The position numbers were made by a program, and so were the translations under genes. This document shows, one piece after another, positions 1-64,000 of a stretch of 64,000 nt of DNA. How positions within the stretch are numbered: the first letter of the stretch is position 1; each line of letters begins with the position of its first letter. Location of the stretch: UHGV virus genome UHGV-1373625, one strand, 5' to 3'. The notes beneath the pieces were generated by a model. The model did no database searches, had not been told where the DNA came from, and saw only the letters and a list, made by a program, of their open reading frames with translations. Origin of the DNA: a virus.

Positions 1-55
1 CTCAAGCTGTACCGTGCTCAAGCTGTACCGTGCTCAAGCTGTACCGTGCTCAAGC
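1..55. repeat. Tandem direct repeat, 16-bp unit ctcaagctgtaccgtg x3 plus a partial fourth copy; abuts the window edge and may continue upstream
   Basis: Three perfect head-to-tail copies visible at 1-48, then ctcaagc. Confidence 0.9.
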
Positions 56-205
56 ACAAAGACGCCTTTCTTTACACCACAAGATACAAGAATCCCTTTA
101 TAGAATATCTGATACAGATATAGCAAAAGAGCCCTTGCATCATGTAATACAAAGAAACGACTAACAGGCGGAAGGGTAGATCCCTTCCGCCTTTAACTAT
201 CTGAA

Positions 206-928
206 TTAATGCAGTTTAAACAAAATATGCGGCTTTTCCATGCAAAGCGTGCACTCATCCCCGCAGTGAACCGGGGCATAGCCTTCCCTACCATATGGGC
301 ATATATGATAGCCAAATATTTGACTTTTCTCCTGAATGTAGGATTCATCCCCAAAGTTGATAGATCCATCCGGCAACACAGATTCGACCATGTTTACATT
401 GGGAAGTGCCACAAATTCCGAAAAGTCAAAAATTTCTGACACTTTCGTATAAAAGTAGAAACGCTTTTCCGGGAATTTATCGGCTATCCGTTTCCACATA
501 TTGACATACGCTTGAGAAACAAAATCTCCCGAGGAATGAATCCGCACAAAAGGACGTTTGGACTTTTTCAATGAATCCGATGTGATACGTTCAAGACATG
601 CAAGGTCATTGAAGGCTAGATATGTGTGAAAGAGTCTTTTGTTATAGGTTGGCGCATATTGCCGTTGCGCCTTCCGAGCATAACAAAACCCCGCACAATC
701 GGCGCAGTTCAAACACGTATCAACAGCAAGCAAGTCAAATATAAGAATATTTTTTGCAAGTTTGGAGTTGCCCTTAGCAAACGGATCTCCAATATATACG
801 CCTAGCCCCTGAATATAGTTTTTCCTATCTGGCGTTTTCTCATGATAGGAACGCATTCCCTTGTATTCTTTAATCATGTGCAAAGTACTGACGGGGGAGA
901 ACCGACGACCAAAAAATCTACTTTCCAT
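206..928 (-). CDS. Cys-rich hypothetical protein, possibly phage Gp37/Gp68 (DUF5131)-like
   Basis: 240-aa ORF; motif TCLNCADCAGFCYARKAQR then RPFVRIHSSGDF resembles the Gp37/Gp68 C..C.NCYA.R and IFVNSMSDLF blocks; assignment is from memory, not searched. Confidence 0.45.
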   Translation of the reverse strand: MESRFFGRRFSPVSTLHMIKEYKGMRSYHEKTPDRKNYIQGLGVYIGDPFAKGNSKLAKNILIFDLLAVDTCLNCADCAGFCYARKAQRQYAPTYNKRLFHTYLAFNDLACLERITSDSLKKSKRPFVRIHSSGDFVSQAYVNMWKRIADKFPEKRFYFYTKVSEIFDFSEFVALPNVNMVESVLPDGSINFGDESYIQEKSQIFGYHICPYGREGYAPVHCGDECTLCMEKPHILFKLH

Positions 929-1022
929 AATAGAATAACCTCTTTTTTCAGATTTTCAAAGGCTGTTATAACGAGTCCAGTTTAAAACGGGAAATAGAAA
1001 TTTCCCGTTTTATTAGAATCCG

Positions 1023-1301
1023 TTATATACCGTCAAGCATGGAATCAAGAGCCTCAAGCGCGTCGTCGCGCTCATGGCACGCCGCGTCAAAGTCTCTTTC
1101 TACTTCCCTCAGTTCCGCACGAATCATTGCGGCACGGTCCTTTACACCCTCTACCTTTGCAAGACAGTTTTTATATACGGTATATGCCTCTACCACAGCC
1201 TTAATTTTTTGAATAGCAAAATCGTCGCTAAAGTTGCCCTTAGCGCAATCCCTCATAACGCCGTCTATGTGCGACATAACAATCTCAGAAGAACTTTTCA
1301 T
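1023..1301 (-). CDS. hypothetical protein
   Basis: 92-aa ORF co-oriented with neighbours in the early block. Confidence 0.45.
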   Translation of the reverse strand: MKSSSEIVMSHIDGVMRDCAKGNFSDDFAIQKIKAVVEAYTVYKNCLAKVEGVKDRAAMIRAELREVERDFDAACHERDDALEALDSMLDGI

Positions 1302-1318
1302 ATTCGCGACCTACCTTT

Positions 1319-1585
1319 TTAATACCAGTCCGGAAAAACGGGCTCTTTTTCGACAATAACGAAAATACTATATTTTTCGTCCCACGTTGCCGCATAATGA
1401 TAGCTTGGAGATTGCCAGCCTCTAGGAGCATTCTTTGCCCGGCTTATCTTTACGCTGGTTAAGCCTACGCAAGAGCTGCCGTCCATACGTTCACACGCAT
1501 TCACGATATCACCGCCTTTGAACTCCGCAGGGATGCCACCGTCCACACGAAAGACAGAACCATCCTTTAGATCTCGAATGAACAT
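1319..1585 (-). CDS. hypothetical protein
   Basis: 88-aa ORF; upstream sigma70-like promoter with operator palindrome on the minus strand; aagagg RBS. Confidence 0.5.
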   Translation of the reverse strand: MFIRDLKDGSVFRVDGGIPAEFKGGDIVNACERMDGSSCVGLTSVKISRAKNAPRGWQSPSYHYAATWDEKYSIFVIVEKEPVFPDWY

Positions 1586-1648
1586 AGTAGAAACCTCTTT
1601 TTAGATGTCTAGGAATATTCCCCGTTGCCAACAAAGACACAATACAGA

Positions 1649-1711
1649 AATTACTAAATCACGTCAATACTTTTTCATGTAGAAAAATCGTATTGACGTG
1701 ATTTAGTAATT
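1649..1711 (-). promoter_or_regulatory. Perfect 22-bp inverted repeat (aattactaaatcacgtcaatac / gtattgacgtgatttagtaatt) overlapping a minus-strand TTGACG-17-TATTGT promoter; candidate operator
   Basis: Inverted repeat at 1649-1670 and 1690-1711; read on the minus strand TTGACGtgatttagtaatttctgTATTGT lies upstream of the gene starting at 1585. Confidence 0.5.
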
Positions 1712-1741
1712 GAATAATTGATTTACTTATTGAAAATTGAA

Positions 1742-2725
1742 TTAATCCACAAGGTTATAGGGGATTGCATCCCCGTCATTCGCCTTGAACAGGGTTGTTT
1801 TGCTGGTTGCGATATAGTACTGCGGATATGCAACACCATTTGTCACCTGAATCTTTTTCCTTATGAATTTCTTAGGGTTAAAGCCGCCGTTTTTCTTTGC
1901 TTCTTCCCGGATATAAGCTATGGTACTTGCTTCCAGACCTTGAATTTTTCCTGTCCCAGAGAAAGGGCTTTCGGGATCTGGCTGGTACGGTATTTGCTTC
2001 ATGATAGCGCACTTCCCAGAATCAGAGAATGCAACTATCTGGAAAATATGGGGAATGGTCATATTGTAGCCCCATGAGCCAGCAAAGATATCTCCGATAT
2101 GCAGGTCGGGAAGGAGATCATGGAGGCAAGGAACCTTTTCTATGTCACTGTACTTGTACACAGATTCTACCTTGTGACCACAGTAGAGATCCATTATATC
2201 CTTCATGATCTCCTTTTTGCGCTTTTCAAAGTAGGATTCAACGGGTTGATTTACTTCATACTTCACAGTAAGATCAAGAATCGTGTCCCAAACGTCAATA
2301 AATCCGCGCTCTTGGCAATTCGGGCATTCGATGTTCAGGAACGGCAAAAGAGGAGCAATCCAGTCATCAAGACAAGCATCCCCGTCCATGTCGAGCAGAA
2401 AAGTCAAGCGATTCAAGAGCTTGTCGGATACGGCCTTTGCCCCCGCTTCATCCCAAAAGGCAAAGTCAAGGATATCTACGAAAGAAATATTTTCGCTCTT
2501 TCGAGTATCATAATTGAATACAGTATAGGTTTCCCTATCGTCGCTTGCCTTCTTCACGATGCAAGCCCGGTGCAAGTAGTAGACAGGATCTCCATGCTCA
2601 AGGCGAAAGTTCACCTCTGCATAAATCCCACGAAAAAGGAAGTCAACCCCCTTTTCTGTGATCATGCGGTTATAGAAATCCCGGACGTAAGACTTAGGAG
2701 CTTTAACAGTAACGTAACTTCTCAT
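1742..2725 (-). CDS. hypothetical protein (327 aa)
   Basis: Long ORF with no recognisable motif. Confidence 0.55.
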   Translation of the reverse strand: MRSYVTVKAPKSYVRDFYNRMITEKGVDFLFRGIYAEVNFRLEHGDPVYYLHRACIVKKASDDRETYTVFNYDTRKSENISFVDILDFAFWDEAGAKAVSDKLLNRLTFLLDMDGDACLDDWIAPLLPFLNIECPNCQERGFIDVWDTILDLTVKYEVNQPVESYFEKRKKEIMKDIMDLYCGHKVESVYKYSDIEKVPCLHDLLPDLHIGDIFAGSWGYNMTIPHIFQIVAFSDSGKCAIMKQIPYQPDPESPFSGTGKIQGLEASTIAYIREEAKKNGGFNPKKFIRKKIQVTNGVAYPQYYIATSKTTLFKANDGDAIPYNLVD

Positions 2726-2771
2726 TTTGATAACCTCTTTAAATTTAACAGGATATGAAAAGAATTTTTAG

Positions 2772-3077
2772 TTAGATCCCGTGATACTTGCAAGCGTAAT
2801 CAAAAGGCCCCATTTCCAGCGGGATAAACTTTGTTGTAACTTCCCGCAAGCTACTATAAAAGCTTTTCTTTGCTGTAGCCTTTACTACGATTCCGCGAAC
2901 TTCCCCTTTTTCGCAATATGCTACGAAAATAGTGGATAAAGCGCAGTTGGATACATAAAGAACCTTGCTACCGCTCATTTGGAACAAGATATCAGCTTTT
3001 ACGGCCCTCGCTCTGGTATCTGCTACGATGTTCGATACTGTCCAGCCCATGATAAAACCTCTTTCGTTAAAGCTCAT
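2772..3077 (-). CDS. hypothetical protein
   Basis: 101-aa ORF. Confidence 0.45.
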   Translation of the reverse strand: MSFNERGFIMGWTVSNIVADTRARAVKADILFQMSGSKVLYVSNCALSTIFVAYCEKGEVRGIVVKATAKKSFYSSLREVTTKFIPLEMGPFDYACKYHGI

Positions 3078-3147
3078 TTTTGAAAAGTTCCTGCATCATT
3101 CTAAAGAAGGGTATATACCCTTCTTTTATCGGAGTCAAGAGCTTTTT

Positions 3148-3465
3148 TTAATAATTCTGAATCACAATGCCGCCGGATTTAAGCGGGATAACAATAGTAT
3201 GCTCTTGAAGAAGGCTAATAATATCCTTATCTTCCATGCCTTCAACGTCAAGAAACATATCTTCGGCGCAATCCTGCGGGCTATCATATTCTGTAAAATC
3301 ACAGCAGATAGCGATAACGTCCAGCTCCACAAGTTCCCCGGTTTCATCCTCAAGTTCTTCAAAGAATTCAAACAGGGCTTCAAGAGCGGCGGGGGAAAAT
3401 TGATCGTCGCGCTCGTGATCGTTAAAGGCTTCCATGAAGTCGGAAAGATAAATGCGCTTGTGCAT
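3148..3465 (-). CDS. Highly acidic small protein; possible DNA-mimic / anti-restriction-type protein
   Basis: 105 aa with very high D/E content (FEFFEELEDETGELVELD, EDMFLDVEGMEDKD); function inferred from composition only. Confidence 0.5.
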   Translation of the reverse strand: MHKRIYLSDFMEAFNDHERDDQFSPAALEALFEFFEELEDETGELVELDVIAICCDFTEYDSPQDCAEDMFLDVEGMEDKDIISLLQEHTIVIPLKSGGIVIQNY

Positions 3466-3517
3466 AATAAACCTCTTTATATGGCTAAAGTGTTGTTGTG
3501 TTGAAATTGATCCTAGA

Positions 3518-3928
3518 CTAAAAAGGGCTAACTGTCAAGAGAAGTTTTTTGCCCGCTTCACGTTGCCCTACGGAAACTATAACCTTGATTGCGGCGGCGG
3601 CCTGTCCTACCGCTCGGGCTTCAACGTCAAGCCAAGATTCGTGTGAGCTAGGCTCAAGTTCCCCACCGCGTTTCTTGCGAAGTTCGGACGGCGTGCACAA
3701 CCTTTCCGCGATATCGCAATCATAGACAAGCCCGCATCCGCCATAAGCCCATTCCCTCCATGATTCCGCGCCATTAAGAAGCGTTTCACGGCAATTTTCA
3801 GGAGTAAGATCCTGATAATCCGGGATAGCCTCCAGCAGGTCCATAGCGTACTGCCGAACTCCCCTACGCCATGCGGAGCGTTCGGCGGGAAGGGATTCAA
3901 TAACCTTTCGAATGTCAATAACTTTCAT
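3518..3928 (-). CDS. hypothetical protein
   Basis: 136-aa ORF; the minus-strand upstream region has TTGACA-17-TAGATT plus an aagagga RBS. Confidence 0.55.
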   Translation of the reverse strand: MKVIDIRKVIESLPAERSAWRRGVRQYAMDLLEAIPDYQDLTPENCRETLLNGAESWREWAYGGCGLVYDCDIAERLCTPSELRKKRGGELEPSSHESWLDVEARAVGQAAAAIKVIVSVGQREAGKKLLLTVSPF

Positions 3929-4163
3929 GGTGATATCCTCTTTGTCGTTTCGTTGAAATCAATCTACCGATTTTCTATTTTTCTGTCAACAAAAAATTCT
4001 GATTTTTTAGAAAAAGATTCTAGCGAAAAAAGGGGAGATCACCACGACAGTAAAGGCAATCGTGAGCGCGACACGAGATAGAGCTACGCTTGCGTTACGC
4101 TTGAAAGATAGCTTGCTTATGGCAGATCCTTTGTACATGGTAGCCCCCTTTTTTATTGTATGG

Positions 4164-4490
4164 CTACAGATAAGAGACAGCGCTGTGAAGCGCAGTGAAG
4201 GCTACGCACGGCAACGCCATGAACCCGCACATATGAAGAACGCTGTTCAGGAACCCGAGAAAATTCGTGTTTTCGTCCTGCGCTACAATCTGGCGCATAA
4301 CGTCAGAAATGCTTTTTCCGGTGATACCCGAAACGCCGCCGCCAACGGCAACATAGACACGGGACTTGACACCTACGCGCCGGGATTCGATGCGAACACC
4401 AGTCTTTTTCAAGGTAAGGTTAGCAAAAGCAAGGGACTTAGCGTCAAAAGACGCGGAAAGGTAGTTACGGCAAGCGGTGGTAAGCTTCAT
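4164..4490 (-). CDS. hypothetical protein
   Basis: 108-aa ORF with aagagg RBS; preferred over the overlapping plus-strand ORF 4062-4511 by strand coherence. Confidence 0.4.
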   Translation of the reverse strand: MKLTTACRNYLSASFDAKSLAFANLTLKKTGVRIESRRVGVKSRVYVAVGGGVSGITGKSISDVMRQIVAQDENTNFLGFLNSVLHMCGFMALPCVAFTALHSAVSYL

Positions 4491-4537
4491 CTTGATAACC
4501 TCTTTTGTTGAAATTTTCCTGAACCGTTGAAAAGACT

Positions 4538-4882
4538 TTATCTGTAGCGACGTCCGTTGTCAAGCAGATTTTTCCGTAAAATTTCGATATATTTTTTCCG
4601 GACGATACGGAAATAACTTTCATCTTCACAACGAATGGCGGACGCTACGAAACGCCAAAAAGCTACGATAGTATCAACTCTTTCAGCAATGACGGGATCG
4701 AATCGGGCAATATCGGTTTTAATAGACATTCCAGCGGTTTTTGCGTATTCTCTCGCAAGTTCACACGCCTTATCTATATCATAAAGCCCATAACGCGACC
4801 TAAAAGCTACGGGAATAAAGAAATTTTCCCTTTCCTGAATCCTGCGGATCATAGCCATAACGACTCTACGATAAACTTTCAT
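4538..4882 (-). CDS. hypothetical protein (start trimmed to MKVYRR)
   Basis: The internal ATG at 4882 is preceded by aaggag; the trimmed start removes the overlap with the upstream gene. Confidence 0.45.
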   Translation of the reverse strand: MKVYRRVVMAMIRRIQERENFFIPVAFRSRYGLYDIDKACELAREYAKTAGMSIKTDIARFDPVIAERVDTIVAFWRFVASAIRCEDESYFRIVRKKYIEILRKNLLDNGRRYR

Positions 4883-4907
4883 ATCTGATACTCCTTTAGG
4901 CTTGAGG

Positions 4908-5201
4908 TTAGAAAGAAGGCATCTTGACTGTGAATCCTGCGCCGTGTGCCAGTTGGTTGAAGTCAAGGTTCTTTTCCCCGGTGAAGTCTTTCCTATCTTT
5001 CACCTTCCGAAAGATGACTTGTGGCTCTTGAGTATCCTTATACTTGAAAAACCGAACGTCCGAGCACAAGACATAGTAAGTCACGGTCGTGTCACTGAAT
5101 ACCATATCAAAGAAGCCAGAAACATAATAGAAATGCTTCTTAATACTGATATTGGAGCCGCCAATAGCCTTGATAATCTGACGGATGGAAGCGGATTTCA
5201 T
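4908..5201 (-). CDS. hypothetical protein (start trimmed to MKSASIRQ)
   Basis: The ATG at 5201 has an aagagg RBS; upstream on the minus strand is TTGACG..TATAAA embedded in a palindrome. Confidence 0.4.
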   Translation of the reverse strand: MKSASIRQIIKAIGGSNISIKKHFYYVSGFFDMVFSDTTVTYYVLCSDVRFFKYKDTQEPQVIFRKVKDRKDFTGEKNLDFNQLAHGAGFTVKMPSF

Positions 5202-5225
5202 GACGTATAACCTCTTACAGTAAAG

Positions 5226-5295
5226 GACATTCCTAGATTCCGATAAACCTTTTTCCCTTGCCGTTGAAAAGACTTTATAGGAATCTAGGAATGTC
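5226..5295 (-). promoter_or_regulatory. 16-bp inverted repeat (gacattcctagattcc / ggaatctaggaatgtc) bracketing a minus-strand promoter -10; candidate operator
   Basis: Inverted repeat at 5226-5241 and 5280-5295; the ccgttgaaaagactttat motif between the arms recurs at 4516-4533. Confidence 0.45.
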
Positions 5296-5308
5296 GTCAA
5301 TACTTTTT

Positions 5309-5776
5309 TTATTTTATTTTTACAAGCGTTCGAGTATGTAAACACTGAATATTATAACCACCTGCATAAATTACTTGAATTGTTACTGTTTTTTCTCCTT
5401 TATTAGTGCAGATCCTAAATACGCCTTCAAATCCATCTTTAGAAAAAACGTTTTTGCAAAAAGTAACGCTAGTTATATCTAAATCCGCCATTTTCTTTGA
5501 AATAATTCCGTTCCTTTTTTTGATCATTGCCTCATGATTTTTTATAACGATTTTTTCTATATATTCCATTGGATTATCAGAAAAAATACGAAACCACGTT
5601 TTTCCACCAAAACGTAAGAAAACCTCCTCCTCATTATAAGTTCTATACTCCTCCGTATTACGAAAGGCGTTAAATTCTGCCTTTTTTAAAAAAGCCCATT
5701 CGATATTGGACTTTAATATACCTTCATCAAATGCCGCCAAAATTTTATTTAACATGATAATCAAATCTGAGTTCAT
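5309..5776 (-). CDS. hypothetical protein
   Basis: 155-aa ORF with agagg RBS. Confidence 0.5.
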   Translation of the reverse strand: MNSDLIIMLNKILAAFDEGILKSNIEWAFLKKAEFNAFRNTEEYRTYNEEEVFLRFGGKTWFRIFSDNPMEYIEKIVIKNHEAMIKKRNGIISKKMADLDITSVTFCKNVFSKDGFEGVFRICTNKGEKTVTIQVIYAGGYNIQCLHTRTLVKIK

Positions 5777-5788
5777 ATATAACCTCTG

Positions 5789-6163
5789 CTACCCGAGATA
5801 TTCCATACAGACAACGGGATCTGTCTCAACCGTCTCGAATCCCTCACTAGCGTAAAAGTCAACAAGATCTTCAAGGCTCATGCCATCGAAATCAGGAACC
5901 GCCGCAATTTTCAAGGGAAGGTGCGGAAACTTCCTCTTTGCATAAGATATCGCGGCTCGGAGCAAGACTCTGCCGTGTCCCTTGCGACGATACTCAGGCC
6001 GTACATGAAGATCAGAAACAAGTACGATATCCTGTTCTTCATAGCCATATAATGCGCTAGGGGCATCAATAATCTCTACCTCTTGAGAAATCATGCAATG
6101 ACCATATTCCGACTCAAACACGATATCCCGGCCAGTATGCCCGGTCACAGTGATCTTACTCAT
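5789..6163 (-). CDS. GNAT-family N-acetyltransferase
   Basis: RRKGHGRVLLRAAISYA acetyl-CoA-binding motif; start placed at MSKITV, which has a ggaggg RBS. Confidence 0.7.
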   Translation of the reverse strand: MSKITVTGHTGRDIVFESEYGHCMISQEVEIIDAPSALYGYEEQDIVLVSDLHVRPEYRRKGHGRVLLRAAISYAKRKFPHLPLKIAAVPDFDGMSLEDLVDFYASEGFETVETDPVVCMEYLG

Positions 6164-6339
6164 AAAAATACCCTCCATGCGATTCGTTTAAAGAGACTCT
6201 ATGCAAATACTAAATCACTGTCAAGCGGATCTATGAAATAATCGAAAAGAAAAAATATTCGTGCACTCGCATATTATATAAGGTATTGCAAGTACTGTGC
6301 CACAATATCGGTATGGCTACTCTACGATGGTTCCGAGTC

Positions 6340-6460
6340 AATGACACCTAATGACACATAATGACATCTATTACACATGATGACACTTCTTTGACATCTG
6401 TTGACGGTCGTTGACAGTCTGTGACGCTTGTTGACGGCTATTTACGGTCGTTGACGACCG
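6340..6460. repeat. Helically phased array of about 12 TGAC(A/G) elements at 10-bp spacing (aaTGACAcnta x5, then tTGACggtcg-type x7); iteron-like
   Basis: TGAC at 6342, 6352, 6362, (6372 variant), 6381, 6392, 6402, 6412, 6422, 6432, (6442 variant), 6452. Confidence 0.85.
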
Positions 6461-6725
6461 TGCACGGGGATTTTCAACGATTGTTCAATAAATAACTATC
6501 AATACAATCAACTACTTACAACTTGGCATAAGTCTTGCATAGGTTGAGATTGGTTTGAGATTCTCCAATCATTTCAAGTATATGGGAGGGGGTAGGGTCA
6601 AAGTGTACCGCATTCCGGTATATAGTACCGTCGTTGACTCAAAAAAACATTTTTTTCGATTTCTGAGCTTTTATCCGGTTGTAATTATTCATGTAAATTT
6701 TTTAAACGAAATTTTAATAAAACTA

Positions 6726-6754
6726 TTGACAAAAAATCGTTTATGGATTAAGAT
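6726..6754 (+). promoter_or_regulatory. sigma70-like promoter TTGACA-17-TAAGAT upstream of terS
   Basis: -35 at 6726, 17-bp spacer, -10 at 6749. Confidence 0.4.
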
Positions 6755-6789
6755 TTTTACTAAATTTAACATAAAAAAGGAGAAAAACA

Positions 6790-7260
6790 TTGCGACGCCA
6801 AACAAAATCCATCGAAGCGCATAAGCAAGATGGTACATACAATTCTACGAAGCATGGAGTGGACGTTCCATTGGCGGAAGGACCGCTGAGGAAAATCAAT
6901 TGGGACAAGATGTCCTCGGAAGATATTTATAACACGATTGCTGATGTTATCGCACAGAAGGGCCTTGACCACGCTGAATACTCTCTGGCTTTGGAACTCC
7001 TAGTTTATGCGGTGAATAGGATGCTTAAACTCCGCAGGGATTTGAAAGCCCAAGGCGGCGAGACATATATTACGCCGTCAGGTATCAGGAAAAACAATCC
7101 TACTGCGAAACTTGTTATGGAAGCAGAAAAGCAAGTTGATACCCTTCTACAAAGATTTGGGCTCACGCCGGATTCTCGTAGCCGAGTAGCTAGGAAGAAG
7201 GGAGAACTTAATCTAGGGGGTGAAGATTCTTTCGGATCTCCGGAAGGTTTCTTCAATTAA
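6790..7260 (+). CDS. terS: Phage terminase small subunit, P27 family
   Basis: Motifs TPSGIRKNNPTAKL and FGLTPDSRSR are characteristic of P27-family TerS; TTG start with aaaaaggag RBS. Confidence 0.7.
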   Translation: MRRQTKSIEAHKQDGTYNSTKHGVDVPLAEGPLRKINWDKMSSEDIYNTIADVIAQKGLDHAEYSLALELLVYAVNRMLKLRRDLKAQGGETYITPSGIRKNNPTAKLVMEAEKQVDTLLQRFGLTPDSRSRVARKKGELNLGGEDSFGSPEGFFN

Positions 7261-7293
7261 ACCAATAATTTAAAAATATTTTAAAAAAAGTAG

Positions 7294-7321
7294 TTGACAA
7301 GTATAAAAATCTAAGTATAAT
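7294..7321 (+). promoter_or_regulatory. Near-consensus sigma70 promoter TTGACA-16-TATAAT driving the tRNA cluster
   Basis: ttgacaagtataaaaatctaagtataat. Confidence 0.55.
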
Positions 7322-7494
7322 CTATTTCAGTAAAAGGTGTTGTTGGCTACATGGAAAAGCTACGCTTTCGAGCGTTACCGTATGTTCGACTCATATGGGC
7401 ACCATCAAAAAGATAGACTCGTATTTCAATTGATGGAAAGTAAGTCTGTAACCGAGAAAATGCGGGCTTAAATCCTATCGAGTCTATCATTATG

Positions 7495-7571
7495 CGACCG
7501 TAACTCAATTGGCAAGAGTAGCCGACTTTTAATTGGCAAGTTATGGGTTCAAGCCCCATCGGTCGCACCAT
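7495..7571 (+). tRNA. tRNA-Lys (anticodon UUU)
   Basis: Manual fold: acceptor gcgaccg/cggtcgc, D-stem actc/gagt, anticodon stem gccga/ttggc with loop cTTTtaa, T-arm atggg-TTCAAGC-cccat, discriminator A, encoded CCA. Confidence 0.8.
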
Positions 7572-7596
7572 AAATCTGTAAAAAGGAGTTGCTAAA

Positions 7597-7863
7597 ATGG
7601 ATATTAACACCGATTTCTTTGAAAGAATGTTTTCTTGTGAAGGTTGGGATCAGCTTGACACTTTCGACTTTGTGTTTTATGATTGCACTTTGAATAGGGA
7701 TATTGGCAATTTTAAGGAAGGCGACAAGATTGACTCTATTTCCGTCCTTTTTAGCGTCAGCAAGATTGAATTTGCGACGTTCATTGAAAATAAGGATGGC
7801 ATGGATGAAGAAAAAATCATTTATTCCGCAACGCTTGTGCCCTTTATGGTCGAACGGCCTTAA
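7597..7863 (+). CDS. hypothetical protein (small acidic, within the tRNA cluster)
   Basis: 88-aa ORF with aaaaaggag RBS directly after tRNA-Lys. Confidence 0.45.
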   Translation: MDINTDFFERMFSCEGWDQLDTFDFVFYDCTLNRDIGNFKEGDKIDSISVLFSVSKIEFATFIENKDGMDEEKIIYSATLVPFMVERP

Positions 7864-7878
7864 ACAAAAGGATACGAA

Positions 7879-8145
7879 ATGATCATGCTGCATAAATACT
7901 TTGCTCAAATCATAAAGGATTATGAGAATTTCGATTTTTATAAATCTGACGATGGTATCTTTATGTTTTTCGGATGTACTATGGCCTCAGATATGCCTTT
8001 TTTAGATAAAGGGGATTATGTCGAGGAAGTAATCTTCGATTTTTCTGATGGAACTGTACGTATTACTGAAAAATGTGGAAGCCCAACTTATATTTGTGAA
8101 ATTAAACCTGAAATTATCTCGATAAGTATTAAAAGAAACTCTTGA
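7879..8145 (+). CDS. hypothetical protein
   Basis: 88-aa ORF with aaagga RBS. Confidence 0.4.
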   Translation: MIMLHKYFAQIIKDYENFDFYKSDDGIFMFFGCTMASDMPFLDKGDYVEEVIFDFSDGTVRITEKCGSPTYICEIKPEIISISIKRNS

Positions 8146-8170
8146 CAAACAGATAAAGATTGAGTATAAG
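8142..8170 (+). promoter_or_regulatory. sigma70-like promoter TTGACA-17-TATAAG
   Basis: cttgacaaacagataaagattgagtataag. Confidence 0.4.
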
Positions 8171-8412
8171 TATTTTATCAATTCATTCATATGTTTGCTC
8201 CTCGAATCGGGAGACGCAATTTCCTCCTTTATTGCGTCTCCCACAACAAAAATTTATAGAATATAAGAATTCATGCTGTTGGCTAAAGTATTTTCCGTCG
8301 CCAAAAAGAACGTATGAGACGGAAGTGCTTCGTAAGATCTTCAACGAGGTTTAAGCTAAGTAATTCGGGTTTCTTTAACTGAATGTAAACCTTAGCGTCC
8401 AACAGTTTTAAT

Positions 8413-8488
8413 GGACTCGTACTTCAATTGGCAGAAGATCCGGCTCATAACCGGGAAGTTATAGGTTCGAGTCCTATCGGGTCTACCA
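8413..8488 (+). tRNA. tRNA-Met (anticodon CAU; could be initiator or lysidine-modified Ile)
   Basis: Manual fold: acceptor ggactcg/cgggtct with two GU pairs, D-stem cttc/gaag, anticodon loop ctCATaa, T-arm atagg-TTCGAGT-cctat, CCA encoded. Confidence 0.75.
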
Positions 8489-8492
8489 TCAT

Positions 8493-8570
8493 ACTATCGT
8501 AGCCCAACAGGTAGAGGCAAGGGTCTTAAAAACCCTACAGTATTGGGTTCGAATCCCATCGGTAGTACCA
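8493..8570 (+). tRNA. tRNA with anticodon UAA (Leu by anticodon) but a short type-I variable arm
   Basis: Acceptor actatcg/cggtagt, anticodon stem agggt/accct with loop ctTAAaa, T-arm ttggg-TTCGAAT-cccat, discriminator A, CCA; the D-arm is weak. Confidence 0.5.
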
Positions 8571-8578
8571 AAAAATAT

Positions 8579-8655
8579 TGTGGGATAGTTCAGTTTGGCA
8601 GAACACTTGACTGTTAATCAAGGTGTCGGCGGTTCAATCCCGTCTCCCACAGCCA
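8579..8655 (+). tRNA. tRNA-Asn (anticodon GUU)
   Basis: Acceptor tgtggga/tcccaca, D-stem gttc/gaac, anticodon stem cttga/tcaag with loop ctGTTaa, T-arm ggcgg-TTCAATC-ccgtc, discriminator G, CCA. Confidence 0.8.
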
Positions 8656-8670
8656 GAAGAATTAAAAACA

Positions 8671-8760
8671 GGACAGGTGCCAGAGTCAGGCTTATTGGGG
8701 CGGTCTTGAAAACCGTTGGCGCAGGAGCGTCCGTGGGTTCGAATCCTACCTTGTCCGCCA
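8671..8760 (+). tRNA. tRNA-Ser (anticodon UGA), class II with a long variable arm
   Basis: Acceptor ggacagg/cttgtcc, anticodon loop ctTGAaa, variable stem ggcgc-agga-gcgtc, T-arm gtggg-TTCGAAT-cctac, discriminator G, CCA. Confidence 0.75.
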
Positions 8761-9557
8761 AATTTATCGATATTTATACGGGATACGAAGTAGAGCTGAC
8801 AAGTGCGTTGAAAAACAGACGGATATGTCGAAAGACATAGACTAATAGTAGCTGCGACGCAATAGACCTTCTATGACGATAGATAGAACTAGCATATCAA
8901 ACTCGTGGTTACGATGCTTCGTTACTTGCAAGACCCTATTAAATATCGATAATATTTCGATGGATTGAGTTGATCTACGTATCTCCCCGTATGGATCGAG
9001 AACGCAAGATCCTCTCCATCGATAAAAGCCAAACGTGATCTTGAAAGGAACGATTCGACCTCCTTGCGTAGCCTATCGAGGTCCGTTTGGCCCCACAAAT
9101 CTCCGGGTGTAGTTTAAGAGCTTAGTCAGGACCTAGATGAGAAAACCGCATACTAGTAGGCACTCATTGAAAAAAGATACTGGATTCTGATAGGCCATAG
9201 TAAAACAGCTTGCGAAGATGCGAATGCTTGATCAGCATTTTAGGTGCAATTCCCGCCACTCGGACACAATTAAATTTCGTGGTTCCATAAGTCATTCTCC
9301 ATAATCATTATCTAATACGCCATAAGCACAGCCTTTCAGGGCGGCAGTATAAAGCGTATATTCTGGCGGCAGGGCTTGCCGTTACAGCCTGTGGAGCGGG
9401 AAAGGCTCAAGCTCCCGCGATGAATCAGGAACCCGCCTATAGTTTGGCCTAATTGGGCTTTACTGATAGGAATTCCTCGTCTAAAAGCGGGGGAGGATGC
9501 CAAAGATGGGTAAAAGGTGCTGCGAATACCTCCATCGCAATAAAAACCACGAAAGCG

Positions 9558-9600
9558 AAGGCCCCTAAAACAATTCAATATGTTTTAGGGGCCTTCTTTT
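9558..9600. terminator. Bidirectional rho-independent terminator (15-bp perfect stem aaggcccctaaaaca / tgttttaggggcctt)
   Basis: Perfect inverted repeat with an 8-nt loop, followed by cttttgtca on plus and an A-run on minus; lies at the 3' end of the minus-strand lysis-block gene. Confidence 0.8.
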
Positions 9601-9601
9601 G

Positions 9602-9913
9602 TCACTTATATACGTTAATGAACCATGTAACAAATACCGTGAATGCTGCGGATAGGATACCTAATGCACCTTTCCAGATCGAAATTTGTCTATCATGTCG
9701 TTTAAGAGTTTCTTTCATTTCCGTGATGTTGTCAATGTCGATTTTGTCGAGCTTTTTACGCATTTCTTCAATCAACATGCTTTGATTTCCAGTCCGTTCA
9801 TCAATACGATGGGCAAGCGTAAGAATACGCCGTATCGTTTCCTCATTCGTCATATTGTGGCAAGCTAGGCACCCGAGATTAGGTGATGCCGAGTGCTGCG
9901 TATTTTCCGCCAT
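9602..9913 (-). CDS. Small membrane-anchored protein at the lysis-cassette end (holin, antiholin or spanin-like candidate)
   Basis: 103 aa with a C-terminal hydrophobic helix GALGILSAAFTVFVTWFINVY; adjacent to the holin and endolysin. Confidence 0.5.
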   Translation of the reverse strand: MAENTQHSASPNLGCLACHNMTNEETIRRILTLAHRIDERTGNQSMLIEEMRKKLDKIDIDNITEMKETLKRHDRQISIWKGALGILSAAFTVFVTWFINVYK

Positions 9914-9920
9914 GATCTTC

Positions 9921-10496
9921 CTACTTTTTTGAGGTGCTTCCTATTGGGGAGGAATGATACAAAAGTCTATTCTGCGAATTTGACGAATTGGAAGACCCGA
10001 AGTAATATTCCATTACTTGTTTCGAGCTAGAATAGATATTCGATACCACACCGCCAATCAGAGCGACAAGGAACTCGGGCACTTTTATATCTGAGAGAGT
10101 TCCATTCATATATAAGGCCATAGCATAAAATATCGCGGCAGAAACGGCAAGGTTGCCAATCACGTTTATAATGGCAAGAAGTTTCGGCGTCGAAGAATCA
10201 TCGGCATCTATTTCGCGTTGACGGGCATCTTTTCTATCATCGGCAGAAATACGAACAAGGTCAACTTCCAACTCAGCTAATTTTGCTTTAAAGTCGGAAT
10301 CGACCTTTTTTAATTCTGCCAGTTGCTCGAAAGAAGCCTTCTGCACACATTGGGCTACTTGCTTTTCGTCGGCGTCCGAGGAAAGCCCAAAAGCCGCTGC
10401 TAATGACGATACTGCAACTCCAGCCAGAGGGCCACCAAGAGCGGTAGCGATTGTTGGAGCAACGGTTCCAACGACACTCTTCCAATCAAAATCCAT
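9921..10496 (-). CDS. Putative holin / lysis membrane protein
   Basis: 191 aa with about three hydrophobic segments and a central coiled-coil/charged region; immediately downstream of the endolysin. Confidence 0.5.
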   Translation of the reverse strand: MDFDWKSVVGTVAPTIATALGGPLAGVAVSSLAAAFGLSSDADEKQVAQCVQKASFEQLAELKKVDSDFKAKLAELEVDLVRISADDRKDARQREIDADDSSTPKLLAIINVIGNLAVSAAIFYAMALYMNGTLSDIKVPEFLVALIGGVVSNIYSSSKQVMEYYFGSSNSSNSQNRLLYHSSPIGSTSKK

Positions 10497-10539
10497 AGTT
10501 TTTCCTTCATCCTTCCCTCTCCTATGAATTTTTTACCTA

Positions 10540-10929
10540 TTAAAACTCAATCTGATAATGCGGCTGGTCAACGATAGTCTTCCAATTTCCGCCCCACGTG
10601 AGATTCACGCCAAGTTCTTCCGCGCATTCCATCATGGCCTTATTAATCATCAACCACTTTTCCTTGTCGGGCTCAACCTGAACAGAACCATTATAATAGG
10701 GATACAGGTCGACAGCGTGCCCATACCCATCGGACTGTTTCAGATGGTAGGACTTCAAGGTCTTTGAAAAACCATCCTTCTTCAACTGAACCTGCCTTTC
10801 ATACGTACGGAGCCCTTCAACTACCGTGAAATCGACTTCGCTTTTCTGCAAAGCTGCTTCTACAACGGCACGAAGCTTCGGATGCACACCTTCAAGATTA
10901 TTCAATGAACGCTTAGAAAATTTACGCAT
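10540..10929 (-). CDS. Endolysin, peptidase M15 (L-alanyl-D-glutamate / VanY-like zinc peptidase)
   Basis: SYHLKQSDGYGHAVDL carries the H-x6-D and H zinc-ligand pattern of LAS/M15 peptidases; GGAGA RBS. Confidence 0.7.
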   Translation of the reverse strand: MRKFSKRSLNNLEGVHPKLRAVVEAALQKSEVDFTVVEGLRTYERQVQLKKDGFSKTLKSYHLKQSDGYGHAVDLYPYYNGSVQVEPDKEKWLMINKAMMECAEELGVNLTWGGNWKTIVDQPHYQIEF

Positions 10930-10970
10930 ACATTTTCTCCTGTTTACGTTTTTAGGAAGTAGCGTAAATC

Positions 10971-11024
10971 AATTTTACAATTTTGTCAAGTACCCATTCA
11001 AATAATTTTACAATTTTGTAAATA
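10971..11024. promoter_or_regulatory. Two copies of the motif AATTTTACAATTTTGT(C/A)AA; a third copy lies at 43489-43507
   Basis: 10971-10990 and 11005-11024; on the minus strand copy 1 reads TTGACAaaattgtaaaat with -35-like geometry upstream of the endolysin start. Confidence 0.5.
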
Positions 11025-11028
11025 AAAA

Positions 11029-11061
11029 GGGCGTCTAAACTATGGACGCCCTTTTTATTAT
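11029..11061. terminator. Rho-independent terminator (gggcgtc..gacgccc followed by TTTTTATTA), flanked by an A-run on the other strand
   Basis: Perfect 7-bp GC-rich stem with T-tract. Confidence 0.75.
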
Positions 11062-11081
11062 CATAATAATAGCCTATATGT

Positions 11082-11759
11082 TTACGCAAAAACGCTTTTA
11101 ATCAATTGGACGCCTTCATCCGTGACTCCAATTTGATTATGAACTCCATCCGTCGAGTAGATCTTAAAGTATTTCTCGCCAGCCTTATTTACCTCGCAAA
11201 GGCGCTGATGAATATATCCTTTAGATTTCGCCCAATTCGTAATGAGCCCACGCTTCAATCCGAGCGATTTATTGATATCCGTGAGTGAAAAGCATCCTTT
11301 CTTGTCAATCCTCGTCTCAGCGATTTGTACCAACGGCTTCTGGTATTCTATGGTTTCGATGGCCTTCTGCTTGGCCTTTTCGGACTCTACCAAAGCTTCC
11401 AAGGCTTCAATGTACGTCTGAGGGAGAGCCGCCACGCCATATCCTCCGGTCTTGCGGATGGAAGGAAGAATATCCTCGCACACCCAATCCTGAAAACGCT
11501 CGGCATTCGGCAAATTCGACCGCATGATAAGCCGATAAACGTCAGATTCAGGGATGATATTGTATGGCATGGCCCCTTGCGGCGAATCGCCGTACCTGAA
11601 TTTATTGACTTTTTTACAATGCGCACTCACTGCGTCAGATGGTCGTCCATACCCCAACGCCTTAGCAATATCACTCGCTATAAACCACGGCTCTCCATTC
11701 TGTTGGATCACACGAACCTTACCAAACTCAGGATTCTCAAAAATCTTCAATTTATCCAT
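11082..11759 (-). CDS. Phage antirepressor, BRO-N domain plus KilA-C-type C-terminal domain
   Basis: N-terminal KIFENPEFGKVRVIQQNGEPWFIASDIAKALGY is a BRO-N signature; the C-terminal region is shared with the genes at 15640 and 22692. Confidence 0.75.
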   Translation of the reverse strand: MDKLKIFENPEFGKVRVIQQNGEPWFIASDIAKALGYGRPSDAVSAHCKKVNKFRYGDSPQGAMPYNIIPESDVYRLIMRSNLPNAERFQDWVCEDILPSIRKTGGYGVAALPQTYIEALEALVESEKAKQKAIETIEYQKPLVQIAETRIDKKGCFSLTDINKSLGLKRGLITNWAKSKGYIHQRLCEVNKAGEKYFKIYSTDGVHNQIGVTDEGVQLIKSVFA

Positions 11760-11909
11760 AATTATCTCCTTTTAAATTTATTTATTATAATATAATCAGA
11801 TTTCTACTTTTAAACACGAAGAATATTCGTGTTCTATTTTTAGGAGCAGAAAATGAGGGAATAAAGACCAGATTCGGAAACCATATTCATTTGATGAGGA
11901 ATTTCAGCT

Positions 11910-12098
11910 CTAAGGATTACCATCAGGATTAATGAGGGTAATCTTTTCGTCTTCATCCAGTCCTCGAAGTGCCTCCGAAATATTCCCCAACCCCAAACAA
12001 TCGCATACATCCTTTGCTGTAAACCACGGATCTCCGTTTCTATCAACTACACGAACCTTACCAAACTCAGGATTCTCAAAAATCTTCAATTTATCCAT
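11910..12098 (-). pseudogene. BRO-N domain fragment; duplicated 5' end of the antirepressor gene
   Basis: 62-aa ORF MDKLKIFENPEFGKVRVVDRNGDPWFTAKDV; about 50 nt at 12040-12098 are near-identical to 11700-11759. Confidence 0.5.
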
Positions 12099-12266
12099 AA
12101 CAATTCCTCTCTTTTAATGGTTAAAAAAATGCCCGACGACCGGGTAGCACAGAGACACTAAGTCTCTCCGGAAGTCGGGCAAATATTAATTTTTTATTGA
12201 AAGATTACTTGTGCTACCAAGATGAAAACAATATACACACTGAAATTACGTTTGTCAATATAAAAA

Positions 12267-12557
12267 TTAATAATGTGGTTGAAAATCTTTTTGTGCAATC
12301 ATCAGAATAAATGCGGAAGCATAATAGAGCTTTTCCTGAATTTCTGGAGTCATATAATCTGGATTATCCAATTCTTTCATCATTCTATCAGCTTCATACA
12401 AAATATTATATACTTCTCCAATTGCAAAAATATTTCCCCTATCATATGCATACTTATCTTCAATTTTATGCATATCTTTTACTATTTTGTCTAAAATTTC
12501 AATTCCATCATCATAATCGTCTTTAGAAGAAATACTTCTCAAAGTTTCCCAAGGCAT
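12267..12557 (-). CDS. hypothetical protein (start at MPWETLR, coupled to the upstream stop)
   Basis: ATG at 12557, 1 nt after the upstream TAG, with aaaggggg RBS. Confidence 0.45.
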   Translation of the reverse strand: MPWETLRSISSKDDYDDGIEILDKIVKDMHKIEDKYAYDRGNIFAIGEVYNILYEADRMMKELDNPDYMTPEIQEKLYYASAFILMIAQKDFQPHY

Positions 12558-12558
12558 A

Positions 12559-13149
12559 CTACTTATCCCCCTTTTGTTCATCAAGAAGAAGAACGGTTGC
12601 GGCTGTATAGATGATAATATCAAGAAGCTCATTTCTGGCACGTTCAAAATCGCCTTTGCGAACCATATCATGAGCCTCATATGCCTTCTTATGGACTTGA
12701 TAGAGCGGACCGCCGATGCCTACTCTACGAGAGATTTCCATGAGGGGTTGGTCCATAAAGTCTACAGTGCCTTCTATATTATGACGCTCCTTCCCTTTAC
12801 CAGAGAAGCATCGCAACATAGCCTGATGGATAACCTCACCGACCTTTCTTTCCCCATTGGTGATTTCTCGGTCGCCTTTTACTTTATATTTATTATCGGA
12901 TTCCATAATCAATTCTCCCCCGGCTAATTCTTTTACTTTAGTTGGATTATTATTATTCCACTCCAAAATAGCTTCTCGTTGAGGAAGCCATTCCTTACTT
13001 TTATTCCCGCATCGTGGACAAACAACTTTAAATAAAACTGAACTTAAAGGCCCTCTATAATCTGCTGGTTTGTCATTTTCTAAAAATGGATATTCTTCTC
13101 CACAATCTTTACACATATTTGGTGGTGGTATATAAAGATTAATTTCCAT
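12559..13149 (-). CDS. Zinc-ribbon protein with a possible MazG-like C-terminal domain
   Basis: CKDCG..CPRCG zinc ribbon; start at MEINLY with agagagga RBS; C-terminal E/D-rich helices; the MazG-like call is weak. Confidence 0.5.
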   Translation of the reverse strand: MEINLYIPPPNMCKDCGEEYPFLENDKPADYRGPLSSVLFKVVCPRCGNKSKEWLPQREAILEWNNNNPTKVKELAGGELIMESDNKYKVKGDREITNGERKVGEVIHQAMLRCFSGKGKERHNIEGTVDFMDQPLMEISRRVGIGGPLYQVHKKAYEAHDMVRKGDFERARNELLDIIIYTAATVLLLDEQKGDK

Positions 13150-13159
13150 CGTGTCCTCT

Positions 13160-13717
13160 CTATTTTTCTGGTTCAGGGATTGGGCCAGCAAACTCTATTC
13201 CCGGAAGAAGATCATCAGCGCACAGGGGCATTGTATCACTACTAAAATACATAACATGAGGTTCCGGAAAAAGGCTGCTCCTCATCCAATAAAATCCGGG
13301 AACATTAGGAATTTCATTTGTCCACGTCAAAGTATTGGAATGATCTTCGGCTGCGGTCTTTCTTTTTGGGTCAGTGGCTTCGTATGCCTCTTGAAGTACT
13401 GTCTTTGACTCTCTTATCCTCCAAGTATTAGCACCATTTGTTTCTACTCTTGATTCTTCGGAAAGGTATTTCACCATCTCGATCAGCCTTGGCACGGCGT
13501 TGCACGCGGCGACGATGTAAGCGGCGTCATTCAAATTTCCAAACACGTGGGGCAAGACAATATATGCTATATGCTCAGGGACTTCTTTTCCTCCATAATA
13601 CCGTTCGATACGATGATGGTATGTTTCATTAGTTCCTTGCTCGCTTTTAGTCCACGGACCGGGAGTCGCTTCTTTCGCAAAATATTCCAATTCTTCAAGC
13701 CATTCTTGCGCATTCAT
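13160..13717 (-). CDS. hypothetical protein
   Basis: 185-aa ORF. Confidence 0.5.
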   Translation of the reverse strand: MNAQEWLEELEYFAKEATPGPWTKSEQGTNETYHHRIERYYGGKEVPEHIAYIVLPHVFGNLNDAAYIVAACNAVPRLIEMVKYLSEESRVETNGANTWRIRESKTVLQEAYEATDPKRKTAAEDHSNTLTWTNEIPNVPGFYWMRSSLFPEPHVMYFSSDTMPLCADDLLPGIEFAGPIPEPEK

Positions 13718-13928
13718 TCCTCTTCTCCAGCTTACTGTTCAATACTTCCTCCCAATCTTGCGGAGTTGTTGTGTAACACCATCTCCTGTCAGATCCCCAA
13801 GGACAAACGAAGCCTTCTTCATCAGCAGGGCAAAAGCATTTGTTTTCATAGTAATCTCTACACATATATGCCCTCGCAATCGCTTCTTTTGAGCACCTCA
13901 TGAAGTACTCAAAAATTTCATTACTCAT
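13695..13928 (-). CDS. Small Cys-rich hypothetical protein
   Basis: 77 aa, 8 Cys, aaaggagg RBS. Confidence 0.5.
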   Translation of the reverse strand: MSNEIFEYFMRCSKEAIARAYMCRDYYENKCFCPADEEGFVCPWGSDRRWCYTTTPQDWEEVLNSKLEKRNECARMA

Positions 13929-14032
13929 TATCTATCCTCCTTTTTCTACAGTCTTAACTTCGCTTTGAGCTTCATATACATGGCAAGATCTTCCTTTCTC
14001 TCAGATTCTTGGCACCAAAGACCCCACGCCTT

Positions 14033-14329
14033 CTAGTCGTTCAATCTTCTTAAATAATACAAAAGAGGATTAACAAATTCCTCGGGGCTGCAATCAAGTT
14101 CGTATCTTTCCAGATATTCACCATACGCTACGACACGAACTACTTGTTTTCCCTTATATTCTACGAGCTCAACGCTACCATCGTCTAAGTAAGTACTCAA
14201 TTCCAACTTTTTGCTACGTGCTTCGTTTTCTGCGGACACAATAGCTGATGCAAGATTCTTAATCTTTTCCTCGATTTCTTCATGTTGACGAAACAGATTG
14301 ATTGCTTCTTCGCAAGATATTCTGGTCAT
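14033..14329 (-). CDS. hypothetical protein
   Basis: 98 aa, aaggagg RBS. Confidence 0.5.
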   Translation of the reverse strand: MTRISCEEAINLFRQHEEIEEKIKNLASAIVSAENEARSKKLELSTYLDDGSVELVEYKGKQVVRVVAYGEYLERYELDCSPEEFVNPLLYYLRRLND

Positions 14330-14344
14330 ATGTACCTCCTTTTT

Positions 14345-14716
14345 CTACAGTCCTAATTTTGCTTTGAGCTTCTCATACATAGCCAAGTCCGCCTTATACG
14401 TATATTCGCGTTTACGATTCTTCTTTTCTTCCTTTATGCGGTCATAATAAAGATAAGGATTAGAAAGTTCTGCCGTCGAGCACTCAATGTAAGCTATACA
14501 ATCATGGTAGGATTCTTGTGTGTGCAATAAGACGTTCAAACTACTTCCATTAGATTTCAATTCAACAGGGAACCCGTCCCAAAAACTTAATTGTTGTTTA
14601 TCGTCAGGACATATTTCATTATGCAATCGGATAAGATCCTCCGCACGTCTCTCAAGTTCCGACTTCGCTGACTCGCCAAGTCTGATATTATGAAAAAGCA
14701 GTTCCACCTCGTTCAT
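14345..14716 (-). CDS. hypothetical protein
   Basis: 123 aa; a copy of its 3' end is duplicated at 13930-14030. Confidence 0.5.
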   Translation of the reverse strand: MNEVELLFHNIRLGESAKSELERRAEDLIRLHNEICPDDKQQLSFWDGFPVELKSNGSSLNVLLHTQESYHDCIAYIECSTAELSNPYLYYDRIKEEKKNRKREYTYKADLAMYEKLKAKLGL

Positions 14717-15288
14717 GATTCTTCCTCCATTTTTTGTTCGACCGCAATTCTTGCATGTTTAAGACGGCATTGCACGCATTTATATCTTAATTTGCCCATC
14801 TCTGTACAACCCTCACCGATTATTTCACATGGCAGCGAATCCAGTTCACCAGCTTTCGCAAGCCAAATAGCTACCCTAGCCTCAAATTCGGCTACATCTT
14901 GGCTAAATCCCGATAAAGTATACCGTTTTGGATTCATAGAATAATTTTGACCAACGCATTGTGCATAATAATAGAATCTATAAATACACTCGGTCTTTTT
15001 ATCCCTTCCGCACCTAAAACACACGTCTTTTCGGTTTTCCAACCACTGTTTTTCGCTATCTTTAAGTTGAAATCTATAGCTTTCTTTGTTGTATAGGTCT
15101 TTAATCGGAAATTTAGCGTCCCAATCAGCTTCGGCGGCTTCCTTGGTTTTGAAAAGATCCGACTTTTTATTACAGAAAACGCTATTGCAAGTCACATGCC
15201 ACATTTCATATGGGCCTACAAAAGAGTCAATTAGTACCTTCTTGGCAGTAGCGTCATTAGCACAGTGCGGACATTTTCTTGTGTTCAT
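14713..15288 (-). CDS. Lar-family (restriction alleviation)-like zinc-ribbon protein with a C-terminal extension
   Basis: Start at MNTRKCPHCANDA with aatgaggtg RBS; KCPHC...HVTCNSVFC...EAAEADWDA matches the Lar-like C-P-x-C / HV-C / EA..W pattern. Confidence 0.5.
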   Translation of the reverse strand: MNTRKCPHCANDATAKKVLIDSFVGPYEMWHVTCNSVFCNKKSDLFKTKEAAEADWDAKFPIKDLYNKESYRFQLKDSEKQWLENRKDVCFRCGRDKKTECIYRFYYYAQCVGQNYSMNPKRYTLSGFSQDVAEFEARVAIWLAKAGELDSLPCEIIGEGCTEMGKLRYKCVQCRLKHARIAVEQKMEEES

Positions 15289-15304
15289 ATGCACCTCATT
15301 TTCA

Positions 15305-15538
15305 CTACACACTCGTAAGCCTGTACTTTTCATACAGGACGAAGGCTTCCCCACGATGGCCCGGAAGTCGCTCCGCTGTATCCGGAAATTTAAGCCTCAA
15401 AATAACTTTGCGTCCCGTCTGTTTTGAAAAACGTTCCGCCGAGGGCAAGCTCTCCCATGCCCGTACAGGAGGGAGAATGCCTCCGGAAGCTCTATACCGA
15501 TTAAGTTTCTTCGCCGTGGTTACATGCCATACGATCAT
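15305..15538 (-). CDS. hypothetical protein
   Basis: 77 aa with a strong aaggagg RBS. Confidence 0.45.
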   Translation of the reverse strand: MIVWHVTTAKKLNRYRASGGILPPVRAWESLPSAERFSKQTGRKVILRLKFPDTAERLPGHRGEAFVLYEKYRLTSV

Positions 15539-15578
15539 TTATTTACCTCCTTTCGATGTTTCTCCAATAAACGCAGAA

Positions 15579-15625
15579 TACCCGGATATTCGTAGAGTGT
15601 CAACAACTTTTTTACGAATATCCGG
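15579..15625. repeat. Palindrome ccggatattcgta-N18-tacgaatatccgg embedded in a 40-bp element that is directly repeated at 16383-16422
   Basis: tacccggatattcgtagagtgtcaacaacttttttacgaa occurs at 15579-15618 and 16383-16422, flanking the Rha antirepressor gene. Confidence 0.8.
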
Positions 15626-15639
15626 ATATATTTTATTTC

Positions 15640-16347
15640 CTATTCTCCAAGAAGAATCTTTTTGATCAACAGCACACCTTCTTTCGTAACCCCAATTTGA
15701 TTGTGAATCCCGTCAGTCGAGTATATCTTAAAATATTTCAATCCGGCGTTATTCACCTCAGTAAGTCTTTGATGGATGAACCCTTGAGATTTTGCCCATC
15801 GGGTAATTTGGCCTCGTTTCAATCCAAGAGATCGGTTTACGTCAGTGATTGAGAAGCATCCCTTCGTATCGATCCTCGTTTCAGCGATCTGAACTAGAGG
15901 CTTCTGAGCTTCGATGGTTTCAAGAGCCATCAATTTTGCCCGCTCTTCTATGCGACGCTGTTCTTCCTTATCTGCCCATGCTCGGGCAGCTTCAACAGGA
16001 TCATTGAAATTAGGAAGCGCGACAGCATGTTTAATCTGCTCTTCCATCTCGTTAAAACGAGCGATATATGCCTCTTTCACCTGCATAGCCTCTGGAGTGG
16101 TGTATCCCATCGTCACCATAAGCAAGCCGTCTTTTGTGAGCAGATACATCGGAAGATTTCTACCCGTACTATCTTTATACCCACTAAGCTGAAAGTTCAG
16201 CCCAGTAAATGACTCTGAGCACTTAGCTATTGTAACGCGAATATCCGCGAGTACATTCTTATGAGATTTACCAAAAGCCTCCGCGATTTGCAAGGATGTA
16301 ACAGAAGGTTTACCATTGACGATTTCAATCTTAACAGGATCATTCAT
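15640..16347 (-). CDS. Phage regulatory protein Rha (N-terminal domain) fused to a KilA-C-type antirepressor C-terminal domain
   Basis: N-terminal VTSLQIAEAFGKSHKNVLADIR is Rha-like; the C-terminal QKPLVQIAETRID..KIYSTDG is near-identical to 11082 and 22692. Confidence 0.7.
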   Translation of the reverse strand: MNDPVKIEIVNGKPSVTSLQIAEAFGKSHKNVLADIRVTIAKCSESFTGLNFQLSGYKDSTGRNLPMYLLTKDGLLMVTMGYTTPEAMQVKEAYIARFNEMEEQIKHAVALPNFNDPVEAARAWADKEEQRRIEERAKLMALETIEAQKPLVQIAETRIDTKGCFSITDVNRSLGLKRGQITRWAKSQGFIHQRLTEVNNAGLKYFKIYSTDGIHNQIGVTKEGVLLIKKILLGE

Positions 16348-16448
16348 AGATTCTCTCCTTTTATATTATTTTAAAATAAAAATACCCGGATATTCGTAGA
16401 GTGTCAACAACTTTTTTACGAAAAAAAAATACTTGTTTCTGACTCTAG

Positions 16449-16507
16449 GGAATATCCCCGAAGGAATATCCCCGAAGGAATATCCCCGAAGGAATATCCG
16501 GGTATCC
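16449..16507. repeat. Tandem repeat of ggaatatccccgaa (14 bp) x3 followed by ggaatatccgggtatcc
   Basis: Three perfect units at 16449-16490; the last unit restores the ccggatattc palindrome half. Confidence 0.85.
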
Positions 16508-16711
16508 ATTCCGAATGTGCTCCAACGTAGGGTAAGTATACCGTACGTGAATGGAACCAAATGAAAGGAGAGATTATGGGTGATACGGAGGCTAGGAGGG
16601 TGTTTTTAAGGCTTGAAATGTGTTTCGTGAGTATTTGGTCGTGTAGGAGATGAATGTGGCCTTAAAAACGATTTGTGTAGGAACTTTTAGAATTTCATAG
16701 GCTTACATTTA

Positions 16712-17227
16712 TTAAACAAGATCATTCAGATAGTCTTCGGTGGTCAGGATGACGTTCTTTAATTGATTTTTCTTGTAATCTTGCAGAGCTACGTATGCTA
16801 GGAGCAGAGCATCGGAACGGTTATGGTGCTTCTTTAGATTCAGAGGTGCGTCGGGGAACATCTCTCGGGCCATCGGGAGCGACGGTTTGTCCTTCTTGTC
16901 CAATTTGATGAGGCCAAGCTCGCGTTGCCAGTATTGAGGAGGGACAAGAGAATACGGAATTTCGAGCGTTCGCAGGATTCCTTGCCAAGTTCCAAAATTC
17001 TCTCCGAAAGAAAACGTGGAAACTACTCCCTGCTTCGGCATGGCATGGACTTTCTCAATGTAGGCGTGATTGACATGTTTATTGAACTTGCGAAGAAATG
17101 AGATTGGGTGATTCGTAAAATCGCAGATCGAACAAAATGATCCATCATCAGAGATTATAGCTACGGCACCAGTTTTTCCGGGGTCGATGCCAATGAAATA
17201 CGGTTTATTGAATTTTGATTTATCCAT
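16712..17227 (-). CDS. RuvC-like Holliday junction resolvase
   Basis: YFIGIDPGKTGAVAII is the RuvC/YqgF-type catalytic N-terminus; start at MDKSKF with AGGAG RBS. Confidence 0.65.
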   Translation of the reverse strand: MDKSKFNKPYFIGIDPGKTGAVAIISDDGSFCSICDFTNHPISFLRKFNKHVNHAYIEKVHAMPKQGVVSTFSFGENFGTWQGILRTLEIPYSLVPPQYWQRELGLIKLDKKDKPSLPMAREMFPDAPLNLKKHHNRSDALLLAYVALQDYKKNQLKNVILTTEDYLNDLV

Positions 17228-17289
17228 CGAATATTTACTCCTGTGTAACATTTTATACTGTGTAGGTTTTTTGATTATCCGATGTGTGT

Positions 17290-18470
17290 AGCAGAAGAGT
17301 CGAAGGAAGTCAAGGATGGAGTGTGATTGAAGGTGTGTGTGTGGGATCAGTTGGGGCCTGTGATCATTATGTGGTGTGATCAGAACGAAGGTTATAAACT
17401 CTTGAAATTTTTATTTAAAAAAATTCAACTGATCACAACTGATCACATTTTTCGGAAAAAGATAAACCATATTAATAAGTTGCAATTTTGTGATCAGTTG
17501 GCACAGCTCAGGGGTGTCCCAAAGTTTCTTTATATGTGATCTATGGGGGAGGGGTATAGTGTTGCATATATGCAACATGGAAAGAGAGGAACATTTTTTC
17601 TTACATAGACTTTCTATTTATACTGATCACATGATCACAAAATAAAAATATAGATATAAGTAATTGAAATAATAAAATAAAAAATGTGATCAGTTTGTGA
17701 TCAGTTAAACCGTTTGTGATCACTTCAACCGATCACACTTCTGTTAAAATCCCATTTTTTGAAGCTTCCCTCCCAATCTGTGGGAAAGCTAAAAACTTAA
17801 AGTGTAACTCTAAGAATTTCTTTGTAGTTGAAATAACTAGACTTTTTATTTAAGGTTTAACTTGTAAAGTTTCCGTTTAAAACTCTTTTAAAAGCCGGAA
17901 TTTATTATCGACCGATTTAATTGACATTTTTATTTTGGGTTTCTTTTAGTTTTAATTCGGAAAGTTTTCTGTCTAAAAGAAACTTTAAGAAAGATTATAA
18001 GCTCCGAATGTCCCATTTTGGGCATTATGTAAACTTTTGGAGTTCCATTTTCTTTTCTTTTCCGTTTAAAACTCTTTTAAAGGCCGAAATTTCTTTGTAG
18101 TTGAAATAACTCAATTTTTTATTTTGGGTTTATTTTGTAAACTTTACGGTTTAAAACTCTTTTAATTTCTTTTAAAAGCCTAAATTTCTTATCGACCGAT
18201 TTAATTGACTTTTTTATTTTCCAATTTAAACTCTTTTAACTCAGAAAGTTTCCGAATTAAAACTAAAAGAAACCAAAAATAAAAATGTCAATTATTTCCG
18301 AGAGAAAGAAATTCCGGCTTTTAAAAGAGTTTTAAACGGAAACTTTCTGAGTTAAAAGGAATTGGATCACCTTTTAAACGGATCAAAAGACGAAAAGAAG
18401 ATCCGAATCTCCTTTGCCGATCTGTCGGGCTCCGAGATTCGGATCTTCTTTTCGTCCGAGTTTCTGTTTT
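17290..18470. repeat. Origin-like non-coding region: at least 13 TGTGATCA(G) GATC-containing iterons, an 18-bp palindrome TGTTGCATATATGCAACA, about 100-bp inverted repeats, AT-rich direct repeats and a terminal hairpin
   Basis: About 1.2 kb without credible ORFs; iterons at 17343-17740; inverted repeats at about 17870-17990 and 18243-18342; 22-bp hairpin at 18385-18460 with T-tract acting as terminator for the primase gene. Confidence 0.6.
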
Positions 18471-18479
18471 AGGTTTGGA

Positions 18480-21069
18480 TTAATCCATATTCAATTCTTC
18501 AAATTCAGTTTTTGGGATATTAAGATACTCGCAGAATAATTCGACGCATTTTTCTTTGGAGGGAAAATCCCAGACTCTCATCCTATCAGTCCTGTCCGAA
18601 ACGGTGATAACTTTTCGGTGGGAATCATCCAGACTAAAGATTCTCTTTGTTTCAATCCTGAATTTTTTAAGAGACACAATGTTGTAAGAGCTTGCGCGAG
18701 TCCTAACCATCTTCTGTGTGAACTTATCATGAGCATCAGTCATCGACAAGTAAGTGGGCCAGTTTCTATTTTCTGAATTTTCAAATAGCTTCGAGGTTCT
18801 TTCATCTTCAATTTCTGCCCGAGGATATACTCCATCAGAAATGACATCATACCACCATTGCTGTACGCTATTCAAAGAAAGGAGTTTCTGTTCCATGAGA
18901 GCCTTCGTTTGGGGAGCCTCTCGGATATTCACTCCGCTAAAGTCATAATGTTTCAGATAGACATAAAGGGCTTCGTCACCGCCATTTTTAAATTCCTCAT
19001 TAAGATCTTTGAAGTATCCTTGAGTGTCCTGCTTATGCTTTGAGGACACATCCAGAACAAAGAATCTGCGGGCGTCCTTACCTGCGGGGATAACCCAGTC
19101 CTCGTTAGAAGACATGATGAACCGGGAACAGGAATGCACAGAGTATGATTCGAAGCCTTTCCTTTCGATCACCTGAGTACGCTCCGTGATCTGTGACTTG
19201 AGAATGCTTTCGTCCTGTTTGCTTCCGGCCCAGACAGCTTCGTCGAGATAGATAAGGACTTTCCCTTCGGTGGCTCCGTTGAAGTTAGAGAAGTAATGCT
19301 GCCTATTCGCTACGGAGAGGCCGTGCTTGCCCAACATACTCATGAACGGAGAGACGAAAGAACCTTTACCAGTACCTTCCTCGCCACGAAGCACAACGGC
19401 TACGCCGGGCTTATCCTCCGGCTTTTGAATCATGTGCGCAAGCCAAGCCCACATATACCGTTGGTGATCTTCATTACCATCACAGATTACTTCATTGACG
19501 TGGCTCCTAAACAACTTGCAGCGTTCAGTGGCCTCGGCAATTCCCATCTCCGAGTTTGCATATTTAAACCCGCGCCAGAGATTGTAGTACCCCTTGGGAG
19601 CCCCCTGCGGAGCAAATTCCACCCCACGATATTGACGGCGGTTCTTGCTTTCCATCCATGCTTTGAAGAGGGGTTTTTGCTTCACGTTCCCTTTTGCATC
19701 AAGAAACTCGAATGCGGGAAGGTTTGCGGAGAACTCTTCGGCGGCCCTAGGAGTAAGGAATTTGGATTCCCCGTCAGGATCTTCGTAAATGATTGCCGAT
19801 TTCCCTCCGATAAAAGTAAAAGCGAAAAGACCATTCATTTTCTTGATCAGAGGATGCACGTAGTCCTGATCGGAATCTTCTTCCTTTTCGGCATTTTTAA
19901 CAATATCGGATGAGGAATCCTCCGAATTTCCGAAAGGATTATCCTCTACACTGGTCGGGGATTCCTTGTTCTCGGTTTTAGGGTCTTCTGTTCCATAGTC
20001 TTTCATAATCATCTCAAACATGCGTTCGGCATAGATTGGGCAGCTTCCACAGACCCTCGAACGCTCTTTACCCAGAATTGTGATCATCGCTCCGCAGCCA
20101 AAATCGCATGGGGATTTTTCATCAGTATCCCACACGCTTTCAAGATGGTGCGTCCTGTCCATAGCTGACGTGTATCCTTGAGACTCTTCAAAATTTTCAA
20201 GGAAGTCGACTACGAGAGGGTGGTTAATGGCTTCCGACTTTGTAAATCCCGCCGACCTGAGCGCGGGGACAATGGCAGAGAAGCACATCTGATTGAACGA
20301 ATAATCTCCAGCTTTCTTTGTAAGTCCAAGAATCGCCTTTAGGCAAGGAACGATTTCCTTGTCCTTAATATTAAGCGGGGCTTGCTTCCTTTCCGAGCGG
20401 GCTTTGATGGCTCCTACGACATTCGCTTCACATCTACGGAAAAGATCGCTCAGATAATCAATTCTAGCGGGTTTCTTCGCTTGTTCGTCAGGTTGAGGCG
20501 ATAGGGCTTTACTCTGGAAATACTCAATAGTATTATTGATAAGCTCATCCGCGCTAATACGGATTTTGTATCTGCCATTGGAACGAAGCCTATTCGCAAT
20601 TCGGAACATCTTTCCACGTTTCATAGCGAACATGGAATAGTCGAGAGTCTTATAGCCTTCCTCGCTAGGGAAAAGTTCAAGGCACACTTCTTTGTAAATC
20701 CAAGGAAGAACGCGATGTCCATTTTCCGCGCCAAAAGCCTCCGCAGGAACGACGATATGAAAACCCTTCTGTCCCGAATAATATATTCTAAGAGACTCCG
20801 AATCTAGTCCCAAGAGAACCAATTTATTCAAAGCATTTACTGTATCAATGCGGCTCTCCTCAGCATCTTTTGAATCGAAATCGAGAGTCAAATCCCCATA
20901 TCGTACTACAGCCAAATTAAGGATATCCTTATTTTCATCCTTATAATTGGGCTCCGTTTCAAAAGACATTGACGTAGAGAACATGGCGATATTCGGCACT
21001 TTGTCGATTTTACAAATCTTCCAAGCGCTTTCCCTTTCTTCAACTTTCCAATATACAAAGCGTTGCATA
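18480..21069 (-). CDS. Bifunctional primase-polymerase (PrimPol/AEP) fused to a D5/P4-type SF3 helicase
   Basis: N-terminal YYSGQKGFHIVVP is AEP motif; C-terminal VVLRGEEGTGKGSF Walker A and the downstream region are typical of P4/D5 primase-helicase; start at MQRF with gagggg RBS. Confidence 0.75.
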
Positions 21070-21095
21070 TATACCACCCCTCATCTTCTTATTTT

Positions 21096-22322
21096 CTATT
21101 TATTTCTAGGCTTTACGATATGCACTTTTTCTTTCGCCCGAGTAATCGACGTATACATCCAGTGCTTTCGGTTTTGAATATCGCTTTTTCTCATTTCGTC
21201 ATCGAAGATAATAACGTAAGGCCACTCGCTGCCTTGAGAGGCATGGGCGGTGATAGCATATGCAAAGTCGACGACGATAGACCCCCACTTCGGCTTATTG
21301 TTTTCCGGAAGCTCAAAAGCCGCCCGAAGAAGGGAGTCATTCACTTTTATAGTATGGTGCGTGTCTCCATCTTCCTTATAGTCAAAATATAGCGTAATTT
21401 TATTTTGACTTTTACAAGATCCTACGACACTTCCGATATCTCCATTGACCAATATCAGCTTATTATATCTTTTGGAAACCGATTCCCGGATATTCTGCTT
21501 GACGATTATTTTATCGCCAACAACCGGAAATACTTGATTTTTTTCTTCCCGAAGCCAACGGTTGAGCTTCATCCGAGTAGAGTTCTGGCCCGTAATGACC
21601 TGATCCGCGATAGCATACTCTTCTTTAGGCAACCCATAGGAAAATCCTATTCCTTCGTTTTTCCAATATTCCCATCCTTTGAAGCCTCCCATACGAATTT
21701 CAGTGGCTAGGCGAGTAATTGGAGATTCCAATGCGGCACGGTGTACCTCCGACAGGAACGCATCGAAATCCGAGGGATTGGAAGGAAGGACTTGAGCGGA
21801 TTTTACAGGTTGCAGTTGGAAAGGGTCCCCAACAAGAATGAGTTTCTTGCAGATCTGTTTTAGGGCTTTAAACTCTTTATACCCCAACATGGAGGATTCG
21901 TCAATGACAACAACCCTCGAAAAGAGTTCCGGGCACGGAGAATATGTGAACTCTATGCCTAAATTATTTTTTGCCTCCAGCAAATACGTGTATCTTACAA
22001 TGTCTTGGTCTTCACCGGACTCATCAGCTATTTTTCTTGCTTCCTCCAGTTCTTCATCGCTGATTTCTCTAACGGAATAGAGCGCAGAATGCACCGTCTT
22101 TATGAGCGTCCCCGCTGGCATTTTTCGAGAAAGTACTTGACAGGCTTTCCCCGTAGGAGCGAGCATGATCAATTCATCTTTATAGTATTCCGCCAAGGCG
22201 TAAAGCAGCGTAGTTTTGCCTGTACCCGCACAGCCCCCTAGCATAAAGGGCTCCCAATCCTTTTTATGCCGAATGATTTTTTCAATTGCCTCATTTTGAT
22301 GAGGAGTTAGGATGACTCCCAT
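21096..22322 (-). CDS. SF1 DNA helicase, Dda/RecD/Pif1-like
   Basis: GGCAGTGKTT Walker A, VVVIDESSM Walker B, LILVGDPFQLQPV motif; aaaggagg RBS. Confidence 0.75.
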   Translation of the reverse strand: MGVILTPHQNEAIEKIIRHKKDWEPFMLGGCAGTGKTTLLYALAEYYKDELIMLAPTGKACQVLSRKMPAGTLIKTVHSALYSVREISDEELEEARKIADESGEDQDIVRYTYLLEAKNNLGIEFTYSPCPELFSRVVVIDESSMLGYKEFKALKQICKKLILVGDPFQLQPVKSAQVLPSNPSDFDAFLSEVHRAALESPITRLATEIRMGGFKGWEYWKNEGIGFSYGLPKEEYAIADQVITGQNSTRMKLNRWLREEKNQVFPVVGDKIIVKQNIRESVSKRYNKLILVNGDIGSVVGSCKSQNKITLYFDYKEDGDTHHTIKVNDSLLRAAFELPENNKPKWGSIVVDFAYAITAHASQGSEWPYVIIFDDEMRKSDIQNRKHWMYTSITRAKEKVHIVKPRNK

Positions 22323-22442
22323 GTATAAAACCTCCTTTGAAAAAAAAATACTTTGAAAAACATCCTATTTAAAACACACAAAATCCGAAATACCCAAGAA
22401 TGATAGATCGGATTTTGTGGGGAGTCAATAGAAAAAATTGAG

Positions 22443-22673
22443 TTATTCTTCGATATTAAGTTTTTTCTTTACAGTAAGAAGTACTGAACAGGCTTCATTA
22501 ATCCATATTTTAAGATTATCGAGATCTTGACGTATTTTTTGATTTTCCGTAAAAGCAGAATTGAGGGCAACTTCTTTACTTTTAAGTTTTGCTTCCAATG
22601 CTGAATTAGTACGTTTGAGGTCTTCGATTTCTTTATACAAAACCTGTGTTTCCTTAGATTTAAACCAATACAT
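22443..22673 (-). CDS. Small coiled-coil protein
   Basis: 76 aa, heptad-rich. Confidence 0.4.
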   Translation of the reverse strand: MYWFKSKETQVLYKEIEDLKRTNSALEAKLKSKEVALNSAFTENQKIRQDLDNLKIWINEACSVLLTVKKKLNIEE

Positions 22674-22691
22674 AATTAAACTCCTGTTTTG

Positions 22692-23381
22692 TTAAAATGG
22701 AAGAAGCTCGAATTTGATCAACCTGAGCCCTTCTTCCGTAATTCCGATTTGGTTATGAACTTTGTCTGTTGAATATACCTTAAAGTATTCCTCTCCCGCC
22801 TTATTTACCTCACACAGCCTTTTATGGATGAATCCTTTTGCCTTCGCCCAATTTGTAATTTCTCCGCGTTTCAATCCAAGTGATTTTGTAACGTCCGTGA
22901 TGGACAGGCAGCCTTTCTTTTCAATTCGTTCCTCGGCTACCATGACCATCGGCTTTTGTTGTTCGACTGTTTCCAGAGCTTTCATCTTTTCTTCTTCGGA
23001 AGCCACAAGAGCCTTGAGAGCATCCAGATAGTTTGAGGGAAGCGCGACAGCATTTTTGATTTGTTCTTCCATTTCATTGAAGCGAGCGATGTAGGCTTCT
23101 TTTATTTTCATAGCTTCTGGAGTATTATACCCCATAACTACCATCATGAATCCGTCTTTGGAAAGAACGTACATGGGAAGCTTGCGTCCTGTGGAATCCC
23201 CATATTCACTCAGCGCAAAGTTGCGCTCAGTAAATTCCAGTGAACATTTTTCAATAATTACGCGGATATCCCTCAAAACGTCTTTGTGGTTTTTGCAAAA
23301 ACTATCCGCAATCTGCAATGAAGTCACAGCAGGTACTTCTTTGCCACCGACACAAAAATTCCTAATAGCAATCTGATTCAT
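22692..23381 (-). CDS. Rha-family regulatory protein with a KilA-C-type antirepressor C-terminus (third paralog)
   Basis: VTSLQIADSFCKNHKDVLRDIR; C-terminal QQKPMVMVAEERIEKKGC..KVYSTD. Confidence 0.7.
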   Translation of the reverse strand: MNQIAIRNFCVGGKEVPAVTSLQIADSFCKNHKDVLRDIRVIIEKCSLEFTERNFALSEYGDSTGRKLPMYVLSKDGFMMVVMGYNTPEAMKIKEAYIARFNEMEEQIKNAVALPSNYLDALKALVASEEEKMKALETVEQQKPMVMVAEERIEKKGCLSITDVTKSLGLKRGEITNWAKAKGFIHKRLCEVNKAGEEYFKVYSTDKVHNQIGITEEGLRLIKFELLPF

Positions 23382-23402
23382 AATTTCTCTCTCCCGATTT
23401 TT

Positions 23403-23621
23403 TTATTTTATAAGATACAGTGCGATTTGCCCCGCCTGATAGGGGATAAAAAAGCAAGTGCAAACCATAATGTAAAATACAATATTTTTTGTTTCCTCAG
23501 TGTCATATTCTTCATCATATGCAAGATGAAAAGAAAGCGCATGAATGAGAAATCCCCAAATCACCGCCGAGCATATGAACAATATGTCGAAGAACCATTT
23601 TGTGGAAAACATAAATTCCAT
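23403..23621 (-). CDS. Small hydrophobic membrane protein
   Basis: 72 aa with two predicted TM helices. Confidence 0.4.
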   Translation of the reverse strand: MEFMFSTKWFFDILFICSAVIWGFLIHALSFHLAYDEEYDTEETKNIVFYIMVCTCFFIPYQAGQIALYLIK

Positions 23622-23638
23622 AATACTACCTTTGCTTA

Positions 23639-24184
23639 TTAGATTTCATTTCCCCAACAATCCCAACCATTGTATTCCTGTCTAGCGAACAACTCTATTT
23701 TCCTACAATCCGGGCCGACAAGCTGTTCTATCCTGTGGCGGGCTTCATCTGGTTTTTTAGAGTGTTTCTCAATTTCAGACATTATGACTTGATGTACTCC
23801 AGCGCAATTCCGAGCCATCTTGCCTTTCACTCCTATAAAGCAAGGCTCCGAATTTCCGCGAGTCCAATTGCCCAATCCGAAGAAAGGTTTTTTATTAATG
23901 CGATTCAGCTTAATCCACTGAAAACCGATTGTCTTATATTTGAATCCCCATTTTTCCATCAACCAAAGACCTTCCTTGATTAATGGATATGTCATCCACA
24001 TGAAAAGAACACAGTTGTCTTTACTAATGGATTCTACGGGAAGCTCCCCAATATCTTTTATGTTCATAGTAGAATAGTGTTTTTCCGCCGAGCCATTAAG
24101 ACCTTTATTGGAATAGCTCCAAGGCGGGTCTGCGTAAATGACATCGTATTTTTCAAGGCAATGCCGCAGGTCTTTTATAATCAT
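23639..24184 (-). CDS. MT-A70-family N6-adenine DNA methyltransferase
   Basis: VIYADPPW (DPPW catalytic motif) near the N-terminus. Confidence 0.75.
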   Translation of the reverse strand: MIIKDLRHCLEKYDVIYADPPWSYSNKGLNGSAEKHYSTMNIKDIGELPVESISKDNCVLFMWMTYPLIKEGLWLMEKWGFKYKTIGFQWIKLNRINKKPFFGLGNWTRGNSEPCFIGVKGKMARNCAGVHQVIMSEIEKHSKKPDEARHRIEQLVGPDCRKIELFARQEYNGWDCWGNEI

Positions 24185-24208
24185 GAAGTGTCCTTTGTTT
24201 TTAGAGCA

Positions 24209-24571
24209 TTAATCGTAACTTCTATGTGGCCCTAAAAATTCAAAATCAGTAAGGTCGCTCAAATCGATTTTAGCGTTTCCGTTTACAAAAAAATTCCCCA
24301 GTGACGAAAAATATAAAATGCAATTATTACATGAGCCTTTTTCTCTTATAGAATAATATCCACTTACTTTTGGAATTTCAGAAAACCATTGCAGTCTTCT
24401 AGGCAAATTATTCCAATAAAGAGTCGCTTTTTCTTCTGTTAAAGCGACTGGCCCTTGACAACCGCAGGGTATACATACAACAGCGTATTTACCGAACTTG
24501 TCTTTGATTATTGTAATGTCGTTGCCGTTTTTTCCGCAGAAAGGACATTGTAAAGTAGGTAGTGAACTCAT
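24209..24571 (-). CDS. Lar-family-like zinc-ribbon protein
   Basis: LQCPFCGKNGNDITII...VVCIPCGCQGP...EEKATLYWN. Confidence 0.5.
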   Translation of the reverse strand: MSSLPTLQCPFCGKNGNDITIIKDKFGKYAVVCIPCGCQGPVALTEEKATLYWNNLPRRLQWFSEIPKVSGYYSIREKGSCNNCILYFSSLGNFFVNGNAKIDLSDLTDFEFLGPHRSYD

Positions 24572-24589
24572 TTGTTTCTCGATATCCTA

Positions 24590-24907
24590 TTAAAGTGTTT
24601 CAAATTCAATTTCGGAATCATCGGTATTTTCAGTATCCTCAACGAAAGGCTCATATTCCCTACAAACAGAGCACACCTCGCCAGAAGTGATAGGCGCGAT
24701 TACTTCATCTTCATTTTCAGGATTTTTGTAAACAAATCTTACGCATCGTACAACAAGCCTATTTTCATTTTCAGGGATATCCACATAGGCGCACTTACAC
24801 GTTCCAATTTTTGAATCCATTTTTAAGAGCCTCCTCTTCCCATTCTTTTTCGAGTTTTTCTTTATTAGGTACAGGGATGATAAAAACACAAATGATGACC
24901 GTAGCAA
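24590..24907 (-). CDS. hypothetical protein with an N-terminal TM helix and C-terminal Cys pairs
   Basis: 105 aa. Confidence 0.45.
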   Translation of the reverse strand: MLRSSFVFLSSLYLIKKNSKKNGKRRLLKMDSKIGTCKCAYVDIPENENRLVVRCVRFVYKNPENEDEVIAPITSGEVCSVCREYEPFVEDTENTDDSEIEFETL

Positions 24908-24961
24908 AAGAAATCAGGCCACCATACAAAAGTGTCATAATAGTTTCCATCTATAGTCTCC

Positions 24962-25288
24962 TTACATTTTTTTGAACATGGCTTTCAGTTTTTCTACAGT
25001 AGAAAGGTACGGATTTTCTTCATTATCAACCTGAATGCTTTCTTCTTCCGGGGTAAGCTCCTCAAGAAGAGATCTTAACTCCGAGCGAATAAGCTTTTCG
25101 CAATTTCGCATTGCGGTCCCTTTAGTTGCGAGCCCTGAGATTGAATAAAACGTTCTACCAAATGCGGTAAACCCCCAACCACCCGTACTGACCTTAAAAA
25201 CCATTGCGTCGATTTTTATACTACTTTTCGTGTAAAGATAATATTTTTCCTGCTCACACGTAGATACGTCAATCCAACGATAATCCAT
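24962..25288 (-). CDS. hypothetical protein
   Basis: 108 aa. Confidence 0.45.
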   Translation of the reverse strand: MDYRWIDVSTCEQEKYYLYTKSSIKIDAMVFKVSTGGWGFTAFGRTFYSISGLATKGTAMRNCEKLIRSELRSLLEELTPEEESIQVDNEENPYLSTVEKLKAMFKKM

Positions 25289-25408
25289 AATTCATCCTCC
25301 TCAATTTTTTCCCATACTATTTCACGAAGAAGTTTTTGTCAAGGGAAAAGTCTTGAATTTTTTGATTGGATAGGTTACTTTAAAAAAATCACAGATTTGG
25401 AGGGAATT

Positions 25409-27010
25409 ATGAGGTTGAGATATAACGGAAAACTTTTTCAAATACGGGCACATACACAGGAAGAACGAAGCGCATTTAGCAAAATGAAACACGTAACATA
25501 TAATAAGGAAGAAGACTGGTTCGAGACAAAGCTATTCAGGGTTGCGAAGGAATTTATAGAAGTTTCACATGATTACAGAACCAGAAGCATCCTTGAGAGC
25601 TTTTCAGAAAAATGGAATCTCTCTTGGGCAACGGCTCCGACGAAAGGATTTTCCGTGCCAGCTAATGAAGGTTTGCACTATTTAGAGTATCAATTGGCTG
25701 GCATAGAGTACATGATGAGGAACCCCAGAGTCTTACTTGCTGACGAACCGGGAACTGGTAAAACCATTCAGATTGCTGGATACTTGAATTGTCTCCCTGA
25801 AATTAGGAAGGTCCTGATCATATGTCCATCATCCCTCCGGTTGAATTGGAAACGGGAATTGGATAAGTGGCTTGTCGATAAGTCCCGGAAAGTAACCTTG
25901 GACCCTAAAGATGATGAAGCTTTTGCGCATATCGTAAGCTTTTCGAGTGTATGGAGGCCGAACGTATTTCCTTTTCTCGACAAGAGAAAATATGATGTTG
26001 TGGCTATTGACGAAGCCCATAACTGCAAGAATGACGAAGCGAAAAGGACTATTCAGTCGCTTCATCTTGCAAAAAAAGCATTTCGGAAAGTCTTGATGAC
26101 TGGAACTCCTTTGGTGAATAGGCCCATAGAATTATTCCCGCTTCTGAACTGTCTTGACGAAAAAAGATGGCCTAATAAATTCGCGTTTGCATTCGAGTAT
26201 TGTTCCGCACATTATGAAGATATATACATATATGATAAGCAAAAAGGACGTGCGGTAAAAAAATCCGTACTCAATATGAGTGGAGCTAGCAATCTTCCAT
26301 CCTTATCTGAGAAGCTCCGTGGGTCAATGATGATCCGAAGGTTGAAATCAGATGTACTTCCGCAGCTCCCCAAGAAAAGAAGACAGCTTATTGAAATACC
26401 TTTGGAAACAAAAGATTGTAAGGCCGCTATCAAGGAAGAAGCCAAACGGTGGGCCGAATTATGTGATCTTTATGGATACGAAGAATGCGTGCGTCAGATG
26501 GAATTTGGCGACGGAGTTGCGTTTACCGAGATGGCTGCGAAGCGTAAAGAAGTCGCGTTGAGTAAAATCCCATTTTGTGTAGAATATTTAAAAGATTTGC
26601 TTGAGGGGGTTGACAAAGTCGTCGTTTTCGCGCATCATAGGGCCGTTGTTGATTTACTAACCGACGAGCTTAAAGAGTACAATCCCGTAAAAGTTGTAGG
26701 AGGAATGTCGGACAAACAAAAGCAGGAAAGTGTTGATTCATTTCAAGAAAATGAAAATGTGCATCTTTTTATCGGAAATATCCAAGCTGCTGGTGTCGGA
26801 TACACCTTGACAAAAAGTTCAATAGTGGTATTTGTAGAATTGGCATTTGTGCCCGGACTTATGAGTCAAGCTGAGGATCGTTGTGTACGAATCGGGGCTA
26901 CAGCGGATTATGTGCTTGTTCAGCATTTGGTCCTAGAAAAATCCCTTGACAAAGACCTTTGTTCCATGCTTATTTATAAACAGGAAATTGCAGATAAAAT
27001 TTTAAATTAA
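25409..27010 (+). CDS. SNF2/RAD54-family helicase
   Basis: LLADEPGTGKTIQ (motif I), DEAHNCKN (DEAH box), C-terminal helicase motifs QAEDRCVRIG; ATG at 25409 preferred over the TTG at 25397. Confidence 0.75.
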   Translation: MRLRYNGKLFQIRAHTQEERSAFSKMKHVTYNKEEDWFETKLFRVAKEFIEVSHDYRTRSILESFSEKWNLSWATAPTKGFSVPANEGLHYLEYQLAGIEYMMRNPRVLLADEPGTGKTIQIAGYLNCLPEIRKVLIICPSSLRLNWKRELDKWLVDKSRKVTLDPKDDEAFAHIVSFSSVWRPNVFPFLDKRKYDVVAIDEAHNCKNDEAKRTIQSLHLAKKAFRKVLMTGTPLVNRPIELFPLLNCLDEKRWPNKFAFAFEYCSAHYEDIYIYDKQKGRAVKKSVLNMSGASNLPSLSEKLRGSMMIRRLKSDVLPQLPKKRRQLIEIPLETKDCKAAIKEEAKRWAELCDLYGYEECVRQMEFGDGVAFTEMAAKRKEVALSKIPFCVEYLKDLLEGVDKVVVFAHHRAVVDLLTDELKEYNPVKVVGGMSDKQKQESVDSFQENENVHLFIGNIQAAGVGYTLTKSSIVVFVELAFVPGLMSQAEDRCVRIGATADYVLVQHLVLEKSLDKDLCSMLIYKQEIADKILN

Positions 27011-27020
27011 ATCAGGAGTT

Positions 27021-27521
27021 ATGATTATGAATTTTAGTAATATTCAGAGTATGGTGGAAATGAGTAATCTCCGGAAAGTATTGATTGCTTTTCTTGAGAA
27101 AGACCCCGATTTTCTCGAATATGTTCCAGTTAAGGTTCGTAGGGATGGAAGCAAGGACTTTCTTGATGGTAAGAATCCTAATGAAAGTCATCGACTTCCG
27201 GCTTTGAAAGAACTGGTTGAACTTCTCAGAGAAAACAAAAAGACCGAGTATAATCGATTGATTGAAGTCGGAGCGAAATACGTTGGTATTTCTTATAAAA
27301 ACGGAGGAATCACTTTTAAGAATGAGGAAGAACTTTCCTTTGCCGATTTCGATAAATTGGCTATCATCGGGGCTCAGATTGAAAAGTTTTTTATTCCGGA
27401 AATGAATAGCTTTTTTACAAAAATAAGCGAAGACGAAAAACAGCTTTTGATTTTTACACTCAAGAGCATGGATGGCGAAGAGTTTAATAGCCTTGTTTTT
27501 GACGCTATTAATCATAAGTAA
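27021..27521 (+). CDS. hypothetical protein
   Basis: 166 aa, aggag RBS. Confidence 0.5.
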   Translation: MIMNFSNIQSMVEMSNLRKVLIAFLEKDPDFLEYVPVKVRRDGSKDFLDGKNPNESHRLPALKELVELLRENKKTEYNRLIEVGAKYVGISYKNGGITFKNEEELSFADFDKLAIIGAQIEKFFIPEMNSFFTKISEDEKQLLIFTLKSMDGEEFNSLVFDAINHK

Positions 27522-27549
27522 ATAAAAGACATAAAGGAGAGAGAACTTA

Positions 27550-28353
27550 ATGTGGGCATCTGATAATATCCGAGTAAATGTGGAAGGTTCCCCCGAAGCG
27601 GTTGCCGAGTTTTTCTTGCGTCTTGGAGGAATGAAGTCCGGATTTAATGGAGCAGTAGAATCGCCTAATCCTGTCGAGCCACACAAATCCGAACCAAAGG
27701 TAGAAGAGATTGATGCGAAAGATGAAAAGCACACGTCTCCCATCGAAGATAAGCCCGTTGAAAATGAAGAAGAGGCATCTGACGTAGAAAACAAGCCTAC
27801 GAATAGTGATGAAGAACGTGAGCATTTGAAGTCTATTCTTACCGAACGCGGCATCGAGTTCTCTCCTCGTGCACGTCTTGCCACATTGAAGAAGCTCGTA
27901 GAAGACTCTGATAATACCGCCGAGGAATCCACAGAAGAGCCTGAACCCGAGATTCTCGAAAATGATGAGGTCCCTCCAGTCATGGAAGACCCTGCGGCGA
28001 CTATTTTGCAGAAGACCGGACAGGAGGAGTATAATGGCGGTGAAGGTGTGTCGCCTGAGGAAGAGGGTTATGGAGATATGCCTTCCGAACCGCTCAAGTT
28101 TGAGGAAGAACCTGAAAGAACTTATACTCCGGCAGAATTTCTGGATGAGTGCAAGCGGTATTGCAGTCGGGTAATGCGGACTGGCAGAGATCTTGATACG
28201 TCTCATAGAATGCTTGCCGATATTCTTCAAAATGTGACGGGTGTAACTCGCAAAGTCATTGAAGTGGATGAGAAATATTACAATACGATTGTGACGAAAC
28301 TTCATAATCATATAGACCTTTTGCGAGAAGATCACAATTCAACCAATGAATAA
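27550..28353 (+). CDS. Acidic, low-complexity protein
   Basis: 267 aa with an E/D/P-rich centre; aaaggagag RBS. Confidence 0.5.
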   Translation: MWASDNIRVNVEGSPEAVAEFFLRLGGMKSGFNGAVESPNPVEPHKSEPKVEEIDAKDEKHTSPIEDKPVENEEEASDVENKPTNSDEEREHLKSILTERGIEFSPRARLATLKKLVEDSDNTAEESTEEPEPEILENDEVPPVMEDPAATILQKTGQEEYNGGEGVSPEEEGYGDMPSEPLKFEEEPERTYTPAEFLDECKRYCSRVMRTGRDLDTSHRMLADILQNVTGVTRKVIEVDEKYYNTIVTKLHNHIDLLREDHNSTNE

Positions 28354-28374
28354 AAAAAATGAAAGGTAAGTGTA

Positions 28375-29637
28375 TTGGGAAAACATAGCAGGATAGGAGC
28401 TTCTTCCTCAGAAAGATGGATGGCGTGCCCCGCTTCCGTCAGGATGAGCGTAGGGCTCAAAAACGAAGGCAGCCCCGCAGCAAAAGAGGGCACGGCGGCC
28501 CATGCTCTCGCAGAGTTCTGCCTTAAAAATGAGATGTATCCCGCATGTAAGAAAGGAAAAAAGATCTACGTAAAGGGAGATTCTTTTGAGATAGAAGAAG
28601 AGATGATAAAAAGCGTCTCTCTTTACGTAGGTCACATTCTTCACGTAGTTCATAATCAAAAATTGTGGATGGACGAGAATGGCGACCTTGTTCAAATCGA
28701 CACCGAAAACGTCCATTTTGAAAAGTTTGAGAAAGGGGACAGCAAGAAGCTGTCTGTCGAGGAAAAATTCGCTCTTACTTGGATAAAGGAAGGGATGTTC
28801 GGTACATGCGACTGTAATTACAAAGATTATAAGAATAGGAGACTCTATGTATTCGACCTAAAATATGGAAAGAGCACGCCAGTAACCGCCATCGATAATT
28901 CCCAAATGAAATATTATGCTTTGGGTATTGTAGGAGAGCCGTTATCGAATGACGACTTTGACGAAGTAGTAATGGTTATTGTCCAGCCGAGAAACGATTG
29001 TTTTGGAGTAAGTTCGTATAGTTTAAAGATCGATGACCTCTATCTCTGGGCTGAAACGGAATTACGTCCTGCGGCGGAAAAGACAGAAGACCCTGATGCC
29101 GAATTTTCATCAGGAGATCACTGTAAATGGTGCCCGGCTTTTGGAGTTTGTCCTCAGATCGAAAAAGACCTTGGATATTTAGTAAATTATAACAATTATA
29201 TAGAAGAAAAGAAAAAAAATATTGAACTTCCAGACCCAAGACACTTGACAAGTGAAGAAAAGTCTCGTATATTGCATCTATCGATTGTGTACGCCCCTTG
29301 GATCGAAGCGGTAGCAAAATCCGCTTATGAAGACGCTGTCGCTGGAAGATTAGTTCCGGGGTTTAAGCTAGTTAAAAAAAGAAAATCGAGACGAGTTTGG
29401 AGGGACAATGCGCTCACCGCCCAAGAGCTAAGTTTGAAATATGGAGATGAAATTTTTGAGGAGAGAAAGTTAAAATCGCCATCTAAATTAGAAGGTATTT
29501 TGACAGGAGAGGAAATTGATCTCTACTCATTTAGACCGGAATCCGGTACGGAATTAAAACCAGAAAACGATAAACGTAAATCCGTAAATCCATTAACATC
29601 TATCGACGAATTTTATTCGCAACAAGAGGAAAACTAA
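28375..29637 (+). CDS. PD-(D/E)XK nuclease, DUF2800-like phage exonuclease with a C-terminal Cys cluster
   Basis: N-terminal HSRIGASSSERWMACPAS is a DUF2800-type signature; C-terminal CKWCPAFGVCP resembles a Cas4/RecB-like Fe-S cluster. Confidence 0.6.
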   Translation: MGKHSRIGASSSERWMACPASVRMSVGLKNEGSPAAKEGTAAHALAEFCLKNEMYPACKKGKKIYVKGDSFEIEEEMIKSVSLYVGHILHVVHNQKLWMDENGDLVQIDTENVHFEKFEKGDSKKLSVEEKFALTWIKEGMFGTCDCNYKDYKNRRLYVFDLKYGKSTPVTAIDNSQMKYYALGIVGEPLSNDDFDEVVMVIVQPRNDCFGVSSYSLKIDDLYLWAETELRPAAEKTEDPDAEFSSGDHCKWCPAFGVCPQIEKDLGYLVNYNNYIEEKKKNIELPDPRHLTSEEKSRILHLSIVYAPWIEAVAKSAYEDAVAGRLVPGFKLVKKRKSRRVWRDNALTAQELSLKYGDEIFEERKLKSPSKLEGILTGEEIDLYSFRPESGTELKPENDKRKSVNPLTSIDEFYSQQEEN

Positions 29638-29638
29638 A

Positions 29639-30298
29639 ATGGCAAGAGTTACTAAGCGCGTTATTTTCAAGGCTTCTATTTCTTATCCTCATCTTTCCGA
29701 GCCTGTAGTCAATCCTAATGATAAGAACAAAGACCCTCAGTACAGCATTGAAGCGCGCATTCCCAAGAGTGACGTAGACACGATTAAGAAAGTGCGCTCC
29801 GTGCTTGAGGAAGTTTATACCGAGGGCGCTGGCCCGGATAAGAAGAAGTGGAAAGTTGATTTCCGTGAGCCCGGCTTTTTTGATACGTATCTGTCGAAGC
29901 AAGGTAAGGATGGTTTCCCTCTTCGAGACGGCAAGTACAAGCCGAGCGGCGATTGCGACGATATTGTTTTCATGAGCGTCAAAAATAAGTATCCTATCGC
30001 TCTTGGTGTCAAGACTGGCCCTACGACTTATCGGAAGCTCGAATCGAAAGAAGAAATCGAAAAGGAACTTTATGCGGGCTGTATCGCTGATGTCATCATG
30101 GATGTTTATTACAATGACAAGCCGGGAACCGAATCCGGGTGCTTCCTTTCCCTCAAGGGTGTCGTAAAGACTGGTGAAGGGCAGCGTCTTGCCGGAAGCT
30201 CTCCCGTCGACCTTGGCGAACTCTATGGCACCGAAGAAAATAACGATGTAACCTACGGTGGCTCGGAAGATTCTTCCTCCGATGATGTGCCGTTCTAA
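29639..30298 (+). CDS. ssDNA-binding protein, DUF2815-like
   Basis: Sits between the DUF2800 nuclease and the polymerase; acidic C-terminal tail ending DDVPF like the SSB tip DDDIPF. Confidence 0.55.
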   Translation: MARVTKRVIFKASISYPHLSEPVVNPNDKNKDPQYSIEARIPKSDVDTIKKVRSVLEEVYTEGAGPDKKKWKVDFREPGFFDTYLSKQGKDGFPLRDGKYKPSGDCDDIVFMSVKNKYPIALGVKTGPTTYRKLESKEEIEKELYAGCIADVIMDVYYNDKPGTESGCFLSLKGVVKTGEGQRLAGSSPVDLGELYGTEENNDVTYGGSEDSSSDDVPF

Positions 30299-30321
30299 TA
30301 AAAAAATAAGGAAATAAAATA

Positions 30322-30624
30322 ATGTCAGAGAATGAAAAGACCAACAATGTTTGCCGCCGCGATTTGACGAATGCCGTCATGCGTATTACCGGATTCCGCC
30401 GAGCCGATATCGAAAAGGTTATCAACGCGTATACCGAGGTGATTTATGCCAATCTTAAAGCAGGGCGTAGCGTGAAGCTGCACCGACTGTGTACTTTCAA
30501 GGTCGTAGACTTGGCCCCTCGTGAGTTCCGTTCAAACCTTACCGGAGAAATTGTCCGTAAGCCCGCACGAAAACGTGTTCGTGTGAAGCTTTCCTCCCGA
30601 CTCCAGATTAATGAGAAGAACTAA
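30322..30624 (+). CDS. HU/IHF-family DNA-binding protein
   Basis: FKVVDLAPREFRSNLTGEIVRKPARKRVRVK matches the HU beta-arm (R.G.NP.TGE.I.I.A..V.F). Confidence 0.7.
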   Translation: MSENEKTNNVCRRDLTNAVMRITGFRRADIEKVINAYTEVIYANLKAGRSVKLHRLCTFKVVDLAPREFRSNLTGEIVRKPARKRVRVKLSSRLQINEKN

Positions 30625-30703
30625 AACCCTATAACAAAAGTCCCCGCATCCGAGCTAAAAAAGCAAAGAGCGGGGACTCTACGTTTATACTGAGAGATAC
30701 GCT

Positions 30704-30892
30704 ATGACCATATCAAACTGTCTATACTGCGGGGGAAAGGGGAAGCTCGTAATTCGATCCGGATTAAAGAATTATCGTAAAGTCAATATTTATCAGGTGC
30801 AATGCAATAAATGTCGTGCTAGAGGTCCTATATCCGATAATGAAATCAATGCTATACGTTATTGGAATGGAAAAGGGTATCCTTCTGCATAA
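30704..30892 (+). CDS. Lar-family-like zinc-ribbon protein
   Basis: CLYCGGKGKLV...QVQCNKCRARGPISDNEINAIRYWN. Confidence 0.55.
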   Translation: MTISNCLYCGGKGKLVIRSGLKNYRKVNIYQVQCNKCRARGPISDNEINAIRYWNGKGYPSA

Positions 30893-30956
30893 AAAGTTCT
30901 TGACACGGAAAGCGTAATTTAATAGGTTGTAAAAAACATCAACAAGGAGAGAAAAT

Positions 30957-32006
30957 ATGTCTATTCTCAAGTCCAAGGTTTCCGTTATCCGTTTTATCAC
31001 CGAAGTTGAAGATAATCTTGAAACTATCATCAATGGGCTTAACGCCGCACGTTTTCAGGAAAAGTGGGAAGCGGGAATGGATTCCATGCAAGGCTTCTGC
31101 CCCCTTAATGACCGTTGGGGCTCCTCTGATTTCCACGAAGGTAACATCAAGGCGAATGGGTTTATTGCATTCTTTTTCCGTACTGACACTAAGCGGGTAG
31201 ATCCCAATCTTCTCAAGCGTGAAATTTCTGACCGGATTGAGCGTTTCTCCGAAACTTATGGAAAGAAACCCAATCGTGAAGAACGTAAGGACATTCAGGT
31301 CATTGTGAAGAACAAACTGCTCAATGAAGAAAAAGCCAAGCCCTCTTTCTATCCGGTCATGTTTAATCCCGAAACAGGGGAAGGGTATCTTTTCGCTACT
31401 TCCAATAGTGTCTTTGAGAAGTTCCGGGCGTCGTTCAAGTTGGTCGCCGGGATTCCAAATGTTAAGAATCTCGAAGAAATTGTGGAATCTCGAAACCTTG
31501 ATTTCACAGTCGATAGCCAGACGTTCCTGACGTGGTTCTGGTGGCGCATGGAGAATGATCCCACCAAACCTGTCACCACCGAGAATACTTCCTACGAATG
31601 CTCCATGAGCGGCACTGTAACGGTAAGTTCGGCGGAAACCGGGGAGAAGGTCACGGAGAAGTCGGACCAGCTTCACGAGGCTCGTATGGCCCTTCTGCGT
31701 GGTCTTCGTGCGGAAAAGGCAGCGGTTACTTGCTGCGCTGGCTCCGGCATCAATATTGAGTTTACTTTGAATAATGAAAGCCTCAATATTTCCGGGCTCC
31801 CCATTCCTAAGTCCGAGGAAAAGCCGAGCGACGTGTTTGAAGAATTTGAACATGCGAAGATTCATATTGATGAAGCTTTTGCTCTTATTGATTCTTTGAT
31901 GGAGGAATATATTGAGCTTAATGCGGTAGGCGACCCGCTGCCTCCTACTCCGCTTATTCATTGGGGTCGTGGGGATTTTTGTTCCGGAAGCATTGAAATT
32001 CTGTAA
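30957..32006 (+). CDS. hypothetical protein, possibly RdgC-like recombination-associated
   Basis: 349 aa; loose pattern similarity to RdgC from memory; preferred over the R-rich antisense ORF 30939-32027. Confidence 0.5.
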   Translation: MSILKSKVSVIRFITEVEDNLETIINGLNAARFQEKWEAGMDSMQGFCPLNDRWGSSDFHEGNIKANGFIAFFFRTDTKRVDPNLLKREISDRIERFSETYGKKPNREERKDIQVIVKNKLLNEEKAKPSFYPVMFNPETGEGYLFATSNSVFEKFRASFKLVAGIPNVKNLEEIVESRNLDFTVDSQTFLTWFWWRMENDPTKPVTTENTSYECSMSGTVTVSSAETGEKVTEKSDQLHEARMALLRGLRAEKAAVTCCAGSGINIEFTLNNESLNISGLPIPKSEEKPSDVFEEFEHAKIHIDEAFALIDSLMEEYIELNAVGDPLPPTPLIHWGRGDFCSGSIEIL

Positions 32007-32020
32007 GCATGGAGGATATA

Positions 32021-32212
32021 ATGGCAAAAGGAACTTTCAGGGTAGTAGAAAAAATTTGTCCTTTCTTGAATGCGCCTTGTAAAGAAAAGAGGTGTATGAT
32101 GTGGGATGAAAAATATTTAGTCTGCCAATTGGCTTATCCAGCGAAACGTAGGGTGAAAGGCGAAAGTATACAGCCGCTTTATCTAAATCACATAAACATG
32201 GAAACGAAATAA
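32021..32212 (+). CDS. Small Cys-containing hypothetical protein
   Basis: Start at MAKGTF with ggagga RBS. Confidence 0.4.
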   Translation: MAKGTFRVVEKICPFLNAPCKEKRCMMWDEKYLVCQLAYPAKRRVKGESIQPLYLNHINMETK

Positions 32213-32222
32213 ATAAAAAAAA

Positions 32223-32260
32223 GATACCAGCGTTTGTTAAAAATTCTGGTATCTTTTTTA
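32223..32260 (+). terminator. Rho-independent terminator (agataccag..ctggtatct + TTTTTTA)
   Basis: 9-bp perfect stem followed by a T-tract directly upstream of the polymerase gene. Confidence 0.7.
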
Positions 32261-32271
32261 ATAAAGGAGGC

Positions 32272-33633
32272 ATGATGAAATCCGTAATTGACTTTGAAAC
32301 AAGATCCCCTGTAGATATTAAAACTTGCGGAGCTTACGCATATGCTGCGCACCCTGATACTGAGGTGATGATGCTTGCCGTCCGTATATGTGGACAGGAG
32401 GCTCGCGTATGGGTAGCTCCGGCATATAGGCATTTTCTTGATACTGAATTGAGTGACGATGAATTGCAGGATATTATTAATAATTGTGAAGAGATTGCAG
32501 CACATAACGCCCCTTTCGAAAGAGCCATTTGGAAATTCAAGATGGAGCCTCTCTGGTTTAAGCCATTGCCATTAGAGAAAATTCGATGCACGATGTCTCA
32601 GGCCCTTATGTGCAACCTCCCCCGTAAACTGGAACAAGCGGTAAAGGTTTGGCGAAAAGACGCCCCTCAGAAGGATAATGAAGGGCATAAGCTGATGATG
32701 AAAATGTCAAAGCCTAGGAAGTTCCGTAAAGCCGAGCTTTCCGCGTTTCCTGATCCCGAAAAGGCTAAGGCTACTCAAGAATACGTCTATGCTGTACTTT
32801 CAAAAGGTGGCATTCCTACCATTAAAAACTACCATCAATATATTGTCTATCCTTGCGACGAGCCAATGTTTAAACGATATGTTGAATATTGTCGACAGGA
32901 CGTGGTTGCGGAAGAAGTTCTTTTTACGGAGCTTCCTCCTATCCCTGAGCGGGAGCTTAAAGTGTGGCGGCTTGACCAGACAATCAATGACCGTGGAGTA
33001 GGAATTGACAGGTTTCATGCGGTCAAAATTATGGATATGGTTAATAAAGTAGAAGATATTTTGACGGAGGAAGCTTCTGAGATTACGTATGGGGCGGTAT
33101 CGACTATGAAGTCTTCTAAGGCTATTATTGAATGGCTACAATCTCGTGGGGTTGATACTGATTCGGCAAGCAAGCAAGCTATCTCCGACCTTCTTGAACG
33201 GACTGATCTCCCCTCTGATGTTCGTAGATTCCTTGAGATTCGCCAGACTATTGCCATGTCTTCTACGGCAAAATATCAGACCATGCTCTGTACTTCATGC
33301 TATGATGGCAGGGCGCATGGAACGATGATTTATCATGGCGCTTCAACTGGAAGGTTTTGTCTTTCGGAAGGGTCTATGGTCAAAGTTTGTGATGATGCAG
33401 GTTGTGTTTATGAAAAGCCTATCGAAAATGTTGACAGATCAGAAAAAGTATGGGATGGTTCGGATTGGGTCTATCACGATGGTGTAGTTTTTTCAGGAGA
33501 TAAACCCGTTATTGAATGGGATGGGATTGTTGCTACAGAAGAACATAAAGTTTTTATTTCAGATACAGAAAAAATGTCTCTTTTAGAAGCCAAGGAAAGA
33601 GAACTTAAACTCTGGCAAGGAGAGAAACCCTAA
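32272..33633 (+). CDS. Family-A DNA polymerase, N-terminal half (3'-5' exonuclease plus start of the polymerase domain) ending in a split-intein N-fragment
   Basis: IDFETRS Exo I motif; ...IYHGASTGRF then CLSEGSMVKV...TEEHKVF...ERELKL (91 aa) resembles DnaE-type N-inteins; stop TAA overlaps the next ATG (TAATG). Confidence 0.8.
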   Translation: MMKSVIDFETRSPVDIKTCGAYAYAAHPDTEVMMLAVRICGQEARVWVAPAYRHFLDTELSDDELQDIINNCEEIAAHNAPFERAIWKFKMEPLWFKPLPLEKIRCTMSQALMCNLPRKLEQAVKVWRKDAPQKDNEGHKLMMKMSKPRKFRKAELSAFPDPEKAKATQEYVYAVLSKGGIPTIKNYHQYIVYPCDEPMFKRYVEYCRQDVVAEEVLFTELPPIPERELKVWRLDQTINDRGVGIDRFHAVKIMDMVNKVEDILTEEASEITYGAVSTMKSSKAIIEWLQSRGVDTDSASKQAISDLLERTDLPSDVRRFLEIRQTIAMSSTAKYQTMLCTSCYDGRAHGTMIYHGASTGRFCLSEGSMVKVCDDAGCVYEKPIENVDRSEKVWDGSDWVYHDGVVFSGDKPVIEWDGIVATEEHKVFISDTEKMSLLEAKERELKLWQGEKP

Positions 33634-35549
33634 TGCGTACTTATGACATACTTAATGCTGGCCCTAAAAATAGATTTATGGCGAATGGTAAAATCGTAAG
33701 TAATTCAGGTGCTCTTATTCAACCGCAAAATTTGACTAGACCTTCAACAAATAATATGAATATCCCCGAAGGTTCCAAGCCTTTGGATAATTATGATATC
33801 AGTGAAATGGATATCGAACTTGCAGCTAGCGGGAATTTAGATCTTATCCAGCAGTATTGGAAAGACCCTAAAGTCCTTGCCTCCGATTGCCTTCGCGCAA
33901 TGATTCACGCTAGAAAAGGATACGATTTTATCTGTGCCGACTATAGTGGGATTGAAGCCCGAGCATTGGCATGTCTCGCTGGCGAAGAGTATGTTCTTCA
34001 AGGTTTTAGGGACGGCCTTGACCCATATAAAGTTGCAGCTACGACTATCTATGGGGTGAAATATGAAGATGTGGATAAGAAGCAGCGTCAAGTAGGTAAG
34101 ACGGCTACGTTGGCTTGCTTCTCTGCGGATACAATGGTTTATACGAGCTATGGAATAAAAAAAATCGTCGACATAACTAAAGATGATTATGTATGGGATG
34201 GAGAAAACTGGTGTTTGACAGATGGAGCATATTGCCAAGGTATTAAAGAAATCGTTAATTTTTTGGGAGTAGAATCTACACCTGATCAAAAATGGTTGAT
34301 GGATGAAAATATTTGGATAGACTCCGATGCAGCTATTGAATTGTGTAAATGGCTAGGAGATGGGAAAGTTTATTCTAGCGAGCAATATCAAATATTCTCT
34401 AGTTGGGTTAGTTATCAAATCTCAAAAGTTCAAGATAAAATTATTTATAGTTTGAAGAAATACCCAGTAAAAGTAACTATAGCTGAAATGGGAATTGAAG
34501 TAATTCTTTCCGATTTTGACGAAGATGACTTTAATGTATCCTTTGTTGATTCTAAAAGTAGAAAAGGTGTTTATGTATACTTGGGTGAAAGCTTAAGGAA
34601 CACGAGTCTTGAAGATAAAGTTAAATATGTATGCTCCATTATCGTCTTTTTAGCTACGATTTTTTCTAAGTATTCAACAGCTCAAAATTATCTGAATATT
34701 AAAGTGAGTGAAGCCGTTATTAAGGACTATAATAAAATAAATATGGCGATTTTAAAGTTTATCAAAAAAGATGATAGCGATGAAATTATTCTTACTGGGA
34801 GCATTTTATCTAATAGAGATGGTTATACTAAAATAGAAAAAGTTTATGATCTTTTGAATTGTGGAGATAAAAGCAGGTTTATGATACATACATCCTGCGG
34901 TCCACGCATTGTGCATAACTGTGGATATGGAGGTGGTTATGGCGCGTTCCTTCGCTTTGGGGCTGATAGAATGGGCATTGATGAAGAGGAAGGAAAGAAG
35001 ATTATTGCTGCATGGAGAGACGGGCACCCAATGACGGTTAAGCTTTGGCACAAACTCGTTGAAGCTGCTGTCATGGCTATGACGAATAAGGGCGGAATTT
35101 ATTCTTATCGTGGAGTATCATTCCAATACTATAAGAGATTCCTCCTTATGAAGCTCCCTAGTGGCAGGTTCCTCTTCTACTTCGAGCCTAAACTTGAAGA
35201 CGTGGAGATGGCATGGTCTACGCCAGAAAAGCCAGCGTTCAAGAAGCTTGTTACGGCGATGACCTTGACGCCAGAAAAACAATTTGTGAGAAGGCCGCTT
35301 AACCATCTCATACTTTCAGAAAATGTTACACAAGCTTTCTGTAGAGATCTGATGGTGAATGCGATGTTCAATCTCGAAGAAGCCAATTATCCGGTAGTGT
35401 TTCATGTTCATGATGAAATCATTGCGGAAGTTCCTAAAGGGTTTGGGTCTGTCGAGGAATTTGAAAATATCATGTGCAAGCTTCCTCAATGGGCAGAAGG
35501 TCTGCCAGTAAAGGCCGAAGGATGGAGGGGAGAATTTTATAGGAAATAA
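33633..35549 (+). CDS. Family-A DNA polymerase, C-terminal half: 24-aa split-intein C-fragment, then palm/fingers (motifs A, B, C), interrupted by a second, contiguous 268-aa intein
   Basis: MRTYDILNAGPKNRFMANGKIVSN|S matches intein blocks F/G; extein motifs QPQNLTRP, CADYSGIEARALA (A), RQVGKTATLA-[intein]-CGYGGGYG (B), HVHDEI (C). Confidence 0.8.
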   Translation: MRTYDILNAGPKNRFMANGKIVSNSGALIQPQNLTRPSTNNMNIPEGSKPLDNYDISEMDIELAASGNLDLIQQYWKDPKVLASDCLRAMIHARKGYDFICADYSGIEARALACLAGEEYVLQGFRDGLDPYKVAATTIYGVKYEDVDKKQRQVGKTATLACFSADTMVYTSYGIKKIVDITKDDYVWDGENWCLTDGAYCQGIKEIVNFLGVESTPDQKWLMDENIWIDSDAAIELCKWLGDGKVYSSEQYQIFSSWVSYQISKVQDKIIYSLKKYPVKVTIAEMGIEVILSDFDEDDFNVSFVDSKSRKGVYVYLGESLRNTSLEDKVKYVCSIIVFLATIFSKYSTAQNYLNIKVSEAVIKDYNKINMAILKFIKKDDSDEIILTGSILSNRDGYTKIEKVYDLLNCGDKSRFMIHTSCGPRIVHNCGYGGGYGAFLRFGADRMGIDEEEGKKIIAAWRDGHPMTVKLWHKLVEAAVMAMTNKGGIYSYRGVSFQYYKRFLLMKLPSGRFLFYFEPKLEDVEMAWSTPEKPAFKKLVTAMTLTPEKQFVRRPLNHLILSENVTQAFCRDLMVNAMFNLEEANYPVVFHVHDEIIAEVPKGFGSVEEFENIMCKLPQWAEGLPVKAEGWRGEFYRK

Positions 35550-35638
35550 TTTTAAAAAATCTGTTGACATTTGCTTCCGGTTAATGAATACTCCATTCAT
35601 CGGAAGCAAACATTTTTAGAAAGAAGGAGTGTAAGAGA

Positions 35639-36760
35639 ATGTTTGAAGTAAAAGGATCAGTAAGTACAGCTAAGGTTTTCACAGATTATGTGGAGCCGAC
35701 CGCGTTATCTCAGATTATTGAATTATGTAATCAGGAGTTCACCGAAGGAAGTAAAATCCGTATTATGCCTGATGTACATGCTGGTGCTGGATGCGTTATT
35801 GGAACGACGATGACCATTGAAAATAAGAAAATCGTTCCTAATCTTGTCGGTGTTGATATCGGTTGTGGGCTACTGTCCTGTGAATTTACTTTGGGGGATA
35901 AGCTCAACAATAGCTTTTTTGAAGAAGTTGATCGAATTATTCGAAAGTATATTCCCGCAGGATTTAATATTCGTAACGACAAGCATGAATTGGTTAGCGC
36001 CATCAATTTGAATACGCTTGCATGTTGTAATGAAGTTAATATCGCTCGTGCGGAGCACAGTATTGGGACTTTGGGGGGAGGGAATCATTTTATTGAAATA
36101 GGGGAATCCGATAATTTCGATGGTACTTTTTCTTATTTCCTTACCGTACATTCTGGTTCTAGAAATATTGGAAAAGAAGTAGCTACTTATTATCAAAATG
36201 TCGCTATTAAGGAATGTCCGGGCACCCCCAAACATCTAGCGTATCTTTCAGGGGAGATGTTCGATGAATATATGTATGATATGGAAATCATGAAATATTA
36301 TGCCTCTTTGAATCGTGAGGCGATCATTAACGATATCACGCTACACATTGGGATTAAGAAAGACGATGTCTATGAAACCGTTCATAACTATATAGAACGT
36401 ATTGACAATGATGTGTTCATGCTGCGCAAGGGAGCCGTTTCCGCTAAAAAAGAACAGGCTCTTATGATCCCTTTGAATATGAGAGACGGTATTATTTTTG
36501 GTTTTGGTAAAGGACTTGAAGACTGGAACTATTCCGCACCTCATGGAGCTGGACGTAGACTAAGCAGAGGTGAAGCCAAGCGCAGCCTTGATATGAATGA
36601 TTTTAAAAATGAAATGGAAGGTATTTATTCTTCTTGCGTAAATATTTCTACTCTTGATGAAAGTCCTATGGCATACAAGGATGGCTCAGAGATTCGTAAT
36701 AATCTTCAATCGGTGGAAACCTTGTTTACTATTAAGCCAGTATATAACTTTAAAGCATAA
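35639..36760 (+). CDS. rtcB: RtcB-family RNA 3'-phosphate ligase
   Basis: MPDVHAGAGCVIGTT (RtcB PDxHxGxG metal site) and the general RtcB layout; 373 aa. Confidence 0.7.
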   Translation: MFEVKGSVSTAKVFTDYVEPTALSQIIELCNQEFTEGSKIRIMPDVHAGAGCVIGTTMTIENKKIVPNLVGVDIGCGLLSCEFTLGDKLNNSFFEEVDRIIRKYIPAGFNIRNDKHELVSAINLNTLACCNEVNIARAEHSIGTLGGGNHFIEIGESDNFDGTFSYFLTVHSGSRNIGKEVATYYQNVAIKECPGTPKHLAYLSGEMFDEYMYDMEIMKYYASLNREAIINDITLHIGIKKDDVYETVHNYIERIDNDVFMLRKGAVSAKKEQALMIPLNMRDGIIFGFGKGLEDWNYSAPHGAGRRLSRGEAKRSLDMNDFKNEMEGIYSSCVNISTLDESPMAYKDGSEIRNNLQSVETLFTIKPVYNFKA

Positions 36761-36773
36761 GAAGGAAAAACAA

Positions 36774-37406
36774 ATGACTAATTTTCGTTCTATAGTTTTG
36801 GAAGAATCCGGTTTAGCTAGCGCTATTCTTGGAACAGGGCTTTCTTTTGGTGTTACGTCTGATTACGAGCTAAATGAAAATGGAAGTCTAGTTTTGACTT
36901 ATGGCAAAGACCTATCTAAGAAAACTCCTGATGAAATAGCGAATAGAATGAAAATCGTTATGGAAAAATTGGCTCCTCTTGAAAAAGGGAATAATAAATT
37001 TCTAGAATTTTTAGTTGTGCATATGGATATTAACGCCCCCCGTTATTGGTGGAGCCAATTTGACACATACAGAATTGGGGTGACGAGATTGTCCGAATCT
37101 ACTATGCACACTCTCATGAAAGGCGAGCTGACTAGAGCTAACTTTTCTGAGGACACGCCTCAAAGAGCCATTGATACCGTAAATTCCTGTATTCGAGAAG
37201 GAGCTTTTGAAGCTGCTAAAGCATCTTTGCCAGAAGGTTTCATGCAAAGAAGAATAGTGTGCACGAATGCAAAAGCTATCAGGAATATGTACTCCCAAAG
37301 AAGAAATCATCGTTTGAAAGAGTGGAAGATTTTTTGGGAGAATGTGGAATGTGACGCGGAAAAATATTATACATTTTCCTATGCGCTTAAAGGGCTATTT
37401 TATTAG
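36774..37406 (+). CDS. Divergent ThyX-like (flavin-dependent thymidylate synthase fold) protein; function uncertain
   Basis: HMDINAPRYWWSQFDTYRIGVTRLSES parallels ThyX [28 protein letters not shown], but the RHR is replaced by TYR; start at 36774 with gaagga RBS. Confidence 0.4.
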   Translation: MTNFRSIVLEESGLASAILGTGLSFGVTSDYELNENGSLVLTYGKDLSKKTPDEIANRMKIVMEKLAPLEKGNNKFLEFLVVHMDINAPRYWWSQFDTYRIGVTRLSESTMHTLMKGELTRANFSEDTPQRAIDTVNSCIREGAFEAAKASLPEGFMQRRIVCTNAKAIRNMYSQRRNHRLKEWKIFWENVECDAEKYYTFSYALKGLFY

Positions 37407-37425
37407 AAAATTTTAGGTAAAATAT

Positions 37426-38181
37426 ATGTATGGATATGTTTATTGTACAACAAATTTAATAACGGGTTGTATGTATATAGGTAGACACGCATCTAGTGTA
37501 TTCGATGAAAAGTATTTTGGCTCGGGAAAGATACTAAAACGAGCTATAAAAAAATATGGAGAGAATAATTTTTCTATAGAGATACTTTGCGAAGCGGAGT
37601 CTTATGAAGATTTAGCTGAGAAAGAACGATATTATATAGCATTATCAGATGCGGTAAACCGTAAAGATTTTTATAATATAGGCAGGGGAGGAGAGGGGTT
37701 CCCTTCTGGAGAAAATCACCCAAATTATGGTAAAAAAGGCAAGGACGCTTTTGGGTGGGGGAAAGTGCATACTGATAAATTTAAAGAATATATGTCGAGA
37801 ATACGAAAAGGTATGAAGTTTTCTTTTGACCATAAGCAAAAATTATCTCAAAAGAAATTAGGGGATGCTACATTAAATAAAGGAAGGCGTGTATCAGAAG
37901 ATACAAAGGCCAAATTATCTCAAATAAACAAAGATGCTCAATTAAATAGGAAAATGGGTATTAAGCAAAATGGTAGAATAAGGACTTTTCATGAGTTCTT
38001 ACACGGCTTTAAAGTTGCTATTTATTTTACAGATGGGTCGATTAAGACTTTTGATAGCATGAAAGCCTGTACGAGATACACTTCATTGAAACATAGGGTG
38101 CGCCACATAAATACTATAAAAAGGATTATTAATGGAGAGACATTACCTCCAGAAGGGGTGAGAAAAATATGCTATATTTAA
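37426..38181 (+). CDS. GIY-YIG homing endonuclease with NUMOD-type DNA-binding repeats
   Basis: GYVYCTTNLITGCMYIGRHA (GIY-YIG), catalytic R..E region, repeated K/H-rich NUMOD3-like motifs. Confidence 0.7.
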   Translation: MYGYVYCTTNLITGCMYIGRHASSVFDEKYFGSGKILKRAIKKYGENNFSIEILCEAESYEDLAEKERYYIALSDAVNRKDFYNIGRGGEGFPSGENHPNYGKKGKDAFGWGKVHTDKFKEYMSRIRKGMKFSFDHKQKLSQKKLGDATLNKGRRVSEDTKAKLSQINKDAQLNRKMGIKQNGRIRTFHEFLHGFKVAIYFTDGSIKTFDSMKACTRYTSLKHRVRHINTIKRIINGETLPPEGVRKICYI

Positions 38182-38203
38182 AAAATATTAAATGGAGGGG
38201 TGG

Positions 38204-38857
38204 ATGTTTAAATTCAATTATTTGGATAGGATTCTTATAGCTCTTTTAATTAGTGTATTTATTGCTAATTCAGTACATAATTATGTAACACTTACAAATT
38301 TTAGAAAAAGTAAGAATATTCAGATAGAGGAACTTCATCATAAGATAGAATTTTTAAGTACAGCGTTAGGAAGTATGGCCTCTGAAAATGCTATTATGAA
38401 GCAGAAGTTGGAAGCCCCTTATCAAAAAAAGGAAAATACGTCTCAAGATAAAAAAGAAATATACGGAGATACAAGGGGGTTGCGAAATAACAATCCCTGT
38501 AATCTTAAAAGCTCGAAGAATACGAAATGGGATGGTCAAGTTGGAAGTGATGGCAAGTTCATCATTTTTGAATCCCCTGAGTATGGTATCCGGGCTTGTG
38601 CAAAAAATCTAAAGAATTATCAACACAAGAACGGCCTTGACACATTGCGGAGCATGGTGTATAGAATGGGACCTCCTCACGAAAACGATACAAAAAAATA
38701 TGTTCGTAATTTATCTAATATCGTAGGGGTATCCCCGGATGAAAAAATTAATGTTCTTAAACATCTCCCCGAGATTATAAAGGGAATCATTTTTCTTGAG
38801 AACGGGAAGATGCCTTACCCCGAGAAGATGTTTATCGGATATACAATCTTTAACTAA
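38204..38857 (+). CDS. Membrane-anchored protein with a conserved RGLRNNNPCNLK motif; possibly cell-wall-related
   Basis: N-terminal TM helix; the motif is remembered from phage/PG-associated proteins but no family is assigned. Confidence 0.45.
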   Translation: MFKFNYLDRILIALLISVFIANSVHNYVTLTNFRKSKNIQIEELHHKIEFLSTALGSMASENAIMKQKLEAPYQKKENTSQDKKEIYGDTRGLRNNNPCNLKSSKNTKWDGQVGSDGKFIIFESPEYGIRACAKNLKNYQHKNGLDTLRSMVYRMGPPHENDTKKYVRNLSNIVGVSPDEKINVLKHLPEIIKGIIFLENGKMPYPEKMFIGYTIFN

Positions 38858-38871
38858 TAAGGAGAATTTAC

Positions 38872-39327
38872 ATGAGCAATCACGTTATCAACTTCAAGCG
38901 TTTTCATGAAAATGCCAGTATGCCCCTCCGTGGAACCGATTGGTCTGCTGGATATGACCTTCATGCGGTCACCTGCGATATTGATTGGGATAAAGGGCTT
39001 GTTACCTATGGAACCGGAATCGGTATGGAAATCCCTGCGGGGTACGTGGGCCTCGTGTTTCCTCGTTCTTCTGTATTCAAGAAGGAAATGACGCTCTCTA
39101 ATTGCGTAGGCGTCATTGACTCCGATTATCGCGGAGAGATCAAGGCTGTCTTCCGTATTCCCAAGAATTACTTCCAAGATCCTAGCCTTGCGAATAAAAT
39201 TTATGTAACGGGCGACCGGATTTGCCAGATTGTCATCGTTCCGTATCTTCCTGTCGATTGGGTGGAGACTGAGGAGCTTTCCACAACCGTTCGAGGTACT
39301 GGCGGGTTTGGCAGCACTGGTGTGTAA
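38872..39327 (+). CDS. dut: dUTP diphosphatase
   Basis: AGYDL, GVIDSDYRGE and RGTGGFGSTG, all canonical dUTPase motifs. Confidence 0.85.
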   Translation: MSNHVINFKRFHENASMPLRGTDWSAGYDLHAVTCDIDWDKGLVTYGTGIGMEIPAGYVGLVFPRSSVFKKEMTLSNCVGVIDSDYRGEIKAVFRIPKNYFQDPSLANKIYVTGDRICQIVIVPYLPVDWVETEELSTTVRGTGGFGSTGV

Positions 39328-39386
39328 ATAGAAAATTGGGAAGGGGGCTTTAAGCCCCCTTAAACTAAAGTTATATGGAGATAAAT

Positions 39387-41570
39387 ATGGGAAAGAAGCC
39401 TAACATGATTATTAAGCGTGATGGTTCTAAAGTCCTTTTTGACCCCAAAAAGATTGAACTTGCTATTACTAAAGCTCTTATTTCGGAAGGGGTAGCTTCT
39501 ATTTTTACTGGAACTGCTCACGCTATTGCTGAATCTTTTGAAAGTGAAAATGAAACTCCAACGATTAAAGAAATTGAAGAATATGTTTTTAAGAGCCTTT
39601 GCGAGGCCGGGCTTCCTCTTGTAGCAAAAGCCTACGAAGGTTACAGGAGTATTCGAGAATTTCAACGCTCTGATCAATTTACCGATGAATCCATCCTTTC
39701 TATTGTAGCCGGAGGAACGGATGAGGACCTTCGAGATGAGAATAGTAATAAGAATGTCGCTACAGCGTCTACGCAACGAGACATGATCGCTGGTGAGGCT
39801 TCAAAAGATATTGCGATGCGGCACATGCTCCCCCCTCATGTTGTACAGGCCCATAAAGACGGGCTTATTCACTTCCATGATTTGGATTATGCTGTGCAGC
39901 GAATTTTTAACTGTTGTCTTGTTGATTTGCGTGGTCCATTTAAGGACGGAACCGTTATTAATAAGAAGATGATTGAGACTCCTAAGTCGTTCAGGACAGC
40001 CTGTACAGTCGCTACGCAGATCGTCCAACAGGTAGCGTGTGGACAATACGGTGGTCAGACTATTTCCCTCGCGCATCTCGCTCCGTATGTTAGGGTAAGC
40101 TACGAAAAGATTAAAAACCAAGTTAGAGAAGAACTTTTTGGGGATGATGTCCCTCTTGCGTCTCCCACTAAGCTTTGCGGGAATCGAGAAGTTGAGCATA
40201 TTGCCAAGAAGCGGCTTCGTAAAGAAATTGAGGATGGTTTACAAACCATTCAGTATCAGGTAAACACTTTTTCGACAAGTAATGGGCAAGCTCCGTTCCT
40301 TAGTATTTTCATGTATCTGAATGAAGATCCTGAATATATTGAAGAGACGGCAATGCTTATTGAAGAGATGATTAAGCAACGATACATCGGGATGAAGAAT
40401 GAAGCCGGAGTGTATGTTACCCCCGCGTTTCCTAAACTCCTGTATGTGCTTGATGAAAATAATGTTCCTAAAGATAGTAAGTATCGGTATCTGACAGATC
40501 TGGCGGTGAAATGTGTAGCTAGGCGTATGATGCCGGACTTCATTTCCGCAAAAAAGATGAAAGAAAATTATGAAGATGTTTTCCCCTGCATGGGATGCCG
40601 TTCTTTTCTTTCTCAATATAGAGATAAAGATGGCAAGCTGAAATGGTATAATAGATTCAATCAGGGTGTGGTAACTTTGAACCTTGCGGATGCAGGACTT
40701 TCCGCAGACGGTAATATTGACGCTTTCTGGAAAATCCTTGACGAGCGCCTTGAATTGGTTCATGATGGCCTCATGTGCAAACATAAGAGCCTTCTTGGTA
40801 CGAAGGCCGAAAAGTCTCCTATCCATTGGCAGCATGGAGTTATCGCTCGCCTTAAAAAAGATGATGTAATTGACCCATATTTGAAAGATGGGTATTCAAC
40901 TTTGTCTCTCGGATACATTGGGCTCCATGAATGCGTTCTTGCTCTTATCGGAGAATCACATACTACGGAACGTGGAGAAGAACTTGCTGTACGTATTATG
41001 CGTAGATTGAGAAAAGCTTGCGACGATTGGCGTGCAGAATCTGGTCTTGGATTCAGCTTGTACGGGTCGCCTTCCGAATCTACAACTTATCGTCTTGCAC
41101 AGACAACTCAGAAGCGATTTGGAGTGGTTAAGGGAATTACTGACCGAGATTATTTGACAAATTCATACCATGTTGATGTAACCGAAAAGATTAGTGCATT
41201 TGATAAACTTCGTTTTGAATCTCAATTTCAGAAAATTTCTTCCGGTGGCTGCATCAGCTATGTGGAAGTTCCGAATTTGGAGCAGAACCTCGAAGTGATT
41301 GATCAATTGGTTTCTTATATGTATGAAACTATTCAGTACGCTGAGATCAATACCAAATCGGACTATTGCGCTAAATGTGGATTTCGAGGAGAAATCAAAC
41401 TGAATAATAATCTTGATTGGGAATGTCCTCAGTGCCATACGGTAAATCGAGATGATCTTACTGTTTGCCGTAGAACTTGTGGCTACTTGGGCGATAATTT
41501 TTGGAACAAGGGACGAACCGAGGAAATCGGTGCCCGAGTATTGCATGTTGACAATGAAGACTTGAGCTGA
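39387..41570 (+). CDS. nrdD: Anaerobic ribonucleoside-triphosphate reductase (class III)
   Basis: C-terminal glycyl-radical region CRRTCGYLG and Zn ribbon CAKCG..CPQC; start at 39387 with ggaga RBS. Confidence 0.85.
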   Translation: MGKKPNMIIKRDGSKVLFDPKKIELAITKALISEGVASIFTGTAHAIAESFESENETPTIKEIEEYVFKSLCEAGLPLVAKAYEGYRSIREFQRSDQFTDESILSIVAGGTDEDLRDENSNKNVATASTQRDMIAGEASKDIAMRHMLPPHVVQAHKDGLIHFHDLDYAVQRIFNCCLVDLRGPFKDGTVINKKMIETPKSFRTACTVATQIVQQVACGQYGGQTISLAHLAPYVRVSYEKIKNQVREELFGDDVPLASPTKLCGNREVEHIAKKRLRKEIEDGLQTIQYQVNTFSTSNGQAPFLSIFMYLNEDPEYIEETAMLIEEMIKQRYIGMKNEAGVYVTPAFPKLLYVLDENNVPKDSKYRYLTDLAVKCVARRMMPDFISAKKMKENYEDVFPCMGCRSFLSQYRDKDGKLKWYNRFNQGVVTLNLADAGLSADGNIDAFWKILDERLELVHDGLMCKHKSLLGTKAEKSPIHWQHGVIARLKKDDVIDPYLKDGYSTLSLGYIGLHECVLALIGESHTTERGEELAVRIMRRLRKACDDWRAESGLGFSLYGSPSESTTYRLAQTTQKRFGVVKGITDRDYLTNSYHVDVTEKISAFDKLRFESQFQKISSGGCISYVEVPNLEQNLEVIDQLVSYMYETIQYAEINTKSDYCAKCGFRGEIKLNNNLDWECPQCHTVNRDDLTVCRRTCGYLGDNFWNKGRTEEIGARVLHVDNEDLS

Positions 41571-41630
41571 TAGACATAGGGCCTGTAAGTAAAATATATT
41601 TACAGGCCCTTACTAAATAAAGGAGGATCT

Positions 41631-41915
41631 ATGGAGTTTACGAATCGAGAAGGTGCGGTAGTTTCCGCATTTACTGGATTTCTGATGGGTGCATGGAGTG
41701 AATACCATTCTTATGTTGAGGAACTTTTTGGGCGGCCCGTAACCCCCGCAGAAATGTGTGACCCTGATTTTAGAAAGGAGCTTAGAGAAAAAGCCCGTCC
41801 AGATTATACTGCTATTTGTGATACGCTCTATGGAGAATGGCTTAATAGCGAAAAATGTAAGAAGGAAATAGAGGCGTGTTTAAAGAAAGTAGATGATATT
41901 TTTAAGGAGGTGTAA
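41631..41915 (+). CDS. hypothetical protein
   Basis: 94 aa, aaaggagg RBS. Confidence 0.5.
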   Translation: MEFTNREGAVVSAFTGFLMGAWSEYHSYVEELFGRPVTPAEMCDPDFRKELREKARPDYTAICDTLYGEWLNSEKCKKEIEACLKKVDDIFKEV

Positions 41916-41917
41916 TA

Positions 41918-42397
41918 ATGAGCGAGCTATATCAAACTATTATAGAAATACCTAAATTCACACTGTTCATCCCTACCGAAGAACGCCCCATCCATAGAAT
42001 TGTTCTTGGAACTCATAGATGCAGAATTGTGGATATTGGGGATGACGCCTTTCCTATCGAGAATGGAACTCTTTCTTTTGCAAATGGTCTTAACCTTTTT
42101 CGGGTTAAGGGACGCTATTCTCAATATGATCTTCTTTTTAAGGAGCAAATACCAGAAGAAGAAATTGATAAATACGATAAGGATGATTCTGAAATCTATT
42201 ATGCTCGTAAGCATTGGTTTTCAAATAAGAAAGTGGCGTATGGGGATGGATGGTGCAAGTTAAAAGAAAAAAGGGAAATTGATATAATTTTCAAAGCTCC
42301 TTTGCATCTTAGTATAGCCCTCATCCCTTTGGAGCAGCGAGAAGAGCTTTGGGAAGATTTGATTAAGAAAGGATCCGTAGTATATGAAGGATACTAA
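41918..42397 (+). CDS. hypothetical protein
   Basis: 159 aa, aaggagg RBS. Confidence 0.5.
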   Translation: MSELYQTIIEIPKFTLFIPTEERPIHRIVLGTHRCRIVDIGDDAFPIENGTLSFANGLNLFRVKGRYSQYDLLFKEQIPEEEIDKYDKDDSEIYYARKHWFSNKKVAYGDGWCKLKEKREIDIIFKAPLHLSIALIPLEQREELWEDLIKKGSVVYEGY

Positions 42398-42938
42398 AGT
42401 TATCAATCTTTATGGAGGCCCCGGATGCGGGAAAAGTACCGGAGCCGCCCATATATTCTCGGAGCTAAAGCTGTGTGGGATTTCTTGCGAGCTTGTAACT
42501 GAGTTTGCTAAAGATTGTGTATGGGACAATAGCGTCGACCTACTGAATGATCAATTGCTCGTTACTGCGCAGCAATGGCATCGAGTAGATAGGCTTCTTG
42601 GAAAAGTTGATTATGTTATTACGGACTCGCCTATCCTGATTGGACTGGCATATATCGCTCCTAGGTCTTATTACTCCGCGCCTTTGACAAATCTAATTTT
42701 AAACCTTCATCAGTCTGCAAAAACAATAGATGTTCTTGTAAAAAGGGTTAAAAAATATTCCTCGACAGGTAGAATTCAAACGGAAACGGAAGCAAAAGAG
42801 AAAGACTCTATCATCAAAGAGATTTTTGATAAGTATACTAACTTGTCTTCTCAATTCTATATTGTTGGAGATGAGGATGGTTATAATGCTGTAATCGACC
42901 TAATTCTTTTTAACCATAAAGGAAAGAGAAATAATTAA
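42384..42938 (+). CDS. P-loop NTPase, possible (d)NMP kinase-like
   Basis: LYGGPGCGKST Walker A near the N-terminus, within the nucleotide-metabolism block. Confidence 0.45.
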   Translation: MKDTKVINLYGGPGCGKSTGAAHIFSELKLCGISCELVTEFAKDCVWDNSVDLLNDQLLVTAQQWHRVDRLLGKVDYVITDSPILIGLAYIAPRSYYSAPLTNLILNLHQSAKTIDVLVKRVKKYSSTGRIQTETEAKEKDSIIKEIFDKYTNLSSQFYIVGDEDGYNAVIDLILFNHKGKRNN

Positions 42939-43441
42939 TGAGATATGCAAAAATTCGTCTTATGGACATAGCGAACGGCCCCGGCATTAGAGTAAGTATT
43001 TATTTTCAAGGTTGCAGTCATCATTGTAAAAATTGTTTTAATCCAGAAACGTGGCCTTTTGACGAAGGCTCCGAACTTAGCGAACCTGAAATTAAAGCTA
43101 TTATTGATGCCGCAAAAGAGCCATTTATTAAAGGTCTTTCAATACTCGGAGGAGAACCTTTCCAACAAAACCACGAAGACCTTGCGGAATTTATTCAAAG
43201 ATTTAAATGGGAAGTTAATAAGCCCATTTGGATCTGGACCGGATATAAGTTTGAGGATTTGGTTAAACATTCATTTTTGCGCGATAAAGTGCTTTCTGAG
43301 GTCATAACCGTTGTCGACGGAACATTTATTGATTCCCTAAAAGACCCAAATCTTAAATTCAGGGGGAGCAGCAATCAGCGTATCATTGATGTTCAAAAAT
43401 CGTTGAAAGAAAATAAAGTAATCACCTATTCCGAATATTGA
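42938..43441 (+). CDS. nrdG: Anaerobic ribonucleotide reductase activating protein (radical SAM)
   Basis: CSHHCKNCFNPETW CxxxCxxC motif; size and context next to nrdD. Confidence 0.8.
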   Translation: MRYAKIRLMDIANGPGIRVSIYFQGCSHHCKNCFNPETWPFDEGSELSEPEIKAIIDAAKEPFIKGLSILGGEPFQQNHEDLAEFIQRFKWEVNKPIWIWTGYKFEDLVKHSFLRDKVLSEVITVVDGTFIDSLKDPNLKFRGSSNQRIIDVQKSLKENKVITYSEY

Positions 43442-43461
43442 TATAAATAAAAATTAATAAT

Positions 43462-43490
43462 GGGGCGTATTTACGCCCCTTAATTTTTAT
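43462..43490 (+). terminator. Rho-independent terminator (ggggcg-tattta-cgcccc + TTAATTTTTAT)
   Basis: GC-rich stem and T-tract between nrdG and the head module. Confidence 0.7.
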
Positions 43491-43544
43491 ATTTTACAAT
43501 TTTGTCAATTTTTTACTTGACAAAGGAAAATATATGTCGTATAG
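43489..43544 (+). promoter_or_regulatory. Third copy of the ATTTTACAATTTTGTCAA motif followed by TTGACA-17-TATAGG; candidate late promoter/activator site for the structural operon
   Basis: Motif at 43489-43507, TTGACA at 43516. Confidence 0.45.
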
Positions 43545-43580
43545 GACGTAGTAGTAAATTTTTACCGCAGGGCGGGTATT

Positions 43581-44909
43581 ATGGGTTTTTTAAATATTTT
43601 CAATAACTTCCGAAAAAAGGATTCAGAGTCTAAATCGAATATGGACGATTCGTTCTTAAATTCGATCTCTGTTTCCGATTCCGGTACTCCAGTAACTACG
43701 CGGACAGCGCTTGATTGCTCTGTCGTCTTGGCTTGTGTTTCCGTTATTTCCAATGGTATCGCTCAGGTTCCTTTTCGTTTGTATCAAAAAAAGGGAAATA
43801 CTAGAAAGCCAGCGGAAAATCATCCATTGTATTGGCTTTTTGAGGAAGGCCCAAATCCATATCAAAGCCAATTTGAATTTCGGGAGACTCTCGGCTTGCA
43901 TCTTGCGCTGACTGGAGAGGCTTTCGTTTGGCTTGTAAGAGTACGTGGAGAGATTAAGGAGATGTATCCTTTCCCTCCCGGCATGGTTAATGTTCAGATG
44001 GATGAATCTGATTCTCTTGGGCTTCGGTCAAAATATTTTGTAACGACCGAAAACGGGCGATATATTGAAATTCCTGAAAAGGATATGTGGCATTTGAAGT
44101 GGAGAGGGTACGATGTTATTCGTGGACTGTCCCCCGTCAAATTGGCAAAAAATGCTATTGGTCTTTCTTTGTCTTCGGATAAATATCTTGGAACGTCTTT
44201 AAAGAATGGAGTTAAACCTTCCGGCATTCTTACCGCAGTAAATGACTTGACAGAGGAACAGAGAAAGCGTATTCGTGAGACGTGGGAGAGAGAATATAGC
44301 GGTTCAAGAAATGCCAATAAGACAATTATCTTGAGCAACGATTTTCGATATCAGCAGATGTCCATGACTAATCAGGACGCTCAGTTTGTTGAGAATCGTC
44401 AATTCCAAGTTGCGGATCTTTGTCGAAATTGGGGAGTGATGCCAATCATGGTCTTTGATTATATGAAGACCACAACGTACGCATCTTCCGAACAGCTTTT
44501 CTTGCAGCATAAAATTCATACGCTTGATCCGTGGTATCGGCGTATTGAAACAAGTGCCAATAAATTCTTGCTCACAGAAGAACAGCGTAGAAAGGAAGGT
44601 CTGTATTTCAAGTTCATGGATGATGGATTGCTTCGTGGCGACGCGAAAAGCCGTGCCGAAGTTTATCGTACTGCCATCAATTCCGGGTATATGACTCCTA
44701 ACGAAGTTCGAGCCCTGTCTGAAATGAATCCCGTCAAGGGCGGTGATGAGCTATTTATGCAGGGAGCTATGAGGACTGTAGAATCCATTGTTAAGGAAGC
44801 GGACGTAATGGACGCACAGATTCCTCAATCAGGTAGTACAATTCCGAAAAAACTTAAAAACGGAGAGACGAACAATGGCGATCAACGGAATGACGAAGAC
44901 AATGAGTAA
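43581..44909 (+). CDS. Portal protein, HK97 family
   Basis: 442 aa, first gene of the head module; layout typical of HK97-family portals. Confidence 0.75.
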   Translation: MGFLNIFNNFRKKDSESKSNMDDSFLNSISVSDSGTPVTTRTALDCSVVLACVSVISNGIAQVPFRLYQKKGNTRKPAENHPLYWLFEEGPNPYQSQFEFRETLGLHLALTGEAFVWLVRVRGEIKEMYPFPPGMVNVQMDESDSLGLRSKYFVTTENGRYIEIPEKDMWHLKWRGYDVIRGLSPVKLAKNAIGLSLSSDKYLGTSLKNGVKPSGILTAVNDLTEEQRKRIRETWEREYSGSRNANKTIILSNDFRYQQMSMTNQDAQFVENRQFQVADLCRNWGVMPIMVFDYMKTTTYASSEQLFLQHKIHTLDPWYRRIETSANKFLLTEEQRRKEGLYFKFMDDGLLRGDAKSRAEVYRTAINSGYMTPNEVRALSEMNPVKGGDELFMQGAMRTVESIVKEADVMDAQIPQSGSTIPKKLKNGETNNGDQRNDEDNE

Positions 44910-45078
44910 AGATAAAGCCACCCTTTCTAAGCTTATTTATTTCAAGAAACGTGATTTGGATTGGGTAGAGGAGCTTTTGCGGCAAGGCGTCGACCCAACC
45001 TGTACTGAATATGAACTCATTAAAAAAGAGTTGGCGGAACTGGAGAGCGAATTTAAAGGAAATTCGGAGAAAAAATAA
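44875..45078 (+). CDS. Small hypothetical protein between portal and protease
   Basis: 67 aa overlapping the portal 3' end; ggagag RBS. Confidence 0.35.
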   Translation: MAINGMTKTMSKDKATLSKLIYFKKRDLDWVEELLRQGVDPTCTEYELIKKELAELESEFKGNSEKK

Positions 45079-46016
45079 TGACAGTTGAAACGAAACATTT
45101 TTGCCCTTTTAGTGATCTTGAATGTAAAAGTGATGACGGAGATCAATATACATTTTCCGGATATCTCGCCGTTTGCAATAATGTCGACCAAGGTATGGAC
45201 GTTATCATGCCCGGCGCATTTAAAGACACTCTCCGAGAATGGAAAAATAAGGGGCATTATCCTCCAATGCTAAAGCAGCATGGCGGCCTGAAACTTACCG
45301 CTGATGATCTTGAGCCTATTGGAAAATGGACGCTTATGCGTGAGGATGAAAAGGGCCTTTATGTAGAAGGGAAACTTTTCAGTACCACGTCTGGCAAAGA
45401 TATGTGGACAGTCTTGAAAGAATCAGACCCCGGTTCTATGGGCATGAGCATTGGCTATCAAGCCAGAGATTATAAATATGTGGAAGGAAAGAAATACGGT
45501 CGGAAATTTTCCGCATATACTGTCCGAGAATTAAATAAAGTACATCTTATTGAAGGGTCTGTGGTGACGTTTCCCATGAATACGGAAGCTACTATTGACG
45601 CGGTGAAAAATATCGGCACTCTGCGAGATGCCGAACAATTCCTCCGTGAAAAAGGTTTTTCTAATAAGGAAGCCAAAGATATCGTTGTCCAGCTTAAATC
45701 CATTATCTCCGCTGATATTGATGCGGAAATCAAAGGAATTAAACAGCCGGAAGAATCTAAGGAGACTCATGAAGAACCCAAGGGCATCCAAGAGGAATCC
45801 GTAAATATTTCCGAAGAGTCGAATGAGCCCGAAAACAATACTCCCGAAAATAACGCCGAAGATAAAACGAAAGGCGAAACTGTTTCTGAAAATACAGAAG
45901 AAGCTAAAATGGACGAAGAACTTTCTGCATGGCTTGATGAGGTTATTGCTGCCAAACGTAAAGAAAATGCAGAAAGGGAAGCTCTGGAAGCCTTGGAAGC
46001 GTTGTTTCGAAAATAA
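45078..46016 (+). CDS. Prohead protease (HK97 / S78 family) with an acidic C-terminal region
   Basis: N-terminal FSGYLAVCNNVDQGMDVIMPGAFKDTL resembles the S78 catalytic region. Confidence 0.7.
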   Translation: MTVETKHFCPFSDLECKSDDGDQYTFSGYLAVCNNVDQGMDVIMPGAFKDTLREWKNKGHYPPMLKQHGGLKLTADDLEPIGKWTLMREDEKGLYVEGKLFSTTSGKDMWTVLKESDPGSMGMSIGYQARDYKYVEGKKYGRKFSAYTVRELNKVHLIEGSVVTFPMNTEATIDAVKNIGTLRDAEQFLREKGFSNKEAKDIVVQLKSIISADIDAEIKGIKQPEESKETHEEPKGIQEESVNISEESNEPENNTPENNAEDKTKGETVSENTEEAKMDEELSAWLDEVIAAKRKENAEREALEALEALFRK

Positions 46017-46226
46017 TTTTTAATAAAAAATATGACTGATTATTACGCCGTTTTCTTAATTGAGACGGCGTAATTTTTTTGTTCTTTTTAAAAAAGGGGT
46101 TGACAAAAATGTAAAAATATGATTTACACTATCAAAGTCAATATTGGCAATGCCTCAGTTCGGGATGAATGGGAGGTACTTTTTACTTTATCTATTTTAA
46201 AAATCTCGAAAAGAGGAAGTGTTTTT

Positions 46227-47528
46227 ATGGCTGAAAATACTATTATCGACAAGATCAATGCACTTTGGGAGGAGCAGAAGGCTGCTCTCGACAAGCGTGA
46301 TGAACTCCTGAAAAAGGATAGCTCTGCCGCTATTTCCGATCTCAAGGAAATGCTTGCTAAACAGGACGAAGACTTTAAGAAGTATAAGGCTGAGGCGGAC
46401 GAAGAGATTAAACGTCTCAAGATTTCAAGCGCCCCCTCCGGTGATCCGAAGACTCGTGAAGATATGGTTAAGTCCGCTTTCTTCCGTACCGTCCACAAGA
46501 CCAACTATCAGGATCTTCCCGAGGAATCAAAATCAGCTCTTATTGAAGCTGAAATGCTCGCCGCGAAAGCTTATGGCCTTCCCAAGTCAGAAACGGAAAT
46601 GAAGACCCTCCTGTCTGGTATTGATACCTATGGTGGCATTTTCGTCCCTGTGGAAGTCGAACGTGATATCCTGAAACTCGCTCGTGATGACTCTGCGATT
46701 TATAGACTTGCTGAAAAGAAGACCACGGGTACGTCAAGCTATGAACGTCCTGTCCGTCTTTCCGAATCATCTGCTGTGTGGACTGGTGAAGTCGAAACGC
46801 GCCGCGAAACCAAGACTCCGGATTACGGTCAGCTCAAGTGGGATGTCCATACGCTCATGGCGAAGCCTACTTTGTCTTCCGAACTCATCGAAGACTCTTA
46901 TGTTGATATTGAAGCCGAACTCATGGACAGTACTCGTATCGCCTTCGGTGAAACGATTGCTCATGCCCATGTGTGGGGCAATGGCGTGAAGAAGCCTTTC
47001 GGCATTCTTGCCTATCCCGTTGCCGAACAGACTGGCAAGGCTGGTGTTGATTGGGGCAAGCTCGGTTTTGCTAAGACTGGCAAGTCTGGTGCGTTCCTTC
47101 CTTACGATTCTGCCTCTAAGGATAAAGGCCCCGCCGATTGCCTTATCGATATGACCACCTTCCTGAAACGTGGTTATCGTCAGGGCGCTAACTGGTTGAT
47201 GAACTCCTTTACCGAGTCCTCCGTGCGTAAGCTCAAGGATAACGATGGTAACTATCTGTGGCAGCCGTCCTTGCAGATGGGCAAGCCGAACACCCTGCTC
47301 GGCTACAACATCGAAATTGACGAAAATATGCCCGACATTGAAGCCAATGCTTTCTCTATAGCCTTCGGCAACTTCCGTAAGGGATATCTTGTTGTCGAAC
47401 GTCGCGGTATGCGTATCCAGCGAGACACCGTGACCAAGGCCCCTCTCGTTATCTTCAACATTGACCTGCGTACTGGCGGCGGCGTTCAGAACTTTGAAGC
47501 GATTAAGCTGCTCAAGTTCGCGGCCTAA
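46227..47528 (+). CDS. Major capsid protein, HK97 family (with an N-terminal coiled-coil delta domain)
   Basis: Start at MAENTIID with aagaggaag RBS; coiled-coil N-terminus then an HK97-fold-like core; sits after the protease. Confidence 0.75.
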   Translation: MAENTIIDKINALWEEQKAALDKRDELLKKDSSAAISDLKEMLAKQDEDFKKYKAEADEEIKRLKISSAPSGDPKTREDMVKSAFFRTVHKTNYQDLPEESKSALIEAEMLAAKAYGLPKSETEMKTLLSGIDTYGGIFVPVEVERDILKLARDDSAIYRLAEKKTTGTSSYERPVRLSESSAVWTGEVETRRETKTPDYGQLKWDVHTLMAKPTLSSELIEDSYVDIEAELMDSTRIAFGETIAHAHVWGNGVKKPFGILAYPVAEQTGKAGVDWGKLGFAKTGKSGAFLPYDSASKDKGPADCLIDMTTFLKRGYRQGANWLMNSFTESSVRKLKDNDGNYLWQPSLQMGKPNTLLGYNIEIDENMPDIEANAFSIAFGNFRKGYLVVERRGMRIQRDTVTKAPLVIFNIDLRTGGGVQNFEAIKLLKFAA

Positions 47529-47548
47529 GCAAAAAAGGAGAAATCATT

Positions 47549-47899
47549 ATGGCTATGAAAGATCTTGCATCTCATATGAAGGTGGTCCCGGTTACTTCGG
47601 GAACTCCCATTGACATTCAGGGGTTCAATTCCGTTACTTTCGTGCTCGAAGGTGACGGCACCAATGAAGCTTCGCTTGCTATTACGCATGGCGACACGGA
47701 TTCTACCGCTACTGAGGAACTTGAACCTCTGGACCTCACTAAACCCATTGCGGAAGTGAAAGTCACTGCGTCCGCCAAGAGTGCTAAAGTCGGTTACATC
47801 GGTAGCCGCCAGTTCGTGAAGGTTGAAGTTACTAAGTCCGCTGGCACCCCGACCGTTCATGCGGTCCTGATGCGTGCCGACCTCGTTCCGGTGGAGTAA
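47549..47899 (+). CDS. hypothetical head-associated protein (possible decoration/Ig-like)
   Basis: 116 aa, beta-rich, aaaaggag RBS. Confidence 0.4.
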   Translation: MAMKDLASHMKVVPVTSGTPIDIQGFNSVTFVLEGDGTNEASLAITHGDTDSTATEELEPLDLTKPIAEVKVTASAKSAKVGYIGSRQFVKVEVTKSAGTPTVHAVLMRADLVPVE

Positions 47900-47905
47900 T
47901 CCCCT

Positions 47906-48217
47906 ATGGCTATCAACGAAGCGATTACCAGCGTAGCATCTCCTGTAGAAGTCTCCGCTGATGAAACTCCTAAGTCTTCCGCGAAGCCTAAATCATCAAA
48001 AGAAATTGTGAGTGGGGCGGTTCTCGCCCCCTCCGTTTCAGAAGATGTTATGGGTATCGTAGAAGACCTGAAAAAGGCCGGGCTTGATGAACGCCTTAAA
48101 AGGGAAAATCTTACTATCGTTGCTTTTGTCGGTGGTCGTTCCGGTTTCGGTTCCGCCGAGATTGTTCTTACCGAACTTGCCGATAAAGTAAAGCATAAAA
48201 TTAACGAAGGGAAATAG
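47906..48217 (+). CDS. hypothetical protein
   Basis: 103 aa. Confidence 0.4.
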   Translation: MAINEAITSVASPVEVSADETPKSSAKPKSSKEIVSGAVLAPSVSEDVMGIVEDLKKAGLDERLKRENLTIVAFVGGRSGFGSAEIVLTELADKVKHKINEGK

Positions 48218-48222
48218 ACGAT

Positions 48223-49185
48223 ATGAGTCTTGACATGACCATTGCCCCTAAATGCTACCCTGTTTCTGTAGAAGAGGTCAAGCAGCATTTGAGGCTGAAT
48301 ACCACAACTGCGGAAGAAGATTTTTATATTGAAAATCTTATAGCTTCCGCTACAACTCACGCGGAACAGAAGACCGGGCGAGTTTTTGTAGATTCAGAAT
48401 GGTCGTGGACTCCCTCCGAAAAAGAGATGAATGGGTCTGCGGTTCCTCTCCCTGTGGTTCCCGTTACATCCGTAGAAGTGTTTGACTCTTCGGGCCAGCC
48501 TGTCTCTCCTGACCTGTATACTGTTGAATACCCTGCGTTGTCGCCGCAAGGAAATCCGCTTATTGGATCTCTCTCCCCTTTGAGCGGATTTCCCCTTAAT
48601 CCAAAGATTGTTCTTCGCGCTGGATATACGGTAGAAGAAAAATTGGAAAAAATTGTAACTAACGAATCTCCTTTCATTGAACCAGCTAAAACCGGATTCA
48701 CTGAATCTAGTGTTACTCTCGTATTCAATCGACCCATTATGGGCGATGCAAAACCAGAAAATTTTCAAATCTATGATTCCGTTGGAAACAACGTACCCGT
48801 GCTTGCCATTTTTGTCAAGGATGATGTTGTAGAAATTCAGACTACGGAAGCATCAATTGTAAAAGGTGCATCCCTCATCATAAATTATGCTGGTGGTTTC
48901 ATTCACGATGAATTTCATAATTATGTAGATGCCCAATCTGTAAAGCTTCCTCCTATCACGGAAATTCCGAAATTACATATTGCGCCTGATGCAATCCCAA
49001 CTCAAAAAGTTTTTGTAAGCAATTGTCCTCATCCTTTGAAACAATGGATTATGGTTCGTACAGGAACGCTCTTTCAGCAAAGATCCGAGATAGCTTTGAG
49101 AGCAGGAAAATCTAACGATGCATTATTTCCAAGCAATTTTATAGATAATATATTGGACACATTTAAAATTATAGGATTTGTTTGA
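48223..49185 (+). CDS. Head-tail connector (gp6-like) protein with a long C-terminal extension
   Basis: N-terminal VSVEEVKQHLRLNTTTAEEDFYIENLIASATTHAEQKTGRVF matches the gp6-like connector signature; 320 aa is far longer than usual. Confidence 0.5.
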   Translation: MSLDMTIAPKCYPVSVEEVKQHLRLNTTTAEEDFYIENLIASATTHAEQKTGRVFVDSEWSWTPSEKEMNGSAVPLPVVPVTSVEVFDSSGQPVSPDLYTVEYPALSPQGNPLIGSLSPLSGFPLNPKIVLRAGYTVEEKLEKIVTNESPFIEPAKTGFTESSVTLVFNRPIMGDAKPENFQIYDSVGNNVPVLAIFVKDDVVEIQTTEASIVKGASLIINYAGGFIHDEFHNYVDAQSVKLPPITEIPKLHIAPDAIPTQKVFVSNCPHPLKQWIMVRTGTLFQQRSEIALRAGKSNDALFPSNFIDNILDTFKIIGFV

Positions 49186-49186
49186 T

Positions 49187-49537
49187 ATGCTTGATTATAC
49201 TTCAAATCCTGCCGTATTAAATAAAAGAGCGACATTGCTTAAAGAAGTTCGATCAAGAGACGTTACTGGTTCACCGACAAGTTTATATCATCCTGTAGCT
49301 GACATCTATGTTGGCATTGAATATATGTCTGGGAGAGAATATTGGATTGCTTCTCAGTCTCAAGGAGAAGGGACGATACGACTTTCCATGAGATTTCGTT
49401 CGGACGTTTCAGATAGAAGTAGATTCATATTACATTCGGATCATGAAGGCGATATTGTTTTGGAAGTAAAGTCACCTCCTATAAATAAAGAGAATACTTA
49501 TCTTGAAGTTATGTGTAGGAGACTTTCCGATGCTTAA
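49187..49537 (+). CDS. Head closure / head-tail adaptor protein
   Basis: Position and size; start at 49187 with agga RBS. Confidence 0.45.
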   Translation: MLDYTSNPAVLNKRATLLKEVRSRDVTGSPTSLYHPVADIYVGIEYMSGREYWIASQSQGEGTIRLSMRFRSDVSDRSRFILHSDHEGDIVLEVKSPPINKENTYLEVMCRRLSDA

Positions 49538-49940
49538 TACGCCATTAAAGCTTGTCCAAAGAGCGGAAACAAAACTTTTTCAACTTTTCATAAAGTCTCA
49601 AGAAGTAAAAAAATTTTTTGGTGAAAATATTTTCCAAGGAATCGTCGAAGCGAACACTGTAGCTAATACTAAACGCTTCGTTCTAATTCATCGAATTTCC
49701 GGAGATCCCTTGGACAAAACACTTTCTGATAGGGGAGACTTATTGCGGTCAGTCCGTGTACAAGTTGATGTAATGAGCACCAACTATGCAGACGCCACAG
49801 AAGGTTCCGAAATTATCAGAAGTTTATCGGAAACGGAGTTTCCATCTTGCGTAGATGGAGATCATTATGGAACAACGCAGATTGGGCAAAATATTTGGCA
49901 TATCCAATCTGTAGATTTTATCCTTGAAGAAGGAGCTTAA
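49530..49940 (+). CDS. Neck / tail-completion-type protein
   Basis: Position in the module; start at MLNTPLK overlapping the upstream stop (ATGCTTAA). Confidence 0.4.
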   Translation: MLNTPLKLVQRAETKLFQLFIKSQEVKKFFGENIFQGIVEANTVANTKRFVLIHRISGDPLDKTLSDRGDLLRSVRVQVDVMSTNYADATEGSEIIRSLSETEFPSCVDGDHYGTTQIGQNIWHIQSVDFILEEGA

Positions 49941-49942
49941 CA

Positions 49943-50746
49943 ATGGCTGTATCTTATCAAGCCAGAACGAGTAAAGGACTGAAATTCTTCCGTGGTACGG
50001 GGTCTTCTTTCGCTACGGCAGTATGGGAACACGTTCCGGGAATTTCGGCTTGGAATGGACCTAACATTTCCAAACCTACAATTACCGTTACGACTACTCA
50101 ATCGGAAGCCGTAGAAAAAATCTCGGATATTCCTGATAACGGCACTATTACTTTTAACGGTTATGTTGATGACCTTTGTGAAACGCATCAGAATTTGCTG
50201 ACGCAAGATTTGTACTCTCGTGATTACCGTCCGTGTAAGGTAGAATTCCCCACGGGTACGGTTATGTACTTCATGGGCCAGCTTACCGGGATGCCGCTTT
50301 CTGGTGGTGTCGGTGCTGCGAATACGACTACGTACACTTTCGATGTTTCCGGCAAGATTGAATGGGTTTTTGGTGGTAAACGCGCAACCTTGAGTTGGGA
50401 TAGCACACTCGCTGGCACTGAATCGTCTGGCGCTGTGACTGGCAAAGTTACTGTAACGCTTATTCCGGGTAAGGAATCTACTGCTAAATTTACTACGAGC
50501 GTTGAAAACGCCGCAAACTTTACCGCAAATACGCATTATAAATTGGCTAATGCCCCGGCGGGACTTGTTGGTGCTCTTAAGAAAGTTAGTGATACGGTTG
50601 CTGAATTGTCTTTCACTGGAGCCGCTACTAATAAGGCAGATGTTTCTAATATCGCCTTGACTTTTATGGATAGCGCTTTTGCTAATGCTGATGCGAATCT
50701 CATTTCCGGCAGTACGAAGACCGATATTGCTATCACTTTCGTTTAA
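49943..50746 (+). CDS. Major tail protein (probable C-terminal Ig-like domain)
   Basis: Position before the G/G-T chaperone; T/S/G-rich beta composition; aaggagc RBS. Confidence 0.55.
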   Translation: MAVSYQARTSKGLKFFRGTGSSFATAVWEHVPGISAWNGPNISKPTITVTTTQSEAVEKISDIPDNGTITFNGYVDDLCETHQNLLTQDLYSRDYRPCKVEFPTGTVMYFMGQLTGMPLSGGVGAANTTTYTFDVSGKIEWVFGGKRATLSWDSTLAGTESSGAVTGKVTVTLIPGKESTAKFTTSVENAANFTANTHYKLANAPAGLVGALKKVSDTVAELSFTGAATNKADVSNIALTFMDSAFANADANLISGSTKTDIAITFV

Positions 50747-50817
50747 TCTATAACAACCAAATAGAAAGAGAGGGAGAATCGTCTCCCTCTCGAAAAAAAA
50801 TTCAGGAGAGGAATCAT

Positions 50818-51189
50818 ATGGCTATTCTTACTATTGAAAAATTTGCGGAGCTGCGTAATAGTCTTACTGTTGTGAAAGACAAGTTTTATATCCCCGTATG
50901 GGACGCGGAAGTTTACATGCGTAGACTGAGCGCCGGGGAAGCAATGAAAATTTATAGCCGCGCCGAGAAAGTTCAAGACGAGGATAAAAAGGTCGAAGAG
51001 TATAACTTTGCGATGTACCGCATGGTTATTGCTTGCCTTGTCGATGAGAACGGCAACCAGATGCTTACTGAAAATGACATCAATTGGCTTTTGAGTCAGG
51101 ATGTTCAGGTTGTTACTGCCTTGGTTGAAGCCGCATCAAAGATGAATACTATCAATGAAAAGGCTCAGGAAGAGGCAGAAAAAAACTAA
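50818..51189 (+). CDS. Tail assembly chaperone (gpG-like)
   Basis: Acidic 123-aa protein directly upstream of the tape measure; ends at slippery A7 site. Confidence 0.65.
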   Translation: MAILTIEKFAELRNSLTVVKDKFYIPVWDAEVYMRRLSAGEAMKIYSRAEKVQDEDKKVEEYNFAMYRMVIACLVDENGNQMLTENDINWLLSQDVQVVTALVEAASKMNTINEKAQEEAEKN

Positions 51190-51428
51190 CTACTGGCTGG
51201 CTTTGGATGTTTGCGTATTCTCTTGCGCGTGATCTTCATATGACGGTAAACCAGCTTTTAGAAAACATGGACGTAGAAGAATTCATGGGATGGGTTGCCT
51301 ACCATAAGATTAAAAACGAAGAACAAGAGAATGAAGAAGGGGGCCAATCTCCTAGAAAAAGAGAGATGGCCCCCGAAGAACAAGAAAAGGCGATGTTCGC
51401 TCTTTATGGCGGAAAAGTTATTGAATAA
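50818..51428 (+). CDS. Tail assembly chaperone G-T fusion produced by a programmed -1 frameshift at GAAAAAAAC (51178-51186)
   Basis: Heptanucleotide AAAAAAA before the gpG stop; the -1 frame is open from 51183 to 51428. Confidence 0.5.
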
Positions 51429-51437
51429 AAAAGTCGC

Positions 51438-51704
51438 CTACTTCTTCGCAGCGTTTTCTTTATCCAGCCGTTTGCGCGTTTCCCATTCTTTACGCATCGA
51501 AACAATCTGATTGATGCCCGGAATAATTGCACTCTTGAGTAGCACATGGCAACTCAATGCCATATACAAACCGATTATGCCCAACTTTGTACCATAAGGT
51601 TTTCCATTCACGTCCGCAAGAATACCAAAGGCAAAAATCAAGGCACCGATGATTTCAACAGAAACAAAGACTCTAAGCAAAACGTAAAATTTTTTCATTT
51701 TCAA
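51438..51704 (-). CDS. Small membrane protein encoded antisense inside the tail module (moron candidate)
   Basis: 88 aa, two TM helices, strong gggaga RBS; the only minus-strand gene in the 43.5-64 kb structural block. Confidence 0.5.
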   Translation of the reverse strand: MKMKKFYVLLRVFVSVEIIGALIFAFGILADVNGKPYGTKLGIIGLYMALSCHVLLKSAIIPGINQIVSMRKEWETRKRLDKENAAKK

Positions 51705-51741
51705 TCTCCCTTAAAAAGCCCGTAATGGATTGGAGGTGTAC

Positions 51742-52317
51742 ATGGCTTTTAATGTACAACAACTCCCGCTCAAACTTCTCTCTGAAATTTCATTTCAAAT
51801 AGAGACGGAGGGTGCGAAAGTCCTTACGGGCTTTTCTAATGCGCTCCGTCTTGAGATGATAAAAAATGCTAAAAGTATCCCCCTTTCCAAGAACCCTTGG
51901 TACGTAACGCCCAATGAAAATTTTAGAGAAACGCCATTTGTCCGTCCATCAAAAAGAATACCTAAAAAAGCTAAACTTGTTGACGCTGGAGCTTGGTATG
52001 CACATTTTCTTGAATACGGTACGGAGCCCCATGTTGTCAAGGGAAAAAGAAGTCCTAAAAAATGGATGCGATATGAAGACAAACTTGGCGTACCTCCCGG
52101 TATAGTATTCAGAGATCCAGCTACGAAAGAAATTATCAGATTTACGGAAAGAAGTAAAGTAGACGGAAAAGTCTACGTTTTTTCAAAAAAAGAAGAGCAT
52201 GGCATTCCCGGTAAATCCACGCCAAACCCTTTTCAACCTGCGGGATATGTGCGTAAAACTGCGGACTCAGCCGAAAAAGTGCTTGAAAAATATTTGTCCA
52301 CGGAAGAGGGATCTTAA
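51742..52317 (+). CDS. HK97 gp10-family protein
   Basis: WYAHFLEYGTEPH matches the gp10-family E-x-G-T motif; ggaggtg RBS. Confidence 0.5.
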   Translation: MAFNVQQLPLKLLSEISFQIETEGAKVLTGFSNALRLEMIKNAKSIPLSKNPWYVTPNENFRETPFVRPSKRIPKKAKLVDAGAWYAHFLEYGTEPHVVKGKRSPKKWMRYEDKLGVPPGIVFRDPATKEIIRFTERSKVDGKVYVFSKKEEHGIPGKSTPNPFQPAGYVRKTADSAEKVLEKYLSTEEGS

Positions 52318-55300
52318 TGGCGACTAAAAGACTCACACGGCTAGTTATTCCGGTGGAGCTTGACGATAGTAAAACAGCAAGCACTCTCACCAATCTTAAA
52401 GAAGTAATCACTCAAACAAGCCAGCAAATTTCTCGGAGCATGGAGAAAGCCCTGCCCGTTGCTGATATTACTAATGCTTCTATAAATATTATCAGGTCAA
52501 TCGGAAGTATTCAAGCGTCCGCCAAAACCGCCGCCGCAGGAATTAAAAGTGAGACTGATAAAATTGGGAACGCTCTGCAAGGTGCTTTCGGCGTAGATGC
52601 GACGAAAGCGTCTTCTATGATGCAAAAATTCCTTGAGATGCGCGGTGTTGAAAGGGCGGTAACTCAGTTAAAACGGATGCAGCGTGAGTATGGGCTTACA
52701 TCCGCCGAAGCTATTGAGTTTGCGAAAAGCATCAATGCGTCTGACGAGGTTCTTCGTCGATTTGCTGACACTCAGGAACGCACAAAACAGGGTGGTAGAG
52801 GCGTTTCCGGGCTTCTTACGCCGTATTCCCTTACTTCTGGTGTTCAAGCCGCAGCGGGCGCTGTAGGTGTTTCTTTCGGTATGTACGGAATGGTCGAGCT
52901 TACCAAGTCCGTATTTAACGCTACCACCGCTCTTGATAGCTTACAGCTTTCTTTCAAGTCGATTTACGGAGAATCCGCAGTAGCCGAGCAATCCCTCGGA
53001 TTTGTACGTAAAGTAAGTGATGAACTTGGATTGTCTTTTATCGACACTGCGCAAGCTGCAAAAGCTCTGTTCGCTTCCGCGAAAGGCACTGTCTTAGAAA
53101 ACGACGCTCAGATGATTTTTAAAAGCTTCTCCCAGATGGGCGTTGCGCTTAAACTCACTGGCGAACAGATGGATTCCGTGTTCCTCGCTATCTCTCAGAT
53201 GATTTCTAAGGGTAAGGTCAGCACGGAAGAACTTAGATTACAGCTTTCTGAAAGAATGCCCGGTGCAGTGAATCTTTTTGCGAAAGCTATTGGAGTGACC
53301 ACAAAACAACTTGACGATATGCTCCAAAAAGGCGAAGTTGGACTTGAACATCTTCGTACCTTTGCGGAAGAAGTCGGAAAGACGTATGCTAAGGGAGCGG
53401 AAGAAGCTTCTCACGGTTTACAAGCCGAGCTTAACAGGTTGGCTACTGCATGGTTTGACCTCAAATCCGCAATGATGGATTCCGAGGGCGCGGCAGCTTT
53501 TATTCGTGTACTTACGGAAATTACGAAATTCATTGGGCAGAACATTGATTCAATAATGAATTTCGTAAAGTGGCTTGGAATCGTATATGCGACGCTTAAA
53601 GTCACTACGGCTTTCGGTGTTGCGGTAGATGCGCTCAAGAATCTCAGAACTGCTTTCACGCTGACAGGAGTAGCCGCAGCAGAAGCGTCCGGCATAATGA
53701 AAGCCGCGCAAGCCGTAATCGCTAAATTCGCACTTGCTTTTAACGCCAATCCTATCGCACTTACTGTCACCGCGCTAGTCGCTGTAGGTACTGCGGCATA
53801 CGCTCTTAGCAACCAGATGTCTGACTCCGAAAAGTTTATTTCCGGATATGCCAAGAGCTTCGACGAGATTGCCAGTAAGTCTGAAAAGGCTGCGGCAAGC
53901 CAGAACAATCTTTCAAATTCCAATAAACGACTCCAAGAACAATATCTTAGCGGTGAATACGTAAAGCGCCAGATGGACTTTATCCAAGCCCTTCAAGAGC
54001 TTCCTAACGTATTCTCTTCTACTAAGGTGATTAGTTTTTTTGATTCCATACTCGGGCCTCTTTCCGATACTGATTCAGAAGCTCTCTTTACATTAAGAAG
54101 TCAAGCCGTTAAGCTTGCTAAAGAGACTCGTGATGCTATTGATAAAGCATTAAACGAAGAAACCGACCCGAAAGCCAGAGATGAAATGATTAAGAACACT
54201 CTTGATCGTTTCAAGATCATGTTCCGTACTATCAAAGATGGCATGAAAGAAGCTGGTGCATCTGACGAAGTTATTAAGCAATGGGACAATTTCGGTGGGG
54301 CCATTCTCAATGCGAAAGATACCGCAGATGCAGCTAAAGCGGCGTTGGAAGCGCTCACCGGAGAAGCGAACAAAAGCGGAAACAGCATAGCTAAATTCGC
54401 GGAAGCCTATGAAGCTATTCGTAAAGGAACAAAGACCACAGAATTTGGCAAGCAGCTTGCCGGGCAGGAAGACTTCGAGGCTCAAATTCGCGGACTTCTC
54501 CAGATGTCCGAAGCTCAAGAGCAACTAGAGAGCAAGACTCGGAATCTCCTCGCAGCATATACCGAACAGCAGAACGCCAATACTTTGACCGAAGAAAAGA
54601 TGAGAGAGCTTGAATCAGCTTTTGATTCTATGTCTAGTCAGTCCGGTCAACTTGACAATGCTTTCCGGCTTGTAGCTGAGGCGGCAGTATCCTCTGGAGC
54701 GGATGCTTCTACTCTCGATTCAATTATCGAAAAGCTTGGAGAAACTTTCCATCTTTCCGCTCAAGATATTGATGAGTTTAAAGCAAAATTAAATTCCGCG
54801 TTATCTATTTCGGCTATTGAATCCGTAAATAGAGAAATATCGAAAATTGAGGGAAAGCTCGAATTAGTTGGTAAAAAAGGAGCTTCTTCTGCTCTTGAAA
54901 AATTGATGTCTTTTAAAGAGATTGGGAAAAATCAAGGTAAAGAGCTGGCAAAAGCTATTGAATCCGGAGATTTTTCTAATATCGTAGACCTTTATGGGAA
55001 TAAGATAGCAAAAGAAACAGCAGATAAGTATAAACTCCTTGTTGAAAAGCAAGAAGCCCTTATCGCTGCGGAAGATGCTAATCGAGAAGCAAAACGAGCT
55101 GCAAAGAAAAAGCCTAAGAAAATCCCTGAATTTGATATTGAGGGGTTTGATGTTCGCGTACAGAAGTTGTTTGGAACTGAAACGAACTTCGCAAAAATTG
55201 TTGAAGCCGAAATTGAAAAACTAAACGCTTCACTGGCTACGCATCAGCTTGATATTAAAAAAGTCGCAGAAATCTATAAAGATGAGCTTCCTAATGGACT

Positions 55301-56420
55301 GCATTCCGTTGCCGAAGCGCAAGAATTCCTGAGCAACAAGCTCAAAGAAGGATTGTTCGCCAAGCAAGCGGAAAAAGAAAAGAAAGCCGTCGATGATCTT
55401 CGTGAAAAATTGATGGACTTTGAAAGGGCTTATTCTGAAATCGTTTCGGGCGATAAGGGTGAAGCCGCACTTAAATCCTATGAAAAGCAATCTAAGCAAT
55501 GGAAAGACACTGCTGAGAAGCTCTATAGGTCTATATCTAATTCCGCATTTTCTTCCGCAGAAGAAAGAATTGCTGCTGAACAAGAATATGCTGATACGGT
55601 TGCTCGTATTGATGAATGGATGGCGGAACAAAGAATCCGTACGTCTGGTGGTGTTTTAGATAATCTGAAACTCGGTATCAAAGATTATTATGACCAGCAT
55701 AAGAACTATGCTCTTGGATTGGGTGAAGTAGTAACCTCTACCACAGATAGCATGGCAGCCGCCTTATCTGATTTTGTGGTAGGAGGTATGCGAGACTTTA
55801 AGTCCTTCGGAGAGGCATTTGACAGCTTGGTTAATGACATGATCAGAAGCCTGTCAAAATTGCTTGCGCAACAGCTTATGTCTGGCATCCTCCAATCCGC
55901 GCTTGGCCTCTTCACCGGAGGTATTGGCGGTGGTGGAGGTGGTGCTGATAATGCGGTTTCATTCTCATCTTGGTTCGGCGGTATTAATAGAAAAGCCAAT
56001 GGTGGCGTGATGACTGGAATTTCTGGTCATAGCAATTCGATAGTAACTTCACCGACTCTTTTCTCTTACGGAAAAGAAATCAGCCAGTATGCCAATGGTG
56101 CTGGATTGATGGGAGAAGCTGGACCCGAAGCTATTATGCCTTTGACGAGAACAAGCTCAGGTAAACTCGGCGTCATTTCCAAACGAGAAAATGAGTCGAG
56201 CCGACCCACATCTTCTTCATCTTCCGAGGTGTTTGTAAATGTTTATAACTCTACTGGTCAAAAGGCGCAAACCAAACAAACTCAGAATGCAAATGGGTCA
56301 AAAAGCATAGATGTTATAATTGGTGATGTCGCTGCACAGCAGATGCTTACTCCCGGCACCAAAGCCAATTACGCCATTAGAACACAAACCGGGGCTACTC
56401 CCCCGACGATTAAGCGGTGA
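52317..56420 (+). CDS. Tail tape measure protein
   Basis: 1367 aa, alpha-helical and Ala/Lys/Glu-rich, with a G-rich C-terminal region (GGIGGGGGGADN); position after the G/T chaperone. Confidence 0.85.
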   Translation: MATKRLTRLVIPVELDDSKTASTLTNLKEVITQTSQQISRSMEKALPVADITNASINIIRSIGSIQASAKTAAAGIKSETDKIGNALQGAFGVDATKASSMMQKFLEMRGVERAVTQLKRMQREYGLTSAEAIEFAKSINASDEVLRRFADTQERTKQGGRGVSGLLTPYSLTSGVQAAAGAVGVSFGMYGMVELTKSVFNATTALDSLQLSFKSIYGESAVAEQSLGFVRKVSDELGLSFIDTAQAAKALFASAKGTVLENDAQMIFKSFSQMGVALKLTGEQMDSVFLAISQMISKGKVSTEELRLQLSERMPGAVNLFAKAIGVTTKQLDDMLQKGEVGLEHLRTFAEEVGKTYAKGAEEASHGLQAELNRLATAWFDLKSAMMDSEGAAAFIRVLTEITKFIGQNIDSIMNFVKWLGIVYATLKVTTAFGVAVDALKNLRTAFTLTGVAAAEASGIMKAAQAVIAKFALAFNANPIALTVTALVAVGTAAYALSNQMSDSEKFISGYAKSFDEIASKSEKAAASQNNLSNSNKRLQEQYLSGEYVKRQMDFIQALQELPNVFSSTKVISFFDSILGPLSDTDSEALFTLRSQAVKLAKETRDAIDKALNEETDPKARDEMIKNTLDRFKIMFRTIKDGMKEAGASDEVIKQWDNFGGAILNAKDTADAAKAALEALTGEANKSGNSIAKFAEAYEAIRKGTKTTEFGKQLAGQEDFEAQIRGLLQMSEAQEQLESKTRNLLAAYTEQQNANTLTEEKMRELESAFDSMSSQSGQLDNAFRLVAEAAVSSGADASTLDSIIEKLGETFHLSAQDIDEFKAKLNSALSISAIESVNREISKIEGKLELVGKKGASSALEKLMSFKEIGKNQGKELAKAIESGDFSNIVDLYGNKIAKETADKYKLLVEKQEALIAAEDANREAKRAAKKKPKKIPEFDIEGFDVRVQKLFGTETNFAKIVEAEIEKLNASLATHQLDIKKVAEIYKDELPNGLHSVAEAQEFLSNKLKEGLFAKQAEKEKKAVDDLREKLMDFERAYSEIVSGDKGEAALKSYEKQSKQWKDTAEKLYRSISNSAFSSAEERIAAEQEYADTVARIDEWMAEQRIRTSGGVLDNLKLGIKDYYDQHKNYALGLGEVVTSTTDSMAAALSDFVVGGMRDFKSFGEAFDSLVNDMIRSLSKLLAQQLMSGILQSALGLFTGGIGGGGGGADNAVSFSSWFGGINRKANGGVMTGISGHSNSIVTSPTLFSYGKEISQYANGAGLMGEAGPEAIMPLTRTSSGKLGVISKRENESSRPTSSSSSEVFVNVYNSTGQKAQTKQTQNANGSKSIDVIIGDVAAQQMLTPGTKANYAIRTQTGATPPTIKR

Positions 56421-56424
56421 TTAT

Positions 56425-56811
56425 ATGAGCATTATTTGGCCCGCAGATCTTCCTCAAGTACCCTTCGCAGACGGAGGGTACTCCGAATCAATGCCGTCCA
56501 ACCTTCTTGTGTCTACTATGGATACAGGTCCGAGTAAAGTTAGACGGAGGGGAAGCGCGACTCCCGGAAAAATGAATGTATCTTTTAAAATGACTACGGC
56601 AGCTACTAAAAAATTAGAAACCTTTATCCGAACAATTCTTGGCGGTGGGGCAAAAGCCTTTGAATTTCCTCATCCTAGACTTGACAAAAACGTAAAAGTA
56701 CGTATAATGCCGAAGTCGGACACGGAATTGTATGAAATAAATTTCATCGCTCCCGGCCTATGGAAAGTAGATTTTACCTTTGAGGTTTTTTACGATGCCC
56801 CTCTCGCCTAG
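56425..56811 (+). CDS. Minor tail protein M-like
   Basis: FADGGYSESMPSNLL parallels lambda gpM FGDGYSQRAPAGLN; about 128 aa. Confidence 0.55.
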   Translation: MSIIWPADLPQVPFADGGYSESMPSNLLVSTMDTGPSKVRRRGSATPGKMNVSFKMTTAATKKLETFIRTILGGGAKAFEFPHPRLDKNVKVRIMPKSDTELYEINFIAPGLWKVDFTFEVFYDAPLA

Positions 56812-57316
56812 TACGGTGGCGTCGATGATGGCGCAGGAAACGGATAACGCCGACATAGTTCTTTTGACAATTACGCATCCAAGCTGGACGGAACCTATTT
56901 ATCTATCGTCCGACCCTACGGTTTTTCTCAGGAATGATACGGAAACTAATCTTCCTATCTACGGAACGATATCCCGTGGCAAAGAATTTCTTTATATTCC
57001 CATGAGAGCTATTGCCCCGGACTCTAGGCAAGAGACGCCTCCTGAATGCAAAATTTCAATCGACAATGTTTCGCGGTATATAGCACCGTATCTTGTTAAA
57101 ACAGATCGACGCACTCCTAAAGTAACTTTTGAAATAGTTACCACCGCTTTTCCGGATATTGTTGATACTGTGTATCCGGAATTTGATTTATCTTCCGTAA
57201 CAATCAACGCCCAAACTGTAGATGCCAGCATTTCCTTGAATACGGCTTCTCAAGAACCCGTGCCGTGGCTTAGATTTGTTCAAGCATATTTTTACAGTCT
57301 TTTTTATAACGGATAA
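56795..57316 (+). CDS. Minor tail protein L-like
   Basis: Position and size; gagg RBS; loose similarity to gpL/DUF1833. Confidence 0.45.
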   Translation: MPLSPSTVASMMAQETDNADIVLLTITHPSWTEPIYLSSDPTVFLRNDTETNLPIYGTISRGKEFLYIPMRAIAPDSRQETPPECKISIDNVSRYIAPYLVKTDRRTPKVTFEIVTTAFPDIVDTVYPEFDLSSVTINAQTVDASISLNTASQEPVPWLRFVQAYFYSLFYNG

Positions 57317-57319
57317 AAC

Positions 57320-57739
57320 ATGAAAATGAGAGACAAGTTTTCAAAATACATAGGAATCCCTTTTGTGGATCACGGAATAACTTCCGAAGGCTGTGATTGC
57401 TACGGCCTTGTGCTTCTCGTGTATAAAGAGGAGCTTGGCATTGATCTTCCGTGGCTCGGGGATTCCTATTCTCATGCGTATCGTAGAAAAGACGTAAACT
57501 CCACGGTAAAAAAGAACATTGATCTTGGTTGCTATATAGACGTTACGAATGATCCTCGCAAACCTCTTGATATTATTATTTTTAGGACTGGAGGTCTTGA
57601 AACACATATCGGACTTTGGGTTGAGGATGGATGGCTTTTGGACATACTTGAAGGGGCGCATAGTACGATTCGTAGGTACGATACGTCTGAATGGAAAAAC
57701 AGAATTACGAGAATTTTGAGGCACGTAGATGCGCGGTAA
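57320..57739 (+). CDS. NlpC/P60-family tail-associated peptidase (gpK-like)
   Basis: GCDCYGLV (catalytic Cys) and THIGLWVEDG (His) typical of NlpC/P60. Confidence 0.65.
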   Translation: MKMRDKFSKYIGIPFVDHGITSEGCDCYGLVLLVYKEELGIDLPWLGDSYSHAYRRKDVNSTVKKNIDLGCYIDVTNDPRKPLDIIIFRTGGLETHIGLWVEDGWLLDILEGAHSTIRRYDTSEWKNRITRILRHVDAR

Positions 57740-60700
57740 AGCAATGAAAAAGCGAGCCTCTCGTAAAAGAGGGGAAATCACAGTTCTTGGTCGGCATTGG
57801 GCAAGTTCGTCTCGTGTCTCGCTCACAGTCCAAGAAGGACAATCCCTTGAAAACATCATCACAGACTCCGTAAAAATTCTTCGGGCTAACCAAGCTATTA
57901 CTCCCGCATATGCCGAATATCTAAAGAAGCATTGTGTTTGCCGTGTGGATTTTATCAATATCCCTAAAGAAAAATGGGCCGTCACCTATCCTGTGGATGG
58001 TCAGCGTGTCGAATTTTTCATTAAGCCCGGTAAAGGTGGCGGTAAAAATCCTTTTGCTACAATCCTTAACATTGTTGTAGCTGTCGCTGCTATCGCAGTG
58101 CCTGTACTTGCTCCGGCTTCATGGGGGTTGATGACAGCGGCGGGAGCCTTGACTTGGACTGGTGCCGCAGTAAGTTTTGGTATCTTAACGGTTGGCTCAC
58201 TCGCTGTCAATATGCTTTGCCCTCCTGCAACGCCTAAACTTAGCGGACCTAAATCTTCCGAAAAAGAATCTCCTACATATTCTATTTCCGGGGCAAGAAA
58301 CGGAGCGAACCCATATGGTTTTGTTCCTCTTATCTTCGGAAGGAATAAGGTCACTCCTCCTTTGGCAGCGAAATCTTGGACAAATATTGAATCGGATAAA
58401 ACCTATTTCAATATGTGCGTTATCTGGGGGCACCCAGATATGTCCGTAAGAGATTTTAAAATTGGGGATACGCCTTTAGAAAACTTTAAAAATATTGACC
58501 ACAGATTCCATCCTTCTACCACTGGTGAAGGGCTTGTCTATTTTGGCAAATCCTTTAATGAAGAAACCGTGGGGACTTTAATCTCGAAAGAAGCTGGATA
58601 TATTACTCGGACAATGGGAGAATGCGATACAATCAGCTTAGACATCACATTCTCCAAAGGGCTGACTTCCATCAATGAAAAAAATGGAGATAACTATGAT
58701 CGTACCGTTGAGTTTGAAGCTGAATATAAATTAAAGAATGATACGGTATGGAAAGGACTTGTCGGGGGGTCATTCCCTATTCGTGGGACATCTATCGAGC
58801 TTAAAAGAAAAACTGGCTTTTATTTAAACGTCGGAAGAAACTCTATTGTCTATAGTGATTTTTCTGGTAATATCAATATGGCTGATGGAGAAACAGCTCC
58901 AGTTAATACCGTTCCATTAGCAAAAGTTATTCTTGTATCAACTCCTCATTATGAAGAGGATGACGATGGGAGAATGCACACATCATATACATATTCATAT
59001 ACTTGCGAAGACTTGCGGGTAAGTTCTGTATCCGGTGCCGCTCCATATATTAATGAAGTAAAACATTATACGAAAAAATGCGGATATGGACTTGGAAGCA
59101 GATGGGGATATACTTGCGTCGAAGTTTATGATTATTCGACTTATGAAATTGTCATTCCTGACCAATATGTGAATGGCATTAACAAATTTGCCATCTCTGG
59201 ACAGCAATTAAAGCCCTTGACCCGTACTTATACTGTGAATGTTCCTCACGGAGATTACGATGTTCGTATTCGAAGACTTACTGATGATAATTCAAATAAG
59301 TATATCTATGATGAAGCTACGTGGGCGACGAAAAGGTCTATTGTAAATCGTCAATCTTTTTCAACTCCTGTTCCCGTATGTGTTTCGGAATTGCGTATTC
59401 AGGCATCGGAACAGCTCTCCGGATATGTCGATAACTTTAATGCTATTTGCACGGCATTGATTCCAGACTTTAACACTAGCAATAATACGTGGGAATGGAG
59501 GGAAACGAGAAATCCTGCATCTGCTTATAGGTATGTATTGACATCCCGTCATGCTTTAAATTCTCCTTATACGGAAGACAAGCTTGACGAACCAACGCTA
59601 CGTGAGTTTCATAAGTATTGTACCCGAATGGGGTGGACTTTCGATTTTGTTTGTGATACAGAAGAGAATCTGTGGTCACGTCTTACTCAGATCGCTGCGG
59701 CAGCGCGTGCTTCCGTAACCACAGAAATAGATGGAAAATATGGTGTGGTGATTGACGATAAGAATAAAACTCCTGTGCAGCAATTCAATCAGCGTAATAG
59801 TTGGGGATTCAGCATGGAGAAACTTTTTCCTAACGTCCCTCATGCTCTTAGAATCAAATTTGTTAATAGTGAAAATAATTTCCTGCAATCGGAAGATTTC
59901 TGCTATGCGGACGGATTTGATAAAAACAATGCTACGGATATTCAAGAAATCGATTTTCCCGGCATTACTACGTGGACAAATAACTGGAAGCAAGGAAGAT
60001 ATCATTTAGCATCACAACTTCTTCGTCCTTTAAGCGTTACAATTAATGCTGACTGGGAACACAGGATGTGTCATCGTGGAGACGTTATTGAAATTTTCCA
60101 TGACGTTCTCATGAACACTTTCGGAGCGGCACGTGTTGTAGGATTGATTTATCGGGATACAGGTGGTACGGAATATATTATTTACGAAAATTCCGAAAGG
60201 CCCATTGATACTCCCGCCGTAGGTGTCGTTCTTGATGATTCCATTGTCTTTAGCGAACGTGATGTTATTTACGGTATTGCAATTAGAAATCCATATGGAA
60301 AAACTGTTACTTATCAAATTCAACCACAATTTGGAGAGGAACATTCCCATATTTATTTTACTTTTGCAATAACATATGCTACTACTCCCTATATTGGAGA
60401 TTTAGCTAGCGTATCATTAATGGGTGAAGCGAATGATAAATACCTTGTAACTCAGATTGCGCCCGCCGAAAATTCCTCGGCTGAAATTAAGGCGATTCCG
60501 TATTCTCCCGAAGTCCTCGACGCGGATAAAGGAGAAATTCCTCCTTGGAATCCTCCTATTATTATTGACAAGCTACCTACTTATACTATTCCCAATCCTA
60601 CCATTACACAGATAATTTCCGATGAGTCCATGCTCGTTAAGATTGGGCAGAATATCATTCCTCAGGTTGGTATCTGGTTTAAGGTTGGAGATGGAACCTC

Positions 60701-62969
60701 GTTAGATTGTGTGGTTTACGCCCGTGCAAAGAAAACGCAAGAAGCAGCTTGGGGCAATACCGTTCGAACTTCCGTATCCGAAGGATATGTCGTCATCTCG
60801 AATATGGAGTCTGGCGAGCTATATGACTTGTCTATCCAAGTTACCGATCCTGTACGGGGAATTAGCAGTGATTGGATAACTCAAACCGGATATTTCGTTA
60901 TTGGAAAAACCGCGCCACCTCCTGATGTGGACGGCGTTACCGCTGAGCTTCTTCCTCCGTCCGGGGTAAAAATCAGTTGGAATCCTGTAGCTACTCTTGA
61001 TATAGATTACTATGCTGTGCAAGGGGACATTACAGGGAAAACGATTGACACGAGTATCATACTTCCCGTCCCAAATAAATTCGGCACATTGAATATGACA
61101 GTTAGCGCAGTAGATACGCTTGGAAATTTTTCCTTGAATCCTGCCCCCGTTTCTGTTACTATTCAAAAACCTAAAAACCCTGTCATTAAAACGGAAGTCA
61201 CTATTGATGGCCTTAAATTGAGTTGGACAGATTGTACAACTTCTTGGCCTATCAAGAATTATGAAGTTCATGATGAATATATGTCAAGAACGGAATTTTC
61301 TAATGTGACTTCAATATATGTGTCGCCAAGACCTGTAGGTAGGTATAAATTTACAGTGAAAGCGATAGATATTTTTGGAAATGAATCTAATGCTGTTCCT
61401 ACATTTATTGAAGTGGATCTTCTCGGGAGGGTCCAGCCGACAGCAAGAATTGATGGCGCTGATATTCTGTTAGAATGGCCTATTACTCCGTCCGCATTCC
61501 CCATAGATGAATTCGAAATCGTTGAAGGGGATTTCACTCCGGTAGGTAGAGCGAAAGTCAACTATTTCCGAGTTCCTGCGGGAGCTGTCGGGTTTCATGA
61601 ATGGAAAATCCGAGCACGAGATATCGTCGGTAACTATGGAGATTGGGGTGAAGTTTCTATCGAGATTAAAGCCGCCGCAGCACCAACTGTAAAAGCGACA
61701 ATTCAAGAAGATAAAATCCTTATTTCTTGGGTAGCGCCTTCAACAATCAATTTACCAATAACTGAATACGAGATAGAAAATAGTACAACAGGAGAATCTT
61801 TCGGAAGGATTAATGCGACACAGATAGTCGTACCTCCTGAAAAAACCGGAAACCACATTTTCAGGGTTCGTAGTTGGGATACTGGAGGAAATGCTGGAGC
61901 ATGGGGTCAAACGAGTTTCCGAGTCGAAGCTCCCGGCAGAGTTTATATAACTCCTACCGTCATCGACAATAACGCGCTTCTTGTTTGGACTGAACCTTCC
62001 ACGGTATTCTTCCCAATTCATCATTATGAAGTACTTCGTGGAGACGAATTGGAATACGCGGAACTTATTTTCAATGTCAACGCTTTAATCGTCAATATCT
62101 TTGAAGCTGTATCCGGGAATTATACATATTGGGTTGTTCCGGTAGACGTAGCCGGAAATAAAGGCGCAGCATCACCTATCACCTGTGTTATTTCTCAACC
62201 TCCTGATTATGTTCTTTTCTACGATTGGGATTCTGTTTTCTCTGGAACACGTCATAATTTTATTCTTGACGGCGTTGGTGGGATGATTGGCCCTATCGTA
62301 AACGAGAATGAAACGTGGGCACAAAATATCGCACGATTTGGTGGAACTACTGCGGCATCCACATGGAAAAACAAGGTGGACATTGCCGGACCCACTTGGA
62401 TGGAACCAGCAGGTTCAGAGGGATGGTATCAAGAAGAATTTGATTATGGACAAATCATGCAGTCCATCAGGCTTGCTGTTACCCCCACTATTCAAGTTCT
62501 TTCCGGAACACCCTTATATTCGATAAAGATTGAATATAAAATAGATAAGAGTGATCCGTGGGAATTGGCTACCGAAAATGCTACGCAGGCCTTTTTGCAA
62601 AGATTCCGGTATATCCGATTTACGCTTAGTATGCTTCCGGGTTCCAAAGGACTTATCCGAGTATCCGAATTAAACCTTAAATTCGATGTTAGGATTCGAA
62701 ATGACTCTGGCGTCGCACTAGCTGAGGCAAATACGAACGGCCCCGAATGGCCCGAAAATAAAGATGATACTGGAAACTTGGTGAATTTCTCAATGCCATT
62801 CCTTGACATATGGGAAGTTACGGCTGCACCTGAAAGTGAAGACGCGGGATTGGTCGCCTTGGTTTCTTTCCAAGACATTCCTTCTCCCAAGTTTTTCAGA
62901 GTGTCTCTTTTCAATAATAAAGGTGTCCGTACTACCGGAAACGTAGTATGGAAAGCAGTAGGAATATAA
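57729..62969 (+). CDS. Fusion of tail assembly protein I-like N-terminus with host-specificity protein J-like body containing multiple FN3-like repeats
   Basis: Residues about 100-215 (GKGGGKNPFATILNIVVAVAAIAV...PTYSISGARNGANPYGFVPLIFGR) parallel lambda gpI; then DITFSKGLTSINE..TVEFEAEY parallels the gpJ N-terminus; the C-terminal half has repeated about 90-aa Ig/FN3-like units. Confidence 0.75.
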   Translation: MRGKAMKKRASRKRGEITVLGRHWASSSRVSLTVQEGQSLENIITDSVKILRANQAITPAYAEYLKKHCVCRVDFINIPKEKWAVTYPVDGQRVEFFIKPGKGGGKNPFATILNIVVAVAAIAVPVLAPASWGLMTAAGALTWTGAAVSFGILTVGSLAVNMLCPPATPKLSGPKSSEKESPTYSISGARNGANPYGFVPLIFGRNKVTPPLAAKSWTNIESDKTYFNMCVIWGHPDMSVRDFKIGDTPLENFKNIDHRFHPSTTGEGLVYFGKSFNEETVGTLISKEAGYITRTMGECDTISLDITFSKGLTSINEKNGDNYDRTVEFEAEYKLKNDTVWKGLVGGSFPIRGTSIELKRKTGFYLNVGRNSIVYSDFSGNINMADGETAPVNTVPLAKVILVSTPHYEEDDDGRMHTSYTYSYTCEDLRVSSVSGAAPYINEVKHYTKKCGYGLGSRWGYTCVEVYDYSTYEIVIPDQYVNGINKFAISGQQLKPLTRTYTVNVPHGDYDVRIRRLTDDNSNKYIYDEATWATKRSIVNRQSFSTPVPVCVSELRIQASEQLSGYVDNFNAICTALIPDFNTSNNTWEWRETRNPASAYRYVLTSRHALNSPYTEDKLDEPTLREFHKYCTRMGWTFDFVCDTEENLWSRLTQIAAAARASVTTEIDGKYGVVIDDKNKTPVQQFNQRNSWGFSMEKLFPNVPHALRIKFVNSENNFLQSEDFCYADGFDKNNATDIQEIDFPGITTWTNNWKQGRYHLASQLLRPLSVTINADWEHRMCHRGDVIEIFHDVLMNTFGAARVVGLIYRDTGGTEYIIYENSERPIDTPAVGVVLDDSIVFSERDVIYGIAIRNPYGKTVTYQIQPQFGEEHSHIYFTFAITYATTPYIGDLASVSLMGEANDKYLVTQIAPAENSSAEIKAIPYSPEVLDADKGEIPPWNPPIIIDKLPTYTIPNPTITQIISDESMLVKIGQNIIPQVGIWFKVGDGTSLDCVVYARAKKTQEAAWGNTVRTSVSEGYVVISNMESGELYDLSIQVTDPVRGISSDWITQTGYFVIGKTAPPPDVDGVTAELLPPSGVKISWNPVATLDIDYYAVQGDITGKTIDTSIILPVPNKFGTLNMTVSAVDTLGNFSLNPAPVSVTIQKPKNPVIKTEVTIDGLKLSWTDCTTSWPIKNYEVHDEYMSRTEFSNVTSIYVSPRPVGRYKFTVKAIDIFGNESNAVPTFIEVDLLGRVQPTARIDGADILLEWPITPSAFPIDEFEIVEGDFTPVGRAKVNYFRVPAGAVGFHEWKIRARDIVGNYGDWGEVSIEIKAAAAPTVKATIQEDKILISWVAPSTINLPITEYEIENSTTGESFGRINATQIVVPPEKTGNHIFRVRSWDTGGNAGAWGQTSFRVEAPGRVYITPTVIDNNALLVWTEPSTVFFPIHHYEVLRGDELEYAELIFNVNALIVNIFEAVSGNYTYWVVPVDVAGNKGAASPITCVISQPPDYVLFYDWDSVFSGTRHNFILDGVGGMIGPIVNENETWAQNIARFGGTTAASTWKNKVDIAGPTWMEPAGSEGWYQEEFDYGQIMQSIRLAVTPTIQVLSGTPLYSIKIEYKIDKSDPWELATENATQAFLQRFRYIRFTLSMLPGSKGLIRVSELNLKFDVRIRNDSGVALAEANTNGPEWPENKDDTGNLVNFSMPFLDIWEVTAAPESEDAGLVALVSFQDIPSPKFFRVSLFNNKGVRTTGNVVWKAVGI

Positions 62970-62989
62970 AAAATGGAGATCTCCCGAAA

Positions 62990-64000
62990 TGGCAGAAGTA
63001 CCTTCTAAAGTTGACGTTATCGTCGGCATGAAATCAGCATTCAGATCAAATCTGAGTACGGATTGCGTAAGATGGAATTACTCAAAACGCAATTTTGAAT
63101 ATTGGAATGGTACTGAATGGGTGCTTATCGGGAGTTCGTCAACCGGGGAAGGGCGATCAATTCAAGACAGCCTGTCTTTATTTAACGTCCTTCCCCGGAA
63201 TCCTTCCCTCAATCTTTTCGCTGATGAATATGAATATTCTTGGGGAAAGATTCCTCCGCAAATCACGTTTACTCGTAATTCATCAGCTACGTGTTGGGGA
63301 CCTGACGGAGTTCTACGGACGCATGAAGCAAACGTTCCTCGCATTGAGCATAATCCCATTACGGGTGAATGCCTTGGGTGGCTTCGTGAGCCACAGCGGA
63401 CGAACCTCATTTCCCAAATTAGTGTCTCGGGTATGGATTCAAATGTCATTCATGCTCCGGAAACAAGTGCGTCATATAAGTTTAAAGTCGAATCAGGTGT
63501 AACTAAATTTCGATGTGGTTCCGTTCAAAATAGTGTCCAAGGAATATTTGCTCTTGGTGAAATTCCTAGCGATGATAAGAATTATTTTGTTTCTATTTTA
63601 TTTAGACCCGATCCAAATAGCCCTTTTCCGTACATTAGCATTGATACACCTAACTATATTGCAATTGAGGGTAGTGGTCGCAGGGTTGTTGTGAACGCAA
63701 AAACTGGTATGATAGAACTAAAATCAGCTAATGCGACCGATGATAATTTTAGATTAGAAAATCTGGGGGATAAATGGTATCGAATCTGGTTTAAGATCAA
63801 AGGTGTTACTGGAGCTACGGCGAGAACAGGTATTAAATTATCCTTTGCGGAAAAAACAGTGAATGGAACTTTTAATGTTACATTAGATGGAGATAAAACA
63901 TCCGCTTTCTGGTACGCTTGTCCCCAAATGGAAGAAGCCGAAGATTTTGATACTAAACCAACATCCCCGATTCCTACGGAAGGAACCGCCCAAGTTACAA
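62990..64000 (+). CDS. Partial (3'-truncated by window) tail fibre / receptor-binding candidate
   Basis: Frame open from ATG 62990 to the window end (not in the ORF track because no stop is reached); follows the J-like gene. Confidence 0.45.

Follow-up and report, generated by a model that had tools for sequence, protein, structure and literature searches.

A phased, optional TGAC repeat array beside the cos site of an uncultured human-gut phage and its possible roles

The intergenic region upstream of the small terminase gene (terS) in the virus genome UHGV-1373625 contains an array of short, phased repeats. This array is a unique, dispensable module beside the cohesive-end (cos) site. It is neither the cleavage site nor a required recognition site, and is an accessory, optional cis-module. 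Its sequence describes 9-20 putative binding sites on one face of the helix, with the core T(G/T)AC-purine, followed by an AT-rich spacer and set between two sigma54-type elements. The reading we tentatively prefer is that the array is an accessory architectural or activator-binding element for the divergent promoters on its two sides; this is one possibility among several, and an accessory platform for the terminase is nearly as likely.

The window, that is the whole stretch of 64,000 nucleotides that was analysed, belongs to a phage of about 90 kb with cos ends that occurs in human-gut metagenomes. The home of the array is a divergent intergenic region of 610 bp with a GNAT gene on one side and terS on the other (Table 1). 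The small proteins of the leftward operon have no family or DNA-binding domain matches. The first-pass annotation had named the downstream gene as that of a small terminase, and its product indeed matches Pfam Terminase_4 with an E value of 2.4e-13. Downstream of terS are five tRNA genes and not terL. The genes for TerL (711 aa) and an HNH protein (123 aa) are beyond the window; in L171 they lie 14-16 kb leftward from the right end, and TerS, TerL and the HNH endonuclease are all encoded by the phage. The window also encodes the portal, protease and major capsid proteins, RtcB and NrdD/NrdG. Its replication genes are those of a split family A polymerase, a primase-helicase, a Dda-like helicase and a Gp2.5-like single-strand binding protein. 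No match to a cultured relative was obtained by blastn of 5700-7400 or by tblastn of TerS against GenBank phages, and the portal protein is less than 40% identical to anything in the same phages. When collections of viruses, metagenomes and genomes were scanned by alignment for more distant TerS relatives, nothing came up beyond this phage group and two remote TerS genes, each at the start of a contig. A search of GTDB genomes identified no host, Rfam gave no family within 6100-7400, and no significant fold was found for single strands of the cos region.

Table 1. Features around the array and the candidate replication origin, in window coordinates
Feature	Position	Strand	Remarks
GNAT acetyltransferase gene	5789..6163	-	heads the leftward operon; 124-aa form as in public gene calls
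Sigma70-like promoter	6196..6224	-	TTGACA, 17-nt spacer, TAGAGT; close to the leftward operon; retained among the aligned relatives
Leftward sigma54-type -24/-12 element	6287..6302	-	TGGCACAGTACTTGCA; predicted start near 6276, into the GNAT/small-protein operon
Sub-array A	6340..6389	+	five 10-bp units, AATGACAC type; cores at 6342, 6352, 6362, 6371 and 6381, of which 6371 (TTAC) and 6381 are both shifted by -1
Sub-array B	6390..6469	+	seven 10-bp units, GTTGACGGTC / (G)TTGAC(G/A)GTC type; cores at 6392, 6402, 6412, 6422, 6432, 6442 (TTAC) and 6452; range includes the 13th unit GTGCACGGGG; highest predicted curvature
AT-rich spacer	6470..6523	.	TCAAC/TCAAT, four copies resembling the core in inverted orientation; imperfect repeat of 14 bp
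Rightward sigma54-type -24/-12 element	6524..6539	+	TGGCATAAGTCTTGCA; predicted start near 6550, across cos towards terS
G-rich block	6584..6597	+	GGGAGGGGGTAGGG; between the rightward sigma54-type element and cos; kept even in array-less lineages
cos cohesive-end sequence	6629..6639	+	CGTCGTTGAC(T); basis: assembly ends and adapter fusion in L026
A7/T7-tract region	6640..6680	+	CAAAAAAACATTTTTTTCGATTTCTGAG...; 100% conserved in close relatives (TerS 97-99% identical)
Sigma70-like promoter	6726..6754	+	TTGACA, 17-nt spacer, TAAGAT; proximal to terS
terS	6790..7260	+	P27-family small terminase, 156 aa
Origin candidate	17250-18480		1.2 kb, non-coding; about a dozen TGTGATCA-type repeats and AT-rich blocks

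A repeat array is present where the first-pass annotation had placed it, and its division into two sub-families also holds, with the AATGACAC type at 6340-6389 and the GTTGACGGTC type at 6390-6459. The description of twelve TGAC elements at exact 10-bp phasing needs two corrections. There are twelve units (6340-6459), but only ten of the cores are exact TGAC and the other two are TTAC. The spacing from core to core is mostly 10 bp, except for one slip of -1 that is made good two units on, so that the series reads 10, 10, 9, 10, 11 and then six times 10. The twelve units are followed by a degenerate thirteenth with the core GCAC at 6462. The letters of 6340-6469 are AATGACACCT AATGACACAT AATGACATCT ATTACACATG ATGACACTTC TTTGACATCT GTTGACGGTC GTTGACAGTC TGTGACGCTT GTTGACGGCT ATTTACGGTC GTTGACGACC GTGCACGGGG. 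Periods of 10 and 20 are called by Tandem Repeats Finder. Three TGAC in a row with six bases between them (TGAC-N6-TGAC-N6-TGAC) are seen at four places in the window, where 0.01 would be expected, and all four are inside the array. The extended units (GTTGACGG, AATGACAC) are found nowhere else in the window. Beyond the array TGAC is neither clearly enriched nor clearly biased to one strand, with 204 copies on the plus and 167 on the minus strand. All units are repeated in direct orientation, and a single incidental TGT-N12-ACA motif is found among them (6399-6416).

The array varies among related contigs, and the variation is uneven within the units. In 110 units from 10 variants the A and C of the core are conserved in 100%, the T in 96% and the G in 86%, and the base 3' of the core is a purine in 92%, while the flanks vary freely. 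The 10 distinct variants have 9-20 units and never fewer than nine. The array changes by duplication of 20-30-bp blocks in which the core is always retained. The sequence comparison thus suggests that the array is selected for core, phase and minimum length. The invariant core, the one-face phasing and the minimum of nine units would also fit the cooperative wrapping by an oligomeric protein that the first-pass annotation had envisaged. The array is predicted to be strongly curved. By a wedge model the curvature of 6390-6460 is estimated to be in the top 0.1% of the window, with an end-to-end ratio of 0.785 against a window mean of 0.963; any exact 10-bp periodic sequence scores high in such a model. 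The AT-rich spacer comes and goes with the array, and in most variants a constant 72 bp separates the last core from the rightward sigma54-type element.

The cut in the phage genome is made at cos, at about 6629-6639. At least nine assemblies from several sources put the left end at 6638-6640, and contigs from IMG/VR, ENA, Logan and JGI (L003, L008, L009, L027-L030 and L176) repeatedly begin at window position 6638 (CTCAAAAAAACATTTTTTTCG). In the Logan contig L026 an Illumina adapter tail, TCCCTACACGACGCTCTTCCGATC, is fused to TCAAAAAAAC at the start of the contig, which implies that many fragments shared one common physical end. The last CT of the adapter is the same as the native CT at 6638-6639; this explains why the assembly graphs branch exactly at 6638 and places the 5' end of the top strand at 6639 or 6640. 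The IMG/VR contig 3300045988_141352, of 90,083 bp, starts at 6638 and ends with ...GGTATATAGTAC, which corresponds to window position 6628. Its right end lies about 170 bp past its own TGAC array. An ENA scaffold of 82.9 kb has its right end at 6623. On the circular map the two genome ends are therefore adjacent, with a gap of 9-11 bases, and they neither repeat nor overlap each other, the right end being given by two assemblies only. Headful packaging and terminal repeats are ruled out by such ends, and a genome with direct terminal repeats was dropped from consideration on account of the 90-kb contig, the ends of which adjoin without repeating each other. A gap of this kind, and not an overlap, would fit a 3' overhang of 10-11 nt, CGTCGTTGAC(T), lost in end repair during library preparation. 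In L006 GC-rich DNA is joined at 6639, and a prophage attachment site was considered here. It was rejected in favour of a chimeric join at the physical end, given the adapter fusion in L026. Matches to the pattern of the cos flanks in L015 and L016 are due to chance, as these contigs are unrelated.

These ends bear on the proposal of the first-pass annotation that the array is a pac site or TerS recognition array immediately upstream of terS. Mapping of the termini had been named there as the check that could tell against it, and the assembly ends give cos, at 6628 and 6638-6640. The packaging site is indeed in the same intergenic region, but it is cos, and the cut lies 160 bp beyond the array. 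No contigs end inside the array. The array is 160-290 bp inside the right end, terS is 150 bp inside the left end, and the two are thus on opposite sides of the cut. Nor is the array immediately upstream of terS. It ends about 330 bp before the start of the gene, and the interval holds the AT-rich segment, a sigma54-like element, cos and a sigma70-like promoter.

The array is also not a constant companion of TerS, which argues against its being the site that TerS has to recognize. No array is present in lineage L025, although its TerS and the TerS of array-bearing variants are 100% identical. In L025 220 bp comprising the array and the AT-rich spacer are swapped for unrelated DNA with two extra sigma54-type elements, which brings the total to four, one of which repeats the rightward element perfectly over 21 bp in inverted orientation. 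The cos of L025 differs at two overhang bases, and L022 has that cos variant plus an array. In L168, where TerS is 87% identical and the cos core is the same, the sequence reaches 175 bp upstream of cos and holds no array. The spacer and the rightward sigma54-type element are missing along with it, and the only promoter-like element is the leftward one, 85 bp from cos. Other strains have an unrelated 10-bp array, CATCGGGAGR, in 1, 3 or at least 16 units directly upstream of the leftward sigma70-like promoter.

A likelier candidate for the TerS-binding site (cosB), by analogy with HK97 only, is the conserved A/T-tract region at 6640-6680. The 150 bp from cos to terS are 100% identical in all close relatives, even where the sequence left of 6621 diverges, and the A-tract and TTTCGATTTC are retained in the lineage with TerS only 87% identical. 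HK97 provides the only TerS of a cos phage that has been solved with DNA (PMC11331095). Its TerS ring is a nonamer that has one 15-bp A-tract site, +15 to +29 downstream of the cut, with the basic N-terminal arm of TerS in the minor groove, and the overhang is a 10-nt 3' overhang (PMC11331095). The N-terminus of the TerS studied here is also a basic arm (MRRQTK...), followed by the motif HKQDGTYNxTKH, which homologues of 28% identity have as well. An AlphaFold2 model built from a 3-sequence alignment (pLDDT 64.8) has this arm and helices but no confident helix-turn-helix. Foldseek of the model against the PDB gave nothing significant, a comparison of the TerS sequence with solved structures gave no match, and HK97 gp1 is outside Terminase_4 and cannot be aligned to this TerS.

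On both sides the array is flanked by promoter elements. Exact sigma54-type elements occur three times in the window against 0.06 expected; two flank the array and the third is inside a gene. In the relatives TGG and TTGCA are kept and the spacer between them is free, and only L168 misses the rightward element. Sigma54-type promoters are believed to be unusual in phages. Transcription over cos from the rightward element would be possible only on circular or concatemeric DNA. The flanking elements match the Clostridiales sigma54 consensus TTGGCATN5TTGCT (PMC6615313); their use would require a host that has sigma54. In Clostridiales the upstream activator sites of sigma54 promoters are inverted repeats located 100-250 bp from the promoter (PMC6615313). 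The array is at -83 to -210 from the rightward predicted start and at -64 to -191 from the leftward one, so its position overlaps this range. A cluster of real sigma70 promoters was also considered for the array and dropped, as a scan of 5900-7600 puts no promoter-like site in it.

In the preferred reading, an oligomeric protein would bind cooperatively along one face of the curved DNA. The bound array would bend or wrap about 100-130 bp upstream of both promoters. Such bending may tune leftward transcription of the small-gene operon as well as rightward transcription, which would pass through the re-sealed cos to reach terS and the tRNA genes. Several observations are consistent with a link to promoters. 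The slot that holds the array exchanges promoter modules, as seen in L025, in L168 and in the CATCGGGAGR strains. Only the core is conserved, the phase is kept, there are at least nine units and the DNA is predicted to be curved. The packaging signal maps elsewhere, and in the lineages without an array TerS is identical or similar and the cos core is unchanged. Other observations speak against it. No candidate for the binding protein was found among the products of the window and the fetched flanks. Both sigma54-type promoters in L025 and the leftward one in L168 exist without an array, and thus neither promoter strictly needs it. The array has twelve direct repeats, whereas the known sigma54 activator sites are inverted repeats. 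The confinement of the extended units to one place in the window is unlike a general regulator, which usually has other sites. The resemblance of the cos overhang to an array unit points to the terminase and not to transcription. A less likely form of the promoter-linked reading is that the array is an enhancer by which the phage borrows a sigma54 activator of the host, so as to drive transcription over the re-sealed cos into terS and its tRNA genes. An activator encoded by the phage itself was dropped from consideration, as a search for a GAFTGA enhancer-binding protein in the window and the fetched related loci, which covered all but about 10 kb of the genome, found none.

The terminase platform, which is possible to almost the same degree as the promoter-linked element, would have TerS or another terminase component on the TGAC cores at the right-end side of cos. 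There the protein would wrap as much DNA as goes around about one ring, at least nine units, and help to assemble the motor or to slow it at cos, a function that would be helpful but not essential and comparable with that of the bent pacL of SPP1 or the additional R sites of lambda cosB. The array is just 160 bp from cos, terS is the nearest gene for a sequence-specific DNA-binding protein, strong curvature is predicted, and the minimum of nine units is equal to the number of subunits in the HK97 ring. In lactococcal 936-type phages the 11-nt cos is likewise flanked by direct repeats (AATCT) and the putative terminase sites R1-R4 (PMC6105707). The cos overhang is a 12/13 copy of an array unit. 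With at most one mismatch the 13-mer TACGGTCGTTGAC has three sites in the window, two of them in the array and the third exactly on the cos nick site, as TACCGTCGTTGAC. Near-matches of any array 13-mer are found at four places elsewhere in the window and one of these is on cos, for which the probability is roughly 1e-3. However, the array of L007 has no cos-like unit, and the cos variant of L022 (CATGGAC) is not mirrored in its own array, so array and cos do not covary. The array-less L025 and L168, with TerS identical and 87% identical respectively, also weigh against the platform, as does the location of the array opposite the terS side, where the conserved A-tract is placed like the single HK97 site. 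The low-confidence TerS model lacks a confident helix-turn-helix. Nucleosome-like wrapping by TerS is without biochemical support, and a 2022 review found both the wrapping and the threading model of TerS to be unsupported (PMC9611059). It is improbable that a TerS nonamer wraps the array like a nucleosome, with the cos nick site as two further units and the whole as an optional booster of cos recognition or packaging termination.

It has also been considered that the array is a secondary replication origin, in which an initiator would bind the TGAC iterons and the AT-rich segment would unwind, aided by negative supercoiling between the promoters. This is unlikely, although arrays of a similar kind in other viruses point in that direction. 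More than 120 loci with five TGAC cores set 10 bp apart were returned from IMG/VR. In other viral contigs imperfect 10-bp-phased (C/T)GTGAC arrays with diverse units are mostly in or beside genes for replication initiators, and five of six overlapping proteins tested match the O-like, DnaD-like and replisome-organiser families of PHROG. In L060 the array and then an AT-rich stretch lie directly upstream of an apparent replisome-organiser gene, as judged from its N-terminal sequence only. The array in the window is likewise adjoined by an AT-rich spacer with inverted core copies, and repeats next to AT-rich DNA are what an origin is expected to have. However, the window ORFs include no homologue of the array-associated initiators, the neighbours of the array are the GNAT gene and terS, and two lineages do without the array. 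A stronger origin candidate is found beside the primase-helicase gene (Table 1). The replisome looks T7-like, with its Gp2.5-like single-strand binding protein, family A polymerase and primase-helicase, and T7-like replisomes generally use origins that are promoter-driven and not iteron-driven. Quite unlikely are the other cis roles that may be imagined, which are a parC-type centromere, a decoy or protective array for a host factor (for example Chi-like, AddAB) at the end that enters first, and a minisatellite with no function. They would suit an array that is found at a single locus, is variable in copy number and is dispensable, the units of which all point the same way on the strand with its 3' end at the nearby right end. 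In some strains there is also a second hypervariable 10-bp array 100 bp away. However, the proteins scanned include no ParA, ParM, TubZ or adaptor gene product, which leaves the partition site offered as an alternative in the first-pass annotation without its partner genes. TGAC has no strand bias or enrichment outside the array, which does not suit a Chi-like role, and neutrality is difficult to reconcile with the constancy of the core amid variable flanks and with a minimum of nine units.

The organization of this region is similar to that of known systems in part only. HK97 and the 936-type phages share with this phage defined ends about 10-11 nt apart, a terS just inside the left end, genes for HNH and TerL, an A-tract directly past the cut and short direct repeats near cos. 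Unlike HK97 gp1, this TerS belongs to Terminase_4. In both systems the arrangement also differs from the present one, where terS is apart from terL and has five tRNA genes after it, and where the array is much longer, phased, dispensable and 160 bp off on the far side of the cut. In SPP1 (pacL and pacR) and in lambda (the cosB R sites) repeated TerS sites and bent DNA are found near the cut, and SPP1 pacL is on the opposite side of the cut to terS, as the array is here. The SPP1 and lambda sites are two or three in number, have no strict 10-bp lattice and are needed for efficient cleavage, whereas the array has 9-20 units and is optional.

The activator-binding arrays, that is the sigma54 enhancers and the sites of Alt or RinA, are another point of comparison. 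Late-gene activators of the Alt and RinA type bind repeat arrays upstream of terS in phages of Gram-positive bacteria. They and the array described here have in common a position 60-210 bp upstream, a promoter that leads into terS across the packaging site, and sites on one face. The differences are that the present repeats are direct and not inverted as in the sigma54 case, that terS does not head a structural operon here, and that no activator gene was found in the sequence searched. The iterons of phage origins (O-like, DnaD-like and replisome-organiser) are alike in their 10-bp phasing, (G/T)TGAC-like core, free flanks and AT-rich stretch. Their core is C/T-GTGAC versus T/A-TGAC-R here, and here no initiator is nearby and two lineages have no array. 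T7 has the arrays SRL and SRR, about 12 short repeats by the genome end and the inward-facing promoters; its genome has direct terminal repeats, and the arrays are not known to have a defined function. The regular array of about 12 repeats by a genome end and by inward-facing promoters is common to both phages, but the ends here are cos ends and not terminal repeats. In parC of plasmid R1 two sets of five phased iterons around a promoter wrap the adaptor protein. The phased direct repeats are similar, but parM/parR-like genes are absent here.

The natural variants with and without the array and with the same TerS allow a clean test of DNA recognition by small terminases. Binding of TerS to the array would revive wrapping as an accessory mode. 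If TerS does not bind, the array would mark a one-face DNA-binding factor or a control element made of curved DNA. The genome ends are now fixed, which gives an orientation for a widespread, uncultured phage of the human gut, and the right end, which bears the array, is probably the first to enter the cell.

Two further arrays were noted. The CATCGGGAGR array is hypervariable and is located 100 bp from the TGAC array. In L103 a 10-bp TGAC array is located upstream of an apparent HNH, TerL and portal module, which was assigned by ORF sequence and size only.

The physical termini of the ~90-kb phage lie at cos, as determined from the positions at which assemblies end. Many independent assemblies begin at window 6638-6640, the left end on the terS side, and one of these is fused to an Illumina adapter, while a 90,083-bp contig stops at window 6628, the right end. 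An untrimmed Illumina adapter is found at the end of a public Logan contig (L026), where it is an assembly contaminant yet a useful marker of a physical DNA end. In the IMG/VR contig 3300045988_145664 (L006), ~1.1 kb of unrelated GC-rich DNA is fused to the phage sequence, the breakpoint coinciding precisely with the left cos end. This join probably arose through chimeric assembly at a physical terminus and is unlikely to mark a prophage junction.

A strong Shine-Dalgarno-like block, GGGAGGGGG, is located upstream of cos. In two related lineages, L022 and L168, the block is followed by a start codon, giving a 21-31-codon ORF that spans cos; the cos-spanning reading frame of the window strain has no start codon. 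The terminase genes are apart from each other. The terS gene is followed by five tRNA genes, and the genes for TerL (711 aa) and an HNH protein are found ~14-16 kb away, across cos.

Three exact sigma54-type -24/-12 promoter elements are observed in the window versus 0.06 expected. Two of them are divergent, flank the 10-bp phased TGAC array and are conserved in every relative. The phage sequence examined (the window and related loci) revealed no gene for an enhancer-binding protein. A second 10-bp array, unrelated to the TGAC array, consists of CATCGGGAGR mixed with GGCTTCCAGA. Its copy number differs between strains (1, 3 or ≥16), and contigs break within it.

Coordinates of the features discussed (window positions unless a related contig is named)
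Feature	Coordinates	Strand	Remark
cos	6629-6639 (with 6640-6680)
Adapter	L026:1-24
GC-rich DNA	L006:1-1109
GGGAGGGGG block	within 6584-6665		equivalents in L022, L168
terS/tRNA region	6790-8760		Lys-UUU, Met, Leu-UAA, Asn, Ser-UGA (3' of terS)
TerL, HNH	L171:14148-16031
Sigma54-type element	6287-6302	minus	flanks array
Sigma54-type element	6524-6539	plus	flanks array
Sigma54-type element	15186-15201	minus	intragenic
CATCGGGAGR array	L169:1-160, L180:1-110, L025:2505-2535		just upstream of leftward sigma70-like promoter
Candidate origin	17250-18480
Rha/Ant-like regulator gene	15640-16347	minus
GGAATATCCCCGAA repeat	16449-16499
CTCAAGCTGTACCGTG repeat	1-55		extreme start of window
Split family A polymerase and nearby homing-endonuclease gene	32272-35549, 37426-38181
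RtcB	35639-36760
cREC_REC-domain protein	L170:14383-14805		outside window

The main replication origin is likely a 1.2-kb non-coding region that adjoins the primase-helicase gene and holds ~12 TGTGATCA-type repeats, each with a GATC, as well as AT-rich blocks and longer repeats. Two ORFs make up the split family A DNA polymerase; both also have endonuclease-like matches, and a separate homing-endonuclease gene is located nearby. The phage also encodes an RtcB RNA ligase and a cREC_REC-domain protein. Considered with the tRNA cluster, these two proteins suggest that the phage counters host defences that act by cleaving tRNAs.

Two perfect tandem repeats were also observed. The 14-bp repeat GGAATATCCCCGAA (3.6 copies) lies upstream of the Rha/Ant-like regulator gene and may be an operator. 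The other is the 16-bp repeat CTCAAGCTGTACCGTG, present in 3.4 copies.

Follow-up and report, generated by a model that had tools for sequence, protein, structure and literature searches.

The stable RNAs RNAC and RNAD of phage T4 (species 1 and 2) have tRNA-like ends and are co-processed with tRNAs. Elements of the IS200/IS605 family are expected to insert after a short target motif, with no duplication. The function of the two T4 RNAs is unknown (PMC9697503). RAGATH-18 (RF03064) has been described as the scaffold core of the guide RNAs (reRNA) of IS607 TnpB (PMC11061315), and PATE-like elements encode omega-RNAs that need TnpB in trans (PMC10055086). Here we compare these systems with a protein-free interval, 8761-9557, in a 64-kb stretch of a phage genome (the window; about 25 kb of the genome lies outside it). 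We consider it highly probable that this interval forms a non-coding trailer at the 3' end of a phage tRNA operon, serving as a variable cargo slot, and that one of its modules, D, is an orphan omega-RNA. The operon has the following landmarks:

7294-7321, + strand: promoter-like site upstream of the tRNA cluster (12/12 match in a promoter scan)
About 8144, + strand: promoter-like site TTGACA-17-TATAAG, seen in the sequence by eye
8413-8760, + strand: tRNA cluster (Met, Leu, Asn, Ser; ARAGORN; Rfam tRNA 45-63 bits)
9557-9596, + strand: intrinsic terminator, a 16-bp stem then UUUU (inverted-repeat and terminator scans)

The interval is non-coding, lies on the + strand and extends from tRNA-Ser to this strong terminator. 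It begins directly after tRNA-Ser (8671-8760, ARAGORN), as an earlier note on this DNA had it. The same note described the terminator as strong and bidirectional; the 16-bp hairpin followed by TTTT is present and adjoins the stop codon at which the convergent gene 9602-9913 ends, but only the + strand passes the terminator scan, and the T-run on the - strand begins about 10 nt past the stem. Transcription of the trailer would run from left to right and halt at the hairpin 9557-9596. We infer both this direction and the processing across the trailer.

The description of the interval as protein-free is borne out by open reading frames that are short, that either lack conservation or begin with TTG or GTG, and that give no Pfam match even at E 1. 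It is highly improbable that the interval encodes one or more small proteins missed by ORF-based reading. Frames of 43-110 codons do occur on both strands, and some relatives carry at the same place, inserted at window position 9274/9275, a module (C) with a membrane-like ORF of about 70 codons and a ribosome-binding site. However, module C is absent from the window and has an in-frame TAG in L002 and L007, and no conserved small protein was found in the window itself. An 80-codon ORF on the - strand (9336-9578) is antisense to the omega-RNA described below and is missing wherever D is missing. In module B, 62 substitutions separate the window from its relative L009 without 3-base periodicity (25/22/15), accompanied by indels of 1-2 nt, a pattern that argues against coding DNA.

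Database searches assigned little of this sequence to known families. Neither the interval nor the window's initial 25 kb found a match by blastn among 50,697 phage records. The Rfam scan that the note had proposed covered the entire window at the gathering threshold of Rfam 15, and three sub-regions with E allowed to reach 10. It gave just tRNAs and a RAGATH-18 match below threshold, with no family for modules A or B. A degenerate group I intron, which the note had suggested, or a large structured RNA of the GOLLD/ROOL type would resemble the interval in its roughly 800 nt, its place beside tRNA genes and its many helices. Such a reading is nevertheless extremely improbable, since no intron, GOLLD, ROOL, HEARO or tmRNA model matched in Rfam 15, whether at gathering or, with small search spaces, at any E up to 10, ARAGORN found no tmRNA at a 70% threshold, and the region is modular, its parts having independent insertion histories and D being explained as an omega-RNA. 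As to the claim that the stretch is highly structured, the whole interval does fold better than shuffled sequences (z -4.9, terminator counted in), as do module A (z -3.9) and module B (z -2.3 on the + strand, -1.2 on the - strand), but 9340-9525 taken alone folds no better than its shuffles (z -0.9).

About 20 related phage contigs, with a core alignment (A1) of nine syntenic loci, show the interval to be a mosaic of modules and not one unit. Across the nine loci, A, C and D are clean presence/absence blocks, polymorphic among genomes that are 95-99% identical, and B and a hairpin, E, are conserved. The space from tRNA-Ser to E is a cargo slot, whose contents vary among near-identical phages. 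Two more distant relatives, L356 and L357, keep E and the terminator and have unrelated DNA in place of B. A search with a 103-aa neighbor protein in a set of 5.8 billion proteins gave five clusters, which led to L364 (with B) and to L356 and L357 (without B). The idea of candidate non-coding RNAs fares well, as three parts (B, D and E) hold base pairs through compensatory changes. The comparison of related phages that the note called for gave nine such pairs in B, and the family to which D belongs has them at 16 of 26.

Module D and its parts are as follows:

9311-9503, + strand: module D, a 193-nt insertion (indel borders in alignment A1; homology to tnpB-linked sequences)
9354-9503, + strand: omega-RNA scaffold and transposon right end, finishing GGAGGAUGCCAA (model R1)
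9360-9452, + strand: TnpB C-terminus remnant ILAAGLAVTACGAGKAQAPAMNQEPAYSLA and stop (translation), overlapping the omega-RNA
9388-9431, + strand: kink-turn hairpin CCUGUGGAG...CGAUGAAUCAGGAA, RAGATH-18-like (Rfam RF03064, 34.0 bits)
9504-9523, + strand: putative guide segment, the flank outside the right end, placed by the TnpB model (PMC10055086)

By its sequence, D is what remains, without TnpB, of an ISDra2-like IS200/IS605 element: an orphan omega-RNA with right end (PATE-like). We file it as such rather than as a complete insertion sequence because no tnpB adjoins it in the window; upstream of it lies the non-coding module B. Its carriers in the comparison set are the window, L001, L003 and L236 only, many close relatives being without it. 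Homologs over about 150 nt were found by nhmmer in many unrelated IMG/VR contigs, in which the C-terminus of TnpB is encoded upstream and the homology stops at GGAGGATGTCAA. We built a covariance model (R1) from 13 such sequences from other viral contigs, leaving out the window and its relatives; seven of them have a near-full TnpB directly upstream, one more is cut by the contig end, two have a truncated TnpB remnant and in three none was detected. Against the window, R1 gave a sole match, full-length, at 9354-9503 (88.7 bits, E 3.7e-29). The exact kink-turn pattern was found in 67 IMG/VR stretches, and a near-full TnpB lies directly upstream in about 31 of 70 occurrences.

The changes in 16 of the 26 pairs of the family consensus bear on the stems that the note had drawn around 9340-9440. 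Two of these, ggcagggcttgcc and gcggg..cccgc, have covariation behind them in the family alignment; agcct/aggct and the long-range gggcgg/ccgcc closure fall outside the consensus, and the multi-helix junction built on them is thus unsupported. The stems noted there belong to a TnpB omega-RNA whose nuclease gene is gone. Of that gene, deletion has left only the final 29 codons: residues 369-390 of the TnpB of a sister phage (L313) match 9381-9446 with 100% identity by tblastn, and the same search, with the full 392-aa protein, found no tnpB in the 64-kb window beyond this 22-29 aa remnant. The 64-kb window has no tnpA either, and a tnpB copy may lie in the part of the genome beyond it. A 22-mer from D was not found in GTDB genomes, and a search of the literature with the omega-RNA end sequence gave unrelated primer matches only.

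Compared with known TnpB omega-RNAs, D is alike in that the structure and sequence of its scaffold fit the tnpB-linked family, its RNA begins within what is left of the 3' part of the tnpB frame, and its conserved end, ...GGAGGAUG(U/C)CAA, is followed by a variable flank as the would-be guide. It differs in lacking tnpB and tnpA within the window and, it seems, a recognizable left end, and in sitting in the trailer of a tRNA operon, with expression predicted to come from read-through instead of a gene of its own and with some weakened pairs in its terminal stem. The resemblance to RAGATH-18 is more partial. The conserved nucleotides of that motif, CCUGUGGAG...CGAUGAA.CAGGAA, recur in the kink-turn of D, but the D hairpin scores 34.0 bits (E 7.6e-4), below the gathering threshold of 44.9, so that it is missing from the scan at that threshold, and its apical part has 9 nt as against about 36. 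RAGATH-18 is reported only with IS607 TnpB, whose reRNA is independent of coding sequence (PMC11061315), whereas the D RNA overlaps an ORF and the nuclease of the sister phage is nearest to ISDra2 TnpB.

As in IS200/IS605 elements, D is inserted 3' of TTAY without duplication, and full and truncated copies of the element coexist; all the insertions that we mapped sit 3' of TTAY and lack a target duplication. The empty sites read CTTTAC/GGATGG in L004 and TTTAC/AGATGG in L002 (alignment A1). Homology to the family breaks off exactly at 9503, and in L003 the flank from 9504 onward is identical to the right flank of the empty alleles of L002, L006, L007 and L008. At the other end, local alignment of 9296-9360 with 33 regions upstream of tnpB gave a best score of 21, within a shuffled null of mean 20 and maximum 25. 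The left 43 nt (9311-9353) thus show no significant similarity to the left end of a full element, and D may stem from recombination rather than transposition and may have no functional left end. Two non-canonical pairs in the terminal stem of the omega-RNA in the window, together with a mutated kink-turn (GUUGAA) in the L003 copy, suggest decay.

D is a remnant of an already known type of element, a TnpB guide RNA, and other copies of such elements occur elsewhere in this phage population. The sister phage L313 (contig IMGVR_UViG_3300045988_122762) encodes at 5262-6440 a 392-aa protein with OrfB_IS605, TNB and HTH domains, whose best PDB match is ISDra2 TnpB (E 5.6e-56) and whose ORF runs into the same omega-RNA as that of D. 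A solo copy of 237 nt lies after TTTAT between the protease and capsid genes of L319, and a mini right end of about 115 nt lies after GTTAT within the tRNA-Met of L003, L004, L005 and L207. At least four insertion sites of TnpB elements were found, one of which destroys a tRNA gene.

How could D act? Its RNA would be made by read-through from the tRNA promoters and its guide would be the adjoining flank, from 9504 onward, for which the segment 9504-9523 has no second match within the window. It would act only with TnpB provided in trans, one possible source being a sister phage that infects the same cell and has a full copy. Given TnpB, D would direct the cutting of alleles that lack it (TTAY then AGATGGAT...), favoring its own retention, and the target in the empty allele would have the following form:

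Empty-allele target: TTTAC or TTTAT, then AGATGGATAAAGGTGCTGCG

In this genome alone, D is most likely an inert relic.

Module B is of a different kind, and its parts are as follows:

8951-9274, + strand: module B, two hairpins of about 65 nt and a tRNA-like domain (alignment, RNAalifold)
8957-9022, + strand: B1, first domain of B, a long irregular hairpin (RNAalifold helix 1)
9028-9091, + strand: B2, a long hairpin (RNAalifold helix 3)
9102-9268, + strand: B3, a tRNA-like multi-branch domain (RNAalifold; helix 9 with three compensatory pairs)
9102-9109 / 9257-9264: acceptor-like stem of B3, 7-8 bp, UCCGGGU(G) / (C)ACUCGGA
9118-9196: long extra arm of B3, about 80 nt
9222-9240: anticodon-arm-like hairpin of B3, with a 7-nt loop
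9243-9257: T-arm-like hairpin of B3, with the loop UGCAA-NN in tRNA register

Comparative analysis establishes B as a structured RNA, on the strength of compensatory changes in its pairs, that is specific to this lineage and consists of two hairpins and a tRNA-like domain. Over the whole of B, 98.4% of cells are paired and nine pairs are changed on both sides, against 0-2 in slid controls, in comparison with a relative at 80% identity; this covariation rests essentially on one diverged lineage (L009/L364) and hence counts as one set of events. Helix 1 (B1) has 23 pairs, two of them changed on both sides, with 98.8% of cells paired, and helix 3 (B2) has 22 pairs, with three compensatory and three one-sided changes and 100% paired; in L009, for example, GAUCUUGA/UCGAGGUC of B2 becomes GUUUUUGU/AUGAAAAC. 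About 11 G.U pairs in B fit the + strand only. Amid the diverged stems of B2, the apical 26 nt (9045-9070, AAGGAACGAUUCGACCUCCUUGCGUA) are invariant and hold ACCUCCUU, which is identical to the anti-Shine-Dalgarno sequence at the 3' end of 16S rRNA, a resemblance seen by eye in the sequence. B starts 191 nt past tRNA-Ser in the window and 7 nt past it in L008 and L009.

The likeness of B3 to tRNA lies in an acceptor-like stem followed directly by a T-arm-like hairpin, whose loop is U-G-C-A-A with two variable bases, and in the anticodon-arm-like hairpin with its 7-nt loop. Unlike a tRNA, B3 has no D-arm, its extra arm is about 80 nt long and its 3' tail is CACA, not CCA. The Rfam tRNA model found no match in 8761-9320 at E up to 10. 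ARAGORN calls B3 a tRNA only at an 85% threshold, with a 76-nt 'intron', and of about 1000 artificially spliced variants it scored 3 as tRNAs. Having been called at relaxed ARAGORN thresholds only, B3 was rejected as a tmRNA or an intron-containing tRNA, and we retain 'tRNA-like'. It also differs from tmRNA and YrlA, whose models miss it, in having no tag-peptide frame and in the lack of a Ro protein among the scanned ORFs.

These features raise the question of whether B, and B3 in particular, works by mimicking tRNA, either drawing off host defense nucleases that attack tRNAs (as a decoy or sponge) or partnering the RNA-repair enzymes of the phage, and whether it is processed by RNase P and RNase Z. 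The acceptor-like stem, the T-loop-like UGCAA-NN and the anticodon-arm-like hairpin with three compensatory pairs would fit such a role, as would the position of B after the tRNA cluster, and the phage encodes RtcB (35639-36760), with an Rnl2-like RNA ligase in the relative L364, which together suggest a contest over tRNA integrity. However, in addition to the missing D-arm and the lack of an encoded CCA, the T-stem has only 2-4 pairs, the Rfam tRNA and YrlA models find nothing, none of the 27 window ORFs scanned against Pfam is a Ro/TROVE protein, and close relatives keep their tRNAs without having B. We regard the mimic as unlikely.

Like T4 RNAC and RNAD, B lies with a phage tRNA cluster and, judging by its G.U pairs, on the same strand; it is larger (about 320 nt, in three domains), and the blastn search of the 50,697 phage records showed no sequence similarity to them. 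B would be freed from the operon transcript by tRNA-processing enzymes and would build up as a stable small RNA, and its core is a possible phage sRNA. Searches for B outside its own phage group with exact 14-22-mers in IMG/VR, checked by nhmmer, gave the same group or chance matches; an 18-mer found seven further copies in JGI/ENA metagenomes, all near-identical, and only chance matches to coding sequences in GTDB genomes. The absence of B from L356, among the next-closest relatives, indicates that it is dispensable for this type of phage.

The remaining parts of the trailer are as follows:

8761-8955, + strand: module A, an insert of some 190 nt, structured and closed by perfect 13-nt inverted repeats (8764-8776 / 8940-8952)
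9275-9554, + strand: last domain, with its closing stem UUUCGUGGUU (9275-9284) / AACCACGAAA (9545-9554)
9505-9536, + strand: hairpin E, with the invariant loop CUGCGAA, kept in every relative, even those without B

Module A is missing with identical borders from L008 and L009, and is missing from L364 too. The window and L236 have U8797/A8817 where 17 other copies have A/U, possibly a compensatory pair. A gave no match in Rfam. As a MITE family it was rejected, its inverted-repeat pattern having found syntenic copies only in IMG/VR. The closing stem is an inverted repeat (I1) that is complementary at 10 of 10 positions and is paired in the minimum-free-energy fold, and D is inserted inside the domain that it closes; being invariant in close relatives, it makes covariation uninformative either way, and in L356 its 5' strand pairs locally instead. 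In hairpin E the inner stem occurs as AGGUG/UACCU, AGGUG/CAUCU, AGGUA/UACCU and GAGUA/UACUU, the outer stem changes from GAUGG/CCAUC to GGCCG/CGGCC in L356, and the G.U pairs suit the + strand only.

The whole interval could also be a decaying spacer whose sole role is to keep the tRNA operon apart from the lysis genes that converge on it; B3 would then be a dead tRNA gene, D and perhaps A would be transposon debris, and the rest filler. The polymorphism of A, C and D among such similar genomes would be in keeping with this, as would the absence of B from L356 and L357, the confinement of its homologs to one phage group and a private 20-nt deletion in one arm of B3 in the window. The tRNAs of the cluster decay as well: tRNA-Met is disrupted in L003-L005, the anticodon loop of tRNA-Asn is damaged in L005 and L006, and Rfam finds a sub-threshold tRNA at 7415-7486. 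Set against this are the compensatory pairs and 98% pairing of B at 80% identity, the invariant 26-nt loop of B2 and the survival of hairpin E through complete replacement of its stem in L356. Pairing kept in this way in B and E is not what neutral decay would leave, and a decaying spacer throughout is possible but rather unlikely.

For the preferred reading, that of a cargo slot carrying an orphan omega-RNA, the locus illustrates how comparison among near-identical genomes can break down a large, structured gap without protein genes into its parts. To a reader and to Rfam alike, a guide-RNA scaffold that has lost its nuclease passes for a novel non-coding RNA, and no Rfam family covers this ISDra2-type omega-RNA. 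B adds an uncharacterized candidate stable RNA to those of phage tRNA clusters, a class without a function since T4. Whether there is more to either RNA is a bolder matter. We think it quite unlikely that B represents a novel class of phage RNA (a tRNA mimic with an exposed anti-Shine-Dalgarno-like loop, directed against host tRNA-targeting defenses or at translation), or else that the orphan omega-RNAs scattered in phage genomes, rather than being debris, are trans guides in a phage-against-phage gene drive. If the gene-drive reading were true, a TnpB encoded by the host or by another phage in the same cell would load an orphan omega-RNA expressed from strong phage promoters and would cut the genomes of rival phages in which the insertion is missing. 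Viral contigs commonly contain orphan guide RNAs, and their action in trans during co-infection is directly testable. TnpB elements are both active and decaying within a virulent-looking phage population.

The region at 8761-9557 had been described in an earlier note as protein-free and structured, with candidate ncRNA(s), a multi-helix junction around 9340-9440 and a possible group I intron remnant. The general part of that description is borne out by our analysis: the ORFs are all short, most of them with a TTG or GTG start, and none has a Pfam match even at E 1. A small-protein reading is rejected. Compared with shuffled sequence, folding of the + strand is more stable over 8761-9600 (z -4.9), 8761-8956 (z -3.9) and 8951-9274 (z -2.3); on the - strand, 8951-9274 reaches only -1.2. 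The junction as drawn does not hold up, as 9340-9525 alone folds no better than shuffles (z -0.9). The Rfam scan gave one non-tRNA lead, RAGATH-18 at 9388-9431, which is sub-threshold (34.0 bits vs a gathering score of 44.9), and both the group I intron and the known-large-RNA readings were rejected on that scan. RAGATH-18 is the scaffold core of IS607 TnpB nuclease guide RNAs (PMC11061315).

We aligned the interval across nine syntenic IMG/VR loci found via the neighbouring 191-aa protein (L numbers denote related phage loci or contigs), and it resolves into clean presence/absence blocks in genomes that are otherwise 92-99% identical:

7494, farther upstream: tRNA-Lys (ARAGORN, Rfam)
8413-8760, + strand: tRNA genes Met, Leu, Asn and Ser (ARAGORN, Rfam)
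8761-8955: module A, absent from L008 and L009, the boundaries being the same in both
8951-9274: module B, in all nine loci, with ~80% identity in L009
after 9274: module C, a 240-nt insertion with a ~70-codon ORF, only in L002, L005, L006, L007 and L008; the window is without it
9311-9503: module D, only in the window, L003, L001 and L236
9504-9600: module E and terminator, in all
9557-9596: 16-bp hairpin followed by TTTT, the sole strong terminator-like site of the area
9602-9913: convergent gene, its stop codon adjoining the terminator
past 9602-9913: the 191-aa protein (phrog_1544), then an M15 endolysin

Additional relatives were recruited by a metagenome scan and through the adjacent 103-aa protein. 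L364 resembles L009, with B present and both A and D missing; L356, with lysis genes ~76% identical, has B replaced by ~190 nt of unrelated AT-rich DNA, L357 carries different genes at the position of B, and both retain E and a terminator. Thus, the space from tRNA-Ser to E is a variable cargo slot. Module C, inserted at window 9274/9275, contains a ribosome-binding site and a hydrophobic ORF (MEKFKSSAIYFIDSMFAL...) that is intact in L005, L006 and L008 and TAG-interrupted in L002 and L007; C and D never occur together in the loci seen.

The conserved kink-turn nucleotides occur in 67 IMG/VR stretches, and with nhmmer the similarity extends over ~150 nt of D (window 9348-9517) in many of the unrelated contigs that contain them. 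Their upstream flank codes for a TnpB C-terminus (...NADHNAALNILAAGLAVT...), and downstream a conserved ...GGAAUCCC-hairpin-GGGGAGGAUGUCAA marks the limit of similarity, with divergence beyond it, as would be expected if a transposon right end gave way to flanking "guide" DNA. A covariance model (R1), trained on 13 sequences from unrelated contigs with neither the window nor its relatives among them, matches window 9354-9503 over its full length (88.7 bits, E 3.7e-29), with no second match elsewhere in the window, and compensatory changes occur in 16 of the 26 pairs of the family consensus. The contig of a sister phage, L313, carries a 392-aa ORF whose end is overlapped by this RNA; the ORF has HTH_OrfB_IS605, OrfB_IS605 and Cas12f1-like TNB domains, and among solved structures it is closest to ISDra2 TnpB (E 5.6e-56, full length). 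The window itself keeps only the last 29 codons of TnpB (9360-9452), and tblastn with the L313 protein over the 64 kb found no match beyond this remnant. Near-full TnpB lies directly upstream in ~31 of the 70 kink-turn occurrences of viral contigs, the others having remnants of 22-76 residues or none; protein-less copies are therefore common. PATE-like elements, whose omega-RNA depends on TnpB supplied in trans, are on record (PMC10055086). The ncRNA interpretation is supported in part: the stems that drew attention are an orphan ISDra2-type TnpB omega-RNA/right end in the phage tRNA-operon trailer.

Further copies point to mobility within this phage population. Contig 3300045988_125712 carries the syntenic D plus a 237-nt solo copy (L319 1213-1449, - strand) between the genes for the prohead protease and the capsid (window 45078-46016 and 46119-47528), at a site that is empty in the window (46128-46130); this solo omega-RNA has a 53-residue TnpB remnant and is inserted just after a promoter-like TTGACA-17-TATACT that separates these two genes. 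The same 85.8-kb contig (L001/L273, IMGVR_UViG_3300045988_125712) terminates within D, most likely an assembler break at the genome's two near-identical omega-RNA copies. Contig 122762 has a full tnpB adjoining DNA polymerase and RtcB genes, and is without D. A ~115-nt mini right end with terminal GGGGAGUGCCAA, scoring 19-20 bits with R1, lies in tRNA-Met of L003, L004, L005 and L207, which is why ARAGORN does not call that gene there. The split gene (L003 8052-8165, - strand, and likewise in the other three; insert terminal GGGGAGTGCCAA) is homologous to window 8413-8488, where tRNA-Met is intact, and its 5' half has since decayed.

Every mapped insertion site has TTAY on the left and no target duplication: TTTAC at the empty D site, CATTAT at the window's own left flank, TTTAT at the L319 solo copy and GTTAT at the tRNA-Met insertion. 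This fits IS200/IS605 insertion, which occurs downstream of a short target/TAM (PMC10055086). The left 43 nt of D have no left-end match, the terminal stem of the window omega-RNA has two non-canonical pairs and the L003 kink-turn is mutated, which together make decay plausible.

Besides D, the interval holds B, A and E. RNAalifold on seven sequences divides B into hairpins B1 (8957-9022) and B2 (9028-9091) and a domain B3 (9102-9264) with a closing stem of 7-8 bp. The share of paired cells in this structure is 98.4%, and both sides have changed in nine pairs, vs 0-2 in a control with partners slid by 1-3 columns (for example, GAUCUUGA/UCGAGGUC to GUUUUUGU/AUGAAAAC in B2). The RNA is on the + strand, because about eleven of its G.U pairs would turn into A.C mismatches if the other strand were read. 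Aligned over 319 positions, the window and L009 differ by 62 substitutions that lack codon periodicity, and several indels are of 1-2 nt, so that B is non-coding. The B2 apex is an invariant 26-mer (9045-9070) containing ACCUCCUU, which is identical to the anti-Shine-Dalgarno sequence.

B3 places an acceptor-like stem directly against a T-arm-like hairpin, whose loop keeps UGCAA in tRNA register and varies at the last two positions only; a further hairpin resembles an anticodon arm and includes three compensatory pairs. Unlike tRNA, it is missing the D-arm, has an extra arm of ~80 nt and ends in CACA instead of CCA, and it was undetected by tRNA, tmRNA and YrlA models. No homologs of B beyond this phage group were found in IMG/VR, JGI/ENA metagenomes or GTDB genomes. 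The closest analogy is with RNAC and RNAD, stable RNAs of the T4 tRNA cluster whose function is unknown (PMC9697503); they have no sequence similarity to B. B is a lineage-specific tRNA-like structured RNA of narrow distribution, its structure backed by a single diverged lineage. A near-palindrome inside B3 (GCATACTAGTAGGC, window 9148-9161) reads GTATACTAGTAGAC in L009, its symmetric positions 2 and 13 having changed together; its loop would be too short for a hairpin, and the sequence may instead be bound by a protein as DNA or serve RNA kissing or dimer contacts.

Module A is closed by perfect inverted repeats of 13 nt, with one candidate compensatory double change (8797/8817). It matched neither Rfam nor the omega-RNA model, no other copies were found, and it behaves as a discrete insert to which we assign no kind. 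No RNA element of the interval is conserved more widely than module E (9505-9536): its loop CUGCGAA is invariant and its stems are kept in four different sequence solutions, the outer stem being wholly replaced in L356. Since D is inserted immediately 5' of E, the putative guide doubles as the 5' strand of E.

Several neighbouring features were also seen. Directly before tRNA-Lys, window 7415-7486 (+) resembles a tRNA but stays below threshold (Rfam tRNA 24 bits vs a gathering score of 29); it is probably a tRNA gene in decay because tRNA-Phe(AAA) is called at the matching position in L002 and L008. The tRNA-Asn with a 2-base anticodon reported by ARAGORN in L005 (7916-7991) and L006 (7915-7990) reflects the loss of one base from the anticodon loop, further evidence of erosion in the cluster. 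Between tRNA-Lys and the small terminase gene, the L009-like L364 encodes a 506-aa DUF2828/DUF7788 protein (5725-7245, -) where the window has ~160 nt (7330-7491). The window encodes an RtcB RNA ligase (35639-36760, +), and L364 instead a T4 Rnl2-like RNA ligase (711-1655) close to the lysis block; these ligases, along with the tRNA cluster, hint at tRNA repair or counter-defence. The genome has a further selfish element in a SegE-like GIY-YIG homing endonuclease gene (37426-38181, +), and its NrdD (39375-41570), an anaerobic ribonucleotide reductase, suggests a host that is anaerobic or facultative.

The TnpB omega-RNA/right end is of a kind already known, to which the window copy adds a member. 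In L003, the 20 nt past the right end, on the guide side, are identical to the right flank of empty alleles, and a TnpB loaded with D RNA would, from this match, recognise D-less genomes.

Follow-up and report, generated by a model that had tools for sequence, protein, structure and literature searches.

A probable trans-splicing split intein in a phage family A DNA polymerase encoded by two overlapping genes

Introduction

In the cyanobacterial DnaE split inteins (Npu/Ssp) the host protein is Pol III alpha, and the two halves are encoded at unlinked loci, according to the portion of Dassa et al. (2009, PMC2677866) cited here. The N-intein (IntN) of these systems comprises 102-123 aa and the C-intein (IntC) 35-36 aa (PMC2664965); the +1 residue is Cys, and a strand of the IKIATRKYLG type precedes block F. 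At the time of Aranko et al. (2009, PMC2664965), who resorted to engineering to obtain shorter C-inteins, the natural ones measured 35-36 aa. The same portion of PMC2677866 describes fractured genes, i.e. phage or metagenomic genes for replication and nucleotide metabolism that are split by an intein and accompanied by a free-standing homing endonuclease (gp41-1, NrdJ-1, NrdA-2, IMPDH-1, DnaE). One of these, gp41-1 with 125 aa, has been called “the smallest intein” (PMC12245125). Among split polymerases, Nanoarchaeum equitans carries a PolB split intein, and T7-like cyanophages produce a family A polymerase (PolA) from two adjacent genes, an exo/pol split (PMC10201439). Contiguous inteins are found in the PolA of APSE-1 (P45), Dhillonvirus/Jerseyvirus, Streptococcus Javan prophages and Ruminococcus NatCom phages.

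Here we describe a split intein locus in a 64,000-nt stretch of phage DNA (UHGV virus genome UHGV-1373625; hereafter the window). In contrast to DnaE, the host protein is PolA, the two genes overlap by 1 nt, the halves measure 91 and 24 aa, the +1 residue is Ser and the strand before block F appears to be absent. The earlier note had called such a pair unusually small: 115 aa compare with 125 aa in gp41-1 (PMC12245125), and a 24-aa IntC with the 35-36 aa given in PMC2664965. The intein is smaller than gp41-1 in total as well as in its C-half. Like the fractured genes in the cited portion of PMC2677866, it splits a phage replication gene. The layout described there, with an endonuclease gene between the halves, is seen as a GIY-YIG gene in most relatives and in the sibling locus L100; it is absent in the window, which matches the endonuclease-loss step of that model. 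The N. equitans PolB intein belongs to an archaeal family B polymerase, is encoded by unlinked genes and is distant in sequence. In the cyanophage exo/pol split (PMC10201439) a family A polymerase likewise comes from two adjacent genes, but the break described here lies within the polymerase domain and carries intein halves. The contiguous phage PolA inteins have a homologous HINT domain (39-47% identity to our N-intein) in the same polymerase family; they are unsplit and occupy other sites, in motif B or near motif C. APSE-1 and Dhillonvirus were therefore discarded as same-site relatives.

Our analysis makes it very probable that this family A polymerase is produced from two adjacent, coupled genes by trans-splicing of the intein halves, and that the locus is a fractured gene which has lost its endonuclease. 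In mechanism and genomic logic the locus follows the known split inteins and fractured genes. Measured against the open-access literature, in which no PolA split intein was found, the new elements are PolA as the host protein, the insertion site and the small size (115 aa in total, 24-aa IntC). PolA is also not among the fractured enzymes (gp41, NrdA, NrdJ, IMPDH, DnaE) named in the cited portion of PMC2677866.

Results and Discussion

Gene structure of the polymerase locus

The window covers a phage replication/structural region with genes for a helicase, a PD-(D/E)XK-type exonuclease, a Gp2.5-like SSB, PolA, RtcB, NrdD and a portal protein. A free-standing GIY-YIG gene is encoded in the window as well. 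The features of the polymerase locus are as follows.

32272-33633, + strand: ORF1, 453 aa
32272..33357, + strand: N-extein, PolA 3'-5' exonuclease domain and N-terminal part of the polymerase domain, 362 aa, C-terminal end YHGASTGRF (TGR motif)
33358..33630, + strand: N-intein, 91 codons, with Cys1 (CLSEG...), block B ATEEH, conserved ELKLWQG and the 3-residue tail EKP
33358-33360, + strand: Cys1 codon TGT, read from the sequence
33617..33622, + strand: Shine-Dalgarno (SD)-like AAGGAG for ORF2, inside the last N-intein codons, 10 nt before the ATG
33631..33635, + strand: TAATG junction, with the ORF1 stop TAA (33631-33633) and the ORF2 start ATG (33633-33635); 1-base overlap with frame change
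33633-35549, + strand: ORF2, 638 aa, beginning MRTYDILNAGPKNRFMANGKIVSN and then SGALIQPQNLTRP
33633..33704, + strand: C-intein, 24 codons, MRTYDILNAGPKNRFMANGKIVSN, blocks F and G only, last codon AAT (Asn)
33705..33707, + strand: Ser+1, the putative C-extein nucleophile, codon TCA
33705..34115, + strand: C-extein part 1, SGALIQPQNLTRP... with motif A (DYSGIEAR), up to QVGKTATLA; identified by Pfam DNA_pol_A (E 4.2e-16) and alignment to intein-free alleles
34116..34919, + strand: second intein, contiguous, 268 aa, at the motif B site (TATLA, then CFSAD...RIVHN, then CGYGGG); borders from alignment
34920..35549, + strand: C-extein part 2, remainder of motif B, motif C (HVHDE), C-terminus and stop; PHROG 10285 and PHROG 17 DNA polymerase

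The coordinates previously given for the split-intein locus are exact, and the overlapping TAATG can be read directly at 33631-33635. The N-intein reads CLSEGSMVKV...ATEEHKVFISDTEKMSLLEAKERELKLWQGEKP and is followed by TAA. Relative to ORF1, ORF2 occupies the +2/-1 frame, whose upstream opening starts only at 33609. SD-like motifs also precede most other genes of the window. As claimed before, no homing endonuclease gene lies between the halves in the window, where the 1-nt overlap leaves no intervening ORF; a group I intron at the junction was rejected, since there is no intervening sequence. The assignment to PolA held when it was checked against profiles: the C-extein matches Pfam DNA_pol_A and the N-extein matches PHROG 17 DNA polymerase (E 1.5e-34). 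By tblastn, the N-extein has matches in ~1650 phage PolA genes.

Alleles of the same phage lineage define the insertion borders

A scan of IMG/VR with ORF1 yielded ten loci of the same phage lineage (93-100% protein identity). The two-gene structure is present in five of them (L003-L006, L012), with a TAATG junction identical to that of the window, and the other five (L007-L011) are free of an insertion at this site. The polymerases of L007, L008 and L010 (708/709 aa) have no intein anywhere; in L009 and L011 inteins sit elsewhere in the gene. The N-extein of the window is 93-99% identical to the five alleles that are free at this site, and the empty site reads STGRF-AGALIQPQN in four of these and STGRF-SGALIQPQN in L009. 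The arrangement goes beyond coincidence: alignment with these alleles places the 91 + 24 residues precisely between STGRF and [A/S]GALIQPQN, which bears out the earlier statement that the extein resumes directly after TGRF. Wherever the insert is present in the lineage, the residue that follows it is Ser.

Homing endonuclease gene and split point

The split falls at the canonical position of endonuclease insertion between blocks B and F, where relatives have an endonuclease gene or a linker; the end of the N-intein, ERELKLWQG, aligns to ERELDLMRV of Npu. In most relatives the halves are separated by a gap of 600-900 nt containing an ORF of 280-310 aa with an N-terminal GIY-YIG nuclease domain (Pfam PF01541). 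The sibling L100, ~98% identical to the window phage, has the order N-half, GIY-YIG ORF, C-half, with the C-half again starting on TAATG; the two sequences are nearly identical up to LLEAKE and diverge between there and TAATG. A 79-aa GIY-YIG remnant sits in a 192-nt gap in L028 and L030, the gaps of L110 and L111 measure 51 and 138 nt, and L015 has a spacer of 21 nt with its own SD. In L021 the frame of the N-intein stays open past its end as an ORF of 387 aa, and a different frame encodes the C-half. Other lineages carry contiguous mini-inteins of 124-139 aa at the same site, with an unconserved linker between LW.G and TYDI. Given relatives with the endonuclease gene, its remnants or short spacers, the window can be understood as the compact final stage, devoid of the endonuclease, of an evolutionary route already known: a fractured ancestor would have lost its intervening free-standing GIY-YIG gene, leaving the 1-nt overlap. 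Empty, endonuclease-bearing and endonuclease-free alleles of one site coexist within one phage population.

Intein signatures and the wider family

The window intein belongs to a large family of split polymerase inteins, of which it is a compact representative. In a search with ORF1, many proteins of ~410-480 aa matched over the full length of the query, at no more than 33-53% identity, and all of these end 0-35 residues past the strongly conserved N-intein. With the N-intein as query, phmmer was run exhaustively and retrieved 1361 cluster representatives at E <= 1e-3; of 187 domain-bearing proteins retrieved, 97 end within 45 residues after the domain. All C-halves recovered (~50 viral and bacterial-genome loci) start with 24-26 residues of the form x[RK]TYDI[ILV]NAGP.NRF.ANG[RK]IVSN, followed by S, and begin between -1 and ~1100 nt downstream of the N-half stop. 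A homologous-protein search with the first 170 aa of ORF2 returned only three matches. Genome bins with the split version belong mostly to gut or rumen Bacillota, e.g. Ruminococcus, Oscillospiraceae and Blautia; it is also present in a phage-like region (pRha, Enc34-type SSB, VapE) of the Alicyclobacillus sendaiensis assembly GCA_030555535.1. Among 50,697 GenBank phage records none covered >=80% of the N-intein query, none of the matches inspected was split, and by megablast the locus had no counterpart in GenBank phages. Two candidates suggested by tblastn coverage, phiFL4A and phiCDKH02, have ordinary contiguous, intein-free PolA genes.

Several sequence features expected of a class 1 intein are found in the two halves. 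The block A/B character attributed to the N-segment is borne out by the family: position 1 (Cys/Ser/Thr in class 1) is Cys in the window and in 86 of the 87 split homologues with an identifiable junction, and the block B T-x-x-H motif (here ATEEH) occurs as [T/S]xxH in 93/97, its His being invariant in our alignments A1 and A2. The C-segment had been assigned to blocks F/G with a Ser at +1 (TYDI...IVSN, then S). This agrees with 26 paired sequences, all of which share the block F Asp, the terminal Asn and S/C at +1. In A2, invariant residues comprise Cys1, the block B His, the block F Tyr-Asp-Ile and the terminal Ser-Asn, and within the C-intein Y, D, I, N, A, G, R, F, G, V, S and N. Among the 26 intein-bearing alleles (A2), 24 have Ser at +1 and two have Cys, whereas the same position in 73 intein-free homologues is S (30), A (18), T (18), G (6) or V (1); a non-nucleophile is thus found in 0/26 versus 25/73 (Fisher p = 1.6e-4).

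Both halves are homologous to contiguous PolA inteins (Javan422, NatCom_29429, APSE-1 P45 and a Dhillonvirus polymerase annotated “putative intein-containing”). The expected match to curated intein HMMs did not materialise: no Pfam/NCBIfam intein model matched either ORF at E <= 1, and none matched the contiguous homologue P0087. We attribute this to the sensitivity of the models, not to a mechanistic feature. Since the standard HMMs miss the split PolA family, its halves are annotated only as “DNA polymerase” or “hypothetical protein”. Matches of the halves to PHROG 26005/93 are weak. A profile of the 26 paired sequences has DnaE inteins among its best PDB matches, at weak E-values (0.12-0.64), and aligns with DnaE block for block (ATeeHK/ATKDHK, ELkLW/ELDLMRV, tYDI/VYDI, ivSN/IASN). 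The C-intein has 2 residues before block F versus 14 in Npu DnaE; in this alignment Npu shows an 8-residue insertion at that point. Many relatives have a short N-half tail (GNGTQFTS), which might supply the strand apparently missing before block F; it is absent in the window (EKP) and in several others (LWAGN*). When the fused 116-aa intein was compared with PDB sequences by phmmer, nothing beyond a chance match came up, and the single-sequence AlphaFold model (pLDDT 46) is too low in confidence for use.

Alternative explanations

An arrangement of this kind could be produced by a sequencing or assembly frameshift in a single contiguous 115-aa mini-intein, the stop/start overlap being an artefact. 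Both frames are open over 33609-33633, so that a single indel there would fuse them, and contiguous mini-inteins do occur at the same site in other lineages. However, the junction is identical in six independent assemblies (window, L003-L006, L012) despite up to 34 differences within the 350 bases around it between the window and the five split relatives, and 97 diverged homologues share the break point; in many of them the halves are separated by an endonuclease gene or by a spacer, with SD and ATG of their own. With the split conserved in close relatives and in the wider family, the artefact is effectively refuted. The substitutions point the same way: of the 33 sites that vary in the N-intein, 26 fall on third codon positions of the ORF1 frame, and all six in the C-intein fall on third positions of the ORF2 frame (second positions if read in the ORF1 frame). 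The third-position pattern swaps frame at the junction; selection therefore reads this DNA in two frames that switch there. The polymerase gene truly consists of two ORFs with intein halves, as the earlier note had proposed, and purifying selection acts on both intein-bearing halves. Programmed -1 ribosomal frameshifting, yielding a contiguous cis-splicing precursor, would accord with ORF2 lying in the -1 frame and with the two open frames overlapping for 25 nt, and is nevertheless very unlikely. No canonical X XXY YYZ slippery heptamer can be read in GGAGAGAAACCCTAA, ORF2 has its own AAGGAG and ATG, and the halves of relatives lie 21-1100 nt or a whole gene apart, so that frameshifting cannot be the mechanism of the family.

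Two insertions in one polymerase gene, together with intein-free alleles circulating in the same population, might also suggest a decaying pseudogene broken by a dead mobile element. This scenario is exceedingly improbable, as exteins and intein halves alike have accumulated mostly synonymous changes when read in their correct frames, every PolA motif is intact, and the arrangement is maintained across lineages that share only 33-53% extein identity. More weight is due to a non-splicing assembly, in which the intein halves merely hold the polymerase fragments together non-covalently, without forming a peptide bond. It has a precedent in the HEG-fragmented Aeh1 NrdA (PMC3045599); moreover, the HINT domain is truncated, apparently lacking the strand before block F, and one relative has Gly at position 1. 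We still consider it unlikely. Docking alone would need neither Cys1 nor the block B T..H, the block F Asp, the terminal Asn or the +1 Ser/Cys, yet throughout the family these hardly vary, and a nucleophile at +1 goes with the presence of the intein; such conservation argues for active splicing over mere docking. Judging from what is known of Pol I, an unspliced 115-aa domain would also directly follow the conserved TGR motif.

Proposed splicing pathway and significance

Under the trans-splicing model, gene 1 would yield the exonuclease and N-terminal polymerase part fused to the 91-aa N-intein, and gene 2 the 24-aa C-intein fused to the remaining polymerase. The TAATG overlap and the embedded SD motif suggest that the two genes are probably translationally coupled. 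The intein halves would associate into a HINT domain and carry out class 1 protein trans-splicing: Cys1 would form a thioester with Phe-1 by an N-S acyl shift, Ser+1 would attack it, and Asn24 of IntC would cyclise. The predicted ligation joins TGRF to SGALIQ beside the conserved TGR arginine of the active site, a join which we take to correspond to TGRLSS..PNLQNIP in E. coli Pol I.

This split intein of 112-115 residues has a C-half of ~24 residues (blocks F/G) and would do without a beta-strand that all structurally characterised HINT domains possess. If fully active, it could be the smallest known natural protein-splicing element, and family A DNA polymerases would have their first reported natural split intein; we judge the chances of this to be even. 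Short C-inteins are wanted by protein engineers because they can be obtained by peptide synthesis. A natural, strongly conserved 24-aa IntC with Ser+1 would make a useful ligation tool, and ~100 homologues are on hand as natural variants for consensus design. For intein biology, the system probes how much of the HINT fold is dispensable. The three kinds of allele together afford a direct view, seldom available, of the homing cycle and of the breaking model proposed for fractured genes. The split PolA intein is valuable to intein engineers and a neat population snapshot, while conceptually unsurprising.

A second intein in ORF2

ORF2 contains a further, contiguous intein of 268 aa, which the earlier note did not include. 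It is missing at exactly the borders listed above in L005-L008 and L010, and L009 has a larger variant. Its insertion site is shared with the Javan422 and NatCom mini-inteins. This motif B intein is presumably cis-splicing, and would have to be excised as well to give a polymerase of 708 aa: 362 + (638 - 24 - 268) residues equal the length of the intein-free L007 and L008. The same phage population has two further intein sites in the same polymerase.

Endonuclease-bearing sibling and variant N-halves

A sibling phage locus (L100), which is ~98% identical to the window, carries an endonuclease-type gene at the position where the polymerase is split:

L100 5338-6186 (ENA ERZ27292122 k141_184750), GIY-YIG gene, 282 aa, between the intein halves

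Divergence between the two sequences begins just past ...LLEAKE and ends at the common TAATG, and within this stretch the N-intein tails are only loosely alike. Because the divergent stretch reaches the TAATG and the tails match so loosely, a simple deletion seems improbable.

Among certain relatives, the N-half runs on after ...LWTG as RCVQLQNML* at ~3040-3071 of locus L153 (protein P0033), and also in proteins P0124 and P0088. Since this tail mimics SGRLVQVQNLP, the C-extein start following the C-intein, it looks like a short target-site duplicate upstream of the GIY-YIG gene. In a metagenomic split N-half of 447 aa (P0101) the intein begins with GLAEG instead of CLAEG; this replacement of Cys1 by Gly may mark a variant unable to splice, or it may stem from an error in sequencing. 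The N-intein of the window has a peculiarity of its own:

33388-33405, VCDDAGC, N-intein residues 11-16

This motif places two additional cysteines near Cys1, found only in the window's lineage among the N-inteins aligned. A putative redox-sensitive disulfide between Cys1 and an extra cysteine is conceivable.

Further intein sites in the same polymerase

34116-34919, + strand, second intein, contiguous, 268 aa, motif B site
L011 (IMGVR_UViG_3300045988_157179), ~residues 900-1220 of the 1300-aa PolA, third intein site, near motif C

The motif B intein is bordered by KTATLA|CFSAD...RIVHN|CGYGGG, and no endonuclease domain was recognised in its 268 aa with Pfam. Its block B apparently reads TPDQ, not T..H. 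The insertion is polymorphic in the population: the window and lineage loci L003, L004, L011 and L012 have one, L009 has a larger variant, and L005-L008 and L010 are without it.

The third-site intein of L011 is bordered by LISEN|CFSGET...IIVHN|CTQAF, and its site resembles that of the APSE-1 P45 intein. L005 is intein-free here and has Cys at the +1 position (NCTQAF). Other alleles carry Val or Leu there, and the Cys of L005 may be a trace of an intein since lost.

Genes downstream of the polymerase

35639-36760, + strand, RtcB-type RNA ligase
37426-38181, + strand, free-standing GIY-YIG homing-endonuclease-like gene (MYGYVYCTTNLITGCMYIGRH...; PHROG 314, E 7.6e-42)
39375-41570, + strand, NrdD anaerobic ribonucleotide reductase

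Gene content downstream of PolA varies between sibling loci. In the window the GIY-YIG gene sits downstream of the RtcB gene and of a ThyX-like ORF, called ThyX by eye only, whose PHROG match (6721) is of unknown function. The replication module is flanked by RtcB and NrdD, a neighbourhood that fits an anaerobic host, gut or rumen.

Follow-up and report, generated by a model that had tools for sequence, protein, structure and literature searches.

How a phage DNA polymerase can carry 268 additional residues in the middle of its motif B, and what the central part of that insert is, are the questions raised by a locus in UHGV virus genome UHGV-1373625, of which one stretch of 64,000 nucleotides (the window) was analysed. 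The insert lies at 34116..34919 (+), runs in frame and without a stop from Cys1 to Asn268 (CFSADTMVYT...TSCGPRIVHN), and is an intein, hereafter intein 2. Our preferred reading, to which we give a probability of roughly 85%, is that of a class-1-type cis-splicing intein in the O-helix of a phage family A polymerase, with an orphan filler in its middle that has replaced the body of an HNH gene.

The polymerase is encoded by two open reading frames. The first (32272..33633, +) holds the N-part of the enzyme, exonuclease plus thumb, and ends in the N-part of a naturally split intein (intein 1); the second (33633..35549, +; 638 aa) opens with the C-part of intein 1 and continues with the polymerase fingers and palm, in which intein 2 is embedded. 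The 91-aa N-part of intein 1 (33358-33630, +) follows the extein end in ...HGASTGRF/CLSEGSMV... (a slash marks the junction here and below) and runs up to the stop codon, and the 24-aa C-part begins the second frame, MRTYDILNAGPKNRFMANGKIVSN/SGALIQPQNL. Stop and start overlap as TAATG, with AAGGAG ahead of the start. Alleles without intein 1 (P0001, P0014) have one continuous gene reading TGRF/AGALIQ, while distant relatives have contiguous inteins of 134-136 aa at this site. In one further allele (L004), a GIY-YIG gene stands between the two halves, a layout described as a “fractured gene” (PMC2677866). Two inteins of different architecture in a single polymerase, as the initial annotation had proposed, are indeed present: one split into 91 + 24 aa and one contiguous over 268 aa. 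In total there are three polymerase insertion sites, each occupied or empty in all combinations among near-identical genomes, and the 268-aa intein was found in every combination with inteins 1 and 3.

Intein 2 splits polymerase motif B into RQVGKTATLA (34086..34115, +) and CGYGGGYGAF (34920..34949, +), and the boundaries given in the initial annotation proved exact to the base, as did its Cys start, His-Asn end and following Cys. Cys1 is encoded at 34116-34118, His267-Asn268 at 34914-34919 and Cys+1, the first C-extein residue and putative nucleophile for transesterification, at 34920-34922 (+), a position that is C or L in empty alleles. The flanks read VKYEDVDKKQRQVGKTATLA before and CGYGGGYGAFLRF after the intein, or ...KKQRQVGKTATLA before it in the longer form. 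Removal of the insert gives an ungapped alignment of motif B to RQLAKAINFGLIYG of the solved DNA polymerase I 8jrb, which places the insertion two residues ahead of the invariant motif-B Tyr, in the segment established as motif B and O-helix for family A polymerases. The Pfam DNA_pol_A match ends at the insert in the unspliced frame and crosses the junction once the insert is removed. Furthermore, the spliced protein aligns in a single piece with intein-free phage polymerases, over 98-100% of the length at ~35% identity.

Residue-exact absence of the insert was observed in close homologues, hence it is an in-frame insertion at a conserved host site. A search with the whole frame returned 435 relatives, and the best 120 of these were mapped onto the spliced sequence. 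The whole frame was needed as query, as the insert by itself found no match in a word-indexed protein search. Across the insertion site, 26 of the 120 were contiguous, and four of these 26 (P0011, P0012, P0014, P0015) read KQRQVGKTATLA/CGYGGGYGAFLR, i.e. ...KTATLA/CGYGGGYGAF, so that the intein-free homologues realign exactly at ATLA/CGYGGG, the comparison on which the proposed boundaries had been made to depend. Another 85 of the 120 possessed an insert of 106-390 aa at the same residue (site B), all with Cys first, [HGS]N last and then Cys. At the DNA level, an empty allele (L005) matched nt 1-486 of the second frame at 97.9% and nt 1288-1917 at 94.1%, hence the gap is exactly 804 nt. The empty site is ACGTTGGCT/TGCGGATAYGGAGGTGG, in L005 in the context ...GTAGGTAAGACGGCTACGTTGGCTTGCGGATACGGAGGTGGTTACGGC..., and the junction reads ...ACGTTGGCT/TGYGGATAYGGAGGTGG, also written ...ACGTTGGCT/TGYGGATAY..., with the Cys codon alone ambiguous. 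Synonymous differences cluster directly downstream of the site, at +3, +9, +21, +42 and +45. An RNA intron was also considered and rejected, as Rfam gave no match at E <= 1 in 32000-36000 and the frame remains open.

The two ends of the insert carry the intein splicing blocks. The N-terminal splicing region (residues 1-72; 34116..34331, +) includes block A CFSADTMVYT and block B GVESTPDQKWL, and the C-terminal region (residues 239-268; 34830..34919, +) includes block F VYDLLNCGDKSRF and block G PRIVHN. In an alignment (A1) with 24 other site-B inserts these appear as blocks A (C1...T10), B (T55-P-D-x), F (VYD245-L-x-N-x-G...F) and G (IVHN). Cys1, a nucleophile of the kind expected at position 1 (Cys/Ser/Thr), is invariant in this alignment, the block F Asp, penultimate His and terminal Asn are all in place (VYD245LLNCG...IVH267N268), and the C-extein provides its Cys nucleophile at +1. 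At -1 stands Ala, a small residue that, like the lack of the usual block B His described below, counts against splicing.

The initial annotation had looked to profile searches and structure prediction for an intein or Hint assignment, and library profiles answered only in part: Pfam gave no Hint or intein family for the insert, and NCBIfam intein_Nterm, the best library score, reached E 0.035. A profile built from the site-B inteins themselves, however, matched the solved inteins DnaE, Neq Pol and DnaX at E of about 1e-3. Structure prediction gave clearer support, with both the N- and C-terminal parts of a Hint fold in an AlphaFold model of intein 2, where pLDDT is 89-98 over residues 1-70 and 94-97 over residues 241-268. 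Foldseek returned a weak match (E 0.05), as the fold is interrupted by the insert.

Thirteen protein variants, drawn from eight different samples, carry this 268-aa intein intact, and pN/pS of the splicing parts is 0.23 (N-terminal) and 0 (C-terminal). Together with the essential site and the conserved nucleophiles, this persistence suggests that intein 2 splices. It adds a new member to the intein family, and its insertion point is one often occupied in metagenomic relatives; we found no published description of the site ATLA/CGYGGG.

The history of the central part can be read from sister inteins of 374 aa (P0002-P0010; loci L003 and L020), which occupy exactly the same site in near-identical metagenomic phages and share with intein 2 the host gene and the TPDQ form of block B. 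Within the L003 intein, in another frame of the same strand, is nested a 285-aa frame (L003 6660-7517) that matches phrog_374, an HNH endonuclease, at E 3e-28. A 247-aa out-of-frame HNH frame is likewise present in a Jerseyvirus polymerase intein (L001 3093-3836; PHROG E 5e-48), and others in L014, L015 and L020, thus in every large relative for which DNA was read. Pfam did not recognise the out-of-frame frames of these relatives as HNH, whereas PHROGs did. In the window, the nested gene is reduced to a remnant at 34292..34306 (+), ATG GTT GAT GGA TGA, which uses the same ATG as the 285-aa frame, in the alternative frame, and reads M-V-D-G before the stop; the other frames are closed.

Intein 2 and the L003 intein share 87.6% DNA identity over nt 1-217 and 83% over nt 714-803, with nothing in common between. 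Against L020, the C-terminal end is 94.5% and the N-terminal end 77.9% identical. Where L003-type sisters have an 815-nt middle that is the read-through frame of the 285-aa HNH gene, the window has an unrelated in-frame cassette of 496 nt, which starts 40 nt past the HNH ATG and ends exactly at the HNH stop codon of both sister alleles (L003 and L020). Given these breakpoints, the cassette has taken the place of the endonuclease gene's body. The homologous splicing ends of the two forms have 78-88% (N-terminal) and 83-94.5% (C-terminal) DNA identity, in surrounding exteins that are about 98-99% identical, and this divergence, with the mixed ends relative to L020, shows the intein alleles to be mosaic. 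The alleles have been exchanged among near-identical phages and have not arisen from one another in place. Elsewhere among the inteins compared, P0045 is a 287-aa intein with a junk-like middle.

The cassette (residues 73-238, 166 aa; 34332..34829, +) is an orphan occupying the endonuclease slot. It is AT-rich (29.6% GC), acidic (pI 5.6, against 9.3 for the sister HNH) and without a single His. Its open frame is not due to chance: with 0.09 stops expected per codon, each of 20,000 shuffled versions of the central 166 codons contained a stop (P about 1e-7), and the other five frames over the cassette are full of stops. Mini-inteins, which consist of the splicing domain only, are usually about 105-200 aa long, and true mini-inteins of 106-156 aa occur at the same site in relatives; intein 2, at 268 aa and with a 166-aa extra domain, is not one of them.

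Searches with residues 73-238 gave no family in Pfam, NCBIfam or PHROG and nothing better than E 0.35 among PDB sequences, and 50,697 phage genomes held no match to the cassette as a DNA or protein query. HMMER, run exhaustively against 1.84 billion representative proteins, returned a single match (P0121); this is a coiled-coil repeat protein of 1784 aa, aligned in 13 separate stretches, and was rejected as spurious. The IMG/VR copies of the cassette all lie in four contigs that belong to the same phage. Within the full intein model it is predicted to fold as an alpha-beta4-alpha unit (long helix, four strands, long helix) at pLDDT 66-74, although the alignment is uninformative there; modelled by itself, it reached only pLDDT 40, with unreliable fold matches. 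All 13 variants keep the cassette intact; its pN/pS of 0.44 is looser than that of the splicing parts and, on only five distinct DNA alleles and 17 polymorphic codons, cannot be told apart from relaxed constraint combined with selection against stops.

This 166-aa middle is neither a LAGLIDADG nor an HNH nuclease but an acidic, His-free, AT-rich in-frame cassette. Most likely it is a tolerated folded filler, a part of our reading that argues from absence and that we hold with less confidence. Against a mere filler stand the predicted fold, the frame kept intact in every variant with pN/pS below 1, and the exact occupation of the endonuclease slot, which a replacement nuclease would also take. 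The cassette could instead be a functional in-frame homing nuclease or DNA-targeting domain of an undescribed family that displaced the HNH gene and drives homing. The frame kept intact in 13 of 13 variants, with pN/pS 0.44, and the predicted alpha/beta fold are in keeping with this, as are the bunched synonymous differences just downstream of the site and the presence/absence polymorphism in polymerases of 97-99% identity, which implies recent gain or loss. An acidic strand (ILSDFD) followed by FVDSK also resembles a PD-(D/E)xK arrangement; this likeness was noted by eye alone, with no tool support, and we do not adopt it. However, the cassette has no relatives in 1.84e9 representative proteins, whereas a free-standing homing endonuclease would normally come from a large family, and it has no nuclease family match. 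A pI of 5.6 and a lack of His are atypical for a DNA-binding nuclease, the fold matches of the isolated model are unreliable, and the frame has to be open for the polymerase to be translated, which accounts for its lack of stops. We consider a nuclease of this kind unlikely; if it were true, the locus would show an exchange of endonuclease modules caught in the act and a new homing endonuclease family.

Much less credible is the suggestion in the initial annotation that the middle is a degenerate LAGLIDADG homing endonuclease, which we regard as highly improbable. It draws on the local likeness of a single stretch, ELCKWLGDGKVY, to the motif, and that stretch sits at the very start of the swapped-in cassette. 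The profile search found no LAGLIDADG or Hom_end family in Pfam or NCBIfam at E <= 1, and there is no second motif. The predicted topology (helix, four strands, helix) is not the alpha-beta-beta-alpha-beta-beta-alpha core of these enzymes, and 166 aa leave room for one half-site domain only. No LAGLIDADG protein was among the 60 best matches of the cassette-only model, and LAGLIDADG-bearing inteins align to the intein 2 model only over roughly Hint-sized stretches of 111-140 residues.

The splicing domain itself departs from the norm at one residue. Block B retains Thr55 of the Thr-x-x-His motif, but the normally conserved His is Gln58 (34287..34289, +), giving TPDQ and not TPDH, whereas the other site-B inteins aligned in A1 all have the His. 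The block B His is essential in many inteins and is missing, with compensation, in a very small natural subset (PMC6333167), so Gln at this position is a rare state for inteins, and one that requires the first splicing step to be activated in a compensated way. Gln58 is fixed in every variant of its clade, including the sister alleles with Hint DNA only 78-88% identical, which indicates an old, tolerated state and no fresh inactivating mutation. That the loss of this His, and the weak intein HMM scores, mark a dead intein or permanent insertion in a polymerase pseudogene or an insert-tolerant enzyme is scarcely plausible, given an insert two residues from the invariant Tyr of the O-helix, the retention of Cys1, His-Asn and Cys+1, the fixation of Gln in diverged alleles and many samples, the purifying selection on the splicing parts, and the lack of any second polymerase gene seen near the locus.

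Under the cis-splicing intein reading, the frame 33633-35549 would be translated as a precursor in which residues 1-72 and 239-268 fold jointly into the Hint domain. Judged from the residues present, Cys1 would form the thioester, the N-extein would be transferred to Cys+1, and Asn268 would cyclise with the help of His267 and free the intein. An S-to-N shift would then re-form an Ala-Cys peptide bond and restore RQVGKTATLACGYGGGYGAF in the O-helix. Activation of the first step would be compensated, as it is in the handful of known inteins without a block B His. The full polymerase would also need trans-splicing by split intein 1, joining the products of 32272-33633 and 33633-35549. The cassette frame would stay open solely because the polymerase must be read through. 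With no nuclease of its own, intein 2 may persist by vertical descent and recombination among co-circulating phages, a proposal that we make with less confidence, and during mixed infections the HNH of sister alleles may assist its spread in trans.

The sole annotated relative found with the insert as query was the Jerseyvirus “intein-containing DNA polymerase precursor”, for example that of Salmonella phage vB_SenS-EnJE6 (QGT52294.1; MN336265), a phage polymerase that is also of family A and whose motif B likewise carries an intein with Cys1, His-Asn and Cys+1, at about 23% identity end to end. Its intein, however, lies four residues upstream (RQIGKA/C...HN/CELGLGYEGG, compared with RQVGKTATLA/C...HN/CGYGGG here), has the block B His, and overlaps in its middle an out-of-frame HNH gene that is missing from intein 2. 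A shared middle, suggested by full-length tblastn alignments at ~23% identity, was rejected: the cassette alone has no phage match, hence these alignments are carried by the splicing ends. Likeness to the inteins reported in PMC6333167 (Tko CDC21-1 type) extends to the class-1 layout and a non-His residue at the block B position, but the host protein and lineage here are unrelated, and the -1 residue is Ala and not bulky. The mini and split inteins gp41-1, NpuDnaB, MchDnaB-1 and NrdJ-1 (PDB 6riz, 4o1r, 6riy, 8ubs) share 10-26% identity with intein 2, lie in different host proteins and lack the 166-aa insert.

Non-canonical inteins with out-of-frame or antisense endonucleases have been described by Gosselin, Arsenault & Gogarten (bioRxiv 10.1101/2025.01.02.630785). 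The sister alleles, with Hint in the host frame and the nuclease in a second frame, fit this architecture, and their out-of-frame HNH belongs to a class reported only in 2025. The ShiLan insertion also hides an out-of-frame HNH, but has no splicing domain and is not an intein (PMC11855218), whereas here the relatives hold such a gene inside a true intein and the element in the window has lost it.

What sets intein 2 apart is Gln where block B normally has His, and an orphan cassette that fills the endonuclease slot. To a specialist, the intein itself is ordinary, while the cassette swap and the three-site polymorphism are moderately interesting. For annotation, it matters that the polymerase is spread over two frames and requires one trans-splicing and one cis-splicing event, as gene callers that miss the inteins will label it wrongly. 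The small and probably robust splicing domain could serve as a protein-engineering tool. This phage lineage also offers intein biology a compact natural experiment, as a single Hint scaffold is found both with an out-of-frame HNH gene and with an unrelated orphan cassette instead. It allows direct tests of how inteins gain and lose endonuclease modules, of whether inteins without a nuclease hitch-hike on sister alleles, and of how an intein that has Gln for the block B His activates its N-terminal junction.

An HNH endonuclease ORF, on the same strand and in another reading frame, was present in every large motif-B intein for which the DNA was read, and 250–300 codons of open intein frame run across it. 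These out-of-frame ORFs lie at 6660–7517 in locus L003 and at intein nucleotides 144–1031 in L020, the two sister inteins of the HNH type, and also at 1723–2457 in L014, 1634–2815 in L015 and 3093–3836 in the Jerseyvirus MN336265 (L001). Annotation of this ORF is absent from deposited Jerseyvirus genomes, and an out-of-frame HNH gene inside a true intein is not included among the types listed in a 2025 preprint on non-canonical inteins (bioRxiv 10.1101/2025.01.02.630785). In the related contig L002 (2963–4000 and 3139–4713), the N-terminal part of the intein runs into a stop, and the HNH frame forms one fusion (P0018) with the C-terminal splicing part and the polymerase. Two frameshifts separate L002 from L003. 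Either this intein is decaying or has newly split, or the contig is misassembled.

Directly downstream of the insertion point, alleles with the 268-aa motif-B intein show a cluster of synonymous differences from both L005 (empty) and L003 (HNH type), at window positions 34922, 34928, 34940, 34961 and 34964 (offsets +3, +9, +21, +42 and +45 from the junction). The closest difference upstream is 91 nt from the junction. This cluster could be a co-conversion tract or reflect target-site immunity; a second empty allele, L004, has the window's base at three of the five positions.

Intein 1 of the window polymerase is naturally split, with its halves on two ORFs. The N-part (91 aa, 33358–33630) follows TGRF and runs from CLSEG to the stop, and the C-part (24 aa, 33633–33704) reads MRTYDIL...IVSN before SGALIQ, with Ser instead of His as the penultimate intein residue. 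Stop and start overlap as TAATG (33631–33635), and AAGGAG precedes the second ATG. Contiguous inteins of 134–136 aa occupy the same site in distant relatives. Ser as the first C-extein residue (+1) is the nucleophile required for splicing, and it is found in occupied alleles, whereas alleles without intein 1 mostly carry Ala (TGRF/AGALIQ; P0001, P0014, P0015 and P0017 versus the window ORFs); P0016 lacks the intein yet has Ser. In L004, a 282-aa GIY-YIG gene (2153–3001) lies between the halves, the layout that Dassa et al. (2009; PMC2677866) described as "fractured genes".

Just downstream of the window polymerase are genes for an RtcB ligase (35639–36760) and a free-standing GIY-YIG endonuclease (SegE-like, NUMOD3; 37426–38181), both identified by correspondence with matching L006 genes, which carry those Pfam families. 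The NrdD homologue in L002 is intein-bearing (981 aa); its window counterpart is a 731-aa ORF (39375–41570).

A third polymerase intein site, at window 35325–35327 (the Val in NHLILSEN/VTQAFCRD), is unoccupied in the window, and in near-identical polymerases it holds a 140-aa, 153-aa or 324-aa intein (P0003, P0004, P0005, P0012, P0013, P0123) with junctions SEN/CFSGETKV...PIIVHN/CTQAFC. When empty, its +1 residue is Cys in some alleles (P0011) and Val in the window. Across the three intein sites, all combinations of occupied and empty were found among near-identical polymerases.
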